Position numbers and translations under genes: made by a program | Shown here: positions 1 through 64,000 of the stretch, in pieces | Layout: each line of letters begins with the position of its first letter | Numbering within the stretch: the first letter of the stretch is position 1 | Notes under the pieces: model-generated | What the model saw: only the letters and a program-made list of their open reading frames with translations | Told to the model about the DNA's origin: nothing | Databases searched by the model: none | From: Promethearchaeota archaeon | GTDB lineage: Archaea; Asgardarchaeota; Lokiarchaeia; Sigyniarchaeales; SOKP01 | Direction: 5' to 3' | NCBI GenBank assembly: GCA_019058245.1 | Contig: JAHPZJ010000008.1 | Location: forward strand, 32,001 to 96,000 | DNA: 64,000 nucleotides

Positions 1-588
1 TTTGGAATAGAATCTGTATTGGAAGGGGGCTATAACAAGAATAAAAATATAACTAATGAACATATAAAAGGAATGAATAATTTAGGAATTGGTACTTTTC
101 ATAATTTCATTTTAGGTCTAGAACACCATACTAAAGAATCAATTAACTTAGAAATAAAAAGAAATCTTGAATTCGATTCTGTATGGTTTTCAATAAATAC
201 TTTAAAACCACTTCCGAAAACAGATGTTTATATCAGATTAAAACGAGAAAATAGAATCTTTGGAGATGATATGCCTCCAGAATTCCTATATCGAGAAGGA
301 TATTTCCCATTCGAGCATCCATATTTAGGAGGGGGTTTTTCTGCTTTAAAATATGCATTTAAATCCTATTACGATTGTGAAAGGAAAATTCTGGATTCGT
401 ACTCACGATTTATAGAAACAATCTCAAAAATACCATCTTCAGAATCTTCGAATTTTATTAAATATATAAAATTTCTTTTTAAAGATATAAGTAAGAAAAA
501 TTATAAATTAACTAAACTAAGAATGCCTTCAAGTTTCGTCGAAAAATACCAAGAACATTATGAAAGAATATTTGCTACTAAAATTTAA
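1..588 (+). CDS. Radical SAM protein, C-terminal part (probably B12-binding class); gene starts before the window
   Basis: Frame is open from base 1 (FGIESVLEGG). GxES motif followed by ..FILGL..T.E and ..LKPLPKTD, typical of the radical SAM barrel C-terminal half. Confidence 0.7.
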   Translation, partial: FGIESVLEGGYNKNKNITNEHIKGMNNLGIGTFHNFILGLEHHTKESINLEIKRNLEFDSVWFSINTLKPLPKTDVYIRLKRENRIFGDDMPPEFLYREGYFPFEHPYLGGGFSALKYAFKSYYDCERKILDSYSRFIETISKIPSSESSNFIKYIKFLFKDISKKNYKLTKLRMPSSFVEKYQEHYERIFATKI

Positions 589-1608
589 TTATTCTGTTAT
601 AATTTCATATTTTTTTAAAAAATAACGTAATAAATCATACTCCATCCTATCTTCTGAAATCAAAGAAGAAAAAGAAGAAAAATCATTTTTAATTCTATTA
701 GGTATAATTATCCAATTTAGTCTACTAAATAATCTTAAAAGATCAGCTTTTAAATTTTGGTCTGAATTAATTAAAAGATCATCGATTATTTCTTCAATAA
801 TCTTTTTTCCATACTCATAATTTTTAAAACTAATAATCGCGTTTTCAAATTGTTCCATTCTAATCCACGTATGTACTTTTATATCATTTAGAAGAGTATG
901 AAAATTTAAGAATTTCTTTAAATTTTTTCTTAAAAGATTAATCCTTTTGTCCATACTAGCTTTAGGTTCATTTAGAAGAGACGTCTTTTTCAATGAAAAT
1001 TTTATATATCTTGGAGAATATAGGTAAGAAGTCAATTCGAATCCAAAAAGTCCACCTAATGCAATTAATCCTTTTGATTGTTCAAAATGAATATTTTCAT
1101 AAGTTCCACTATAAGTTAGGACAAATTCATTACCAAGAACTTCAATTTCAAATTGTTTTGTTAATTTATTTCCTAATAAAAAGTCTTTAAATTTATTGAA
1201 AAAATCTATAATTTTCTTTTCATCAAATCTCCCTTTTTTTAAGATGAGATCAATGTAATTCATCATAATAGAATATGATCCATCTTCATAATAATAATAT
1301 TTATTTAATTTTATATATTCTTCCTGTAATATTGTTATTTGCATATGCGAGTTTTTTTTTATATATTCTCTAAGGTCCATACTAAGAACTTTTTTAATAT
1401 CCTCGAAAGTTTTTCCCGATTCAAAAATCTCAATAAAAAAAACCAAGATTCTTCTTACAAGATCTGATAAATTTTTATAATCAATATTCTTATCTTTCTC
1501 TTTTAGAGAATCATAAATTTTCTTAAGTTTATATTTATTATATGGTGAAATAGCAAGATTTAGTCTTTCTGTTAATTTTTTTGATAAAAATTCTTCTGTT
1601 GCTTTCAT
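589..1608 (-). CDS. Hypothetical protein with N-terminal ribbon-helix-helix-like DNA-binding domain
   Basis: RLNLAISP...NLSDLVRRIL pattern resembles RHH (CopG/MetJ) proteins; rest not recognised. Confidence 0.45.
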   Translation of the reverse strand: MKATEEFLSKKLTERLNLAISPYNKYKLKKIYDSLKEKDKNIDYKNLSDLVRRILVFFIEIFESGKTFEDIKKVLSMDLREYIKKNSHMQITILQEEYIKLNKYYYYEDGSYSIMMNYIDLILKKGRFDEKKIIDFFNKFKDFLLGNKLTKQFEIEVLGNEFVLTYSGTYENIHFEQSKGLIALGGLFGFELTSYLYSPRYIKFSLKKTSLLNEPKASMDKRINLLRKNLKKFLNFHTLLNDIKVHTWIRMEQFENAIISFKNYEYGKKIIEEIIDDLLINSDQNLKADLLRLFSRLNWIIIPNRIKNDFSSFSSLISEDRMEYDLLRYFLKKYEIITE

Positions 1609-1853
1609 ATATCAATAATAAATGTCATATTTAAAAATTTATCTTAAACGGTAGATTATTTATCATTATTGAATTTATAACTTTTAAAACAATTATTGAG
1701 AAATGATTTCTCTCAGGAGTGAAAATAAATAAATATTTTAATTATTTCAAGTAGAACTCATTGTTTTTTATATCTTTTCGATTTAAAAAATTTCCTAAAT
1801 TTATTTAAATATATTGAAAATATGAGATTGTCACAAGATAAAAATTAGCTACC

Positions 1854-2117
1854 TTGGCAATTATGCTATCAATTAAATTTCCAAAATCTAAAAAAGACAA
1901 TGAAAAAATTATAAGATATAAATGTCCAAGTAGCCATATTTTGTCAAAATTATACTTATCTTTTTATATTTATAGAAGTGGATTAAATTATAAATTAATA
2001 AATAATAACCATATACAATTTGGTCATTATTATAGGTGCCCCGAATGCAATACCTTATATTATGAAGATGAATGGGAAGTTATAGATTTAAATAATAATA
2101 ATTTTGAATTTAAATAA
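1854..2117 (+). CDS. Small zinc-ribbon protein
   Basis: CPSSH and CPEC pairs; start may be ATG 1863. Confidence 0.5.
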   Translation: MAIMLSIKFPKSKKDNEKIIRYKCPSSHILSKLYLSFYIYRSGLNYKLINNNHIQFGHYYRCPECNTLYYEDEWEVIDLNNNNFEFK

Positions 2118-2135
2118 TTCTAGCGTAAAAAGAAA

Positions 2136-2357
2136 ATGTTCTGTATTCCAGAGAAGGAAAAGAAAAGAGAAAAGGAACCAATTTTCATTATAGAATATGA
2201 TAATATAAAAATGGGTAATATACAAAAAAAGAGATATAAACTTTCAGAAATATTATTATCTTCCATTAAGACGACAACAGATTTGTATAAAGCAATGGAA
2301 GAATATGAAAATAAGTATGAAAATATAAGAAAAATTACAGATAAAAGTATCATCTAG
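2136..2357 (+). CDS. Small hypothetical protein
   Basis: 73-aa ORF 18 bp after the previous gene; hydrophilic, genome-like composition. Confidence 0.4.
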   Translation: MFCIPEKEKKREKEPIFIIEYDNIKMGNIQKKRYKLSEILLSSIKTTTDLYKAMEEYENKYENIRKITDKSII

Positions 2358-2617
2358 TTTAAAAAGAGTTTTTCAAACAGAGTAAAAAAAAGAGGGGAGA
2401 ATTTAGAGGGTCGAATCCTTCACTCTGTGACATTCACAAAAAGATAAATAATTATATCTGTCTCATTTTAAAGATTAGAACTTTCTAAAGTAAGTTAAGA
2501 TTTGATTGAAAAATTTCAGGTAATTGATACGAAAGCACTATAGAGTATTATATGTCAATAATTTAATTATTCTTCTGAAAAGTATAGGTTAAGAAGAAAT
2601 AAGTAATAGCATGTTTT

Positions 2618-4204
2618 TTAATAGAATCTAATAGTATTTAGCATTACTTTAAGCTGATCAAAAATTTCTAATCGATATTCAAGTCCTATTTTAAAAAATA
2701 ATAAAGATACCATCTTTTGTTCAAGTAGTTCATTTACACTCAATTGTTCAAGTATTTGTGACCAATTAGTATTTTCAGAGACCCTAATACCTATTAGAAC
2801 AACACCATGTTCCTCTATATCGTTAATAATTTTTATTACAACCTCCTTCCATTTCGGATCAGAATGTTCTTTATTTCTGGCATCAAAAATGCAGAAAACC
2901 GCGTCAGAATCATTAACTTCGAGAGTCTCATATAAATAATTTTTCAATATTATACCATTTGAAAATCTATATATTTTTTCATCTTTACCGTCTTTAATTT
3001 TTTCAAGCTTATATTCAGAATTAATATCTAAAAGTATTTGAAAACCAGGACTCCAAAATTCATTTTCAGAGATAGATGTTAAAATTAATAATTTATCTAA
3101 ACTTAAACCTTGTTTTTTCCTTTTCTCTAATATCAAATTTATTTCTTCTAATAAATCTAACTTAACCCTATCCTCTTCATCCTCTTTGCTTTTCGTTATA
3201 TAATGATAAGCAATCAATGTAAAGGCATCTTCAACGTTTTCACCCGAAAGAGCACTTGTTTCTATATATGAAATCTTGATATTAGGTTTTTGAGATAGAG
3301 AATTAACTAAATTTACTCCATCTTGATATTCAATTCTTCTTTGATCTTTTAAATCTGTTTTATTTCCAATAATAATAATTGGAATTTCTTTACCACCAAT
3401 GAAATTTTCTAATTCTTCATACCAATTTTTTATATTCTCAAAAGATTCTCTATTAGTTAAATCAAAAACTATAAAAGCTGCTTGTGCACCTAAATAATAT
3501 GTCTGTCGAAAGCGTTTAAAAAAGGTTTGAGCTCCTACATCCCATAAACTATAAATAATCTGATTTCCAAAGAATTGAATTGAATGTGATAAAATATTAA
3601 GTCCAATTGTCGCTCTATAATCATGAGAAAATTTATTTTCCACAAATCGCCTCACTAATGAAGTTTTACCTACTTCATGATCACCTATAATTACAAATTT
3701 AAATCTAAATATTCCTCCTTCATCTAACCTCATTTGATAAATTTGATTTTTTACCCTTTCATAATGAGTTGCCTCATCAGTTTCATATTCGAAATTGGGG
3801 ATATTGAGCTGAATCTTATCACCTACTTCTGCATTTAAAATCTGTGATGATTTTTCTGCTAAAAGATAGGCATATGGACTTGCTTTATCGACAGAAGCTA
3901 AACTATTCAATACAACACTAAGAGTTCTACTTTCATCTAAAGAAATGAATAAAAATCTATATATATCAGCATCAAAACTCGCAGTTCCAAATTTTTTAAA
4001 CATAAATTCATCTCGAATTCTTTCAATAATAGGATTTATTATAGACGTTAAAACTGATACAATTTCCATATCAACATTACTCCTTTTTTTACCTGCAATT
4101 ACAAGCCCCTGTTTATCGCTAACAATTACTGCTTCTACATCACTATTACGTTCTAAGAATTGGGTAAATAGTTCCATAAAAAGTGCTTTTCTATTTATTG
4201 ACAT
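2618..4204 (-). CDS. Roadblock/LC7 + Rab-like small GTPase + degenerate GTPase-like C-terminal domain
   Basis: Roadblock VEAVIVSDKQGLVIA; G1 GDHEVGKTS, G2 ATIG, G3 DVGAQ, G4 NKTD, G5 TSAL; C-terminal DSDAVFCIFD / VVLIGIRV strands. Confidence 0.85.
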   Translation of the reverse strand: MSINRKALFMELFTQFLERNSDVEAVIVSDKQGLVIAGKKRSNVDMEIVSVLTSIINPIIERIRDEFMFKKFGTASFDADIYRFLFISLDESRTLSVVLNSLASVDKASPYAYLLAEKSSQILNAEVGDKIQLNIPNFEYETDEATHYERVKNQIYQMRLDEGGIFRFKFVIIGDHEVGKTSLVRRFVENKFSHDYRATIGLNILSHSIQFFGNQIIYSLWDVGAQTFFKRFRQTYYLGAQAAFIVFDLTNRESFENIKNWYEELENFIGGKEIPIIIIGNKTDLKDQRRIEYQDGVNLVNSLSQKPNIKISYIETSALSGENVEDAFTLIAYHYITKSKEDEEDRVKLDLLEEINLILEKRKKQGLSLDKLLILTSISENEFWSPGFQILLDINSEYKLEKIKDGKDEKIYRFSNGIILKNYLYETLEVNDSDAVFCIFDARNKEHSDPKWKEVVIKIINDIEEHGVVLIGIRVSENTNWSQILEQLSVNELLEQKMVSLLFFKIGLEYRLEIFDQLKVMLNTIRFY

Positions 4205-4390
4205 GAATTTTTAGACTCCAGATAATTTATTTACTGGTTAAATAGTTTTTATCCTTATAATAAAGCTAGTGTTTTTAAGATTTATTAAATCGTTGTTTGG
4301 AAAAACATATGTTTAAAACTTCTGATTTTGTTAATTTATTATACTTGACTTTGACTACTGCAAATCTTAATAAATTAAAATATAAGAATT

Positions 4391-4975
4391 ATGCCCTCTT
4401 GTATAATTTGCCATTTAAACGTTGATGAAAATACAGATTCCCATTATACCTGTAATAATGGTCATCCAGTTCATAGATATTGTCTAGCGGAATGGTTAAT
4501 GCATTCGCAAAATTGTCCCTTATGTAGTGAACCTTATTCTCAAAATTTAATTAATCAATTTAAAGATTATATGGAAAAAAAGGAACAAGAAAAACAAGAA
4601 GCTTTAGATAAGAAATTAGAATTAGAAACGATAAAAAAAATGCAAGAAGCTACCAAAAAAATTATATTTCAGAAATATTTTGAGATTAATGAAAAACAAC
4701 TTAAGCAAGGGCAATATGAAGAAGTAATTGAAAAACTCTTAAATCGATATGACGAAAATTCTGTTGATGAAAATAATTTAAAAGTTCTCTTTTTGTTAGG
4801 AAAAGCAAACTATTTAAAAGGACGATATGATTTAGCAATAAATTTTTTATTTAAATTAGTTAAAATTAAATTTGACTATCCTGATGGATTTTTATATTTA
4901 GGAAAAGCATATGAAAAATTAGGACTTAAAGATAAAGCCCAATGGGCTTATGATCGCGTCAAAGAAAGTAAATAG
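4391..4975 (+). CDS. RING-H2 finger + TPR protein (putative E3 ligase)
   Basis: CIIC-x13-C-x3-H-x2-H-x2-C..W..CPLC RING-H2 ligand set; coiled linker; C-terminal TPRs (LGKANYLKGRYDLA, LGKAYEKLG). Confidence 0.8.
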   Translation: MPSCIICHLNVDENTDSHYTCNNGHPVHRYCLAEWLMHSQNCPLCSEPYSQNLINQFKDYMEKKEQEKQEALDKKLELETIKKMQEATKKIIFQKYFEINEKQLKQGQYEEVIEKLLNRYDENSVDENNLKVLFLLGKANYLKGRYDLAINFLFKLVKIKFDYPDGFLYLGKAYEKLGLKDKAQWAYDRVKESK

Positions 4976-5003
4976 ATTTATTCTTTTTTTACCTATATAT
5001 CTT

Positions 5004-6407
5004 ATGAAACCTATTTGTTTAACAATAGCTGGTGCTGATCCTACTTCTGGTGCAGGAATTCAAGCAGATATCAGAACTTTTGACAGATGTGGTGTTCATC
5101 CTTTTTCTGTAATTACTGCAATTACATTTCAAACAGCTAACAAACTTTTTGGGTATAAATCATTATCAGATGATTTAGAAAGTCAATTGGATGCACTATT
5201 AACAACATATCCGATTAAATATACAAAAATCGGAATGGTTCCAGATTTTAAAACATTAGATATAATTATTAAATATATTAAAAAATATAATTTTGAGATA
5301 GTATTTGATCCTGTTTCAATTTCTAGTGCAGGAGGAAGGCTTTCTAGCGAAGGTTTAGAAATAGAAATTGAAAAAAAATTATTTCCATATGTTAAAATCA
5401 TTACACCAAATAAATCTGAGGCGATTTATTATTCAAATAGAGAGATATATAACACAAGCGAAGAAAATATCGATAATCTTAAAAAAGTAGCTGAAATATT
5501 ACTTAAAAAGCTGTATGGAGATGAAAATTCTCAAAATATTGAAAAAGCTGTTGTAATTAAAAGTGCAATAAGTAGTCACGATGAAGTAATGGACTTAGTC
5601 TTAATTAATAGGAAAAAAAATGATCATTTAGAAAAAGAGTTTCAAACGTTCAAAAAAAATAAAATTCCAGTTAAAGGAAATATTCACGGCACGGGTTGTG
5701 TTTTTTCTTCTGCGATTACCGCATTTTTAGCTAAACAATATTCAATAAAAAAAGCTATTAGCAAAGCAGAATCTTTTTTTAATGAAAAATTTCAAAATTT
5801 TATTCAAATTCCAAAAGAAGGCAAAATCATCGATTTGACTATTCCCGATGAGCATTTAAAAGTAATTAATCAAATAAAACAAATTTATAATTTTATCGCT
5901 CCACTGAAAAAATTTAGCAATCTAATCCCTGAAGTGCGAATGAATATATCTTGTTCACTACCAAATGCGAAATCAAAAACCGATATTGCGGGAGTTGATG
6001 GCAGAATTACAGTTCGTGATGGATATCCTTATGCTTCAGGAGATATTAGTTTTGGTGTTTCTAACCATACTGCTAGATTACTTCTTACAGCAAAAAAGTT
6101 TGATAATTCAGTAAATATAGTAATGAATTTAAAATATAATCCTGAATGGATCAAAGCACTTCAAAATACCACAGATCTTGAACTTCAAGAAATTCATAGA
6201 GAACTTCAACCTAATAAGATTATGATTAAGGAAGAATCTACAATGCAATGGATAATTAAGGAAAGTCTAAGAAATTTAGGAGAAATTCCAGACATTATAT
6301 GGGATAAGGGTTCAATGGGTAAAGAACCTATGATGAGGCTCTTTGGAAAAAGATCAGAAGATATAATTAAGAAATTGAAGTTAATTATAGAAACTATAAA
6401 AATATAA
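5004..6407 (+). CDS. thiDN: Bifunctional HMP/HMP-P kinase - thiamine-phosphate synthase (ThiD-ThiN)
   Basis: LTIAGADPTSGAGIQAD, KIGM, ITPN, HGTGC; ThiN domain LIPEVRMN, FGVSNHTAR, GKEPM. Start moved to ATG 5004 (MKPICL). Confidence 0.92.
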   Translation: MKPICLTIAGADPTSGAGIQADIRTFDRCGVHPFSVITAITFQTANKLFGYKSLSDDLESQLDALLTTYPIKYTKIGMVPDFKTLDIIIKYIKKYNFEIVFDPVSISSAGGRLSSEGLEIEIEKKLFPYVKIITPNKSEAIYYSNREIYNTSEENIDNLKKVAEILLKKLYGDENSQNIEKAVVIKSAISSHDEVMDLVLINRKKNDHLEKEFQTFKKNKIPVKGNIHGTGCVFSSAITAFLAKQYSIKKAISKAESFFNEKFQNFIQIPKEGKIIDLTIPDEHLKVINQIKQIYNFIAPLKKFSNLIPEVRMNISCSLPNAKSKTDIAGVDGRITVRDGYPYASGDISFGVSNHTARLLLTAKKFDNSVNIVMNLKYNPEWIKALQNTTDLELQEIHRELQPNKIMIKEESTMQWIIKESLRNLGEIPDIIWDKGSMGKEPMMRLFGKRSEDIIKKLKLIIETIKI

Positions 6408-6462
6408 ATAGTACTAAACTATGTCCAAACACATAAGGTGTTAAATAAAAATAAGAAATCTC

Positions 6463-7779
6463 TCACTTCTTAGATTTTTTTTTGTTTTCCAAAGCTTCTT
6501 TTAATAATTTTATCGCACAAAAATCTCCACACATAGAACATTCATCATCTTCTTGAGTAGCACCATTTCGATAATGTACTTGTCGGGATAATTCAGGATC
6601 AATTGATTGATTTATCATTTCTTCCCAGTTGAGGTTTTTTCGAGCAATATCCATTCTATAATCCCAGTCTGAGACTTTTTTACCGTATTTAGCTATATTT
6701 ACAGCATGAGCAGCAATTTTTGAGGCAATTACACCGTGTTTTACTTCCTCTCTATTTGGTAAGGCTAAGTGTTCTGAAGGAGTTACATAACATAAATAAT
6801 CTGCACCCGCTAAACCTGCTATAACTCCTCCAATAGCGCTGACAAGATGGTCATAGCCAGGAGCAATATCAGTAACTAAAGGTCCTAATACATAAAATGG
6901 CGCCTCATCACATATTGATTTTTGAATTTTAACATTTCTTTCAATTTCATTGGCAGGAATATGTCCAGGTCCTTCGACCATTACTTGAATATTTGACGCT
7001 CTTGCTCTTTTCACGAGTTTAGAAATTTCAATTAATTCTTGTATTTGAGAATAATCTGTAGAATCAAAAATCGCTCCTGGTCTAAATCCATCTCCTAATG
7101 AAAGCGTAAAATCATATTCTCTTGCTAAATCTAATAAATAGTCATAATTACGATTAAAAGGATTCTCACTATCATTTTCTAAAATCCAAGAGGCTAAAAA
7201 TGTTCCTCCTCTCGATACGATTCCCATTGTCCTTGGATGATCAACTAAATAATTTACAATTTCTTTTGTTACGCCTACATGAATGGTAAAGAAGTCTACG
7301 CCTTCTTTTGCTTGCTCTTCAACAACGTGGAACATATCATCTTCATCCATATGGATAATTGCTCCCTTATTTTCAATAGCACGTAAACCAGATTGATAGA
7401 TTGGAACTGTTCCAAGAGGAACTTTTATTTCATTAAGAATTCTTTTTCGAATAGTCTGAACATCTTTTTCAGTAATTCCTGTACTTAAATCCATAACTGT
7501 ATCTGATCCATATTTAACCGCGATTCTAGCTTTTTCAATCTCTTCTTCAACATTACATACTGTTTTAGAAGAACCAATATTCGCATTAATTTTCACAAGT
7601 AGTCCTTTCCCAATACCTATAGGAGGATCTAATTCTCTTCTATTCGATTTAGGGATAACTATTCTTCCATTTTCGATTCCTTTTCTTATAAATTCAACAT
7701 CTACCTGCTCGTTAGTAGCAACTATTTCCATTTCTTTAGTAATTTTTCCATTTTTGGCAATTTTCATCAATGTGGACAA
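6463..7779 (-). CDS. thiC: Phosphomethylpyrimidine synthase
   Basis: KINANIG, MDLSTG, GTVPIYQ, VSRGG, LGDGFRPG, EGPGH, YVTPSEHL, CSMCGDFC. Confidence 0.97.
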   Translation of the reverse strand: MSTLMKIAKNGKITKEMEIVATNEQVDVEFIRKGIENGRIVIPKSNRRELDPPIGIGKGLLVKINANIGSSKTVCNVEEEIEKARIAVKYGSDTVMDLSTGITEKDVQTIRKRILNEIKVPLGTVPIYQSGLRAIENKGAIIHMDEDDMFHVVEEQAKEGVDFFTIHVGVTKEIVNYLVDHPRTMGIVSRGGTFLASWILENDSENPFNRNYDYLLDLAREYDFTLSLGDGFRPGAIFDSTDYSQIQELIEISKLVKRARASNIQVMVEGPGHIPANEIERNVKIQKSICDEAPFYVLGPLVTDIAPGYDHLVSAIGGVIAGLAGADYLCYVTPSEHLALPNREEVKHGVIASKIAAHAVNIAKYGKKVSDWDYRMDIARKNLNWEEMINQSIDPELSRQVHYRNGATQEDDECSMCGDFCAIKLLKEALENKKKSKK

Positions 7780-7969
7780 ATTATTGAACCTTTAAATGAT
7801 TTCTTTTTCCTATATCATTAAATTGTACTCTATAACATTATAATATTGTTAAAATTATATTTTTTTGTTTTATGAACTAAAATAGTTGATGATTAGAAAA
7901 ACTAAAAGCAAAGAAAATTTGAAATTAATATCAATTTGGATAATATAGGGTAAATATCAAATCCACAAA

Positions 7970-9394
7970 TTATTTAGAATGAGTGATAAGATATTCTCTA
8001 AATGTACACATCTTATCTAAAGCCTTAGCTAATAAATCCACTGACTCGAATACTGGAATGTTTAATTTAAATAGCTCTCTTTTGAAAAGTATTTTATCAG
8101 CAAAATCGCTCGTATCATCTATAACTTTATATGCTAAACAAATTAGTGGTTTTTTCATCTTCTTATAAGCTCGCTTAATAGTTTCAAGATACTCATGACC
8201 ATATCTATGGGTTTTAATGAAAATTACTCCAGAGATATTAGGATCAGAATCCAAGGTTATTAGAGTTCTATAGAATATTTCTGAGTTATTCATACTTCCA
8301 CCTAGATCCAGAGGATTTCGAAAAATTGTATTCACATCAGGAACAAATTCTCTAAATTCCTCAACCGTTTGGGGTGATAATTTAGGCACTCTTAAATTAT
8401 TTCTTTCAAAAATATCAGTAGTTTCAATTGAAGCACCACCTCCTCCCGTAGTAATTGCCACATTTCTATCCAGAGGTTTGTTGCTGATATGTTGAAATAA
8501 CATTGCTAAATTAATTAATTCAGTTGAATTATTTACAATTAAGGCACCAGTTTGTTTAGCCACAGCATCCCATATTTTTAAAGATCCTGCTAAACCCCCA
8601 GTATGGGACATGATTGTTTCTCTTGTAGCCTCTCCACTACCTACTTTCCAAAGGATAACAGGCTTTCCCTTCAATGTTAATTCCTTAACAACTTTCATAA
8701 ATTTTCTACCAATGTCTATACTTTTAATATTTTCAACGTAGAGCCCAACAATTTTTGTCTCCATATCATGTAAAAAATATTGCAAGAAATCTACGAAATT
8801 TAAATCGATTTGATTTCCAATTGATACAACTTTGCTAGGATATGTACCATAGACTGATTGCGCTTTTGCTGAAATATGAATTGCTAAACCTCCAGATTGA
8901 AAAATACCTGCAAAATTACCAGATTGATTAGTTAAAAGTGTACGTGAAAATGAAACATGATTTTTAGGGATAAAAGTCCCTAGACAATTTGGTCCAATTA
9001 TTCGAATTTTATATTTTCTTGCAATTTCAAGAACCTCTACCTCTAAATGACGATTTCCTACCTCTGAAAATCCTGATGCAAAAATAGTAACAAATGGGAC
9101 ACTTTTCTTTCCACATTCTTCTAAGACCAGCGGACAGATTCTTGCAGGAACCGCAAGTATGACATAATCAAGAGATTCTTCTTCGGGAACCTCCAAAATA
9201 GAACCATAAACAGGAATATCCATAATAATGCGCCCTTTTAAGTTTGGATTTACCAGATAAATAGGCTTCTCATAACCAATATTTAAAAGAGCTTCAATAA
9301 AAAAAGTCCCTGCGGATTTTTCATTGGCACCTATTATAGTTATACAGCTAGGATTGAACAATCTTTCGAAATCAGTCATCACAAAACATATCAA
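7970..9394 (-). CDS. ADP-forming acyl-CoA synthetase alpha subunit-like CoA-binding protein
   Basis: LFNP..I.IIGA, SGFSE, IGPNCLG, QSGG, SIGNQ, phospho-His motif SHTGGLAG, NPLD. Confidence 0.88.
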   Translation of the reverse strand: MICFVMTDFERLFNPSCITIIGANEKSAGTFFIEALLNIGYEKPIYLVNPNLKGRIIMDIPVYGSILEVPEEESLDYVILAVPARICPLVLEECGKKSVPFVTIFASGFSEVGNRHLEVEVLEIARKYKIRIIGPNCLGTFIPKNHVSFSRTLLTNQSGNFAGIFQSGGLAIHISAKAQSVYGTYPSKVVSIGNQIDLNFVDFLQYFLHDMETKIVGLYVENIKSIDIGRKFMKVVKELTLKGKPVILWKVGSGEATRETIMSHTGGLAGSLKIWDAVAKQTGALIVNNSTELINLAMLFQHISNKPLDRNVAITTGGGGASIETTDIFERNNLRVPKLSPQTVEEFREFVPDVNTIFRNPLDLGGSMNNSEIFYRTLITLDSDPNISGVIFIKTHRYGHEYLETIKRAYKKMKKPLICLAYKVIDDTSDFADKILFKRELFKLNIPVFESVDLLAKALDKMCTFREYLITHSK

Positions 9395-9668
9395 TTTTGA
9401 TTTAGAATTACTAAAATCAAAAAAATGAATAAAGTTAAAACTTTGCTTATTTTTTTTTGTTATATCAATCCTAACAACAAAAATTTATTTTTTTATCAGA
9501 AAAATCAAAGTGAACTACACCAAACCTAAAAATCGTGATATACTACAAGTATGCAACTATTCCTAATACGGGTTAGTCTTTATGTCTTAAATAACCTACG
9601 AAATATTCTCTTTAAATCAAAATTAAATTAAAGTTAAATAAATAATTTTATTTGGTGGATTAAGATTA

Positions 9669-9989
9669 TTAGGGCATCCTTTTTCCTATCACAGTCATAG
9701 CTTCTTCTACAGTTGCCCAAACTTCAATTGAATATTCAAATCCTTCAATACTTTGGAACATCGCCATTTGAGTGCGAGCACGAGTTAGAGCTTCTTCCAG
9801 TTTTCCTTCCTTAACCTTACTGATACCAAGGGTTTTTATCCCTTCAGAACCTGTTTTTACTGCAGCAGGGACAATCTCTTCAACCAAAGATTCATCTACA
9901 GGAAATTTATTTAACATTTCAAGATAAACTTTAACAACTTCTTCGGTCTTATGGCTAGGATACCAAGTATATACAAAAATATATGTCAT
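9669..9989 (-). CDS. Small hypothetical protein (alpha/beta, possibly dimeric barrel)
   Basis: Clean 106-aa ORF with GAGGT SD; no catalytic motif recognised. Confidence 0.6.
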   Translation of the reverse strand: MTYIFVYTWYPSHKTEEVVKVYLEMLNKFPVDESLVEEIVPAAVKTGSEGIKTLGISKVKEGKLEEALTRARTQMAMFQSIEGFEYSIEVWATVEEAMTVIGKRMP

Positions 9990-10139
9990 AATTTACCTCT
10001 TTTAAATTTTATTTTAAATAATTTGAATTCGATGTGATTAATACTATGATTTTTTATTATAAAAATCCTTACATTTTTGTATAGAAAATGGTCTTATGAA
10101 TATGAAAAAAGAATGGACGGTTTTAATAAATCATAGGTT

Positions 10140-10610
10140 TTAATCATATCCAATTTTTAATTGTTTTAAGAGTTCTATCAAAGATTTTGTTAAGTTGTAA
10201 TTTTTCAATTCCTCAAATGGGACAAATTTTGCATCTAAGGCATCATCTGCAGCTCTAGGTGGTTGATTAAGATCCCCTTCGATTTGTTCGATAAAGTAAT
10301 TAAGTAATACATAATGATATTCGATTTTTCCATTCTTATCATACATAATCTTATCAATAATTCCTGCTAATTTGGTCACTTTCACTTTAAAACCTGTTTC
10401 CTCATATGCTTCTCTCTCCGCTGCCTTTTTGACTTCTTCTCCTAGATCTAAATGCCCTCCAGGAATACTCCAATATCCTGCATCTGGATCGTATTTTCTT
10501 TTTACTAATAATAAATGGTTATTTCGAATTAAGAGTACTCCTACTCCAACGTGGGGCCTAATAGGATATTTCCTTGTATCAAAAGCAGTTAAATCTTCTC
10601 TATTTACCAT
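10140..10610 (-). CDS. NUDIX hydrolase (ADP-ribose pyrophosphatase-like)
   Basis: Nudix box GGHLDLGEEVKKAAEREAYEETG. Confidence 0.93.
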   Translation of the reverse strand: MVNREDLTAFDTRKYPIRPHVGVGVLLIRNNHLLLVKRKYDPDAGYWSIPGGHLDLGEEVKKAAEREAYEETGFKVKVTKLAGIIDKIMYDKNGKIEYHYVLLNYFIEQIEGDLNQPPRAADDALDAKFVPFEELKNYNLTKSLIELLKQLKIGYD

Positions 10611-10688
10611 AATTCTATATTTAATAATCTTTAATAGGTATTAATACGATAGAAAGAATATAAGGATTCATTAATATTTATTTCTCAT

Positions 10689-11174
10689 ATGGTTCGTCCA
10701 TGGTATTGGCCAAAAAATGGTATGCCCGATAGAGCGGTTCCTTTTTCATGGATAGTTAAAAATAAGATGGCAGCTTCATGGTGGCCAGATAAGGAAGTAA
10801 TTGAGAGATACAAAAAAGAAGGAATTAAGGCTGTTGTGAATTGCTCTGAGTTTAACAATGAGAAAGAAATCTCTCCTTATTTTAAATATTTTCATATTAA
10901 TATCCCCGACTATGGAACTCCCACAGAGACTCAAATAAAAAAATTCCTAGAAATTACCAGCAAATTTGGAGCTAATAGGGATCCGATTGTTGTTCACTGT
11001 GTAGCAGGTTGCGGAAGAACGGGGATAATGATTGTAGTGTGGGCTGCGTATAATGGCTATATTCCAAATGGAGTGGATCCAGTAAAATGGATTCGAAACC
11101 TTAGACCTTGTTCTTTAGAAACAAAGGAACAAATGGATTTAGCACGAAAAATGGCTAAAAAGTATCAAAAATAA
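10689..11174 (+). CDS. Dual-specificity protein phosphatase
   Basis: HCVAGCGRT CX5R loop and IPDYGTP acid loop. Confidence 0.92.
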   Translation: MVRPWYWPKNGMPDRAVPFSWIVKNKMAASWWPDKEVIERYKKEGIKAVVNCSEFNNEKEISPYFKYFHINIPDYGTPTETQIKKFLEITSKFGANRDPIVVHCVAGCGRTGIMIVVWAAYNGYIPNGVDPVKWIRNLRPCSLETKEQMDLARKMAKKYQK

Positions 11175-11261
11175 CTTTAATGTAAAGTATTTAAGAGTGG
11201 AATATATTTTATTATTAGGTATATAATTTTTTGATTGTAAAATTTGTTTTAAGGCGGGATA

Positions 11262-12428
11262 TTGATGCAAAAATCTGACTATATATACATGATTACGGAT
11301 AATATAATGGTTTATCAGATTAATCTGCCAACAGAACTACAGGGAAATAATCTAAATGAGCATTTAAATAGATATAATGATGAATATCTTAAAATTATTG
11401 CAGGATTTAATAAAAATTTCTTAGAACATTTTTTAATTATATCAAAAGGACGAAATCCGCAAGATTTTATAGAGATTCTTAAAAAAATGGAAAAAGTTTC
11501 TTTCATGATTGGTCCTACTGGAAATTTAAGTTATCTTACATCTAATCAAATCCAATATATTCTTACTCAGTTAGGATCTTTAAATTTAAGAGAGATAGAA
11601 GAAATTAAAATAAGTAAAATTGCAGATGAACAGATAGAAAAAGAATTTGGATCATCACATGATGGTTCATCGGCATTAGAACGCCAATTATCTAGCGCAG
11701 CATTTTATTTACAATCTATTGGATATTCAAATCAAGATATACAAGAACTATTTAATGAAGTGAGACAGGATCCTTTGAAGATAGATGCTTTATTCAACTT
11801 ACAACCTAAAGAAATTTACAGTATGCCAGAAGAAATACACCCAAGAAGTAATCCGCCATCGAGATCTCAACCAACTTCAACTACTCAATCTACGTCTATT
11901 GAAAACAGTCAAGAAACTCAAAATGCGATTGATCAACACGTTCAAGCAGTTCAACATGAAATTTCCGGAGAAAGAGCTAAAAAAGTTGAAGAAATAATGC
12001 AATCAATAAAGGATCATGTTAAAGAGCATATGAATGAGCGTTATGAGAGAGTATTTAGACAGATTCATCCTGATCGGTTAAATCGAGCTTTCAAAATGCT
12101 GAAAGAGACAAAAAGGAAATCAAAAAGGATGAGTCTTTATTTAGAATGGTTTTTTTGCTCTCATCTTTTAGCCAATATTGAAGTAAAGGTTGAACATTGG
12201 CAAACTAGTAGTGCCGCGGGTCATGGACAAACAGGAGTATATACTGCGGGAATAAGTTTTTCTCGATATGACAATATTATAAGGGATTTTCCAGATGATA
12301 AATTAACAAAAGTAATAAACATATCAAGAAAGATACTTCAAAATCCGACTAAAAAAGCAATTCAAAAGTTAGCTACAGACTTAGTAGCTGAAACTGGATT
12401 CGATGAGCATCTTTATTTTACAGATTGA
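11262..12428 (+). CDS. Multidomain hypothetical protein with possible UBA-like helix bundle and S/T/Q/P-rich linker
   Basis: 388-aa ORF; YLQSIGYSNQDIQELF segment; low-complexity linker. Confidence 0.55.
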   Translation: MMQKSDYIYMITDNIMVYQINLPTELQGNNLNEHLNRYNDEYLKIIAGFNKNFLEHFLIISKGRNPQDFIEILKKMEKVSFMIGPTGNLSYLTSNQIQYILTQLGSLNLREIEEIKISKIADEQIEKEFGSSHDGSSALERQLSSAAFYLQSIGYSNQDIQELFNEVRQDPLKIDALFNLQPKEIYSMPEEIHPRSNPPSRSQPTSTTQSTSIENSQETQNAIDQHVQAVQHEISGERAKKVEEIMQSIKDHVKEHMNERYERVFRQIHPDRLNRAFKMLKETKRKSKRMSLYLEWFFCSHLLANIEVKVEHWQTSSAAGHGQTGVYTAGISFSRYDNIIRDFPDDKLTKVINISRKILQNPTKKAIQKLATDLVAETGFDEHLYFTD

Positions 12429-12582
12429 TTAGGTCACTAATCTTGAATAGATAGATTAAATAAAGACAAACTTTAAATATTAATCTTACAAAATTGTAAT
12501 TAATTTATTTAATCCAACTATAAACCCCAAAAATTAAATATATTTCATAACCAAGTTTAAGAATTTTAAAGGTGAAATAAAA

Positions 12583-13869
12583 ATGGATTTACAGTTTCTT
12601 GCTATATCCGACACTCATGTGGGTGAAGATACCTCTTTGCTTTCATTTCCTCGCGGACGCCAGCATTTATGGCGTACTTTACTAGAAAAATTTGGCAATG
12701 GACAAAAATTTAATATTAAAGAACTTATTTTAGTGGGAGATATCCCTGATACAGCACTATCATCAATATCTCAAGCTATCACTCAAACAAATGCTTTTAT
12801 TCAAACTATGGGAAGTGCTGCTGACATTGATAAAGTTATATATATCCCTGGAAACCATGATCATACGTTATGGACAGATTACATAAGATTACGATCTAAT
12901 AACCCTAAGCTGAAATATCGCATAACTCCTCCACAAGGTGAATTTATTGTTGAAAAAAATAAAAAATGCGATGATCCCGGTAGTGAATATCTTCTAACTC
13001 TATTTTTTGGTTATCCCTTTGGCCCAGCCTGGACAAAAATTCAAGATCAGAATACAAATAGAAAATTCGATTTTATTATCGCTAACCCATTATATGCCAA
13101 AGAGTATAATAATCGTACCTATATCTTCACTCATGGAACGCATTTTAAAAGTGTAGTCACTGCTCCTGTAATTATAAAAAAAATTATTGATTATTCACAA
13201 TTAGATAAATTGCTTGCGAATCTCAATATTGAGTCAGATTGTGATGTAAGTAAAGCTACAAGCTTAGAAAATCTTGAAGAAATTGTGGCCCCTTTTGTGG
13301 ATTCCCTTTGGATCAGTTCAAAAAATAATCCTAACTCCAGATCAGATAAATTGTGGTATCTTTTTTCTGTTTTAAGTAAAAGATTTGAAAAAATCAGAAA
13401 GGTTCCACTTCAAAGTGATCGTTTTAATTTTTCGAATTTTCAAGATGTTAGTGAAGATAGAATCATAAAATTCAATGGAAATAACTCAATAAAACTACTA
13501 AAAATTTACTTTCTTAATCATTTATTCTCTTTCCTTAAAGATTATAGACTACTAAAAGAAAATCTAACATTTGTATATGGAGATACACACGATGGGGGTT
13601 GGGGAGAAATTGAAGAAGAATATATTGATCCACCAAAGATTAATGTACGGATTTTTAATTGCGGAGCTTGGGTTGTTCATGATGAGAAAAATCATCCTCC
13701 TTGTCATGTTTTTGCTGTTGATAACCCTGGAAATGAATATCTTCTTGACGTTTCGTTCAAAGATGTGAAAATGTTAGATACATCACTACTCAAACTTGCT
13801 GCTACTGATTTTGAGAATCATAGTGAAAGTGTTAGCCGTTTATTACGTTTTGTACTGGATAGGTTTTAA
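12583..13869 (+). CDS. Calcineurin-like metallophosphoesterase
   Basis: SDTH, GD, GNHD, HG motifs; last motif GDTH; GGTGA SD. Confidence 0.8.
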   Translation: MDLQFLAISDTHVGEDTSLLSFPRGRQHLWRTLLEKFGNGQKFNIKELILVGDIPDTALSSISQAITQTNAFIQTMGSAADIDKVIYIPGNHDHTLWTDYIRLRSNNPKLKYRITPPQGEFIVEKNKKCDDPGSEYLLTLFFGYPFGPAWTKIQDQNTNRKFDFIIANPLYAKEYNNRTYIFTHGTHFKSVVTAPVIIKKIIDYSQLDKLLANLNIESDCDVSKATSLENLEEIVAPFVDSLWISSKNNPNSRSDKLWYLFSVLSKRFEKIRKVPLQSDRFNFSNFQDVSEDRIIKFNGNNSIKLLKIYFLNHLFSFLKDYRLLKENLTFVYGDTHDGGWGEIEEEYIDPPKINVRIFNCGAWVVHDEKNHPPCHVFAVDNPGNEYLLDVSFKDVKMLDTSLLKLAATDFENHSESVSRLLRFVLDRF

Positions 13870-14018
13870 TAATTTTTAACTAAACTCTCTATCAATTTTA
13901 TTTTTATTTTTTGGAGATTACCTATAGCATCAATTTTCTCTCTTTTTATAACTCCAGCATCAACAAGAGGCTGATTATCATTGACAGTGATAATTGATCC
14001 CCCATAATAAATACTCAT
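13866..14018 (-). pseudogene. N-terminal remnant of an amidohydrolase-3 (YtcJ-like) gene
   Basis: Manual translation MSIYYGGSIITVNDNQPLVDAGVIKREKIDAIGNL... matches the family's N-terminal beta-domain pattern, then stops at 50 aa. Confidence 0.6.
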
Positions 14019-14081
14019 ATCTCATGATCTCTAATATTTTAATCAGCTTAAGAATTCTTAAAAAAGATTATAATAATATTA

Positions 14082-14663
14082 TCATTGTTTTCTCTTAAGT
14101 TTTAATTCTATCGATTTAGCTGCTGCTCTCGTAGTAAAGTTTTTTTTTAGAACTCTAGATTTTGTCTTTAAATCTTTTGCATCTACTTTTTCTACTAATA
14201 TTTGCTGTTTACTTTCCTGCAGTCCTTTTTCTAAGTCATCTATAGGAAGTAAAGCAGTTGAAATACAAAAAAAACTCTTAGATCTACCTTCATTAAATTC
14301 TTGCAACATTTCTTCAAGAAGTTCAATTCTTCGTTTCTGTTGAATTATAAAAGATTCAATTCCTTTCTCTTTAATTAACTTTAGATTTAAAAGTGAGACC
14401 TTATGAGTTATAAATGAATCAAATTTATCCCACTTATCTATCTTTGAGCAAGGAAATTCATTACATTCTGCACACGTCTCAAAATTATGCTTTTTTATAC
14501 AACATGTTATAATTGTACAAGATGGATGTCTATTAATGAAATCAGTTCCGCAACATCCAGGACATCTTGATGGTCCTCTTGTATAATATGTAGGACATAA
14601 CCCGCAATCTAAACCACAACAAGCAATTGTAGGATACTCTTTTAATGGAAATTCTTTAGTCAT
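14082..14663 (-). CDS. Cys-rich DUF3795-like protein
   Basis: CCGLDCGLC, CPGC, CC and CAECNEFPC motifs. Confidence 0.75.
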   Translation of the reverse strand: MTKEFPLKEYPTIACCGLDCGLCPTYYTRGPSRCPGCCGTDFINRHPSCTIITCCIKKHNFETCAECNEFPCSKIDKWDKFDSFITHKVSLLNLKLIKEKGIESFIIQQKRRIELLEEMLQEFNEGRSKSFFCISTALLPIDDLEKGLQESKQQILVEKVDAKDLKTKSRVLKKNFTTRAAAKSIELKLKRKQ

Positions 14664-14797
14664 AATTTAGTGTTCTAAGTATAGAATTTAATATTTATTA
14701 TTTACTTTTTAAAAAATAAAAAGATTATAAGAAAAATATTAAAGAGATGAAATAATTCTTAGGATTAATCAATAGGGAAAAATGTAATATTAAGAAA

Positions 14798-17140
14798 ATG
14801 AAAGCCTCACTTTTGAAAAAATTTAATTTAATAATTGAAGAAGCTAACGCTTTAAAAGATAAAAGCGATTTTCAAAAAGCTATTAGAAAGTTCCAAGAAG
14901 CATTAAACTTTATCAATGATAAAGTAAAAGAAGAAAGAGATAAAAATACTGAAATTGAGAATATTAATAATGCTATTAATCAAACTTATTCCATCCAAAT
15001 CGATAATATAGTTCAAGGAGGAATACGTTTCACAGCTCAAAAAAAATTTGATAAAGCTAAAGAAGAATTTCAAAATGCCTTAATGATTGTTGAAAAAATT
15101 GACGATCCAGATCTTCAAGGAGCTGAAAAAGATGAGATTAGTAAATTAATAAGTGAGAATGAAATAGAAAAACTTATGTTAAAAGGAATAGAATCAAAAA
15201 AACAGAATAAAACAGATGAAGCTGTAGAAATATTTAAAAGTGCACTGGTTATCGCTGAGGAGATTTATAAATCAGATTTCGCAAATGAAGGTTTGGCGAG
15301 AATTAGAAATGAAATTACAAGTATATATGATTCCAAAATTGATGAGATCGTTGAACAAGGCCAGAAATTTAAAAGTGAAGGTCAAAATGGGAATGCGATT
15401 AAATCCTTTCAAAATGCTCTTCAAACAATTGAAAAATATTTCGATCTGAATGTTAAGAAGGCACTGATTTCTACAATTAAAAAATCTACTAATGAAATCT
15501 ATTCTAACCAAATTAAACCAATTGTTGATAAAGCTAAAGAATTATTAAAACAAAATTTAATTGAACAAGCAATTTCAAAATTTAATGAGGCATTACCTTT
15601 AGCAGATAAAATGTATGATTCTGAGCTTAAAAATTCTGAAATCAAACTTATTGCTGAAGGATTAAATCCAATTTATATAGAGAGGATTAACCCTATAGTA
15701 GAAAAAGGAAAAGAAGTAACTTCTAAAGAAAAATTTGAAGAATCAATAAATTTAATTGATGAAGCTGTTGATCTTTTCCATCAAGCTCTTGATATTGCTC
15801 ATTCTATGGCTGCTTCAGAAAAAAAAGAATTAGAAATTGAAGAAATTAATGAATTAGTTAACAGTGCCTGTAGTTCAGGTATAAATGTAATTAAAGAAAA
15901 ATCAATTCAGTTTATTGTTCAAAAAAAATATGAGGACGCTATAAGTGATCTATATATAGCATTAAGTTTAGCAAAAAGAATGGCATATCCTGAAGAAGAA
16001 AACCCAGAACTTACAAATCTAAAAAACTTAGTTAATAAAGTATATTCTGCTGAGGTTAATGAAGTTGTAAACCACGGTAATAAATTGGTAGAACAAAAGG
16101 AATTTGAAAAAGCAATTGAAACATATAATGAAGCTTTAAATATGACGAACAAAATGTATTTAACTGATGAAATGGAAAAAGAAGTCGGTATGATTAAAAG
16201 TTTAATTTATGAAACTGAATTAAAGCAATTAGTGGGAAAGGGTGGATTAGCAGAAGAACAAAAATTGAAAGAAAAAGAAATTGAAAAACTTAAGAAACGG
16301 TTGGATTATGCTCAATCGATTGATGATCCAGAAAGAAGAGCAACAGAAATGGCTAAAATTAAATTGTTGATAGATAATGTTCATTCTGACGAGATAAAAC
16401 TGTTAATGGAGCAAGGTAATCAACTTGCAGAGATAAAGAAATATGATGATGCCTTCAAATTCTATGAAAGAGCATTGAAAATTAATGAAATGATGGAATC
16501 ACCAGATATTAAAAATAAAGATTTGATTAAAACATCTTATAAAAAAGAACTTATCAATAAGGCTAAATTAGATATTGAAGCTGAAGAATATGATAAAGCA
16601 ATAGAAACTTGCCGAAGAGCTTTAGAGCTTGATGAGATCTTTGTTGAATCCTATTATCACATTGGCCTATCATATAATTATAAAAAAGAATATGATAACG
16701 CAATAGAGAATTTTGAGAAAGCAGTTAGGTATGATAATAAACATGTTACTTCATGGAATTCTATGGGTTTGGCATATGAAGCAAAAGAGGATTATGATAA
16801 GGCTTTAGAGAATTTAGAAAAGACAGTGGAGATTAATCCTAACTTTTCTGAAGGATGGTATAATCTTGGAAATATATTTAAACTAAGAAAGGAATTTGAT
16901 AAAGCTATTACGAATTATAATAAAGCTACAGAGATAACCCCAGAATTTGCAAAAGCATGGTTCTTTAAAGGTGCTGCTTATTTTGATAAGAAGGATTATA
17001 ATAATACTATCCAAAATATTGAAAAAGCAATTAATATTGATCCAAATCTCGCTAAGGAGATTCATCCAATTATTAAAGATTTAAAATCTAATCTTGATAA
17101 ACTTTATGAAAAGCTTTCAGTGTCTTTTATTAATAGATAA
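14798..17140 (+). CDS. Large TPR-repeat protein
   Basis: About five canonical C-terminal TPRs (e.g. WYNLGNIFKLRKEFDKAITNYNKA) preceded by elongated TPR-like helical repeats. Confidence 0.88.
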   Translation: MKASLLKKFNLIIEEANALKDKSDFQKAIRKFQEALNFINDKVKEERDKNTEIENINNAINQTYSIQIDNIVQGGIRFTAQKKFDKAKEEFQNALMIVEKIDDPDLQGAEKDEISKLISENEIEKLMLKGIESKKQNKTDEAVEIFKSALVIAEEIYKSDFANEGLARIRNEITSIYDSKIDEIVEQGQKFKSEGQNGNAIKSFQNALQTIEKYFDLNVKKALISTIKKSTNEIYSNQIKPIVDKAKELLKQNLIEQAISKFNEALPLADKMYDSELKNSEIKLIAEGLNPIYIERINPIVEKGKEVTSKEKFEESINLIDEAVDLFHQALDIAHSMAASEKKELEIEEINELVNSACSSGINVIKEKSIQFIVQKKYEDAISDLYIALSLAKRMAYPEEENPELTNLKNLVNKVYSAEVNEVVNHGNKLVEQKEFEKAIETYNEALNMTNKMYLTDEMEKEVGMIKSLIYETELKQLVGKGGLAEEQKLKEKEIEKLKKRLDYAQSIDDPERRATEMAKIKLLIDNVHSDEIKLLMEQGNQLAEIKKYDDAFKFYERALKINEMMESPDIKNKDLIKTSYKKELINKAKLDIEAEEYDKAIETCRRALELDEIFVESYYHIGLSYNYKKEYDNAIENFEKAVRYDNKHVTSWNSMGLAYEAKEDYDKALENLEKTVEINPNFSEGWYNLGNIFKLRKEFDKAITNYNKATEITPEFAKAWFFKGAAYFDKKDYNNTIQNIEKAINIDPNLAKEIHPIIKDLKSNLDKLYEKLSVSFINR

Positions 17141-17171
17141 GTATAAAAGAATTAGTAAAAAAGAAAAAAAA

Positions 17172-18788
17172 TTATTCGATTTTCTTTAATTGTCTTATTC
17201 CCATAAAAAGTAAAGGAAGAGCAATCACAATATGAATAGATATGAATAGTATAGTGGGAGTTAATTCCCAAGCAATGAAAATAGGGAACTCCTGCCCTAA
17301 CCAAATTATCAAGAATATAAAACCCATAAACACCCCAATTTGGATTATCATCAGCTTAAAAATGGAAAATCCCATGTGTTTTCCCTTCTCTTCGAATGCT
17401 GGGCTAAATCCTTGAATTCCAATTGCTTCAAGTAGAACTAGTATGCCATATGATAAATAAGCTATGAAAAAAACAACCGCTAAAAATATATCAAATTCAA
17501 ATAGGAAAGTATAGAATATTGTTATTCCTAGAGCTAATATTATATTGATTATTATCATTGCTATAATATAGGAATAAACTAAACCGTTTACATTTCTTGG
17601 ACTCTTTTTATATACCCAAAGTAAGTCTTTACTCCCCACAAAGATGAAACTTCCAAGCATCAGCCCATAGAGCATCCCACCTACGAACACTACGATTAAT
17701 ATTAAAAATCCTCCTGATAATAAATCATTAGCAACTGTTTCTCCCATAGAAAGGGAGTAAATTAGTCCATAAACGCAAGCTAATCCTCCTAAATATATTA
17801 ATTTCATGATATTTTCTTTCTTTCGGAAAAATTCTTTGAATTGGGTGATAACTAAACCTTCCCATTTTGAACCCAAAATACGTCTGTTAAACTTGTAAAA
17901 GCTATTCTCTTTTTCTATTACAGAGGTGAATTTCTCGACGCCGCTCTCAAGTGTGTAGAATTTGTTAGCTCCTTTATAGGATATATATAAAATAAGCACA
18001 GGTACTAAAATTGCAAGTACCAAACTAGCCCAAATATTCAGGATATAGGTATTCAATAATGTAGCATCGAATGTATAAAGAATTATATTTGAGAACCATA
18101 GAGCAGGATACCACATAAAATAGTTTTTTAATTCTGGATGCTCCAAAATGAACTGAAAGCCAAACTGAAGAGAATAAATGAGAGCAACCATGCCAATTGA
18201 TAAGAGAAATAAAAGGGCTTTAGCAATGTCTCTTGCTTTCGCGCTCTGAGTTATTTTATGTTCTATCCAACTCATTAGTATTGTACCAATTAATGTTGCC
18301 ATAAATACAAGACCAAATACACAACAATAAATAACAAAAGTTTGGATGAATGTCAGATTAAATATTGGATTCAACATATTTACAAAAACAGGAGTAAGAG
18401 CAAAGACATAGGAAAAGAGTATTGGAATTTTTCCAAAAAATTCTCCTAAAAAGATATCTCCAGCTGTTACTGGGGATGCTAACAAAATTTCTTTAAAACC
18501 TATCTCAGTCTGACGATAAATATTATTTAATGGGTAGATAAGTATTGCTATAAAAAATATCATCATCAAAAATTCTATAATCATTGCTATAGATGGGATA
18601 ATAAACTCAGAAAGATTCTCCATCCCTGCTATGGTCGGCATAAATAGGTCGAAAATCATAGGACATAGAAAGAACGCCCAGAAGATAAGAATAGAATATA
18701 AAACTATGAAAAATGTTAAACGATTTTTACGAAATTTAGAGGTTCTAACCATTACTTCATTTTTAGCAATTTTCAGCCATAGTGCCAT
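17172..18788 (-). CDS. ABC exporter permease (multi-TM)
   Basis: Highly hydrophobic; LLASPV..GDIFLGEF; directly after the ABC ATPase; paralogue at 46760. Confidence 0.8.
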   Translation of the reverse strand: MALWLKIAKNEVMVRTSKFRKNRLTFFIVLYSILIFWAFFLCPMIFDLFMPTIAGMENLSEFIIPSIAMIIEFLMMIFFIAILIYPLNNIYRQTEIGFKEILLASPVTAGDIFLGEFFGKIPILFSYVFALTPVFVNMLNPIFNLTFIQTFVIYCCVFGLVFMATLIGTILMSWIEHKITQSAKARDIAKALLFLLSIGMVALIYSLQFGFQFILEHPELKNYFMWYPALWFSNIILYTFDATLLNTYILNIWASLVLAILVPVLILYISYKGANKFYTLESGVEKFTSVIEKENSFYKFNRRILGSKWEGLVITQFKEFFRKKENIMKLIYLGGLACVYGLIYSLSMGETVANDLLSGGFLILIVVFVGGMLYGLMLGSFIFVGSKDLLWVYKKSPRNVNGLVYSYIIAMIIINIILALGITIFYTFLFEFDIFLAVVFFIAYLSYGILVLLEAIGIQGFSPAFEEKGKHMGFSIFKLMIIQIGVFMGFIFLIIWLGQEFPIFIAWELTPTILFISIHIVIALPLLFMGIRQLKKIE

Positions 18789-18794
18789 ATCATA

Positions 18795-19610
18795 TCACTT
18801 CCTATACTTTTTTTCTTTCTTTTTATGAGTTTCACCATTTGGACCATTTTCGCGCCAGGATAATAAGTCCTCAATATGAGTTGCACCCATAATTTTAAGA
18901 TATGCGTCTTCTAAGTCTTTTGCATTTTGAGATTCTATAATTTCTTTAGGGCTACCTTGTAATTTCAATTCTCCTTTATCAATAATTCCAATAATATCAC
19001 AGAGTTCTTCAGCCGCATCAAGCAGATGAGTACATATAAAAATTGTCTTATCAGCTTTCTTGACTAAATCAGAAATGAGGTCCTTGACCATTCTTGCTGC
19101 TGCAGGATCCAGATTTGACGTAGGCTCATCTAAAAAAATAATCTTGGGATCCTGAATTAACGCTGCACATAAACATACTTTTTGCTTCATACCGCGGGAA
19201 TATCCCTCAAGCAAGTCGTTTTCTCGTCCCTCAAGATCAAATATTTCAAGAAGTTCATCAATACGAGTAGATATGGTGACTTTTGGTAAATAATAAAGCT
19301 CACCAATGAATTCCAAGAACTCTTTAGCCGTTAATTTTGCGTATAATCCAGGAGATTCTGGTAAAAATCCGCAAATCATCTTTGCATCATTGGCTTGGGT
19401 GAGAATATTATACCCCCCTACTAAGGCAGTACCACTTGTAGGAGTAATAATGGCATTTAACATCCTAACGGTTGTCGTTTTGCCTGCTCCATTTGGTCCT
19501 AATAGCCCATAGGTAGTACCATATGCGATTTCAATATTTAAGTTCTGCACAGCTCTAATATTACCAAAAATCTTTGTGAGATCTCTGGTAGCTATTGCCA
19601 ATTTTTCCAT
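18795..19610 (-). CDS. ABC transporter ATP-binding protein
   Basis: GPNGAGKTT, YSRGMKQK, FLDEPT, CTH. Confidence 0.95.
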   Translation of the reverse strand: MEKLAIATRDLTKIFGNIRAVQNLNIEIAYGTTYGLLGPNGAGKTTTVRMLNAIITPTSGTALVGGYNILTQANDAKMICGFLPESPGLYAKLTAKEFLEFIGELYYLPKVTISTRIDELLEIFDLEGRENDLLEGYSRGMKQKVCLCAALIQDPKIIFLDEPTSNLDPAAARMVKDLISDLVKKADKTIFICTHLLDAAEELCDIIGIIDKGELKLQGSPKEIIESQNAKDLEDAYLKIMGATHIEDLLSWRENGPNGETHKKKEKKYRK

Positions 19611-19676
19611 TTTGTATTTTTACACTTCCAAAATTTTTATTTTAATTATTTAATTTTTATTATTTTTTTTTTTATT

Positions 19677-20096
19677 TTAATCTTCAGCTTCTTTTTCGAA
19701 TAAATCCTCAAATTCCTTTCTTAATTCTTTAGCAATTTTGACTAATAATTTTTCGTCATAACTTGAATTTAACTGTTCATCATCTATTTCACTCAATGAA
19801 GCTAGCTTTTCGAAGCCAATATTAGCCACTTCAGCAATTTCTTTTAATTCTGCTAATGATTTACCCTCTAAGATATCTTTAATTATTGGTTCTTGATAAA
19901 ATATATTTTCTAGTGATTTTTGAAAAATTTCAGTCAATTTAAAGGATAACGTTAATGATGGGTTATAATCCCCTTTCTCCAAATAATAGATCGTTTGACG
20001 AGAAACACCTACTTCATCAGCTAATTGTTGCTGCGTTAAGCCAAGTTCTTCTCTGAAATCTTTAACTCTTGACTTAATTGATTTTTTAAATTTCAA
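19677..20096 (-). CDS. XRE-family HTH transcriptional regulator
   Basis: LTQQQLADEVGVSRQTIYYLEKGDYNPSL; second degenerate HTH-like half; GGTGA SD and TTG start. Confidence 0.9.
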   Translation of the reverse strand: MKFKKSIKSRVKDFREELGLTQQQLADEVGVSRQTIYYLEKGDYNPSLTLSFKLTEIFQKSLENIFYQEPIIKDILEGKSLAELKEIAEVANIGFEKLASLSEIDDEQLNSSYDEKLLVKIAKELRKEFEDLFEKEAED

Positions 20097-20168
20097 GTAT
20101 TTCTCACCACTCTTTTACTTTTTTTGGAGTTAAAATAATCACAATAATAATAAAAAAAATATTGAATT

Positions 20169-20996
20169 TTATACCAATTTAAACAAATCTTCTATTTTAC
20201 ACTGAAGTACTTCCGCAATTCTATACGCTAATGCTAAACTAGGATTATACCGCCCTTCTTCTAAGAAATTTATAGTTTGAACTGGAACACCAACCTTTTC
20301 AGCTAAAGCTGCAACAGAGATATTAATATCTTCTCTTTTTTCTTTAATAGTTGTTTTTAAATGCTCTCCTTCTCGCATTTTCGAAAGGACATAACTAATA
20401 AAGTTGTCAAATGCAAGTTCTTCCGGTTTGAAAATTTTATCTTCTAATCCACTTGGTATTGCCGAATATTTAATTATTCTTTCCTTTATTTTTTCCTCAA
20501 TAATAGTAGGGTTCAATAAGCCAGGAATATAACCTTCTGGACGGGCAATACCATGTTGTGCACTCGCAGCTGCTGCACTAGATCCTGCTGTTTCAATCTT
20601 CACTGTAAATGTTTTAAACATCCTGTCAAAAACTCCGTTAGTGATATTTATATTTTGAATTCTACTAAAAGGAATAGTCGCTCGAGTTCTGTTAAAAACT
20701 CCGTGATGAATTACTATATCATTTTCTAATATTCCAAAGGAAAACATCCTTACATATCGATAAGAATACCAGATTATTGATAATAAAACTACGAAAAATG
20801 GAATCACCACCGAATAAAAAAGTATCCATATCATCCATTCGAATAGGAATTCTGGTTCAAAATAGTACACTAACCACAATGTCAAGACCATCCACGATGT
20901 GTAAAATAAAAGATAACCAATAATAGTCTTAAAGATCTGCTTTTTCGCATAATTTCGAGAAATCGTTCCTTCATATATTTGATTTTTTTCGCTCAT
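20169..20996 (-). CDS. Membrane protein: 2 TM + bacterial PH (bPH_2/YdbS-like) domain + C-terminal XRE HTH
   Basis: GVFNRTRATIPFSRIQNI..GVFDRMF..VKIETAG is the bPH_2 signature; C-terminal ALAEKVGVPVQTINFLEEGRYNPSL. Confidence 0.85.
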   Translation of the reverse strand: MSEKNQIYEGTISRNYAKKQIFKTIIGYLLFYTSWMVLTLWLVYYFEPEFLFEWMIWILFYSVVIPFFVVLLSIIWYSYRYVRMFSFGILENDIVIHHGVFNRTRATIPFSRIQNINITNGVFDRMFKTFTVKIETAGSSAAAASAQHGIARPEGYIPGLLNPTIIEEKIKERIIKYSAIPSGLEDKIFKPEELAFDNFISYVLSKMREGEHLKTTIKEKREDINISVAALAEKVGVPVQTINFLEEGRYNPSLALAYRIAEVLQCKIEDLFKLV

Positions 20997-21188
20997 TTTT
21001 TTCCTCCATTTTTTTTTAATTTTTTATTTATGTAAACTTTAATTATACTAGGATATTGTTATTATAAATCCTACAACATTAATTTTTAAAAAAATATTTC
21101 CTATGTAATATTTATTGATGTTGATATTTAAATGTTTCTATCCTGATCTGAGTTCAAGGATTAGAAAGGCTAAAATCATAATTTGACT

Positions 21189-21210
21189 GATGTAAAGTAT
21201 AATTTACATC
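21189..21210. promoter_or_regulatory. Inverted repeat GATGTAAA-N6-TTTACATC, candidate XRE operator
   Basis: 8-bp perfect arms upstream of the bPH_2-XRE operon; weaker copy ATGTAAACTTTAATTATAC near 21030. Confidence 0.5.
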
Positions 21211-21330
21211 CCTATTAATATCAATATTTTGCTATAAACTATATTTTTATATGTTTTTATTTGTGTTCATTTTTAATGTTGCTTTCCTATTTTTTTTTTT
21301 ATTTAAATATATTTATTCTCAATAGATATT

Positions 21331-21762
21331 GTGTCAGTACAAGGAGATAAAATTGAAAAAACAAACACAGATCTTAGGAAATTTTTGCCATTAGTACTCA
21401 CTAGGTTTGGTACTAGTATTTTTAATCCCGAACTTATCTATCAATCCTTACTAAAAGAAACCAAAATATCAAAAAATGATGCTCATAAGATAATGGAACA
21501 CGTAATTCGATTTTTAATCTCTGCGAACTTGAAAATTATCACCGCTCCATTAATCAGGGAAGTAGTTAACGTACATCTCTTAAAAAACGGATTCGAAAGA
21601 GAAAGATTGCAATATACTCGAATTGGATTACCTTATTTTGACTTGAACGAGATTTTTACCAATACTGAAAATCTTCAAAACTGTGAAGACGTCGTTTCAA
21701 AAATTCTTAACTGGGTTATTGAGGAGTATTATGCTGTAGACAAGTTAATCGAGGAACGATAA
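21331..21762 (+). CDS. Stand-alone ATP-cone protein resembling the N-terminus of archaeal anaerobic ribonucleotide reductase
   Basis: FNPELIYQSLLKET...ITAPLIREVVNVHLL...YTRIGLPYFD. Confidence 0.75.
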   Translation: MSVQGDKIEKTNTDLRKFLPLVLTRFGTSIFNPELIYQSLLKETKISKNDAHKIMEHVIRFLISANLKIITAPLIREVVNVHLLKNGFERERLQYTRIGLPYFDLNEIFTNTENLQNCEDVVSKILNWVIEEYYAVDKLIEER

Positions 21763-21818
21763 TTTTGATTCCTACCTTTTTTTATTATAATAGGTATTTA
21801 TATACGATTAATAAATGC

Positions 21819-23087
21819 TTATAATAATAGAGCCCTAAAGAATTTTGGACTTAGTGTTATTTTTGAAAGGGTAGGAAGTTTACCAAACCATTTTTCTCCA
21901 ACATATCTATCATTACTGGTATTATGAGTTGATAAATCGTGATTGATATATGCTTCATAAATGTATTGTCTTGCTAACTTATTTTCTTTAAGAAGTTCTG
22001 TATATAATCTCCATAATGTCTTTACATGAGAGCCTTCATTATAAATCAAGTACTCAAGGGCATTTCCATTTTTATAATATGTCAAAAGAACACGTCTTAC
22101 TTCTTCATCATACTTATGTAATTCAGAGTTGGTAAAGTTACTATCCTTTTCAAGTAAGGGTATTAGAGTCTTAGTTGCTATATCTGCACATGCTACACCT
22201 GATAATAATCCTTCGTAAAAAAAGGCAGTGACTAATCCTGCTGCTTCACCAAGAACGAGAACTCGGTCTTTAGTGAAACTTTTAATAGGGTGTTTGGATA
22301 TATCTCCCACTACTGCAGTCGATAAATCATATTTCAATCCATTCAAAACAGGTTGGATTGGTTTATAATTATTTAAAATTCTCTCGAGTTTAGAAAGGAT
22401 ACTTTCTTTAGTTTCACCCTTCTGACCTAAATATCCAGTAGAAATACGCTCCACTCCCTTGTTAAAGAAGAAAGGACCATCACGCGAAATTTTAGGATTA
22501 ATATGAAAGGTATAATCATACTCTAAATTTTCATTGATTTTATCCTCATCACCAAATAAATGGAGAAAAGTCCCTATGTAATGATCTGGAATTTCAAATC
22601 CTAAAGATCTTTGTAAATCAAAACCACGTGAGCCAGTTGCTAAAGCTAGGACTTTAGTTGTATATAATTCTCCCTTATCATTTATTATTTCTAAGTGATC
22701 AGTGTGCCTATTAATTTTAGAGATTTTTTCATTTGCTTTAAATTCACCTCCCTGTTCTTCAAGTTGATTAATCAGTACCTCTATAATATTTTCTGTATAG
22801 CAAATATTTCCTAGAGGAATTCCAAATTCTTTAGAATCAATAACACCATTGAACTCATCACTCATATAATTAGATTTAATGTGGAGACTTGGAAAGATTT
22901 TTTTATTATTCCAATCAATTTCATCTTTAATAAAGGGTCTATTATGTTCAGGAAAAATATTCGTTTTTATTGGAATTTCTTTATGGTAATCTTGAGTTTC
23001 AATTAGAAGCGTTTTAGCGTATTTTGAGATTTTGGATGCAAATGTTGCACCTGCAATTCCCGCACCAATAATAATTACATCATACAT
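21819..23087 (-). CDS. FAD-dependent oxidoreductase, geranylgeranyl reductase-like
   Basis: YDVIIIGAGIAG, ATG, LGEAAG..FYEG. Confidence 0.8.
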   Translation of the reverse strand: MYDVIIIGAGIAGATFASKISKYAKTLLIETQDYHKEIPIKTNIFPEHNRPFIKDEIDWNNKKIFPSLHIKSNYMSDEFNGVIDSKEFGIPLGNICYTENIIEVLINQLEEQGGEFKANEKISKINRHTDHLEIINDKGELYTTKVLALATGSRGFDLQRSLGFEIPDHYIGTFLHLFGDEDKINENLEYDYTFHINPKISRDGPFFFNKGVERISTGYLGQKGETKESILSKLERILNNYKPIQPVLNGLKYDLSTAVVGDISKHPIKSFTKDRVLVLGEAAGLVTAFFYEGLLSGVACADIATKTLIPLLEKDSNFTNSELHKYDEEVRRVLLTYYKNGNALEYLIYNEGSHVKTLWRLYTELLKENKLARQYIYEAYINHDLSTHNTSNDRYVGEKWFGKLPTLSKITLSPKFFRALLL

Positions 23088-23254
23088 AGAAAATTACTCT
23101 TCTCAAATGAATTAGAATAATTTGTTATAATTATCCTATTGATTTTAAATTTTAGTTAGAAAGTTTTTATAGGTGTGTATTCGTAGATATCATGAATAAA
23201 AATTTTTATAATTTAAACAAAAAAAAAATTTAAATATAATAAAGGTGGTAAATT

Positions 23255-24961
23255 ATAGGATTAAAATTAGCTTCGGGGCTTGCAATAACCTCTTTATTTG
23301 CCTTGATGTATGCTGTAATTTTCGTAGTAGGTGTTTGGTTCTTACCCTCGACCATATTTGGCTTACTCTTTATGGTGGGACTTACAATTCTAATTGTATT
23401 ATTTCAGTATGGAATATCTCCACTGTTAATTGGTTGGCTTTACAGAATAGATTGGATACCCTATGAGCAATTTGTAAGGCAATTTCCACATTTAGCAGAG
23501 TCACTCGAAAAAGTAGTTGCTTATAACCGAATTAAGATGCCAAGGCTCGGGATAATTCATGATCTCAATCCAAATGCTTTTACATATGGATGGACTAAAA
23601 ATTCAGCAAGAGTTGTTCTTACGGATGGGATTTTAAAATATTTAAACAAAAAAGAGCAAAATGCTGTGTTTTCACATGAGTTAGGGCATGTGGTTCACTC
23701 AGATTTCATTTTAATGACGGTAGTATTTGCAATTCCACTACTCTTATTAAGTGTCGCTCGATGGGCATATTATGCCAGCTTTTTTTCAAGGGGTAGTTCA
23801 AGAGATGATGAGGGTGCTTTACTTGGTATTGCTCTAATCGCTATAGCTGTATTATCTTACTTAAGTTATTACATAAGTTATTTGATATCACTTATAATAA
23901 GCAGAATTAGGGAATATTACGCGGATGAACATAGTGCAGAGGTTTTAGAGGATCCAAATGCATTAGCAACTGGACTTGTTAAGATAGCATATGGTTTATT
24001 GGTTGATGGTAATATTGAAGAAAGAAAGAAATCCCGTGTACTAGCACTGAGAGGATTAGGAATCTTTGATCATAGAGCGGCAAAAGGCTTGGGTATTATT
24101 AGTGTGGGTCAAACAGGAGTTCTTTCAATGGAAGCTATACAAAAAGCTGCCGCTTGGGATTTATATAATCCTTGGGCTAGATATTATCAAGTTTTCTCCA
24201 CTCATCCATTACCTGCAAAAAGAATAATGCGATTAAATATGTTATGCGAAATTTATGGTATTAAACCTGAAATTGATTTCTCTGATGCAAAAAGACTAAA
24301 AGAAGAACAAGCAGGAAAATCATTATGGGATGAATTTCTATGGGATGTCTTTATAAAAGCGCTCCCTACACTGGTTTTCATTGCTTTACTTGGTTTAACA
24401 ATAGTATGGATATTTGATCTAGTTTTTGATGCTTTCAATGTAGCTTTTCTGGCGCCCGTTTATGCAAACATGTGGCTCGTATGGGCAATCGGTTTTTATA
24501 TTATAGGAATTATGACAATTATCAAAACAGGATACATGTATAAAGGTGGTTTCGAAGATAAAACAGTACTGGACTTAGTTACTAACGTGAAAGTATCCCC
24601 TATAAGAACTATTCCAGCATTTCTGGAGGGAAAAATTGTTGGGAGAGGAATTCCGGGGTATTACTTCAGTGAGGATATGTACTTCCAAGATAACACAGGA
24701 TTGATGTATGTAGATTATCGATTTGGAATTGGAATAGCAGATCTTATATTCGCCCTTAGGACTGTTAATAAATTAATCGGTCAAAGGGTTAGAATTAAGG
24801 GATGGTATCGAAGAGGTCCAAGTCCTTATATTCAGGTAAATACTATATGGTCTGAATCAGGAACTCGACATAAAAATTATGCAAAGTCATTTAGGTACTT
24901 TTGGACAGTTCTAGCTTTTATCCTTGGCATAGGGTGTTTATATTTTTACTTTATGGGTTAA
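23255..24961 (+). CDS. htpX: HtpX/M48 zinc metalloprotease with C-terminal membrane-anchored extension
   Basis: PNAF, HELGH, REYYAD, STHP. Start proposed at ATA 23255 after a GGTGG SD (ORF track gives TTG 23303). Confidence 0.85.
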   Translation: MGLKLASGLAITSLFALMYAVIFVVGVWFLPSTIFGLLFMVGLTILIVLFQYGISPLLIGWLYRIDWIPYEQFVRQFPHLAESLEKVVAYNRIKMPRLGIIHDLNPNAFTYGWTKNSARVVLTDGILKYLNKKEQNAVFSHELGHVVHSDFILMTVVFAIPLLLLSVARWAYYASFFSRGSSRDDEGALLGIALIAIAVLSYLSYYISYLISLIISRIREYYADEHSAEVLEDPNALATGLVKIAYGLLVDGNIEERKKSRVLALRGLGIFDHRAAKGLGIISVGQTGVLSMEAIQKAAAWDLYNPWARYYQVFSTHPLPAKRIMRLNMLCEIYGIKPEIDFSDAKRLKEEQAGKSLWDEFLWDVFIKALPTLVFIALLGLTIVWIFDLVFDAFNVAFLAPVYANMWLVWAIGFYIIGIMTIIKTGYMYKGGFEDKTVLDLVTNVKVSPIRTIPAFLEGKIVGRGIPGYYFSEDMYFQDNTGLMYVDYRFGIGIADLIFALRTVNKLIGQRVRIKGWYRRGPSPYIQVNTIWSESGTRHKNYAKSFRYFWTVLAFILGIGCLYFYFMG

Positions 24962-24968
24962 AATCGCA

Positions 24969-24992
24969 TTTTTTTTTTACTTTTTTTTTTTT
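24969..24992 (+). terminator. Oligo-T tract after htpX
   Basis: T10-AC-T12 just after the stop codon, between convergent genes; typical archaeal terminator signal. Confidence 0.5.
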
Positions 24993-24998
24993 ATTATG

Positions 24999-25757
24999 TT
25001 AAATTATATTAGTAAGTTTATTAGCTACTTTTCTTAAATTTATTTCTGCCAATCCTAATTGCACGTTGTTGTCATAGAGAGCAACAAACAAAAGGGGGTC
25101 TAATTTCCACGGAATATCTATTATTTTTGAAAATACTTTTTGTCCATTCTCTAATCCATAATACATTTCAGGAAAATATAAATCGTCTACCATATACCTG
25201 ATTTCCAATTCTTTTAAAGATTTAACTAAGATTTCATGTGGAAGAGAAGTATAAATTACATTTCCTTTTGTGGTTAGAAGAGCAACACCAACAACTTCAT
25301 CATTATACAATAATTCTTCAAATAATTTAATAGCTTTTTGATAGAAAGTTTTGCTCATATGTATTTCATCTTCTCCTTTAATTATCGAATCAATTAGTTC
25401 ATCTAGTTTTTGATTCTCAATCTGTTGGTAATCTTTTATTTTACTAATATCGGGATATTCAGCTATAAAAACTTCAGCTATTTTTTCCAGACGAGTAGAG
25501 ACAAATAAGATACTCGCTGTAGAATCAGATAAGAGAGAGAAAATAAGATCATTTTGAACCTTAAAAACAAATCTTAATTCCCTCATTTCAAGGACTTCAG
25601 GAGTTTTACGTGATATTACATTCTCTGAAAAAGAAAAAATTGCTGAAAAGAAAGGAGTAATTAAGTTAACTTCAATATTATCAAAATCTTTTGTAAAATT
25701 TTTATGGAAGATACATATTCCTGTTTTTTTGAGAATAAAAAGAGAATGAATTTTCAT
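24999..25757 (-). CDS. Longin-like + roadblock-like domain protein
   Basis: N-terminal IHSLFILKKTGICIF...LITPFFSAIFSFS (longin-type); C-terminal VVGVALLTTKGNVIY (roadblock-type). Confidence 0.7.
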   Translation of the reverse strand: MKIHSLFILKKTGICIFHKNFTKDFDNIEVNLITPFFSAIFSFSENVISRKTPEVLEMRELRFVFKVQNDLIFSLLSDSTASILFVSTRLEKIAEVFIAEYPDISKIKDYQQIENQKLDELIDSIIKGEDEIHMSKTFYQKAIKLFEELLYNDEVVGVALLTTKGNVIYTSLPHEILVKSLKELEIRYMVDDLYFPEMYYGLENGQKVFSKIIDIPWKLDPLLFVALYDNNVQLGLAEINLRKVANKLTNII

Positions 25758-26104
25758 TGCGAGTTACCTAAAATATCGTATAAGGTTTTTATATAAATAC
25801 AGTCTTTTAAGTATTTTTAATATAGATTCTATTAAAACTCATATTAATGAATAGAGTTAAATTTTTTTTAATTTTAGGTGCAATTTATTTCCATGATACT
25901 ATTCTTTTATTATAGGATTTTTGTAATCAATATTCTAAATATAATTAAATCATTTATGTTATTTTAAAAAATCCGTTCTAATATCTTGGGTTTTTTTTTA
26001 AATCCAGATATTTAAATAAAAATTCTAATAATTTTAATTTAGGGAAAAAGTTGAAGGTTTATTATTAATTTTCAAAGAATTCTTTAAAACGAGTTAACAT
26101 TAAA

Positions 26105-26506
26105 ATGTGTGAAGAAGAAATGGAGAAGATAAGAATTAAAAAAGAAGATATGTTACCAAAGCTTCAGAGAATGCCTGGAAAAATAGTTGAAATTGATTAT
26201 GATCATGATCTAAATGTATTAGTTAAGGAGTATCATGAAAAAATTGTAGTTATTGATTTTTGGGCTAATTGGTGTATCCCATGCAAGTCATATGCTCAAA
26301 TTTTTAAAAAAGCTTTCAAAGAATATTCAGATGATTTTGTTTTTATAAAAGTGAATGTAGATAAAACACCAAATATTGCCCAGTATTATGGAATTACTTC
26401 AATTCCTACAACTGCTTTAATAAAAGAAGGAGAAATCTTGCGAAAATTTGTAGGAGTTGTAGATTATGAAGTATTAAAGCAAATTCTTGAGAGATTTAGA
26501 CAATAG
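26105..26506 (+). CDS. trxA: Thioredoxin
   Basis: DFWANWCIPC, KVNVD, SIPT. Confidence 0.9.
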   Translation: MCEEEMEKIRIKKEDMLPKLQRMPGKIVEIDYDHDLNVLVKEYHEKIVVIDFWANWCIPCKSYAQIFKKAFKEYSDDFVFIKVNVDKTPNIAQYYGITSIPTTALIKEGEILRKFVGVVDYEVLKQILERFRQ

Positions 26507-26684
26507 AACAGTGTATCTGTTTAAAAGAATTAGTTTTCTTAAACTCTGTACTAACGACTTTTCCATTAATAACTTTATATACTCCATCAGGGCATATATT
26601 TTGGCAATGTCCAGATCTCATACATCGATCTATATCGATCTCTACCCAATGATTATCTTCTTTCCACTTCTTAATGTTTGTCAT
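26496..26684 (-). pseudogene. Truncated 4Fe-4S ferredoxin
   Basis: IDIDRCMRSGHCQNICPDGVY first motif; second Cys motif absent; 3' end runs into the thioredoxin gene. Confidence 0.55.
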
Positions 26685-26786
26685 AAATAAATATTACATC
26701 TAATTTCCCTATTATGTAAAAAAATCTATATTATTTATAATGGTAAGAATAAATAATTTTCTAGTATTTTCTAGTTTGTGATATGA

Positions 26787-27914
26787 ATGGAATTAATGAA
26801 TCTTTTTAGCCCTGAAAAAATAGCAAATGTTCAAATAAAAAATAGAATTGTGCGCTCCGCCACGTTCATGGCAAGTTCAGAAAAATATGGTTATGTTGGA
26901 CAGGATCTTATCAATATTAACAGTAAATTAGCAAGTGGGGGTACAGGTTTAATAATATCTGGTTATACAGCTGTAGATCCGGGTGGTACTGCGAGTCCAT
27001 ATCAGGAATGCTTATATGATGACTCTTTTATCTCAGGTCAAAAGAAATTGGTGAAAGCAGTTCATGAATACTCAGACGTAAAATTTGCACTTCAAATTGC
27101 CCATACAGGTCGTTTAGGTTATCATCCTAAATATCCAGCAGTAGCACCATCACCTATCCCCGTAAAGGAAACAGGTATAACACCACGAGAATTAACATCT
27201 GAAGAAATTAAAGAACTAATAAAGAAATTTATAGAGGCTGGAATTAGAGGGTATGAATGTGGCTATGATGTGGTTCAGTTACATGCCGCTCATGGATACT
27301 TTTTGAGTAATTTTATTTCACCATATACAAATAAGAGAACTGATGAATTCGGTGGAAATATTGAAAATAGAGCTAGAATTATAATTAATATATATAATGG
27401 TTTAAGAGATGAATTAGGTAAGAAATTTCCTATAATGATTAAACTCCAGATTGATGATTTTATCCCAGATGGGCTTCAATTTGAAGAAGGGATTAAATTT
27501 GCTGAATTATTCTCTGAAATTGGTTTTGATGCTATTGAACCAAGTGGAGGTAGTGAAGAAACAAGAGTGCTAACAAAAAAATCATATCCCTGTCTAATTA
27601 TTAAATCTTCTGATGATGAGAACTACTTTTTACCTTACGCCAAAAAAATAAAACCATTAATGAAGAATTGTAAATTAATTTTAGTAGGTGGTATTAGAGA
27701 TCCATTACAAGCTGAAAAAATCATTCAAGATAAAAATGCAGATTTTATTTCCTTATGTAGACCTTTAATATATGAACCAAATCTTCCAAATCGTTGGAAA
27801 GAAGGAGATCTTTCGCCAGCAAAATGCATTAGTTGCAATAATTGTTTTCCAAGATTTAGAGATGATGCAGTTTGTTGCGTAACTAAAAATCAGTTAGAAA
27901 AAAAAAAAAATTAA
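26787..27914 (+). CDS. NADH:flavin oxidoreductase (Old Yellow Enzyme family)
   Basis: KNRIVRSA, HAAHGY, NKRTDEFGG, C-terminal CISCNNC. Confidence 0.93.
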   Translation: MELMNLFSPEKIANVQIKNRIVRSATFMASSEKYGYVGQDLININSKLASGGTGLIISGYTAVDPGGTASPYQECLYDDSFISGQKKLVKAVHEYSDVKFALQIAHTGRLGYHPKYPAVAPSPIPVKETGITPRELTSEEIKELIKKFIEAGIRGYECGYDVVQLHAAHGYFLSNFISPYTNKRTDEFGGNIENRARIIINIYNGLRDELGKKFPIMIKLQIDDFIPDGLQFEEGIKFAELFSEIGFDAIEPSGGSEETRVLTKKSYPCLIIKSSDDENYFLPYAKKIKPLMKNCKLILVGGIRDPLQAEKIIQDKNADFISLCRPLIYEPNLPNRWKEGDLSPAKCISCNNCFPRFRDDAVCCVTKNQLEKKKN

Positions 27915-28082
27915 TATAATTGTTAGGAAATACTATAGATCCTTAAGGTTCTGTGTATGGAATGGTGTTATCATTATGAATCTCAATATCCCATCTTTTT
28001 ATTTTATTCATTAATATCCCTTCATTTTAGTAAAAAAAGCATATAATTTATTTTTATAAAAAAATTATCAAAAACGATTAAA

Positions 28083-29207
28083 ATGGCATTGGAAACATTA
28101 TTTAGTCCAAAAAACATTAGAAACGTTCAAATAAAAAATCGCATAGTACGAAGTGCGACTTTTACTAATACTGCAGAGAAATATGGTTATATTGGAGATA
28201 GATTCATTGAACTTTATGAGACTTTAGCTGAAGGAGGTACTGGATTAATCATTACAGAAGCAACAGCAGTCGATCCAAGTGGAACTGGAGGTCCATATCA
28301 AGCATGTTTGTATGATAATTCACATAATCCTGGACACAAAAAATTAGTTAATAAAGTTCATGAATATAGTGATACAAAAATTGCTATTCAACTTGTACAT
28401 ACAGGTCGTTTAGGTTATCATCCTAAATATCCAACAGTCGCGCCATCACCTATTCATTCAGAAAGTACAGGGATTACACCAAGAGAATTATCTACTGAAG
28501 AGATTTATGAATTCATACAAATATTTGTTGCATCTGGTATAAGAGCTTATGAATGTGGATATGATATGGTACAACTTCACGCAGCTCATGGCTATTTTCT
28601 TTGTAATTTTATATCACCTTTTACTAATAAGCGAAATGATGAATTTGGTGGTTCAATCAAAAATAGGACTAAAATTTTGATAGACATATATAATGGACTA
28701 AGAGATGAAATCGGAAAGAATTTCCCTATTTTAATAAAACTCCAAGTTGTAGATGCCATTCCAAATGGCCTAATAGAGGAAGAAGGTATTAAACTTGCGA
28801 AAAACCTCGCTGAAATGGGTTTTGATGCAATTGAACCAAGTGGAGGAGGTAGAGAATCACAGATGTTTGAAAAAAATACTTTTCCCAGTAAAGTTGTTAA
28901 AAAACCTAAAGATGAAAACTACTTCTTACCAATAGCAAAAAAAATAAAACATAATTTGAAAAATTGTGCTTTAATACTTGTAGGAGGAATTAGAAATCCC
29001 ATCTCGGCAGAAAAGATACTACAAGATAATGAGGTTGATTTTATCTCATTGAGTAGGCCTTTAATTTATGAACCAGAACTTCCTAATCGCTGGCAAATGG
29101 GTGATAATTCACCAGCGAAATGCATAAGTTGTAATTCCTGCTATACGATTATGGAAAAAGGAGTTCCTGTTTATTGTGTAACTAAAAAGAATTTAGAGAA
29201 AAAATGA
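28083..29207 (+). CDS. NADH:flavin oxidoreductase (OYE family), tandem paralogue
   Basis: Same motifs as 26787; CISCNSC. Confidence 0.93.
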   Translation: MALETLFSPKNIRNVQIKNRIVRSATFTNTAEKYGYIGDRFIELYETLAEGGTGLIITEATAVDPSGTGGPYQACLYDNSHNPGHKKLVNKVHEYSDTKIAIQLVHTGRLGYHPKYPTVAPSPIHSESTGITPRELSTEEIYEFIQIFVASGIRAYECGYDMVQLHAAHGYFLCNFISPFTNKRNDEFGGSIKNRTKILIDIYNGLRDEIGKNFPILIKLQVVDAIPNGLIEEEGIKLAKNLAEMGFDAIEPSGGGRESQMFEKNTFPSKVVKKPKDENYFLPIAKKIKHNLKNCALILVGGIRNPISAEKILQDNEVDFISLSRPLIYEPELPNRWQMGDNSPAKCISCNSCYTIMEKGVPVYCVTKKNLEKK

Positions 29208-29295
29208 AATAGGAAAACAGTTTAATAAATAATAATCAAAAAATCTTTAAATAAAACATGGTAAATTAAATTTTAGGAACAAATAAGTTAGAATT

Positions 29296-30207
29296 ATGAG
29301 CAATAATGCATATACAGACCATTTATTGCAATTTCGCTCTGTAGAGAGGAAGAGATTGATTTTATCCCTCTCAATTACTTTAATTGTTATGATTTTAGAG
29401 ATTATTGGAGGATTAGCAACAAATAGTATTGCTTTAATTAGTGATGCTGGTCATATGTTTACACATTCTTTCGCAATTGGGTTAAGTTTATTAGCAAATT
29501 TTATTGCAAGAAAACCATCATGTCATCATAAAACATTTGGTATGTATCGTGCAGAAGTTTTAGCTGCTTTTATTAATGGAATAATTCTAATTCCAATTGT
29601 AGGATTTATATTATATGAATCTATTCTAAGATTTATCAATCCTCAAGAGATTTTTGGATTTTATATGTTAATAGTGGCTTTTGTTGGTCTTGGTGTGAAT
29701 TTATCAAGCATTATTATACTTCAAGGAAGTCAAAATGTGAGTTTAAATGTTAGAAGTGTATTTTATCATATGATTGCTGATGCTGCATCATCTATAGGAA
29801 TTGTAATTGCCGCAGTTATTATTATATATACTGGATTAGTTATTCTTGATCCTATAGTAAGTATTGGGATATCAATAATTATTATTTATTGGGCATATGG
29901 AATTTTAAAAGAATCAACCCGTATTCTACTTGAGATGGCACCAAAAGGTATGAATATAAATACTATCCGGGAGGATTTAAAAAAAAATTTTCCAGAAATA
30001 ATGGATTTGTACAATGCTCATTTATGGACAATCATTCCAAATATGCTTATATATTCTGTGCATATTAAATTAAATGATCAACTGAGAGAGGCAAATCAGG
30101 AAGAACTTATTCTAAAAATGAATGACTTCCTGTCTAAAAATTATAAAATTATCGAATCAACTATACAGATTATACCGAATGATGCGGTAGAAACATGTAA
30201 TATTTGA
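29296..30207 (+). CDS. Cation diffusion facilitator (CzcD/ZitB-like)
   Basis: ALISDAGHM, TFGMYRAEVLAAFIN, HMIADA. Confidence 0.9.
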   Translation: MSNNAYTDHLLQFRSVERKRLILSLSITLIVMILEIIGGLATNSIALISDAGHMFTHSFAIGLSLLANFIARKPSCHHKTFGMYRAEVLAAFINGIILIPIVGFILYESILRFINPQEIFGFYMLIVAFVGLGVNLSSIIILQGSQNVSLNVRSVFYHMIADAASSIGIVIAAVIIIYTGLVILDPIVSIGISIIIIYWAYGILKESTRILLEMAPKGMNINTIREDLKKNFPEIMDLYNAHLWTIIPNMLIYSVHIKLNDQLREANQEELILKMNDFLSKNYKIIESTIQIIPNDAVETCNI

Positions 30208-30292
30208 AAGTTAATATTTCAAAAATATAAAATAAACATTTAAATACCATTTTAAACCTAAATTATTAACATAAAAACAAAATCTGATTAAA

Positions 30293-30742
30293 ATGTCTGA
30301 AAATCAAGCTTCAACTTATTTCGTAGGTGCTCTAATTACTAGCGCTGTAGGTTGGATATTACTCCTAGCAACTGATTTCGGTGGATTTAATGGATCAAAT
30401 TATTATCTTGGAGTGTATATGTACGGTGGTATAGGAGCATGGTCAGGAGTATATGGTTTACCAATTCTTTTAACTGCGTTTTGCCTCATTTATTGTACAA
30501 TTATATCTATTCTAATCCTAAGATTTCCTGAAAAAATCCCTGATAAGAAATTTGTGCAGTATGGATTTTTTTTAGCCGTCATTTCATTTATTCTTTCAAT
30601 AATTAATGGAATTGTTTTTGCTGTTGTGGCAGAAAGTGAAGGCTGGTGGTGGTGGTTTGACGCTGGTTTTTATGCGGGAGTAATAGGTGGATTATTAACT
30701 GCAATCTTATTTTATTTAGGAAAAAAATCAGTTAACTTATAA
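30293..30742 (+). CDS. Four-TM membrane protein (claudin/PMP22-like topology)
   Basis: Four hydrophobic segments; Gly/Tyr-rich first loop; WFDAGFY before TM4. Confidence 0.6.
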   Translation: MSENQASTYFVGALITSAVGWILLLATDFGGFNGSNYYLGVYMYGGIGAWSGVYGLPILLTAFCLIYCTIISILILRFPEKIPDKKFVQYGFFLAVISFILSIINGIVFAVVAESEGWWWWFDAGFYAGVIGGLLTAILFYLGKKSVNL

Positions 30743-30818
30743 TTATTCTTTTTCTTTTTTTTTGAATAATCTGATTGACTAAATTGAGATAAAATAACTT
30801 TTTTAAATTAGAAACTTT

Positions 30819-32030
30819 TTGTTATTCCATAAAATAATGGAAAAGTATAATATGGAAAGAAGTTATAAATCAAATATTTTTAAAATCTATTTTTTTTCGT
30901 TTATTTTAGGTATTCATACAGTTAGAGCTGTGTATATTCCATTTATGATGGATTGGGGGGGACTTTCATTTTTCCAAATCATGATTTTACAAAGTTACTT
31001 TACAGCAATGATCGTTATACTTGAAATTCCTTCTGGGGCAATTGCAGATCTCTTGGGGCGAAAAATAGCATTGATTTTATCCGCCTTTTCAATTGCTAGC
31101 GCAGCATTTACCTATAGTATCATTCCTAACTTTTTTTTGTTTATGCTTGCTGAAACTTTATGGGCTTTTGGTGTTGCATTAAGTTCTGGAACGAGTGACG
31201 CTTTTGTATATTTCTCTTTAAAGTCTTATGGTAAAGAAAAGAAACTTTCTACGATTTTGGGAAGATCTCAGATGATAAATTTGATTGCATTGACAATTTC
31301 TGCACCTATAGGTTCTCTTATTGCACAATTTATCTCTTTACAATTTACAATGACATGTTTGGCAATTATATATATTGGTGCCTTGATTGTAGCTCTTACA
31401 TTTAAAGAGCCAAAACTGATAGATAATTATTATAGACAGGAGCACTATTGGAAAATAATAATTTCTGGATTTAAAGAATTGAAAAAAAATAAAATACTTA
31501 GGATTTTAGCTTTTGATTTGGTTCCAATAAATGTCTTGATATTCTTTTTATTTTGGACATATCAAGTATACTTAGAGGCTATAAACATTCCAATATTCGT
31601 TTTTGGCTTTATCTTATCTCTAATGAATATTATAAATGCGATTTTTTCCTTATTAATCCCCTTTTTATTAAAGAAATCCTCCAATAAAAGGATGTTCTTA
31701 ATTCTACTCAATTTAATAAATGGTGTAGCTTTCATCTCATTGGGATTCACTAGAATCATTCCTATCGGTATTGTTATCCTTCTATCAATTGTAGCTTTTG
31801 GGTACACAAGATATTTTATATTTGTTGATGGGATAAATTTACAAATTGAATCTGAAAATAGAGCCACAGTCCTTAGCACAATAAATATGTTTGGGAGCCT
31901 TATTAGAGCGCTTATTTATCCTTTTGTTGGACTTATCGTAGAGTGGAGTGTGTTTGCGGTTTTTATTATAATAGGAATATTAATATTAGTCTTGACAATT
32001 TTCACTCGTTCTAAAAGTGAATTTCTTTAA
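30819..32030 (+). CDS. MFS transporter
   Basis: LEIPSGAIADLLGRK motif A, SGTSDA, RATVLS. Confidence 0.9.
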   Translation: MLFHKIMEKYNMERSYKSNIFKIYFFSFILGIHTVRAVYIPFMMDWGGLSFFQIMILQSYFTAMIVILEIPSGAIADLLGRKIALILSAFSIASAAFTYSIIPNFFLFMLAETLWAFGVALSSGTSDAFVYFSLKSYGKEKKLSTILGRSQMINLIALTISAPIGSLIAQFISLQFTMTCLAIIYIGALIVALTFKEPKLIDNYYRQEHYWKIIISGFKELKKNKILRILAFDLVPINVLIFFLFWTYQVYLEAINIPIFVFGFILSLMNIINAIFSLLIPFLLKKSSNKRMFLILLNLINGVAFISLGFTRIIPIGIVILLSIVAFGYTRYFIFVDGINLQIESENRATVLSTINMFGSLIRALIYPFVGLIVEWSVFAVFIIIGILILVLTIFTRSKSEFL

Positions 32031-32046
32031 AAAAAAGCAAAAAAGA

Positions 32047-33768
32047 TTAAGAAGTGGAGGTTTCGAGGTATTTTTCACCCTCTTTTTCTGCTCTCTCTCT
32101 TAATTTCCTACGAAAAATTTTACCTACTGCAGTTCTTGGTAATACAGTTATGAATTCTACTATACGTGGATATTTATATCCCGCCAATTTATCTTTTGAC
32201 CATTCAATAATCTCTTGCTCTGTTACTCTTCCTTGATATTCCGGCTTAAGAGCTATATAAGCTTTAATTGTTTCACTAATATTCGGATCAGGGGCAGAAA
32301 CTACTCCAACTTCCAAAACTGCTGGATGTTCATGTAATTTTTCTTCAACTTCTTTAGGCATTACTTTATAACCTTTATATTTTATAATATCTTTGGTCCG
32401 TCCCTCTATATAAAAATAACCCTGCTCATCCATTCGAGCTAAATCACCTGTTCTCAGCCATTCACCGGCAAAAGCTTCTGCTGTAGCTTCGGGATTTTTC
32501 CAATAGCCTTTCATTACTTGAGGTCCTTTAATTAATAATTCTCCCACTGTTCCAGGAGGGAGTTCTTCAAGTGTGTCAGGATTTACGATTTTTGCATCAG
32601 TATCGACAATAGGGACTCCAATGCTTTCTGGTATCTCCTCGGGTAACCATTTAATTTGACCGTGGGTTATTGGTGAAGCCTCAGTTAATCCAAATCCTTG
32701 TCTTACTTTAAATCCAACTACCTCTTCCCATTTTCTATTTATTTCCTGAGGTAATGTTGCTGATCCAGAACCAGCAGCTTCTAAACTTGAAAGATCTCGT
32801 TTCGGAAAATCAGGAGAATTAACTAACATCTGATACATCACTGGTACACCTGTAAAGGTTTTAGGTTTATAATATTCTATTGCCTCTAAAACTTTAGTTG
32901 CTTCAAATGAGCTAAACATGACTAACATTGCAGCAAGTATCGAACTGATAATTAAGGCTTGAAAACCAAAACTATGACAAATAGGTAATACTAGTATACT
33001 TACTCGTTTGCCATAAAGATCTTCAGGATCCTCTCTGGATTCCCTGCCAGTTTGCAATGTACATAAAGCATTAGAAATTAAATTGTTATGTGTTAACATT
33101 ACTCCTTTAGATAATCCTGTTGTACCTCCTGTATATAATAATGCAGCTAAATCATTCATGGGATCTATTTCAATATCAGGTGGTTTAGATTCTTTACCTT
33201 CAATAAACTCTTCTAGAGTAATAGTTTCGGATCTAGCTTCCTCTGCTTGAAGTAAAATTATATTTTTTATTGAAACCTTTTGTCGTACTTTTTTGATTGT
33301 TCTGAAAAGACTTTTATGAACAAAAAATGAGTTAATATTTCCGGCATCTCTAATAATATGGATTACATCCTCCTCTTTAAGAAGGGGATTTATTGGAACA
33401 ACAGCTGCACCAGTTGCCATGATCCCTACACAACAAAATAAAAATTCGGGACAATTTCCTGTCATAATACCAACTGCATCCCCTTTTTTTATGCCTTCTT
33501 CATATAAAGCATTAGCTATTTGATCTGATATATATTTCATTTCGCGATACGTATATTTTTTATCTGTTGGTTTATAATACACACAGACATTGTTAGGAAA
33601 TTCCAATGCAGTTAGCTTGATGCGTTCATGTACAGGGATTGGTTCAAATTTTACTGTTTTTGGTATATAATCTGGTCTAAGTTTTAACCATGGACGATCC
33701 AAACGTTCAAGATAAGGAGATTCATTGTCGTAATCCGGTATTGATTCCCAATCTGAATAATCCTTCAT
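32047..33768 (-). CDS. Long-chain acyl-CoA ligase (copy A)
   Basis: YTGGTTGLSKG, GFGLTE, TGD, PRTAVGK. Confidence 0.93.
   Translation of the reverse strand: MKDYSDWESIPDYDNESPYLERLDRPWLKLRPDYIPKTVKFEPIPVHERIKLTALEFPNNVCVYYKPTDKKYTYREMKYISDQIANALYEEGIKKGDAVGIMTGNCPEFLFCCVGIMATGAAVVPINPLLKEEDVIHIIRDAGNINSFFVHKSLFRTIKKVRQKVSIKNIILLQAEEARSETITLEEFIEGKESKPPDIEIDPMNDLAALLYTGGTTGLSKGVMLTHNNLISNALCTLQTGRESREDPEDLYGKRVSILVLPICHSFGFQALIISSILAAMLVMFSSFEATKVLEAIEYYKPKTFTGVPVMYQMLVNSPDFPKRDLSSLEAAGSGSATLPQEINRKWEEVVGFKVRQGFGLTEASPITHGQIKWLPEEIPESIGVPIVDTDAKIVNPDTLEELPPGTVGELLIKGPQVMKGYWKNPEATAEAFAGEWLRTGDLARMDEQGYFYIEGRTKDIIKYKGYKVMPKEVEEKLHEHPAVLEVGVVSAPDPNISETIKAYIALKPEYQGRVTEQEIIEWSKDKLAGYKYPRIVEFITVLPRTAVGKIFRRKLRERAEKEGEKYLETSTS
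32168..32894. repeat. 727-bp direct repeat, copy 1
   Basis: Identical by line-by-line reading to 34043-34769 (offset 1875). Confidence 0.85.
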
Positions 33769-33948
33769 AATAAAGACTTTTAAAGATTAATTACATATTA
33801 ATTTTATATTAGACTAAGAAACCAATATAATAAAAAATAACAACCTTCTCTATAAATATGTTTCTTTGCAAAACAAACAGAAATCTTATCAACATTATCT
33901 GTTAAAAAAAAATAAAAAAGATTGAGAAGGGGTTTTATTAATGTATTT

Positions 33949-35643
33949 TTATTCTTCTTTTTCTGATCTTTCTCTTAATTTCCTACGAAAAATTTTACCC
34001 ACTGCTGTCCTTGGTAATACATTTATGAACTCTATTATACGAGGATATTTATATCCCGCCAATTTATCTTTTGACCATTCAATAATCTCTTGCTCTGTTA
34101 CTCTTCCTTGATATTCCGGCTTAAGAGCTATATAAGCTTTAATTGTTTCACTAATATTCGGATCAGGGGCAGAAACTACTCCAACTTCCAAAACTGCTGG
34201 ATGTTCATGTAATTTTTCTTCAACTTCTTTAGGCATTACTTTATAACCTTTATATTTTATAATATCTTTGGTCCGTCCCTCTATATAAAAATAACCCTGC
34301 TCATCCATTCGAGCTAAATCACCTGTTCTCAGCCATTCACCGGCAAAAGCTTCTGCTGTAGCTTCGGGATTTTTCCAATAGCCTTTCATTACTTGAGGTC
34401 CTTTAATTAATAATTCTCCCACTGTTCCAGGAGGGAGTTCTTCAAGTGTGTCAGGATTTACGATTTTTGCATCAGTATCGACAATAGGGACTCCAATGCT
34501 TTCTGGTATCTCCTCGGGTAACCATTTAATTTGACCGTGGGTTATTGGTGAAGCCTCAGTTAATCCAAATCCTTGTCTTACTTTAAATCCAACTACCTCT
34601 TCCCATTTTCTATTTATTTCCTGAGGTAATGTTGCTGATCCAGAACCAGCAGCTTCTAAACTTGAAAGATCTCGTTTCGGAAAATCAGGAGAATTAACTA
34701 ACATCTGATACATCACTGGTACACCTGTAAAGGTTTTAGGTTTATAATATTCTATTGCCTCTAAAACTTCAGTTGCATTAAATGAACCAAACATAACTAA
34801 CATTGCAGCCAAGACCGAAGCCACAATCAAGACTTGAAAACCAAAACTATGACAAATAGGTAATACTAGTAAACTTACTCGTTTGCCATAAAGATCTTCA
34901 GGATCTTCAAAATCTTCTCTATTAGTATTCATGGAACACAAAGTATTGGAAATTAAATTAAAATGTGTTAACATGACTCCTTTAGGTAATCCTGTGGTGC
35001 CTCCTGTATATAATAGTGCGGCTAAATCATTCATGGGATCTACTTCAATATCAGGTGCTTTGGATTCTTTACCTTCGATAAATTCTTCTAGAGTAATAGT
35101 TTCGGGTTTGGCCTCTTCTGCTTGAAGTAAAATTACATTTTTTACTGAAATCTTTTTTCGTACTTTTTTCATTGTTCTGAAAAGACTTTTATGGATAAAG
35201 ACAGTATTAATATTTCCAGCATCTCTAATAATATGGATTACATCTTCCTCTTTGAGAAGGGGGTTTATCGGAACAACAGCGGCACCAGTTGCCATAATCC
35301 CTACACTACAAAATAAAAATTCGGGGCAATTTCCTGTCATAATTCCAACAGCATCCCCTTTTTTTATGCCTTCTTCATATAAAGCATTAGCTATTTGATC
35401 TGATATATATTTCATTTCACGATACGTGTATTTTTTATCTGTAGGTTTATAATACACACAGACATTATTAGGATATTCGGTTGCTGTTAGTTTAATACGT
35501 TCATGTACAGGGATTGGTTCAAATTTTACAGTCTTTGGAATATATTCTGGATAAGTTTTTAACCATGGACGATCTTTACTTTCAAGGTAAGGAGAATCAT
35601 TATCATAATCTGGGATTGCTTCCCATTCTGAATAATCCTTCAT
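33949..35643 (-). CDS. Long-chain acyl-CoA ligase (copy B)
   Basis: YTGGTTGLPKG, GFGLTE, TGD, PRTAVGK. Confidence 0.93.
   Translation of the reverse strand: MKDYSEWEAIPDYDNDSPYLESKDRPWLKTYPEYIPKTVKFEPIPVHERIKLTATEYPNNVCVYYKPTDKKYTYREMKYISDQIANALYEEGIKKGDAVGIMTGNCPEFLFCSVGIMATGAAVVPINPLLKEEDVIHIIRDAGNINTVFIHKSLFRTMKKVRKKISVKNVILLQAEEAKPETITLEEFIEGKESKAPDIEVDPMNDLAALLYTGGTTGLPKGVMLTHFNLISNTLCSMNTNREDFEDPEDLYGKRVSLLVLPICHSFGFQVLIVASVLAAMLVMFGSFNATEVLEAIEYYKPKTFTGVPVMYQMLVNSPDFPKRDLSSLEAAGSGSATLPQEINRKWEEVVGFKVRQGFGLTEASPITHGQIKWLPEEIPESIGVPIVDTDAKIVNPDTLEELPPGTVGELLIKGPQVMKGYWKNPEATAEAFAGEWLRTGDLARMDEQGYFYIEGRTKDIIKYKGYKVMPKEVEEKLHEHPAVLEVGVVSAPDPNISETIKAYIALKPEYQGRVTEQEIIEWSKDKLAGYKYPRIIEFINVLPRTAVGKIFRRKLRERSEKEE
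34043..34769. repeat. 727-bp direct repeat, copy 2
   Basis: Identical to 32168-32894. Confidence 0.85.
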
Positions 35644-35802
35644 AATTATTTAAAATCACGTTTTAATTTTAAATTAATTTTAAATTAGATAAATAGTGAT
35701 ATAAAAAATTATATCTTAGTATTTAAATATCTGGCACTACGATCGGAATAGATATTTCGCTGTTAGTAATTTAAAAAAAAAAAAATTTTATAATAATAAT
35801 AA

Positions 35803-37506
35803 TTATTTTGTCTTCTCAATCTCTCTCTCGCGTAATATTCTTCTGAATATTTTTCCTACAGCAGTTCGAGGTAATGAGTCCACAAATTCTACTTGGCGTG
35901 GATATTTGTAAGCAGCCATCTTATCTTTTGACCATTCGATAATTTCTTGTTCAGATATTTTTCCTTTGTATTCTGGCTTGATCGCAATAAATGCCTTAAT
36001 TGTTTCTCCAATATTAGGGTCTGGAACAGAAATCACACCTACTTCTAAAACAGCAGGGTGTTCAAATAATTTCTCTTCAACCTCTCTTGGCATTACTTTA
36101 TATCCTTTATATTTTATCATATCTTTTGTCCGCCCTTCTATATAAAAATACCCTCGCTCATCCATTCTGGCTAAATCACCTGTTTTAAGCCAATCTCCAG
36201 CAAAAGTTGCGGCTGTAGCTTCGGGATTATTCCAATATCCTTTCATAATTTGAGGTCCTTTGACTAATAATTCTCCTACTTCTCCAATAGAGAGCTCTTC
36301 TAACGTATCAGGGTTTACGATTTTTGCATCTGTGTCGAGAATTGGCATACCTATGCTTGCTGGAATTATTTCAGGTATCCATTTAGCTTGACCATGGGTA
36401 ACTGGTGAAGCCTCAGTTAATCCATATCCTTGCATTACTTTAAATCCGAGTAATTCTTCCCATCTCCTGTTCAATTCTGGAGCAAGAGCGGCAGAACCAC
36501 AACTTGCCTCTTCTAAACATGAAAGATCTCGTTTAGTAAAATCAGGAGAATTAATTAACATTTGATACATCACAGGTACACCTACAAAAAGATCACTTCT
36601 AAAGTATTCAATTGTTTCTAGTACCTCGGAAGGATTAAAAGAAGTTAACATTGCAACCATACGAGCAGTATGAAGACACACAAGCGCTACTATAAAACCA
36701 AAAGAATGACATAAAGGTAAAACAGCTAAGCGAACGCCTGTACCATAATAACTTGTATCCTCTCTTTCTAATTCTTGATCTCTGCCTGCATATATAACAG
36801 AAAGGGAGTTTGCAACTAAATTATTATGAGTTAACATAACTCCCTTAGGTAATCCTGTTGTTCCCCCTGTGTATAATAATGAAGCGATATCGTTGGAGGG
36901 ATCTATCTCCACTTCTGGAGCTTTTGCTGGTTTATCTTTAATGAATTCTTCATAACGAATAGTCCCTTCTTCAGCTTTTTCAGCACCCAATAGAATTACA
37001 TTCTCTATATCAACTGTTTCTTGTGCTTTTTTAACAACTGGATAATTAGCCTTATGTACAAATATAGTATTAATATTTCCAGCATCTCTAGCAACATGAA
37101 TTACAGAATCTTCTCTTAAAAGAGCGTTAATGGGAACTACCATAGCACCTGTTTCCATTATTCCAGTGGTACAAAATAAAAATTCAGGGCAATTTGGTGT
37201 CATAATTGCTACACCATCAGATTTCTTTACACCAATTTCATTTAAAGCATAGGCGGTTTGATCTGATATATGAAGAAAATCTCTAAAAGTATAATACTTA
37301 TCTTTAGGTTTGAAATAGACACATGCATTATTAGCATATCTCTCGGCATTCAATCTTGCAAATATGTGTACAGGTATTGGATCGAAATTTATTGCTTTTG
37401 GCATAGTATCTGGAAAGTACTTTAACCATGGACGATCTTTACTTTCAAGGTAAGGAGAATGATTATCATAGTCATTATTTGGCGCCCAATCTGAATAATC
37501 TTTCAT
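35803..37506 (-). CDS. Long-chain acyl-CoA ligase (copy C, more diverged)
   Basis: YTGGTTGLPKG, GYGLTE, TGD, PRTAVGK. Confidence 0.93.
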   Translation of the reverse strand: MKDYSDWAPNNDYDNHSPYLESKDRPWLKYFPDTMPKAINFDPIPVHIFARLNAERYANNACVYFKPKDKYYTFRDFLHISDQTAYALNEIGVKKSDGVAIMTPNCPEFLFCTTGIMETGAMVVPINALLREDSVIHVARDAGNINTIFVHKANYPVVKKAQETVDIENVILLGAEKAEEGTIRYEEFIKDKPAKAPEVEIDPSNDIASLLYTGGTTGLPKGVMLTHNNLVANSLSVIYAGRDQELEREDTSYYGTGVRLAVLPLCHSFGFIVALVCLHTARMVAMLTSFNPSEVLETIEYFRSDLFVGVPVMYQMLINSPDFTKRDLSCLEEASCGSAALAPELNRRWEELLGFKVMQGYGLTEASPVTHGQAKWIPEIIPASIGMPILDTDAKIVNPDTLEELSIGEVGELLVKGPQIMKGYWNNPEATAATFAGDWLKTGDLARMDERGYFYIEGRTKDMIKYKGYKVMPREVEEKLFEHPAVLEVGVISVPDPNIGETIKAFIAIKPEYKGKISEQEIIEWSKDKMAAYKYPRQVEFVDSLPRTAVGKIFRRILREREIEKTK

Positions 37507-37614
37507 AAAACATCACATTACATATTTAGTTTTTTTTTTTTTTTATAATGAAGATTAAATATAATAAAATTTAAACGTAAAAATATAAAAGTCTTTCCTT
37601 AGAAAAATCATTGG

Positions 37615-37956
37615 CTAAAGCCACGATATTATTTTTTTGTAATTTACTAGAATTTCAACAAGATCCTCATAATCTATAGCTTTAAGGTTATCTCTTAAAT
37701 CCTTTAAATTCATGCCTCTAGCAAGAATATCTGAAATTAAGACATATATGTTTATTGGCATTTTTAATAACTCTTCTAAGACAGGGGGGATTTTACTTTT
37801 CTGGTTAACTCCTATAACTCCATCATGAAGTAAAATTAAATTAATTCTCATATTTTGTCTAATGTGCTCTTTAAAAATCTTCAGGATACTTTCTGCCTTG
37901 TCATATTGTCTTAGACTAAATCCGTACAAATAAATTATTCCATTTTCTTTATTCAT
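37615..37956 (-). CDS. DsrH/TusB-like sulfur relay subunit
   Basis: LILLHDGV, DILARG, IDYEDLVEIL..ISW. Confidence 0.8.
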   Translation of the reverse strand: MNKENGIIYLYGFSLRQYDKAESILKIFKEHIRQNMRINLILLHDGVIGVNQKSKIPPVLEELLKMPINIYVLISDILARGMNLKDLRDNLKAIDYEDLVEILVNYKKIISWL

Positions 37957-37975
37957 AGCATTTCCTTTTAATCTT

Positions 37976-38344
37976 TTAATATTTAAAACTCATTTCTGCT
38001 TCAATTATTAATTCAGAAATTTTTGAAAAATCTATTATTTTAAAATTATCTGCAAGTACTAAATCTGAAGGATTTATTCCAGCTAATTCAAGGGCTTCAT
38101 TGTGAATATAAATTTCTAATTCAGATAACTCAATTAGTCTCATGATATTTTTGAAATCATCCATGTTTAAAGCTTTTGGATTTAACTTATTATCTAAAAA
38201 ATATACCGCATCTTTTAATAAGATAATTTTACAAATTTCAACATCTCCCACAGCAAGAATTCCCGCGGCCATCCTTATAGCTTCTAATACAGAATTCTTC
38301 CCAAAAGGACCATCTTCGCAAATAATTACAATCGAATTTACCAT
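37976..38344 (-). CDS. DsrF/TusC-like sulfur relay subunit
   Basis: DGPFGKNSVLEAIRMA, LKDAVY. Confidence 0.8.
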   Translation of the reverse strand: MVNSIVIICEDGPFGKNSVLEAIRMAAGILAVGDVEICKIILLKDAVYFLDNKLNPKALNMDDFKNIMRLIELSELEIYIHNEALELAGINPSDLVLADNFKIIDFSKISELIIEAEMSFKY

Positions 38345-38350
38345 ATTTTA

Positions 38351-38722
38351 TCATCCTCCTGGACCGAAGAATAGTACTCGATCTGATTGCGAAATCATAT
38401 AAGAAAGACCCCCCAATCCTTGTTGATGTGCTCCTTCTATAAATTCTTCAGATTTAATTCCAGTAATACTAGTCCATGTACTACAAGCTGCAAATTCTAT
38501 ACTCTTATTTCTACAAAAAGTTTCTAAACGCTTTGATAAATTACGAATAGAATTATCTTTTAAATCTCTTTTCTTAATATTATACACACCACTTCCATAG
38601 AAAAAGATTCCAAATATTTTATAACCCTTTTTTATTATTGCTTCCGCTAAGTTAATAACTGTATCCATAACTTCATACTTATATGGTTCCGCACAAATTA
38701 CAAAAGTAAATGATACTGTCAT
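38351..38722 (-). CDS. DsrE/TusD-like sulfurtransferase subunit
   Basis: EPY, IFFYGSGVY, active-site-position Cys (AACST), GLGGL..SDRVLFF. Confidence 0.82.
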   Translation of the reverse strand: MTVSFTFVICAEPYKYEVMDTVINLAEAIIKKGYKIFGIFFYGSGVYNIKKRDLKDNSIRNLSKRLETFCRNKSIEFAACSTWTSITGIKSEEFIEGAHQQGLGGLSYMISQSDRVLFFGPGG

Positions 38723-38911
38723 AGATTTTCTGTTAAAATTTGATTAAGATTAAAGATAAAAAATGGTAATTGAAATTTATTTCTTATTCTAATAGAATAT
38801 TATACATTAAGCTCAATTTTACTACTTGTATCAATATTCATAATTCAGTAATTACATTATGAATTAAAGAATAAATATTGGAATCCATAAAATTTTTCTT
38901 CAGATAAATCT

Positions 38912-39136
38912 CTAAATTAAAGCAAATTCATACTTAAGAATTTTTAATACCAAAGTTCTTTCGGATTCTGTTAGGTTTTCAATGAGATCTCCACGTAAAT
39001 TATAATAATCTGGATATTTAATTAGATATGGTTTAATAAATTCTTCTAAATTTGTATTACTTAACTTTTCTTCAATTTCTTCTTCATTTAAATTTGATAT
39101 TATGTTATCCATCATCATTCTTTTGAAATTCTTCAC
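38912..39136 (-). CDS. Small hypothetical protein
   Basis: 74-aa ORF with plausible composition; no motif. Confidence 0.4.
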   Translation of the reverse strand: MKNFKRMMMDNIISNLNEEEIEEKLSNTNLEEFIKPYLIKYPDYYNLRGDLIENLTESERTLVLKILKYEFALI

Positions 39137-39296
39137 TTCTTACTAATATATACTTGAAAATTTAGCATTATAAAAGTCTCCTATATAATATATAAGGCAT
39201 TATTAATCTTCTATATACTCTAAGTAGGCTATTTGAGAACATTATTGATTAAAATTAAATTTATACAATATTTTAAAAGTGTTTAGGTAAAAGGAG

Positions 39297-39318
39297 TGTT
39301 GCAGTATATACTGCAACA
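39297..39318. repeat. Perfect 22-bp palindrome TGTTGCAGTATATACTGCAACA
   Basis: Self reverse-complementary; intergenic. Confidence 0.9.
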
Positions 39319-39523
39319 ATTTGTCAACATAGAATTAAAATGGAAAGAAAAGAACAAATTTGCATTGAGGAGAATTTGTTAAGGCGATAAGGGTTCTAGT
39401 TGACTTCCATCACTAATTTGTATATACTTTAGCGGATATATAAAAACTGTCTCCATAAAATCAAATGATAAATATTGAGTATATATTATAAATAGTAACA
39501 GATGTTAAAGGATTAATAATCCT

Positions 39524-40144
39524 ATGAAAAATTTTTATGATATATGTATTTGGAAAGACTCTGAGAATTGCAATACTTGCTTCCTTAATGGCAAGCTAAT
39601 ATGTCATTTCTATAGAAAATATTTGTTTAGTTTTCTTGGTTTTTTTTTTGCTTTTGCCATTACTGCCTTTATAGGTGTGATAATAGCGGGCTATGGTTGG
39701 TTTTTATTAGGTTGGATTGGTTTTTGGTTACTTTTCTTTGAATTTTGGGAGATTCGAATTCTATGTAGTCATTGTCCTTTCTATGCTGAAGAAGGGAATA
39801 CATTACATTGCATTGCTAATTATGGTAGCTTTAAACTATGGAAATTTCACCCAGAACCTATGAATTCGTCTGAAAAAATTCAATTAATAATTGGTTTTAT
39901 TATTCTTTTTGGGTATCCTTTAATTTTTTTGATATTAGATGCTCAAATAATCTTTTTAGTAATTTGTATTATTGAAATTTCCATTTTCTTTATTTTTTTA
40001 ATTGCAAAAAGGTGTGGAAACTGTTTAAATTTCTCTTGTCCTCTCAATCGTGTAAAAAAAGAAACGGTCGATTGTTTTCTTAAAAAAAATCCAGTAATGA
40101 GAAAGGCTTGGGAAGATAAAGGATATAAAATCTTAGAAAAATAG
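39524..40144 (+). CDS. Cys-rich four-TM membrane protein
   Basis: CNTC, CSHCPFY..C, CGNCLNFSCPLN flanking the TM helices. Confidence 0.65.
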   Translation: MKNFYDICIWKDSENCNTCFLNGKLICHFYRKYLFSFLGFFFAFAITAFIGVIIAGYGWFLLGWIGFWLLFFEFWEIRILCSHCPFYAEEGNTLHCIANYGSFKLWKFHPEPMNSSEKIQLIIGFIILFGYPLIFLILDAQIIFLVICIIEISIFFIFLIAKRCGNCLNFSCPLNRVKKETVDCFLKKNPVMRKAWEDKGYKILEK

Positions 40145-40198
40145 ATTATGAAACAATCGAGAATTTATAATATAGTCACAGTATTTAACAGAAAAGAT

Positions 40199-41413
40199 TT
40201 AGAGAGATTCTGCAAATTCTTTTTTCTCTGGCCATTTCTTTACATAACAACGAACTGGAAAACCATTTGAAATTGCAGCTAGACAACGATTGCAAGAAAT
40301 ACAAGCTGCCTTTTCTTGTTTTCCTTCTTTAAAAGATTTAACTAAATAAGGTTCCCTAATGAATGGTCTTGCCATTGAAATAAAATCTGTAAAGCCTTTT
40401 TTTATAATTTCTTCAAAATAAGCTTTATTTCTCAAACCACCTACGACAACTATGGGTAATTTACCAACAATTTTTTTGATTTCTTTTGCAGCCTCAACAT
40501 TATAACCTTCCTCTAATTCAAATTTTCCTTTTATGTCTAAGAAAGATTTTTCTGCTAATGGTTTTATCTTATCTGGTAAAAATTCAGTAAATTCTTTAAC
40601 CGGAACAGTTCCACGACACATATTAAATATAGAGAAAGTTGTTGAACCTGCGCTAACCTCAATTCCATCAATACCTGAATTTTTAAGCCATTTTGCATAT
40701 TTACATGCTAAGGGGATATCGATTCCTTTTCTTGGAGTGTAATCTACAGTATTAAGTTTTAATAAAAGAGCCATATCTCTTGGAATGACTTTTTTAATGT
40801 TTATTATAAGTTCTTTGGCATATTTAAAACGATTTTCATCTGTTCCACCCCACTTATCTTTTCTACGATTATAAAAAGGAGAGAGAAACTGATTGATTAA
40901 GTATCCATGAGCACTATGCAATTGAATTGCATCCGCGCCTGCTTCAACTGTACGCCTAGCAGCCTTAATAAATGATTCAATTGACTCTTGGATATCTTCT
41001 TCGGTCATTTCTTTTGGTTTGGTAAAGGTTATTGGATTCATAACTTGTTTGGAGGGCCCCAAAGGAAGAGAACCTATTATTTCTTTATGTGTTTGCAATC
41101 CTCCATGTCCTATTTGAAATGCAACTTTTCCATCTTCTCTATGAATCATGTTAACCATTCGTTTTAGACTAGGAATTAAATCATCATTATGAATTCCTGT
41201 TTGATGTTTGGATATCTGTCCTAAAGGATGCACATACATAAAGCCTGTAATAATTAAACCAATTTTACCTTTAGCAAGAGTGCTAAAAAGTTTAATAAGT
41301 TGTTCAGATACTTCACCAGATTCATGAGCCAAATTGGTAACTACTGCTGAACGTACAAAACGATTTTTTACTTCCATTTTTCCAATTTTCATTGATTTAA
41401 ATAAAATTGAAAT
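40199..41413 (-). CDS. NADH:flavin oxidoreductase (OYE family), third paralogue
   Basis: KNRFVRSA, HSAHGY, CISCNRC. Start proposed at ATT 41413 (ORF track gives ATG 41392). Confidence 0.9.
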   Translation of the reverse strand: MSILFKSMKIGKMEVKNRFVRSAVVTNLAHESGEVSEQLIKLFSTLAKGKIGLIITGFMYVHPLGQISKHQTGIHNDDLIPSLKRMVNMIHREDGKVAFQIGHGGLQTHKEIIGSLPLGPSKQVMNPITFTKPKEMTEEDIQESIESFIKAARRTVEAGADAIQLHSAHGYLINQFLSPFYNRRKDKWGGTDENRFKYAKELIINIKKVIPRDMALLLKLNTVDYTPRKGIDIPLACKYAKWLKNSGIDGIEVSAGSTTFSIFNMCRGTVPVKEFTEFLPDKIKPLAEKSFLDIKGKFELEEGYNVEAAKEIKKIVGKLPIVVVGGLRNKAYFEEIIKKGFTDFISMARPFIREPYLVKSFKEGKQEKAACISCNRCLAAISNGFPVRCYVKKWPEKKEFAESL

Positions 41414-41649
41414 AATTTATCACCATTTTTACTTATTTCATAAATTTTTTTTTTATTTTGATATCCCTTAGTAAATATAACAGTTAATTAATAGTTGGGG
41501 ATACTTATGACATTTAAAATTCTTAGATAACTTTATTATCTAATTTTTAATGATTTCTTTTATTTAAATAAAGAAAACACACTTTTTAATTAAAGTTAAA
41601 CCTTTAAATTGTTTAATGAAATTTAATATAACAGAATAATTAATCTATT

Positions 41650-42006
41650 TTGGAAATTTTGAAAGAAAAAAGATGTCGGGTTATTAAGAAATACGAATCG
41701 CCATATACAGATCCTTTTTTAATAACTAAGGGAGAAATGTTATCTATTAGCGAAAAAGATAGTGAATGGTCAGGATGGATATGGTGTACTAAAAAAAATG
41801 GAATAAGTCGTTGGGTACCTGAGAGTTACCTTAAAATCGAGGGAAATTCTGGTAAAGCAAACCAAGATTATAATGCAACAGAACTTTCTGTTAATTTTGG
41901 AGAAGAATTATTCATTGAACAAGAAGAAGCTGAATGGTATTGGGTTACAAATCAGCAAGGAAAAAGTGGATGGGTTCCAATTAAAAATGTTCAAATAATT
42001 AACTAA
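41650..42006 (+). CDS. Tandem SH3-domain protein
   Basis: Two SH3 units: Y......F.I.KGE..GWIWC..WVPESYL and DYNATELSV..GE..WYWV..GWVP..NV. Confidence 0.82.
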   Translation: MEILKEKRCRVIKKYESPYTDPFLITKGEMLSISEKDSEWSGWIWCTKKNGISRWVPESYLKIEGNSGKANQDYNATELSVNFGEELFIEQEEAEWYWVTNQQGKSGWVPIKNVQIIN

Positions 42007-42056
42007 AATTAAAATCATAGATTATTTATTAGAATCATAAACAAATTAATTTTAAA

Positions 42057-42866
42057 ATGCTAAAATACTCAAGCAGTAAAGAATGGTTCGAAATCATAAA
42101 ATATAAGGATTATTTATATGTAATCAGGGAAAGATTAGATGAAATTGATCCTCGGTTTTATACTACTTACACTAATTTATATTTACTTATAGGCGCTCAT
42201 TCAGCTTTATTGATTGATACGGGATGTGGTTTATTTCCACTCAAATCGATTATTGAAGATTTAATTTTGGATAAGATTCTACTAGTTATCAATACCCACT
42301 CTCATTTTGATCATGTTTGTGGAAATCATGAATTTGATAATATAATGATTCATAGAAGAGAACGTAGGCTAATTTCTAAACCTCGTGATATCGCATTTTT
42401 ACGTGATTCACCCAAAGAAATAATAAAACGCTATGAAAATAGTGGTTTCATAATACCACCTACTAAAGAAATCCAACCAGTAACAGATAACCAAGTTTTA
42501 GAGTTAGGTGGTTTATCTGTTAAAATTATTCATACACCTGGACATTCTCCTGGTTCAATATCTTTATTAACGGATAAAAATGAACTATTTACTGGAGATA
42601 CAGCACATTATGGAATGATGTATTTAACAAAAGCAGCATTTCCCATATTTCTTACAAGTATTATAAAATTGTTAGAATTATGTGAAGAGTCAAATAAAAT
42701 TGAAATCTATCCTTCTCATGAAGAATTTGCTGTTGGAAAAGATTTATTGGTAAATCTCAGTAATGGTGTAAAAAATATTGAGCATATTTGGGATACACGT
42801 AAAAGAGATGATTTTTTAGAAGCGTGGTTATTATCAGATGAGAATTTTAAATATTTAATTTTTTGA
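42057..42866 (+). CDS. Metallo-beta-lactamase fold hydrolase
   Basis: THSHFDH, TPGHSPG, TGD, PSH. Confidence 0.9.
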   Translation: MLKYSSSKEWFEIIKYKDYLYVIRERLDEIDPRFYTTYTNLYLLIGAHSALLIDTGCGLFPLKSIIEDLILDKILLVINTHSHFDHVCGNHEFDNIMIHRRERRLISKPRDIAFLRDSPKEIIKRYENSGFIIPPTKEIQPVTDNQVLELGGLSVKIIHTPGHSPGSISLLTDKNELFTGDTAHYGMMYLTKAAFPIFLTSIIKLLELCEESNKIEIYPSHEEFAVGKDLLVNLSNGVKNIEHIWDTRKRDDFLEAWLLSDENFKYLIF

Positions 42867-42882
42867 ATTGATTTTTCTCTAA

Positions 42883-43338
42883 TTACATTTTCATTTTGAC
42901 TGCTATTATTTCGCCTGTTGCACATTCTTTATCTCTAACAAACATCGAACATGAAATATTAATTTTCCTTTCCTGCATATCCTTAATTCGCGCTCTGAAA
43001 ACCCACTGTTTATTCAATGGGGCCGGATTTAGATATTTCACAGATAAACTTCCTGTTAAATATAGCATTGGTGGATCTGTGCCAAATTCTCGACCTTCAG
43101 CTCTATAAGCGGCGGAAATTGCAGTATTAAGACAGTGACAATCAAGAATAGTGGCAATTATTCCCCCACATCCTCTACCTGAAAAGGCACAGTGATATTT
43201 TTTTGGTTTCCATGTACACACACATTCATCTCCTTCCCAATAGCTCTTTATCTGCAATCCATGCTCATTATTCCTCCCGCATCCCCAACAATAAGTGCCC
43301 ATTTCAGGCCATTGATCTTGTATTGCTCTATTTTCCAT
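42883..43338 (-). CDS. PaaI/hotdog thioesterase
   Basis: CWGCG..N.HGL, GGIIATILDCH, LSVKYLNP. Confidence 0.85.
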   Translation of the reverse strand: MENRAIQDQWPEMGTYCWGCGRNNEHGLQIKSYWEGDECVCTWKPKKYHCAFSGRGCGGIIATILDCHCLNTAISAAYRAEGREFGTDPPMLYLTGSLSVKYLNPAPLNKQWVFRARIKDMQERKINISCSMFVRDKECATGEIIAVKMKM

Positions 43339-43468
43339 AAATAATCCTCTTTTTTGATTTTATATAAATTTATTTCTTTAATAATTTGAAATAACGTTAT
43401 TATCTTTGCTATAATTCCCTTATGAAATATCAATATTATTTAAAAAGTTTTAAGATAAATTGAGGAAA

Positions 43469-44182
43469 TTAAGTCTTTTTCCACCAGTAAGGAATTTCAA
43501 CATTTTTTAATTTATTATTATTAAAAAGTAAGATATCATCCTCATTAAAAGAAAGCGCGAATCCTCCTAGATATGATACCCAATTCTTACATGGAGGAAT
43601 TCCAAACCAACCAAAACGTAGTGCTATTAAAAAAAAGTCATGTGTAATATGGATATCTATGTTTCTATCAGGACTCTCTTTAAATTTCTTCGAAAATAGT
43701 TCAGCTGCTTTTTTACAGTATTCCTGTAGAGGTGTTATTTCATTTGGTAAATATAAACCTGCGATCCAGCGAAAAAAGAACTGCTTAGCTGAATGCGTTT
43801 TCATTTGATTTGGGAAAAAGTCTCGCGCAGTTTCTAAATTATAAAGAGGCCCAAAGGAACCTGATATTTCACCTTCGCCATCAATACCTTTAAATCCAGA
43901 TAAAATGTCTTCTGCTGTTTCTTGACATCTCCAAACAACGCTATGAAATAATCGAATGGATCTATCTCTAGGTAATTCTTCACCGAATTTCTTAGCAATC
44001 ATATGTCCTTCAGGTGTTAATCTAAGTTTGGTTATTGCATCTAACTCTTCAGGTTCATCTCTTTGAGAATGTCTAAGAATAAGGAGAATTTTTGAATTAT
44101 CTGGAAATTTTTTAAGTCCATCGATTATTTGTCGTGCTTCAGAAGTCCAATCTGCTTCTTTCCAAATTTTATTGATATCCAT
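43469..44182 (-). CDS. Histidine phosphatase family protein
   Basis: LRHS, LTPEG, RCQETA, ITHD. Confidence 0.82.
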   Translation of the reverse strand: MDINKIWKEADWTSEARQIIDGLKKFPDNSKILLILRHSQRDEPEELDAITKLRLTPEGHMIAKKFGEELPRDRSIRLFHSVVWRCQETAEDILSGFKGIDGEGEISGSFGPLYNLETARDFFPNQMKTHSAKQFFFRWIAGLYLPNEITPLQEYCKKAAELFSKKFKESPDRNIDIHITHDFFLIALRFGWFGIPPCKNWVSYLGGFALSFNEDDILLFNNNKLKNVEIPYWWKKT

Positions 44183-44284
44183 ATAAATTAAAACATTATA
44201 TACCTTTAGAAAATTTACTTTTTATAAATTAAAAGCATAAGTTATTTTTGAAGCGATATTTATAATTAAAATAACTAAAGTAGG

Positions 44285-44620
44285 CTATTTTTCACTCAAT
44301 CCAGTTAAGACTTGCTCCATTTTCTCTCGGTAAATTTCAAAAGCTTCTCTGCCTTCTTTACTGAGTTTTAATATAGTTTGCGGTTTTTTACCCTTAAACT
44401 TTTTTTCTACTTCCACGTATCCTACAGATTCAAGTCTGTTTAAATGAGAAGATAAATTTCCATCAGTTAATCCCGTTTGATTTCTCAAGAAAACGAAATC
44501 AGCACTCTCAACGACATATAAAACTGACATAATCATCAATCTTGATGGTTCATGAATGATTTTATCAATGTCGCTGAGTGGTTGGATAATATCCTCTGAC
44601 TCCGCTTTCTTCTTTGCCAT
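44285..44620 (-). CDS. Winged-helix transcriptional regulator (HTH_34/MarR-like)
   Basis: IHEPSRLMIMSVL, LTDGNLSSHL..LE..GYV, EGREAF. Confidence 0.9.
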   Translation of the reverse strand: MAKKKAESEDIIQPLSDIDKIIHEPSRLMIMSVLYVVESADFVFLRNQTGLTDGNLSSHLNRLESVGYVEVEKKFKGKKPQTILKLSKEGREAFEIYREKMEQVLTGLSEK

Positions 44621-44630
44621 TGAAACACTC

Positions 44631-45266
44631 CTATTTTGTTAACTGATAATTTCTAAAAAATGTTATAAAATAATATAAGCCAATTACTACAATTACCCCT
44701 CCCGTAATACCAAAAGGAAGTAATATATCCAGAGGGGTCCCTACAATTGGATAAAGCAATTCTGTTAAAAAAAAACCTAATCCTGCCAGAATGGCATAAA
44801 TATATAATCTTGTGAAATCTAGAAAATAAGCTACTACCACAAAAGGTAAGGTTATTCCCCCTAATCCAAGAATTAATGTTATTATGAGTGGTTCGAATTC
44901 TATGGAATTAACTAAGTTTGAAAAAGGTAAAATCAATAGAACGATATTTAAAATGAAAAATGCAAATAAAAATATCCTGAGTTTTTGTTGCTTTGATTTA
45001 CGCTTTGGTCCAAATTTGACAATTCCTAGACGCGGAATAGTGATAAGTTTTTTCCCTAAATAAAATATCAAAAAGGCACTAATGTTTAATATTAAAACTG
45101 GAATAACAGCAAGCCATAACTCACTCAAATTGAGAATTGAACTCAAAAAGGTACTAAGCCCTACACTTAATATAATCAAACCGATAAATAAATCCCATAA
45201 CCCATCCTCGAATATTGACCTATAAGCTTTTCTCTCAAGCGATTTTAAATCTACATTTTCAGCCAT
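44631..45266 (-). CDS. Membrane protein, paralogue 1
   Basis: About 6 TM; DG..D...G and PRLGIVKF motifs shared with the two neighbours. Confidence 0.75.
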   Translation of the reverse strand: MAENVDLKSLERKAYRSIFEDGLWDLFIGLIILSVGLSTFLSSILNLSELWLAVIPVLILNISAFLIFYLGKKLITIPRLGIVKFGPKRKSKQQKLRIFLFAFFILNIVLLILPFSNLVNSIEFEPLIITLILGLGGITLPFVVVAYFLDFTRLYIYAILAGLGFFLTELLYPIVGTPLDILLPFGITGGVIVVIGLYYFITFFRNYQLTK

Positions 45267-45269
45267 ATA

Positions 45270-45908
45270 TTAAGCCCTCTCCTCTTTTGGTAATGGATAT
45301 TTCTTAAGAAAACGAATAAAAAGTACTAAACCCATTAAAAAAATAACACTTCCTATAATCCCATATGATAAAAGCCATCTAACAGTATAATCTATGTAAT
45401 CATACAATAACTCATTGATGAATATAGCTAACCATATAAGCAATCCGATTAGATATAATCGGGGATATTTCATCAAATAGCCAATTATTCCAAAAATAGG
45501 TATAATAAATAAACCTATAATTAATATAAACATAATTCCTGTTACTTTTATCCCTGAACCACTTCCTGTAATTAATAAGATAATAAATATTAACTGGATT
45601 GTTACTTGAATAATTATCACAATGAATAATTTTTTTCTCATTGATTTTATAGAAGCACCTGGTTTAGCAATCCCTGTTCTCGGTTGAATGACGTATTTAA
45701 TAATAGTAATAAGACACACCTCCGCTATTATCACAAGAATTAATGGCCATAAAAAATACTTATATGGTGAGGGTAAGGTTTCACGAAAGAAAGGACCAAA
45801 ACTCATTCCCGCGACTATAAAGCCAATAAGCATATCAAAGGCCCCATGCTGGTGGGCTGTTTTGAGAATATTTTTCTCAATTTTTTTTAAATCAATATTC
45901 TCTACCAT
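45270..45908 (-). CDS. Membrane protein, paralogue 2
   Basis: HGAFD, PRTGIAK, FLKKYP. Confidence 0.75.
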   Translation of the reverse strand: MVENIDLKKIEKNILKTAHQHGAFDMLIGFIVAGMSFGPFFRETLPSPYKYFLWPLILVIIAEVCLITIIKYVIQPRTGIAKPGASIKSMRKKLFIVIIIQVTIQLIFIILLITGSGSGIKVTGIMFILIIGLFIIPIFGIIGYLMKYPRLYLIGLLIWLAIFINELLYDYIDYTVRWLLSYGIIGSVIFLMGLVLFIRFLKKYPLPKEERA

Positions 45909-45911
45909 TTT

Positions 45912-46550
45912 TTAAGCCATCTCCTCTTTATGTACTGGGTATTTCTGGAGAAATTTGATTAAAGAAATAAGACCCATGAGTATTATTATTCCACTTACAA
46001 TGCTAAATACTATTAAAACATCAAAAGGTTCAGGTAGAAAAAGTGAGAATACATCTGACAAAAAGAAACTTAATCCTACCAGTAAACCGAAAATATAAAA
46101 AGGAGGATGTTGTAAGAAATATGCTGTAAAACATACAGGAGCTGTTATAAAAAGTAATCCTAAAATTAATCCATCTAAATATCCTGGAAATTCTAAGCTT
46201 AATTCAGGATTAGTAAATCGGATTAAAAATAGGATTAAAAGAATAAGGAGATTTATAGATAATACAAATAATGTTTTTAATTTACGCCCTTTTCGTTTAA
46301 TTCCAAATTTTACTATACCTAATCTAGGTTGAGTAATTAATTTTTTTGCAGTTAAAAAAAAAGCTAACCCTATTCCAATAAAAATAATTATAATAAATTT
46401 ATCGAGAGGGTTAGGCACCACAGGACTAAGAGTCATCCCCATACCAAGCCCTAGAATTAATATACCAAAATAAATATCCAAAATTCCATCTTCGAGTGTC
46501 GATCTCCATGTTTTTTTCTCGATTTCCTTTAAATCAATCTTTTCTGTTAT
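45912..46550 (-). CDS. Membrane protein, paralogue 3
   Basis: DGILD, PRLGIVKF, FLQKYP. Start proposed at ATA 46550; the track's GTG 46559 lies inside the SD AAGGTGA. Confidence 0.75.
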   Translation of the reverse strand: MTEKIDLKEIEKKTWRSTLEDGILDIYFGILILGLGMGMTLSPVVPNPLDKFIIIIFIGIGLAFFLTAKKLITQPRLGIVKFGIKRKGRKLKTLFVLSINLLILLILFLIRFTNPELSLEFPGYLDGLILGLLFITAPVCFTAYFLQHPPFYIFGLLVGLSFFLSDVFSLFLPEPFDVLIVFSIVSGIIILMGLISLIKFLQKYPVHKEEMA

Positions 46551-46573
46551 TTTTTTCACCTTAATATTATATT

Positions 46574-46669
46574 TTAAGACATATTATCTAAGAATATCAT
46601 GATGTTTACTATAAAAATTGCAGAAAACACAATGATTAATATGATTCTTAAAACTAATATCTTTTTCAT
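46574..46669 (-). CDS. 31-aa single-TM peptide (not in the ORF track)
   Basis: GGAGG SD, then MKKILVLRIILIIVFSAIFIVNIMIFLDNMS*. Confidence 0.45.
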   Translation of the reverse strand: MKKILVLRIILIIVFSAIFIVNIMIFLDNMS

Positions 46670-46759
46670 TAATTTATCCTCCGTTGATTTATTATTTTTT
46701 ATTTCTTAATTGATAACCTATTAAAAAAAAGAAAGAAATGAAATTTCTTCGAACTTATT

Positions 46760-48439
46760 TTACTCCAATCTATTCAATTTTTTCATACCAAAATACAAAA
46801 GTGGAAGACTCACCCCGATATTATACAGAAATAAAGGTGCTTGTATAACTACCCTCATCAACTCGACACTTCCAGGATTAATAAATATCAATAAGCTTAT
46901 TGGTAGAAACATTAAAGGTTGTAAAAGTAACATAGAGATCATTGTATTTCCTTTCATACTTGAATCTTTTTCTCCGAAAGCGGGAGAAATACATTGGAGT
47001 CCCATCGCTTGACACATTGAAATCTCTGCAAATATCAAAAATTCAACAAAGAAAATCACTGTATTGAAAAGATCTATATCAGAGAATATCGTAAGCATTG
47101 TAGTAACAAAAATTGTTAAGAAGATATTAAAGATTAGCATCATAAGCAGATAAGAATATACAATTGCTTTTATTCCCCTTGGAGATCTCTTGTAAACCCA
47201 AATTAAATCCTTCGAATCAATAAAAGCGAGATGACCAACAATTATACTTCCTATTCCTCCTCCTATAGCTATCAATATAGTAGAACTGAAAACTATCATA
47301 GCTTCATCCTCAACCATTCTTGAAATAAACCAACTCATAAATCCTAGAAGTCCAACTACATAAGCAACTCTAGCAATATTGGCCTTTTTTCTGAAAAACC
47401 TCTTTAGTTGTATAACAATTAAACCTCCCCACTTACGACCAGAAATTTTTCTCACGAGCTTATAAAAGGGATTTTCATGCTCAATGATTGTAATACTGCT
47501 CTTTTCGACACCACCTTCTAAAGTATAGAAGGATTCCGCTTTTCTATATGAAAGATATAATGTAATAATTGGTATTCCAACGGCTAATAACACATTAATC
47601 CATATATTCAAAATGAAAGTATTGATTAAAACTGGATCAATTGAGTACAATATAATATTTGAAAACCATAGAGATGGATAAAAAGCTAGCCAGTTTTTTA
47701 GTTCAGGATGCTCCAATAGATAGTTAAGGAAAAACATTATCGCGTACATTATTACAACTAAAAGAATGGTAAATACCCATACCAATGCCTTTCCTAAATC
47801 TCTTGCTTTTTCATTTTTAGAAATTTTATGTTCAATCCAGCTTCCGACGATTGATCCTATTAGATTAGCAAAATATACATGACCAAAAACTATTCCATAT
47901 ATTATGAGATACTGGAACACCGTTAAATTAATAATAGGATTTATCAATCCAACGATTATAGGGGTAATTATTAAGATTGCAACTGAATACATAGGAGCTT
48001 TACCTAAGAATTCGCCTAAAAAGATATCATTTGCCCTAACGGGGGTTGCTAATAAAATTTCTTTAGATCCAATTTCTTCCTCCTTATATATATTATTTAA
48101 CGGGTATATGACTAAAACTAAAAACAGCATCATCATAATAGATTCGATGGTAATTGCTATCACCGGTTTAAATACATCAGAAAATTGTTCTGCTAAAGTG
48201 GGCATAAACAAATCGAATAGATAAGGTGCAATAACTACTGCCCATATTATTAAAAGTGAATACAATGCAATAAAAAATAACATACGATGATTTCTGAAAG
48301 AACTTGTTCTAATTCTTATCTCATTTCTTGCAATAGTTTTCCATAAACTCTTCTTTTGATGTGCTAGTCTAATAGAAGCTTCCTTTTTAATATCGGTTAC
48401 GGTTGAATCCATTACTTCTTCAGTTGTGAGAACTGTCAC
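46760..48439 (-). CDS. ABC exporter permease, paralogue of 17172-18788
   Basis: LLATPV..DIFLGEF, HPELKN, KDLIWVYKRSP. Start moved to GTG 48439, after the ATPase stop. Confidence 0.8.
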   Translation of the reverse strand: MTVLTTEEVMDSTVTDIKKEASIRLAHQKKSLWKTIARNEIRIRTSSFRNHRMLFFIALYSLLIIWAVVIAPYLFDLFMPTLAEQFSDVFKPVIAITIESIMMMLFLVLVIYPLNNIYKEEEIGSKEILLATPVRANDIFLGEFLGKAPMYSVAILIITPIIVGLINPIINLTVFQYLIIYGIVFGHVYFANLIGSIVGSWIEHKISKNEKARDLGKALVWVFTILLVVIMYAIMFFLNYLLEHPELKNWLAFYPSLWFSNIILYSIDPVLINTFILNIWINVLLAVGIPIITLYLSYRKAESFYTLEGGVEKSSITIIEHENPFYKLVRKISGRKWGGLIVIQLKRFFRKKANIARVAYVVGLLGFMSWFISRMVEDEAMIVFSSTILIAIGGGIGSIIVGHLAFIDSKDLIWVYKRSPRGIKAIVYSYLLMMLIFNIFLTIFVTTMLTIFSDIDLFNTVIFFVEFLIFAEISMCQAMGLQCISPAFGEKDSSMKGNTMISMLLLQPLMFLPISLLIFINPGSVELMRVVIQAPLFLYNIGVSLPLLYFGMKKLNRLE

Positions 48440-48446
48440 GTGAAAT

Positions 48447-49280
48447 CTACCTCGATCTTTTATTTTTCTTATTTTTGTTTTTTTTACTTTCATTATGATT
48501 ATTGTTAGGATTCTCCTCTCGCCAGCCAAGTAAATCATCTATATGGGATGCTCCTGTAATTTTTAAGTATGCTTCTTCTAAATCTCTAGCTCCAACAGAT
48601 TCAATTATCTCTTTTGGTGTTCCTTCGACTTTTATTTCTCCATCAATAATGATTCCAATGATATCACATAATTCTTCAGCTGTATCGAGAAGATGAGTAC
48701 AAATAAAAATCGTTTTTTCAGCTTTCTTGACCAGTTGAGAAATTAAATCTTTAACCATTCTAGCTGCAGCAGGATCTAAATTTGATGTAGGCTCATCTAA
48801 AAATATTATTTCTGGATCTTGAATTAAAGCAGCACATAAACAAACTTTTTGTTTCATACCTCTTGAATAACCCTCTAAAAGATCATTTTCTCGACCTTCT
48901 AAATTAAACAACTCTATTAACTCATCTATTCGAGCGGAAATTACACTTTTTTGCAAATAATATAATTCTCCAATGAATTCTAAGAATTCTTTAGCAGTAA
49001 GTTTCGAATATAATCCAGGGGCCTCCGGTAAAAATCCACATATCATTTTAACTTTCTGACTTTCCGCTACGATGTCATATCCTCCAACTGATGCGTTTCC
49101 TGAAGTCTTAGAAATAATAGCATTAAGCATCCTAACAGTTGTGGTTTTTCCGGCTCCGTTTGGTCCTAATAAACCATAGGTCTTTCCATAGGGGATGGTT
49201 AAATCTATTTTATTGACCGCAAGAAGTTCACCAAAATTCTTGGTAAGATTTTGGGTTTTTATTGCGTATGCTTTACTCAT
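48447..49280 (-). CDS. ABC transporter ATP-binding protein, paralogue of 18795-19610
   Basis: GPNGAGKTT, YSRGMKQK, FLDEPT. Confidence 0.95.
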   Translation of the reverse strand: MSKAYAIKTQNLTKNFGELLAVNKIDLTIPYGKTYGLLGPNGAGKTTTVRMLNAIISKTSGNASVGGYDIVAESQKVKMICGFLPEAPGLYSKLTAKEFLEFIGELYYLQKSVISARIDELIELFNLEGRENDLLEGYSRGMKQKVCLCAALIQDPEIIFLDEPTSNLDPAAARMVKDLISQLVKKAEKTIFICTHLLDTAEELCDIIGIIIDGEIKVEGTPKEIIESVGARDLEEAYLKITGASHIDDLLGWREENPNNNHNESKKNKNKKNKRSR

Positions 49281-49341
49281 ATTTTTTACCTCTTTTTTTG
49301 ATTAATTTTTAATTTTATTTTTTTTGTTTTTAGATTTGAAA

Positions 49342-49614
49342 TTATAATATGTAAAGAATTAACTTCATGCCTTCTGATATTATTAGGCATGAAAGTAATA
49401 GCCATAATACTTTTTTATATTGAAAATCTTGATCTTGTTCAGTTTTTAACCGTTGTTTAGTTTCAAAATAAATCGCTGGCATAATTATTAGAAATATTGG
49501 AATCATATCTCGGCGATCAAAAATAACATTATATGTAAGTAAAAGAATACTTGCAATATCCGAAATAACCAATGCAGCAATTAAGCCCCTCTCAGTAGTG
49601 TTCAAGGTTTTCAT
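49342..49614 (-). CDS. Small three-TM membrane protein
   Basis: Hydrophobic 90-aa ORF co-oriented with the ABC genes; GGAG SD. Confidence 0.55.
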   Translation of the reverse strand: MKTLNTTERGLIAALVISDIASILLLTYNVIFDRRDMIPIFLIIMPAIYFETKQRLKTEQDQDFQYKKVLWLLLSCLIISEGMKLILYIL

Positions 49615-49655
49615 CTTCTCTTTTTTACATCTCCAATCTTTTTTTAAATTCTTAA

Positions 49656-49877
49656 TTATATTTGATTCTCCATTTCGATTTTACTATTGTTTATTTCATT
49701 AGGAATATTCCTTTCAATTCGATATTTAATTAAAAAACCAAGATTCGTGGCTAAAGAAATTCCTAGAAACATTCCTTCTAAAAAGCTAATTAATGGTAGA
49801 TCTGGCAAGAACATACTCATTATTAGAGATATTGCTAAAGAACTTGTTCCAATGATATACATAAATTCTTTCTTCAT
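49656..49877 (-). CDS. Small two-TM membrane protein
   Basis: FLEGMFLGISL helical hairpin. Confidence 0.55.
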   Translation of the reverse strand: MKKEFMYIIGTSSLAISLIMSMFLPDLPLISFLEGMFLGISLATNLGFLIKYRIERNIPNEINNSKIEMENQI

Positions 49878-49987
49878 ATTTGAGCTAACCTAAATTGAAC
49901 TAATTGATATATTATAGATTTTGTTATTTTCATTCCATAGAGACTTTCTTAAGTCTTACTAAAATAATATGAAAAGAAATATTTAAA

Positions 49988-50004
49988 GCTTTGTATCGCA
50001 AAGT
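49988..50004. promoter_or_regulatory. Inverted repeat (G)CTTTG-N5-CAAAG(T) next to a TATA box; candidate operator
   Basis: Abuts minus-strand TTTAAATA (49980-49987); related ACTTTA-N5-ATAATT follows and AGACTT-N4-AAGTCT lies at 49941-49956. Confidence 0.5.
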
Positions 50005-50369
50005 ACTTTACGATCATAATTATAAATCTAATATAGTGAAAGGTTAATTACACATAAATCTTTAAAGATTATATTAATTATTTTGTTTTTTTTATAGGAA
50101 AATTAAATATTGAATTGATAAATAAGTACAAACACAAAAATGAAATGCTTTTTTATTTTCTGAATTATTTCAATTTATATCATCCTAATTTATCGAAAAA
50201 ATCTTTTATGGATCCAGAGAGATTTAATAAATAATATCGATAAGGTTCAAAAGCATTTTTTTAAATGAACTTTGAGAGATGAAGACATAAAAAATGGAGT
50301 TTATATCAATAAAATGATTCATATAGATATAGATACTAATTATTATAAATCTTTAATTCAAAGTTATAA

Positions 50370-51287
50370 GTGATTATAAACATGGAAAGTAGTTATATCC
50401 ACAGAACGATTAGGAAAAAAGAAGATGTAGGGAGACAAGGAGAAATAAATTCATTAAAATTTACGCCTGATGGGAAATATATTGTTTGTGCTTCAAAAAA
50501 TTATATTGAAATATGGGATTATGAATCTGGAAATCAAATTAGAAAAATTAAAGCAACTACAGGTACTTTTAGTTGGGTAAATGATGTTGCCGTTTCGCCT
50601 GATGGAAAATATATAATTTCTGGAATTGAGAATATTAGGACACAAGTATGGGAGTTTTTATCGGGAAATTTGGTATGGAAAGCTAAAACCGGTGGAGCCA
50701 CTTTAAAGGTTGATGTTTCTACTGACGGGAAATTTGTTGTAGGTGTGAATGGGAATGCGATACGTTTATGGGAACTGGAGACAGGAGAGCTTATTGATAA
50801 ATTTAAAACCCATGGTTCAAGTAGGACATTTGCACTCTCTTCAGATAATAAGTATATAGGTTATCAGAGAGGGAAAAAAGCTATTTATATATGGGATATA
50901 TCAAGCAGAATTATCATAAGGGAACTTAAAACTAAAAAAATTGGGTGGGTATGGGACCTTGTTATAACTCCGGATATGAAATATGTTATTAGTGGTTCAT
51001 GGAATAAACTTATACACGTTTGGGAATTTTCAACTGGTGATAAGATTACTACTCTTGAGGGTCATAAGAGTTCAGTATATTCTCTTGCGGTAACTCCCGA
51101 TGGAAAATATTTAGTCAGTGGCTCAGGGGATAAAACAGTAAAGATATGGGAAGTATCTTCGCTTCAATTAATACGTACTTTAACCGAGCATAAGGGAGGA
51201 GTTTTTGCTGTTGCAAGTTCCCCTGATGGGAAATTTATTGCCAGTGGATCTACAGATCAAACTATAAAAATATGGGATCTTCCTTGA
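50370..51287 (+). CDS. WD40 repeat protein (about 7 blades)
   Basis: Repeats such as GHKSSVYSLAVTPDGKYLVSGSGDKTVKIWE. Confidence 0.93.
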   Translation: MIINMESSYIHRTIRKKEDVGRQGEINSLKFTPDGKYIVCASKNYIEIWDYESGNQIRKIKATTGTFSWVNDVAVSPDGKYIISGIENIRTQVWEFLSGNLVWKAKTGGATLKVDVSTDGKFVVGVNGNAIRLWELETGELIDKFKTHGSSRTFALSSDNKYIGYQRGKKAIYIWDISSRIIIRELKTKKIGWVWDLVITPDMKYVISGSWNKLIHVWEFSTGDKITTLEGHKSSVYSLAVTPDGKYLVSGSGDKTVKIWEVSSLQLIRTLTEHKGGVFAVASSPDGKFIASGSTDQTIKIWDLP

Positions 51288-51341
51288 TACTAAGATATTT
51301 TTTGAATTAGGAATAGATAATATGAAATCTACGATTAGAAT

Positions 51342-51932
51342 CTAAATTTTTCTACAAACTAATTCTCCTTTCCCAATAGGAACAACTAAAGCATCTACAC
51401 GTTTATCAGTCAAAGCTTTATCTAACATCGGTTTTAACGTTTCATAGTGATTAATTGCATTATCCGCAATGAGAATGCCTCCTTTAACCATATTTGGTAT
51501 CAACAGATCATAACAATCTCCATATACTTCTTTTTCAGCATCTAAAAAACAAAAAGATATGTTAATATAATTTGGAATGTATTCTCGAGCATCTCCTTCT
51601 ATTAATTCGATAAAATCTTCTAAATTAGTTAATTTAAAAGTTTCTCGAGCCATTTTAACTTTTTCTTCTAAAATTTCAAATGTAATTATTTTATTTCCAA
51701 TAAGTTTGCATGCAATAGCTATCCACATAGTAGAATATCCTGCACTAGTCCCTATTTCTAGAAACTCTCCTTTTGGAGCACTAGCAGCCAGAAGTGATAG
51801 AAATTGCCCAGTTTCGGGTGGAATTTGACGGAGTCTTTCCATTCTAGGCGTTCCATCGATTCTATCCTTTGTATCTAATTCTTCTAAATATTCCATTCGT
51901 TTTTTTATAGATTCTGGTATATTATGGAACAT
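51342..51932 (-). CDS. SAM-dependent O-methyltransferase
   Basis: [24 protein letters not shown]. Confidence 0.9.
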
Positions 51933-52072
51933 TTTGGATCAAAAATTTTATGTTTTTAATATATTTAATATCCAAGTTAAATTAATATAATGAAATTAAT
52001 ACTTGTTTAATACTTAAACTAAAACAATAATTATATTAATAAAATGGATTAGAAATGAACTTAAAAAAGATT

Positions 52073-53197
52073 TTAGTTTAAATTTTTATTTATTGATAAA
52101 GAGCTTTTTAAACCTTCTGCTAAGCTCCCTAATTTTTGAGCTGTTGCAGATATTTCTTCCATTGACGCAGATTGTTGTTCTGCAGATGCACTAATACCTT
52201 CCATATTACTATATGTCTCATTAATTTTACTTATTACGAGAGTAATTTTTTCATTCGTATTTTTTACAGCATTTCTTGATTCTTCTGCTAACTTTCTTAC
52301 CTCATCAGCGACTACAGCAAATCCACGTCCATGTTCCCCTGCTCTTCCCGCCTCTATACTAGCATTTAGTGCTAATAAATTTGTTTGATCAGAAATATTT
52401 GTAATGATATTAAGTACAGCAGAAATTTGGTCGGTTGAAACCATGATTTCTTGAGAACTGCTTGTCAATTCTTGAGTAGATGTTGCAATTTCTTCTGATG
52501 CCGCATTCACTTCACTTGCACTTGCTGCTAATTCAGTAGCCATATTTGCTGTATTTAGACTAGCAGATGAAGCAGAGTCTAGAATATTTGTAAGAATTTT
52601 GTTTGTATCTATAATTCTTTTTTCTACAATAGCCACTATACCCATTACAAGAAACGTCGTGACCATGACAACATTAATGAAATCAACAATTTGCTGACTA
52701 GTATCAGAAGGTGAGATTTCTATAATCACTGAAATAATTACATTAAATAATGCATTTGTTAAAACTAATAAAAAAAAAGCATGTAATATTGATTTTTTCC
52801 GAAGAAAGAGTCTTAATAACATACCTATACAAACAGTCAATATAATAATAAACATAAGATAAAAAGAAAGGGTCATAGGGACTATAGCAGCAGAAGCACT
52901 ATACTTTATAACCATTTTTTTAGATTTCTCTTTAATAAAAGTTTGATAATACTCTTTAACGACTGCATATATTAATATAACACTCCCAAACATAAAAAAT
53001 GTCATTGCTAAAGGGGATAGTGCTTCAGATCCACTAGCATCAATTTCTAGAGCAATAAAAATGTATCCTATCGCATTAATAATTATTGCTAGATACCAAG
53101 GAAGAAGTTCTCGTCTTTTTCTATAAGCTTGAGTGAATACAATAGATGCTAGGGACATTACAACAGCACAACCAACATTAGATACATTCATATTCAA
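52073..53197 (-). CDS. Six-TM protein with methyl-accepting chemotaxis signalling domain
   Basis: [37 protein letters not shown]. Confidence 0.9.
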
Positions 53198-53341
53198 TAT
53201 CGATTATTCATTTGTAATAGATTTGTGTAAATTAATAAAATTTGACAAACTTTATTCAATTATGATAAAATTTCTATTTAAAGTTTTATTTTTACATACT
53301 ATTAGTATGTTTCCTCACAAAATAATTTATATAAAAAGTTT

Positions 53342-54178
53342 TTAGATCTTTAATCTTGTCATCTTTTCAGCAACTTGCCATAATTTTTTAGCATAATCTT
53401 TATTATAAGATTCTTCAGAAGATTCTTTAGGTTGTTTGTTAGCAAAGTAATTTCCAGTAATACCTTCTACTTCAGGTGAAGAAGCTAAATATATTGAAGT
53501 CTGAGCTCCTTCTTCTGGACTTTTGAAAAACTTTCTTGCAAACCATTGGCTAAACTTTGATTGATCTCGACCAAGATTAGTGTTCACTATTCCGGGATGA
53601 ACAGCATTCACAGTTACTCCTGTTCCTTCAATGTTCCTACTTAATTCATAAGTAAATAACATTTCCCCTAATTTTGAAGTGCCATATACTGTGAATAAAC
53701 GATATTTCTTGTTTTCACTCTGAAGATCGTCAAAATCCATTTTTGCTCTTTTATGTGCTGCTGAAGTAACATTAATAATGCGACTTGGAGCACTCTTTTT
53801 TAAAACATCAAGTAATAGATTTGTTAATAAAAATGGGGCAAGAACATGTACAGCAAAATTCATTTCAAATCCATCAACAGATATAGTTCGCTTTTTAAGC
53901 ATAACTCCTGCATTATTTATTAACACATGTAAGTTCTGATATTTATTTGTAAATTCTGAAACCATTTTCCGAATTTCTTCTTGAGATGACAAGTCGTATA
54001 AAAGCAAGTCTATATTATTATTTCCAGTTTCTTCAATAATTTCTTTTTGAGCTAATTCTCCTCGTTCTTTATTACGACATATCATCACTATTTTAGCATT
54101 CATTTTTGCTAAACCTTTAGCTGTAGCTTTACCAATACCAGAATTGGCTCCCGTAATCATACAAATTTTTCCTTTCAT
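53342..54178 (-). CDS. SDR oxidoreductase (retinol dehydrogenase-like)
   Basis: TGANSGIG, NNAG, YGTSK, HPG. Confidence 0.93.
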   Translation of the reverse strand: MKGKICMITGANSGIGKATAKGLAKMNAKIVMICRNKERGELAQKEIIEETGNNNIDLLLYDLSSQEEIRKMVSEFTNKYQNLHVLINNAGVMLKKRTISVDGFEMNFAVHVLAPFLLTNLLLDVLKKSAPSRIINVTSAAHKRAKMDFDDLQSENKKYRLFTVYGTSKLGEMLFTYELSRNIEGTGVTVNAVHPGIVNTNLGRDQSKFSQWFARKFFKSPEEGAQTSIYLASSPEVEGITGNYFANKQPKESSEESYNKDYAKKLWQVAEKMTRLKI

Positions 54179-54445
54179 TCCATCACTTCATTAATATTTT
54201 ATTCAATGTTCTTACTATTTTTAGGAATTATTAAACCATTTGGTTATTTTTTAAAATCATAAGAACTTAAGTTACTAATTAAGATTCTTGTAAGATTCTT
54301 CTTAGTGTGGTAAGTTCTCTCATGTTTATTTAGTTTGGGAGATCTTGGAATAATACTTTAATAATTGTAAAATTCTAAAGGGATAGGATTTACTTTAAAT
54401 CTTTTTCTTTTTTAATTATCTATAAGAAAATTACCATTTTAAAAA

Positions 54446-56500
54446 GTGAGAAAGTGGATGCACGAAATTAAAAAAGGAATGACAAAAGAAGAAATTGAAA
54501 GCTATGTTAATTTTATTTTGGAAAATATGAATTTAGAAGAAAAGACTGCACAGATGAGTGGTTATGGATTTTTTAAGAATATAATAATGGATAGAGGAGT
54601 TGGAAAACGGGTTTACGAAGCTGCAGGTTCAGAAAAGTATAAGATTCCGCCACTTAAATTTATAGACGGTCCTCGTGGAGTTGTTATTCCTGGTTCTACA
54701 TGTTTTCCTGTATCTATGGCTCGTGCTGCATCATGGGATATCAAATTAGAACATAAGATTGGTGATGTCATAGGAAAAGAAGTACGAGCTCATGGAGGTA
54801 ATCTTTTTGCAGCTCCTTGTATTAACTTATTGCGACATCCTGCGTGGGGTAGAGCTCAAGAAACTTATGGGGAAGATCCGTTCTTACTTGGTGAATTTGG
54901 CATGGCCTTAATTCGTGGAGTCCAAAAACATAATGTTATGGCAACCGCTAAACATTTTGCAGCAAATAGCATTGAAAAGACTCGTTATAAAATAAATGTG
55001 AAAATGGATGAGAGAACTTTTCGTGAGATTTATCTTCCTCATTTCAAACATTGTGTTGAGGAGGGATGCGCTACAATAATGAGCGCGTATAATAAAATTC
55101 GTGGTAAATATTGTGGACAAAATGATTATTTATTACGTGAAATTTTGAAAAAAGATTGGAATTTTCGGGGATTTGTTCATTCTGATTGGATGTTTGGAGT
55201 AAAAGATACTGTCGGTGGAATAACTGGTGGATTAGATGTTGAGATGCCTAGAGCGAAATATTTTAAATATAAAAAAATCCAAAAAGCCCTTCAAGAAGGT
55301 AAAATTTCTGAAGTTATGATTGATGAGGCTGCTGGACGAGTTATGCGAACTATTCTCCAGTACGTCACTAGAGAAGATCCACAAGAATACGATAAGAGTT
55401 TAATAGGTTGTTTAGAACATCATAACGTAGCATTAGAGGCTGCTGAAAAGAGTATGGTACTTCTAAAAAATGAAAGAAATATCTTACCCTTGAACGTGGG
55501 CAAAATTAGTACTGTACTAATATTAGGAAAATATGCGAATGTGAAAAATACAGGAGATCATGGAAGTAGTAATGTAGCAGTTAAAAAAGTCGTTACTCCT
55601 TTGAAAGGTATTCACGACTATGTAGGAAATGATATTAAGATAGTATATGATAAGACAAAAGACCCTAAGAGAGCTAAAAATAAAGCTAAAGAAGTGGATG
55701 CGGTAATAATAATTATTGGGTTAAATCATAAGGATGAAGGAGAAATGATTAAAGTATTTGGAACTGGTGGTGATCGAGATAAATTGTCCTTACATGATGA
55801 GGATATTGTACTTATTAAAGAAGTTGTTAAGGAAAACAATAATTGCGTTGTGGTTCTGATTGGAGGAAGCGCTATCACTATGGAAGAATGGAAAGAGGAT
55901 GTACCTTCCATATTAATGGCCTGGTATTCAGGTGTAGAAGGAGGAAATGCTCTCGCAAAAATATTATTCGGTGATATTAATCCAAGTGGAAAATTACCTT
56001 TTACCATTCCTAAAGATCCGAAACATCTACCTTTTTTCGATAAAAATACTGATGAAATTGAATATGGATATTATCATGGTTATACGCTTTTTGATAAGAG
56101 GGGATATGAACCAGCATTTCCTTTTGGATATGGGTTAAGTTATACAACATATCATTATAGTAATTTGAATGTTGAGGTTAAGGAAGATAAATTAATAGCC
56201 AGTGTTGATGTAAAAAATACTGGAAAAGTTACAGGTACTGAGGTTGTTCAATTATATATAGGACTCGAAAATTCTAATATCGATCGCCCTATAAAGCTTT
56301 TAAAAGGATTCAAACGTATACAACTACAGCCAAATGAATTGAAAAATGTAACACTTGAAATTCTAATAAAAAATCTAGCTTGGTATAACCCAGAATCAAA
56401 ATCTTGGGAGATTGAAAAAATTGATTATTATCTTTTTATCGGTCCATCATCAAAAAAAGAAGATCTTTTATCTATTCAATTCAATTTAAATATAAAATAA
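54446..56500 (+). CDS. Glycoside hydrolase family 3 (beta-glucosidase-like)
   Basis: DGPRG, GRAQETYGEDP, KHF, MSAYN, SDW nucleophile, FPFGYGLSYT. Confidence 0.95.
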   Translation: MRKWMHEIKKGMTKEEIESYVNFILENMNLEEKTAQMSGYGFFKNIIMDRGVGKRVYEAAGSEKYKIPPLKFIDGPRGVVIPGSTCFPVSMARAASWDIKLEHKIGDVIGKEVRAHGGNLFAAPCINLLRHPAWGRAQETYGEDPFLLGEFGMALIRGVQKHNVMATAKHFAANSIEKTRYKINVKMDERTFREIYLPHFKHCVEEGCATIMSAYNKIRGKYCGQNDYLLREILKKDWNFRGFVHSDWMFGVKDTVGGITGGLDVEMPRAKYFKYKKIQKALQEGKISEVMIDEAAGRVMRTILQYVTREDPQEYDKSLIGCLEHHNVALEAAEKSMVLLKNERNILPLNVGKISTVLILGKYANVKNTGDHGSSNVAVKKVVTPLKGIHDYVGNDIKIVYDKTKDPKRAKNKAKEVDAVIIIIGLNHKDEGEMIKVFGTGGDRDKLSLHDEDIVLIKEVVKENNNCVVVLIGGSAITMEEWKEDVPSILMAWYSGVEGGNALAKILFGDINPSGKLPFTIPKDPKHLPFFDKNTDEIEYGYYHGYTLFDKRGYEPAFPFGYGLSYTTYHYSNLNVEVKEDKLIASVDVKNTGKVTGTEVVQLYIGLENSNIDRPIKLLKGFKRIQLQPNELKNVTLEILIKNLAWYNPESKSWEIEKIDYYLFIGPSSKKEDLLSIQFNLNIK

Positions 56501-56835
56501 TATATTTTACCAATTATATTTTTAAAATACTTTATCTTTTTCCAAATTCTAAAGGTTTATATAATGTTGATATAAAAATTAAAGCCTTAAAACTTTATTC
56601 GATTGTAGTGAAGTATAATACATCAATCAGGATGAGACTAAGGAAAAACATGGGATCTACTACTAGAGACGCCAGATATTTAATTCAAGAGATTTAATTA
56701 GTTAATTTGCTGTTTTTTTATAAAATTTCCAAAGATTGAGAAAAATAAAGCTTTTTCAAAACTAAAATTTTAAATTTAAGAAGTTTATCATGCATTCAAT
56801 AAATGTAACCATTTTAATTTTACCTTGGAATTTTT

Positions 56836-57390
56836 ATGAGAACCTCTCACGATTTTTTATTTAAGGTTTCTGTTATAGGAGATGGGAGAGTAGGAAAGAC
56901 TTCTTTAATAAAAAGATTTACGAAAGGCAATTTTGATACGAATTATGCAATTACAATCGGTGCTCAATTTTCTGAATATAAACAGGTGATTGAGGGAGAT
57001 AAAATTACTCTATTTTTTTGGGATATCGCTGGACAAGACTGTTTTCATTTTGTACGTCCTTCATTTTATGTCAAAAGTCATGCTGCTATAATCGTTTATA
57101 GTTTAGAAACAAATAAATTTGGAAAACAAAGTTATAGAAATATTTTAAATTGGTATAGAGAAATAAAACAATTTTGTGGAGATATTCCTATAGTTCTATT
57201 TGCAAATAAAGCAGATTTAATTAAAGAGAAGAACTTGAATAAAGCAAAAATTCAAAGTTTAATTGATAATTTGGATTTATGGAACTATTATATTACATCA
57301 GCTAAATCAGGCAAAGGAGTTCCTCATGCATTTAATAGTCTAATAGAGAATTTATACCATCAATATATCTCAATAACTACAAATCATTAG
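56836..57390 (+). CDS. Rab-like small GTPase
   Basis: GDGRVGKTS, TIG, WDIAGQ, NKAD, TSAK; no C-terminal Cys motif. Confidence 0.92.
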   Translation: MRTSHDFLFKVSVIGDGRVGKTSLIKRFTKGNFDTNYAITIGAQFSEYKQVIEGDKITLFFWDIAGQDCFHFVRPSFYVKSHAAIIVYSLETNKFGKQSYRNILNWYREIKQFCGDIPIVLFANKADLIKEKNLNKAKIQSLIDNLDLWNYYITSAKSGKGVPHAFNSLIENLYHQYISITTNH

Positions 57391-57490
57391 ATTAATGACC
57401 AAGAAAAAATAATCCTTTTGAAAAATAAATAATATCTTTTATATAATAAACATAATTTTAGACTTAATTTAAAAAAAGGTAGAGTTTTGA

Positions 57491-58387
57491 ATGAAACTAT
57501 TACGTACACCTGAAGAAAGATTTAAAAATCTCCCTGATTTTCTATTCAAACCTAATTATAGAGAAATTGATGGAATTCGAATTCATTTTGTAGATGAAGG
57601 TCCTAAAGATACTGAAGTAATTCTATTAATGCATGGTGAGCCATCATGGTCATTCCTATATCGACATATGATTCCAATATTACTTAAAGCAGGTTATAGA
57701 ACAATAGCACCAGATTTAGTTGGGTTTGGGCGATCCGATAAACCAGCTGAACAAAGTGCCCATACTTATCATAAACATGTAGAATGGATCACAAAATTAG
57801 TGAAAGGACTTGATCTTAATAATATTACTTTATTCTGCCAAGATTGGGGATCGTTAATTGGGTTAAGAGTCGCTATTGAAAATCAAGAACGTTTTAATAG
57901 GATATTACTATCAAATGGAGGATTACCTACTGGAGAACAGAAAATGAGTGAAGCATTCTTCGCATGGCAAGAATCCTCTAAAACGAGACCATTATTTTCT
58001 TGTGGGGAGATAGTACAACAAGCAACTGTAACAAAACTAACTGAAAACGAGATAAGTGCATATGATGCGCCATTTCCAGATGCAACCTTCCAAGCGGGTC
58101 CTAGAATTATGCCCTCATTGGTTCCAACCACTAAGAATGATCCAGAACATGAGGCTAATAAAAAAGCATGGGAAGGGTTCTTTCAATGGAAGAAACCATT
58201 TTTGACAGCTTTCGCTGACAATGATCCAATAACAAGAGGAGGAGACAGATATTGGCAAGAGAAAGTTCCAGGTGCTCAGGGACAAAATCATACTATAATT
58301 AAAAATGCTGGACATTTTGTTCAAGAAGATAAAGGCCCTGAATTGGCAAATCTTATTGTAGAATTCATAAGCAAAAATCCGCTCTAG
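57491..58387 (+). CDS. Haloalkane dehalogenase
   Basis: LRTPEERF, HGEPSWS, QDWG, GHFVQED. Confidence 0.92.
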   Translation: MKLLRTPEERFKNLPDFLFKPNYREIDGIRIHFVDEGPKDTEVILLMHGEPSWSFLYRHMIPILLKAGYRTIAPDLVGFGRSDKPAEQSAHTYHKHVEWITKLVKGLDLNNITLFCQDWGSLIGLRVAIENQERFNRILLSNGGLPTGEQKMSEAFFAWQESSKTRPLFSCGEIVQQATVTKLTENEISAYDAPFPDATFQAGPRIMPSLVPTTKNDPEHEANKKAWEGFFQWKKPFLTAFADNDPITRGGDRYWQEKVPGAQGQNHTIIKNAGHFVQEDKGPELANLIVEFISKNPL

Positions 58388-58452
58388 AATTTTAGTTATT
58401 TTTGACTATATCCTCTCTGTTATTGTAAGGTTACGTTTTATTCTTTTTTTTT

Positions 58453-58671
58453 TCAAAGCTTCTCTTTTCTTCCGTAATTTTTATAATAAGAGTGTTTTGG
58501 ATGAAATCTAATGTTTAGGTATCCCACAATAAATAAAATAATAGCTAATAGCAAAATTGTACTCCCGATCAAAAAATGAGCATTCAAAAAGATATTTCAT
58601 ATTGTTAAGCCACCTATAACCCGAAAACTAGTGGAAATTAATGGGGTAATAATTTGTGAAACTGATTGAAA
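58453..58671 (-). pseudogene. C-terminal remnant of a membrane transporter (MFS-like)
   Basis: Manual translation FQSVSQIITPLISTSFRVIGGLTI*NIFLNAHFLIGSTILLLAIILFIVGYLNIRFHP...; internal TGA and no start. Confidence 0.45.
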
Positions 58672-58783
58672 ATAAAATAAGTATGAAATAACTATAAAAT
58701 AATATGAAAAATTGGTCTATATAAACAATAAATAACAACAAAAAAACTATTTTTCATAAGTATTATGAAAATTGTTGATTTAA

Positions 58784-59278
58784 ATGAGTGTAAAAAGACA
58801 TAAAGGTCATGAAAGGGAAGTTCCAAATGCCCATATTTACCATGCTTTGCTGCCAGTGGTTTTTTTTTTGATTTGGTTTTTGGATTCAAGTATTTTTGGT
58901 TTTTCAACCTTTTTAAATAAGTATATCCCTTTTATAATTCGCCTAATCCTTTTTATCATTATTCTATCTTTATCGTTCACTTTTATTTTCCTTTCTCATC
59001 AAACATTATTTAAATCACACCAGCCACCTAATTCTTTAGTTATTACCGGAGTTCTCAAATATACAAGAAATCCAATGTATTTTGGTATTCTTTTAATTTA
59101 TGTGGCATTTATTTTTCTTTCAATCTCCTTAATTAGCATTTGTCTATTCATCATCGTGTTCTTCGTTTACAATTGGATGGTAAATTTTGAACAAAATATT
59201 CTTGAAAATATGTTTGGTAATGAATTTTTAGAATACAAAAAAAGAGTACCAAAATGGTTTCCAAATCCATTTAAATAA
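58784..59278 (+). CDS. Isoprenylcysteine carboxylmethyltransferase/PEMT family membrane protein
   Basis: LVITG..KYTRNPMY.G, FE...L...FG.EF.EYKKRVP. Confidence 0.85.
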   Translation: MSVKRHKGHEREVPNAHIYHALLPVVFFLIWFLDSSIFGFSTFLNKYIPFIIRLILFIIILSLSFTFIFLSHQTLFKSHQPPNSLVITGVLKYTRNPMYFGILLIYVAFIFLSISLISICLFIIVFFVYNWMVNFEQNILENMFGNEFLEYKKRVPKWFPNPFK

Positions 59279-59435
59279 TGGTTAATATAAAGCATCTACC
59301 AATATGTAATCTTAACACTAACTATTTTATTCATATTAAGGAGTAATATATTATCTTTATTAATTTAAAAAGTAAATCCTCCTATATAGCTCCAATTGTA
59401 TCTTTAAAAACGCCCTAAAACTAAATAAAAAAGCT

Positions 59436-60083
59436 TTAATGACTAATCTCTAATTTATTAAGTGCTTTCTTTAGTAATTTTCTATTAGTTTCAGGATAGT
59501 ATTTGGAATAATTTAATATTTTTTCTTCGGAAATTCCTTTTATCAATTTAGAAATCTCAATTAATATTCTACTGTCATTCATATGGTTGTAATGCCATAA
59601 ATAAATTAAATCTAAAAGCGTTTTTTCATGATCTGAATATTTAATCTTATTATTTATTATTCCAAAATTGAATAATGCATTTTTAAAGGTTAAAAATCGA
59701 AAGTCTTTTCCTAAAATATTTATAGGTTTACTTTTTAATATTTGATCATTAATTAGGTAAAGTAATTCATTTTCATGTTCATAATTAATACGATTTATTT
59801 TTAGTGCGGTATACAATCCAAAATACCAATTTTTAACATTCTTTATATTCAATCCTTTTGCTACGAGTTCTAAAATGGAATATTTACATTTCTTTTTGAG
59901 GATTTCTTCATCAGTCTTTACATAATAAATATCGTCTAATATATTTAATAAATAACCACGCGTTATTAAGTAATCACTAATCGTTCTATAATCATGATAG
60001 AGATCTTTACTATAATCCTGTAATTCCTCAGATGAGACAAATTCTTTATTATCTTGTCTTATTTTTTTCAGAACTCGATACAT
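59436..60083 (-). CDS. AbiEi-like (type IV TA antitoxin-like) winged-helix protein
   Basis: WYFGLYTAL and KYSDHEKTLLDLIY motifs; N-terminal wHTH-like segment. Confidence 0.65.
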   Translation of the reverse strand: MYRVLKKIRQDNKEFVSSEELQDYSKDLYHDYRTISDYLITRGYLLNILDDIYYVKTDEEILKKKCKYSILELVAKGLNIKNVKNWYFGLYTALKINRINYEHENELLYLINDQILKSKPINILGKDFRFLTFKNALFNFGIINNKIKYSDHEKTLLDLIYLWHYNHMNDSRILIEISKLIKGISEEKILNYSKYYPETNRKLLKKALNKLEISH

Positions 60084-60473
60084 AAATTTTATCTAAAAAT
60101 ATAGTTAAATTTGAAAAAATAACGAATAATAATCAGGCTACATTATATATAATGTACCTTAGTTTATATTTCTTTCAAATTTCTTAAAAAAAATTATAAA
60201 TCTTTTAAAATTTGTTAGAAAGAATAGTCATTCATGATTTAAATTGTTAGAATTGAAAATCCAATAAAAAAAATTAACTTTTTATTTCCAATGAATTATC
60301 TATTAATTTTCAAATTCAATTTTTTAAGAATCCTTGAAAGTTTGTGATATTTTTTCAAAAAAGAATATATAAAGCTTTTCCAAATTGCAGTATTTCAAAG
60401 AGTAAGAATTATATTCTAATTTGAACTAAATATTATAGCAAAAAGATTCACAATTGCTAGATTAGAGGAGCTA

Positions 60474-60962
60474 TTGAATAAAATGTATAATGAGACAGAA
60501 AGTTCTAATTCTGAATATGAAACTACTCTTAATAGGCTTTCAGGACAAATTGAAGACCTTTTTAATAAAATTCATTATTATCAAGCGCTAGTTGCTGAAA
60601 AGGATATTCAAATAAAGAAATTAATCAGAGAGAATCAAAACCTTATGGCGAAGGTCCAAAAATTAACATTTCATTCAAATCCCTCAGGTGAACCGGGTCA
60701 AAAATCTTATAACCCTTCACTCCCTCCGTCAAGTGAACAATTTTCTACTCCTCCAATACCTCCACCAAATTATAAAGAAAAGTCGGAGTCTTCGTTCTCG
60801 ATAAGTGAAGATCCGAGAGTTAATAAGAGAGTATGTCCTAACTGTGGTGCGATGGGTTTTGCTATAAGAGAAGTAGAAGATAAAAGCAAAATACTTAGCT
60901 ATACCCCGAGAAGAATTTACGCAAAGAAGAAAGTTTGTACTAAATGCAGATACGAATGGTAA
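60474..60962 (+). CDS. Coiled-coil + Pro-rich linker + C-terminal zinc ribbon protein
   Basis: Heptad N-terminus; PSLPP..PPIPPPNY; CPNC...CTKC; GAGGAG SD. Confidence 0.7.
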   Translation: MNKMYNETESSNSEYETTLNRLSGQIEDLFNKIHYYQALVAEKDIQIKKLIRENQNLMAKVQKLTFHSNPSGEPGQKSYNPSLPPSSEQFSTPPIPPPNYKEKSESSFSISEDPRVNKRVCPNCGAMGFAIREVEDKSKILSYTPRRIYAKKKVCTKCRYEW

Positions 60963-61106
60963 AGCACATCTAATTCTCCCCTTATATAAAAAAGGACTTA
61001 AATTTCGTGGAAGTAATTCATAATAATTAGATAAATCATACTATAAAATATATCCAAAAATAAATTATAAAAAAAAAATTTGAAATTTTAATTTAGTTTT
61101 AGTTTT

Positions 61107-62276
61107 TTAAGGAGCTATAATAGAATTAGGTTTTACCTCTTTTTGGAGCATTTTAAAAGCTTTTTTTGATGTAGAAAAGGTTTTAGCATTATGTTTTTGA
61201 ACAATTTCTTTGAGTTCCTCATCAAATATACGTACAAACACTTCAATATGTGGATAAAAGAAGTTAAGTTTAGAAGTGAGGTAAATAGCCTCATCAAATT
61301 CACACTCCTTTTTCCAACATATAAAAGCTTGAGTAACTTCCTTCAGGTTAACATAAGCTTCTAAATCACTTAAAAACCGAGTATATTTTTTTCGGAGATG
61401 TAATTGTTTGTTTACTTCAAATTCAATACCTTCATGAACGTCGTCAAAAAGGTAAACTTCCCGATCTGGTTGTTGTGATATATGATGTGCGATTCGGTGG
61501 GTTAAATGATCCCTTCCAATTACAATTACAGTTCCAGATCTATTTTTAGTCCATTCATGAATATCATCCATAGCCCATTTAGAAGTGGAGAAGGAAAATG
61601 CATTTAAAGGAGATTCTCCAAGATATTCTTGAATGTGGTCTTCAAAAGCACGAACATATATTTGACAACTTGGATTGATTTTACGTATCTTTTCAGTACA
61701 AATAATTGCAACCCTCACATCATTAATATTGATAAATACTTCATTGGCAGATTTTACATTGGCCAATTCAAGACTAGAATTCTCGGTTGCATCACCAACT
61801 ACTATTGGAAGTCCAGCATTAAGTAAATCTTCTACCAATTCTTCACAATCTTCAATAATAGCGAACCGTTTTTTATTTTTAACACAAAATTCTACAATTC
61901 TCTCTGATAAATGATGATATCCAATTATAACAGCATGATTTCTTTGATGTGTAGCAAGAATTCTGCTGGTAATAACAGGGTTATACTTTTCAAATAATTC
62001 TCCAGTAATAAATCCAAAAAAAATAACTTCTAATAAAATTGGCCAAACTATAGCATAAAACTGACCAAAATATCCCACATCATCAGGAAGCCCTACTGTT
62101 ATTGAAAATAAGATTATTCTGCCAAAATGATAACCTGGTTCTGTAATAAGAAAGAAAAGCAAACCTGCAAACCAAAATAGAAAGAAAAATATAAACTGTA
62201 ATTTATACTGTTTGAGTTTAAGATGGATTGCTATAAAAGCGTTTAGGAGATGCATATCATAAGATAAAGCACACAC
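61107..62276 (-). CDS. Two-TM channel-like protein with RCK/TrkA-N domains
   Basis: TM-pore-TM then HAVIIGY, VVGDAT..L..ANV; second degenerate RCK. Confidence 0.8.
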   Translation of the reverse strand: MCALSYDMHLLNAFIAIHLKLKQYKLQFIFFFLFWFAGLLFFLITEPGYHFGRIILFSITVGLPDDVGYFGQFYAIVWPILLEVIFFGFITGELFEKYNPVITSRILATHQRNHAVIIGYHHLSERIVEFCVKNKKRFAIIEDCEELVEDLLNAGLPIVVGDATENSSLELANVKSANEVFININDVRVAIICTEKIRKINPSCQIYVRAFEDHIQEYLGESPLNAFSFSTSKWAMDDIHEWTKNRSGTVIVIGRDHLTHRIAHHISQQPDREVYLFDDVHEGIEFEVNKQLHLRKKYTRFLSDLEAYVNLKEVTQAFICWKKECEFDEAIYLTSKLNFFYPHIEVFVRIFDEELKEIVQKHNAKTFSTSKKAFKMLQKEVKPNSIIAP

Positions 62277-62341
62277 GTATAAAAAAAATACGATCTTAGA
62301 ATGAGAATCTTTTAAAAAAAGATTAAAAAAAAATTAAAAAA

Positions 62342-62560
62342 ACAGGGCAACCCGGACTTTTAGAATTAATAACCCCCTATGGTATTGATAGTTATGCTGA
62401 TGTTGCAGTACTATTAGATGATATTGTACAAGTGGAAAATTGGGAGAGATGTCCAAAATGTGGGCGGGAAGGTGCGATTTTCCGAGTTTTAGGGCGATTA
62501 ACACCTTCAATAGGAAAGGGATGCAGTTCCTTATTTAGTTTAGAAGCTTTTAAGTTATAA
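62342..62560 (+). pseudogene. C-terminal remnant of a LuxE-like acyl-protein synthetase
   Basis: Manual translation TGQPGLLELITPYGIDSYADVAVLLDDIV...CPKCGREGAIFRVLGRL....GKGCS; in-frame stop at 62324-62326 and no start before the homologous part. Confidence 0.65.
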
Positions 62561-62570
62561 TTAAAGATTT

Positions 62571-63494
62571 TTAAAGAATATAATCAGGATGTCTAACTCC
62601 TAGGTCTTCTAATAAGGGAACTAAAAATTCTGTATTAAATTCTTTTATATGAAACACATTCCCTAAATATAAATCTAAAAATTCTTGGATGTCATACTTT
62701 ATTTTATTTATATCTATAAAGTTATATTCAGGTTCAATTGTTATTTTATCTAAATTCAAAGGACTTACTTGCTTATTTATTAAATAATGCATAAATTGTA
62801 TAAATGTGCTTTCAATTAATTGTTCTTCCTCTTCATTTAATTCATAAACATCATGAGCAATTTTATTTCTAAGGTCATCCATTTTTTTTGTTAATATATC
62901 GAGATTCTTTGGTAAATCTAGCGCTTCGATTTTTTGAGTTACTGTCTTATTATTATGATCTTCAACTTGGGAATCTAGGTAATCCATTAAAGTTGTGTAG
63001 AAACGTATTAAAAATTTAAAGGAATCAATAGATTTATCCTCTTTCCATTTATTATAAGAACTTCCCCACTGATTTAAATTTACACTATCTAAAGCATTTT
63101 TTATCTTAATTTTAATTTTATCCACTTTTTCTATGAAATAATCTGAATAATCCATAAAAGGTTTATTATTCATATCAAATTGATATTTATATGATTTCCC
63201 AAATTCTTTAATCGCCCCTATTTTTTTAATAAGAGATAGATCCTCTATTATTTCTTTCTTTCCAATTTCAGCTGCAAATTTTATCAGATATCTGCATTCA
63301 GGGCAATATGTTACATATGATCCTCGCAATGATGTATATGGCTTAAGCTCAAGTTGATGCTTTCCCTCCGGAAATTCTATAATTTCACCCTTAGATTCTA
63401 TTTGATCAAAATGCGTCTTTTCAAAATGAAAGGATTCTGGAATGAATTGAAAACTACAGACAGGACATTTCACTTTCTCTTTTCTTAATTTCAA
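62571..63494 (-). CDS. Zinc-finger + HEPN-like domain protein
   Basis: CPVC/CPEC at the N-terminus; helical domain with RNKIAH (Rx4H). Confidence 0.6.
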   Translation of the reverse strand: MKLRKEKVKCPVCSFQFIPESFHFEKTHFDQIESKGEIIEFPEGKHQLELKPYTSLRGSYVTYCPECRYLIKFAAEIGKKEIIEDLSLIKKIGAIKEFGKSYKYQFDMNNKPFMDYSDYFIEKVDKIKIKIKNALDSVNLNQWGSSYNKWKEDKSIDSFKFLIRFYTTLMDYLDSQVEDHNNKTVTQKIEALDLPKNLDILTKKMDDLRNKIAHDVYELNEEEEQLIESTFIQFMHYLINKQVSPLNLDKITIEPEYNFIDINKIKYDIQEFLDLYLGNVFHIKEFNTEFLVPLLEDLGVRHPDYIL

Positions 63495-63779
63495 ATTATT
63501 TCACTGTTATTATTATTTGTAATTAAATGCCAAGTAACAAAATAATAAAACCTTATATATTAGGTTTATTGAAAATAATAGCTAGAAATATTATCAAATA
63601 GTATAATATCTATAAAATAACATATACGATATTCATTTGAAAAAATGTATTCTTAATCAAAATTCAAGACTTTCCACCATTATCACATTAACATAGAAAT
63701 AATTAAAAACTAATTGATAAGCTTTAAAAACTAAAGAAAAAAAAGAATTAATATTGAAATTATTATACATTTTAGCAAT

Positions 63780-63995
63780 TTAAAAGTATTTAATAGCTAA
63801 AAGTATGTCATCTCGTGTAATTTTTTTACGTTTTGCGTGTTTAGTTAATTGTAACGCAGTTTTTGTCAGTTTCTCAGCAGATGAGCCCAACCAATCAACC
63901 AATTCATCTACTGCATCACGAGCAACGATTATAGCCCCATTATGTTTCATTAATCTTCTAATAGGACTCCAACTTATATATTCAGAACCAGCCAT
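63780..63995 (-). CDS. Archaeal histone-fold protein
   Basis: SPIRRLMK..GA..VA.DA, HAKRKKITRDDI.LA. Confidence 0.92.
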   Translation of the reverse strand: MAGSEYISWSPIRRLMKHNGAIIVARDAVDELVDWLGSSAEKLTKTALQLTKHAKRKKITRDDILLAIKYF

Positions 63996-64000
63996 TTTTT

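Follow-up and report, generated by a model that had tools for sequence, protein, structure and literature searches.

A gene for a predicted Old Yellow Enzyme-type FMN oxidoreductase in an Asgard archaeon is very probably translated from an AUU codon at 41413-41411 on the minus strand, which would be positioned by a Shine-Dalgarno (SD) motif and read by the initiator Met-tRNA. The gene lies in a window of 64,000 nucleotides (positions 32,001 to 96,000 of contig JAHPZJ010000008.1, assembly GCA_019058245.1), to which all coordinates refer unless a genome is named. The source genome (G000) is a MAG of 3.09 Mb in 31 contigs, with 29% GC and 76% completeness. Counted from its first canonical start codon, the open reading frame of the gene covers 40199-41392 (-). 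The ORF map places a divergent gene upstream and a convergent gene downstream; the gene is thus monocistronic and cannot be translationally coupled to a gene upstream. The elements of the gene, and its two paralogues in the window, are as follows.

41419-41424, minus strand: Shine-Dalgarno motif GGTGAT, 6 nt contained in the SD consensus GGAGGTGATC, with 6 nt between GGTGA and the proposed start codon
41417-41422, minus strand: two in-frame stops, TGA (within the SD motif) and TAA, closing the reading frame upstream
41414-41416, minus strand: first ATT, 3 nt after GGTGA; not the homologue of the orthologues' ATG, probably spacer
41411-41413, minus strand: proposed start codon ATT (AUU), 6 nt after GGTGA, placed by codon homology with the orthologues
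41393-41410, minus strand: codons 2-7 (S I L F K S), a conserved N-terminal peptide that is lost if translation starts at ATG 41392
41390-41392, minus strand: first ATG, an internal Met8 under the proposed start, replaced in 7 of the 16 orthologues that start at ATT, ATA or ATC
40199-41413, minus strand: full coding sequence of 404 codons plus stop, predicted Old Yellow Enzyme-type FMN oxidoreductase (PF00724, YqjM 1z41, AlphaFold2 model)
26787-27914, plus strand: paralogue 1, ATG start, N-terminus MELMNLFSPEK (MELMNLFSPEKIANVQIKNR)
28083-29207, plus strand: paralogue 2, ATG start, N-terminus MALETLFSPKN (MALETLFSPKNIRNVQIKNR)

Read along the minus strand, the start region consists of GGTGA (41424-41420), TAA (41419-41417), ATT (41416-41414), a second ATT (41413-41411), the codons TCA ATT TTA TTT AAA TCA, and ATG (41392-41390). 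These are the letters given in a preliminary description of the window, which had pointed to the in-frame TAA; a TGA stands in the same frame, the codons ahead of the first ATT being TGG, TGA (41422-41420) and TAA, and translation gives ...KW, two stops and then IISILF. The frame is therefore closed upstream of the ATT codons, and no ATG, GTG or TTG occurs between the stops and ATG 41392. With 6 nt between them, GGTGA and the second ATT have the spacing that is most common for GGTGA and ATG in this genome. We rejected the first ATT (41416) as a start because it is only 3 nt from GGTGA and its position is not conserved, reading AAG, CGG, TAT, AAT and others in the orthologues. Neither the GTG within GGTGA nor ATG 41426 is in frame with the gene, and both were rejected as starts. 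This out-of-frame ATG abuts the SD motif directly (ATGGTGA) and opens a 9-codon frame at 41397-41426 (-); the ATGGTGA arrangement was seen again in G024, G089 and G097, and the 9-codon frame is not conserved.

Orthologues were searched for in the genus and then in the family (135 genomes), which gave 30 sequences of 50-94% identity from four genera of this family of Promethearchaeota (Loki-type Asgard archaea). At the codon homologous to the second ATT, 13 orthologues have ATG, one has GTG, 11 have ATT, four have ATA and one has ATC, so that a canonical start stands at this very codon in 14/30, and the N-terminal S-I-L-F comes next in nearly all of them. Six switches between canonical and ATH (ATT, ATA or ATC) codons were counted on a maximum-likelihood protein tree, at least four of which are forced by well-supported branches; the ATH start is therefore not one inherited oddity. 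Among the 16 ATH orthologues, ATG is kept at the position of ATG8 in 9 and is replaced by ACG, AAG, ATA, ATT or AAT in 7, and some ATG-start orthologues have CTG, TAT, ATA or TTC there. In G118 and G112 the next ATG comes only at codon 28, and the only other canonical codon before it is a TTG (codon 13) or a GTG (codon 20). Some of the orthologues show changes elsewhere in the frame. The one in G024 (contig C10, L097, 94% identical) has TAG instead of TGG (Trp) at codon 394, which trims the last 11 residues and is probably harmless, as other orthologues end near there. The orthologue in G049 (L123) has a stop at codon 87 and that in G014 (L122) a frameshift near its 3' end, and both may be pseudogenes or assembly errors.

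Pairwise identity was averaged over the 15 ATH orthologues with enough upstream DNA. It was 44% from -45 to -12, 80% over the five SD bases and 39% in the 6-nt spacer, and reached 100% at positions 1-2 of the start codon; in codons 2-5 it was 98% at positions 1 and 2, and 61% at position 3. Codons 2-5 vary synonymously only (TCA/TCT/TCG, ATT/ATA, TTA/TTG/CTT, TTT/TTC), and they do so across branches of 0.1-0.4 substitutions per site, with spacer and upstream DNA at random-level identity. Because these codons change only synonymously, the alignment indicates that protein-coding constraint starts exactly at the ATH codon.

The ATH codon is also coupled to the SD motif. At 4-6 nt upstream, the motif is a perfect GGTGA or GGAGA in 15/15 assessable ATH orthologues, and a perfect motif is present in only 2/14 of those with a canonical start; the spacer is exactly 6 nt in 13/15 of the former, and the remaining canonical-start orthologues have a degenerate motif at the same place (GGGCGA, AGGCGA, AATGAT) or nothing. 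Fisher's test gives p = 1.8e-6 for this coupling, in a set of related genomes that are not independent, and the switch count on the tree is for that reason the safer statement. The pattern is as expected if a weak start codon needs a strong SD as an offset. In the proposed mechanism, GGUGAU in the mRNA would pair with the 3' end of 16S rRNA and position the small ribosomal subunit, which would place the AUU 6 nt downstream in the P site. The initiator Met-tRNA would then pair with AUU through a third-position mismatch, with AUU presumably read as Met, and the product would begin Met-Ser-Ile-Leu-Phe. The strong SD would compensate for the weak codon, as suggested by its decay in orthologues with ATG at the same codon. 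Since the SD has decayed where ATG is present, start codon and SD would jointly set the initiation rate, from which we infer a tuning of expression. The suggestion of AUU initiation in the preliminary description is thus supported by the ATG and GTG codons of orthologues at the second ATT, by coding-type conservation from that codon onwards and by the strict coupling to the SD.

The most obvious rival is translation from the first ATG (41392), in which case the SILFKS codons would be an untranslated relic of an ancestral, ATG-started N-terminus. This ATG is the first canonical start in frame, most of the TIM barrel would stay, and a modelled strand (residues 8-10, AlphaFold2) begins at Met8. 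We nevertheless regard it as quite improbable, as GGTGA is 27 nt away from this ATG, far beyond the 4-9 nt range of ATG starts in the genome, and a protein starting there would lose the invariant Phe5 from a Met8 that is itself missing in 7/16 ATH orthologues. It would also leave unexplained why codons 2-5 change only synonymously next to a spacer and upstream DNA at random-level identity. A leaderless mRNA beginning at ATG 41392 was likewise rejected on the orthologue data. The same ATG counts against AUU as the only start, since it lies just 7 codons downstream in this genome and could act as a second, minor one. Under such dual use, AUU would give the full-length enzyme and leaky passage to AUG8 a minor, shorter isoform. 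Near-cognate starts are leaky in other systems (PMC13009471), and ATG stands at codon 8 in 9/16 ATH orthologues; yet ATG8 has no SD in range, and because Met8 is not conserved, no selected second isoform is indicated. We give this reading very little credence.

The remaining alternatives are scarcely credible on the comparative data. The short frame from ATG 41426 overlaps the SD, spans 9 codons and ends at TAA 41399-41397, 4 nt before ATG 41392; ribosomes translating it might shift by +1 into the main frame, or terminate and reinitiate at ATG 41392. But this ATG has no SD of its own and is missing in most orthologues, the corresponding frame in G089 stops after 3 codons, before the ATT, and neither a conserved upstream frame nor a shift site was seen in relatives; nor would the short frame explain the ATG at the ATT-homologous codon in 13 orthologues. 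An equally slim chance attaches to an assembly or sequencing error that turned a true ATG into ATT, or to a gene decaying into a pseudogene. Such a reading could draw on the incompleteness of the 76%-complete MAG and on the broken look of the G049 and G014 orthologues, but the frame here is intact over 404 codons with invariant catalytic and Cys residues, and sequencing error is excluded because the ATH codon is common to 16 independently assembled genomes. Initiation at AUU 41413-41411 remains our preferred reading.

The protein itself is a clear member of its family. It matches PF00724 (Oxidored_FMN) with 208.7 bits (cut-off 27; E = 1.9e-61), and the alignment begins at profile position 2, at the Leu upstream of ATG 41392. 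This fits the earlier claim that a conserved LF lies upstream of the first ATG, as does the invariant Phe5 in 29 sequences. YqjM (PDB 1z41) was matched with E = 8e-47; its Leu5 aligns with Leu4 here, so the ATT start gives an N-terminus of family-normal length. An AlphaFold2 model computed on the 29-sequence alignment (A1) has a mean pLDDT of 92, and of 93 for residues 1-10. F5, N17, R21, H166 and H169 are invariant in that alignment, paralogues included, as are the Cys residues; the N-terminal LF...NR segment is thus found together with the active-site His pair, and only the ATT start includes the LF. The likeness to the N-termini of the paralogues in the window, which the preliminary description had drawn on, is borne out by their starts MELMNLFSPEK and MALETLFSPKN. 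The protein resembles the YqjM-type (thermophilic-like) Old Yellow Enzymes in its FMN TIM-barrel family, in its N-terminal LF..(I/L)..NR segment, in near-equal N-terminal length and in its invariant His-x-x-His pair. Unlike them, it carries a C-terminal CxxCxxCx11C motif (C371, C374, C377 and C389; residues 371-389, within 40199-40330, minus strand), which follows the FMN barrel and is invariant in all orthologues and both paralogues. From a reading of the motif, we take it to resemble the 4Fe-4S site of 2,4-dienoyl-CoA reductase and trimethylamine dehydrogenase; in contrast to those enzymes, the proteins here have about 400 residues and lack the FAD/NAD(P) domains.

We then considered ATH starts across the whole genome. 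The 5-mers enriched upstream of first ATGs in G000 are sub-windows of GGAGGTGATC, with a spacing mode of 6 nt after GGTGA and a GGTGA-to-ATG range of 4-9 nt. As 16S rRNA (RF01959) was not found in the 76%-complete MAG, the anti-SD is deduced from this k-mer enrichment only. For every open frame of 100 codons or more, codons were counted from its 5' end up to the first canonical start. An SD spacing of 6 nt was found for ATG 45 times, TTG 14, GTG 6, ATA 26, ATT 19 and ATC 7, and for the AT-only control codons AAA 16, AAT 10, TTT 4, TTA 0 and TAT 2. The relation of ATH to controls was reversed at spacings 0, 3, 9 and 12, which are frame-equivalent. The preliminary description had held that a lack of such genome-wide enrichment would speak against AUU initiation; the count gave an odds ratio of 3.8 at the SD optimum (ATH vs AT-only controls, spacing 6 vs 0/3/9/12, p = 2.8e-7). 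Scaled by the control codons, the excess at spacing 5-7 is about 55 ATH sites, compared with 160 canonical SD-led starts, which corresponds to an estimated quarter or so of the strongly SD-led starts and about 2% of ORFs.

In 8/10 candidates checked against Pfam, 2-21 residues separate the ATH codon from the beginning of the domain, and the next canonical start comes only far downstream of that. These eight genes encode uL16, L21e, a class I aminoacyl-tRNA synthetase, ThiF, ApbA, an aldo/keto reductase (AKR), a Ras-type GTPase and Usp (L154-L162; G000 C13:16313, C30:43198, C31:10373, C20:81931, C8:1077, C8:130565, C15:76296 and C28:161275). The counts and domain boundaries indicate that ATT, ATA and ATC starts form a regular minority class in this lineage and not an isolated exception. 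The earlier remark that natural AUU starts are established but rare, as in E. coli infC, understates the use of AUH codons here. Against this background, the oxidoreductase gene is a well-supported case of lineage-wide ATH starts, with an unusually clear series of orthologues.

Two other frames in the window have a similar arrangement. An M48 peptidase ORF runs from 23255 to 24961 (+), with PF01435 at residues 77-328, and shows AGGTGG-taaatt-ATA; the next canonical codon, a TTG, comes 16 codons later and within a hydrophobic stretch, and the gene likely starts at ATA. The preliminary description had called the context of the oxidoreductase start nearly the same as that of this gene (htpX), which is roughly correct. 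At 49659 (-), GGAGA followed by 7 nt and ATA opens a 105-codon frame in which the next ATG appears 15 codons further on; this may be another ATH start.

Components of the initiation machinery were searched for in the same genomes. aIF1 (PF01253) was not found in the incomplete MAG G000, and the aIF1 genes of its relatives were studied instead. In 27/27 readable genomes of the genus, the aIF1 (SUI1) frame has no ATG at all (L124-L151, e.g. L139:1477-1791, minus strand); a conserved ATT lies 9 nt after AGGTTGTGA, and the first canonical codon, a TTG, is reached only past the N-terminal Cys knuckle. Elsewhere in the order, other families have an aIF1 that starts with TTG (G032, G025) or ATG (G038), and the frame in G030 has no canonical start and probably begins at ATA. 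Bacterial IF3 (infC) is AUU-initiated and autoregulated, and eIF1 is likewise autoregulated through a poor AUG context. By analogy, an AUU-started aIF1 would fit an infC-like autoregulatory loop. Sulfolobus aIF1 rejects AUU in vitro (reviewed in PMC4705826), and efficient use of AUU here would therefore need either tolerance of a low output or a relaxed checkpoint. No tRNA-Met was present among the ARAGORN calls (6 tRNAs, or 19 with introns allowed) or the 17 RF00005 matches in the MAG, and a pattern search of the MAG for the initiator anticodon stem found nothing. With introns allowed, ARAGORN also called a tRNA with anticodon CTA ('Pyl') at G000:C27:39848-39949 (+), where RF00005 matches with 40 bits; possibly an intron-bearing tRNA was parsed wrongly here.

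Comparable starts have been described in bacteria. E. coli infC starts at AUU (PMC4705826), and in S. aureus infC (AUA), cvfC1 (AUU), ccpN (AUA) and citZ (AUA) have near-cognate starts behind strong or extended SD motifs, with AUU and AUA starts giving about 10-30% of the AUG output in reporters (PMC13009471). The gene studied here resembles infC, cvfC1, ccpN and citZ in having AUU or AUA at proper spacing behind a strong SD, in the joint conservation of codon and SD among relatives and in a presumed reduced, tunable output. It differs from them in belonging to an archaeon with eukaryote-type factors (aIF1, aIF2) and no IF3, in being one of an estimated 2% of genes, housekeeping genes included, and not of a handful of regulatory genes, and in that a single orthologous site can hold ATG or any of the three AUH codons. 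As with archaeal GUG and UUG starts (PMC4705826, PMC7531240), SD-led initiation would tolerate an initiator anticodon mismatch, but with AUH it is the third codon position that is mismatched and not the first. The archaeal literature that we searched treats AUU as a codon rejected by archaeal aIF1, unlike the use of AUU proposed here, and our limited literature search found no published report of AUH starts in Asgard archaea.

A wider reading, about which we are slightly more doubtful than confident, is that AUH about 6 nt behind a perfect SD serves as a regular start signal in the family, in about 2% of genes including those for ribosomal proteins. Genes may shuttle between an ATG with a weak SD or none and an AUH with a perfect SD, and so adjust their expression like a rheostat, and aIF1 may be AUU-initiated throughout the genus. 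If true, the lineage closest to eukaryotes would have its own archaeal version of two known loops, that of bacterial infC and the poor-context loop of eukaryotic eIF1. Gene finders that admit only ATG, GTG and TTG would shorten or miss such genes in Asgard genomes; here 7 residues are lost, an invariant Phe among them, and elsewhere a ribosomal protein loses half its length or a GTPase its P-loop. Such start miscalls would distort the protein catalogues used in work on eukaryogenesis. The orthologue series may be regarded as a natural experiment that sets SD strength against start-codon identity where the initiation factors of an archaeon are of the eukaryote type. Combined with the putative AUU start of aIF1, the series would offer a testable route to how start-codon stringency arose in the archaeal relatives of eukaryotes.
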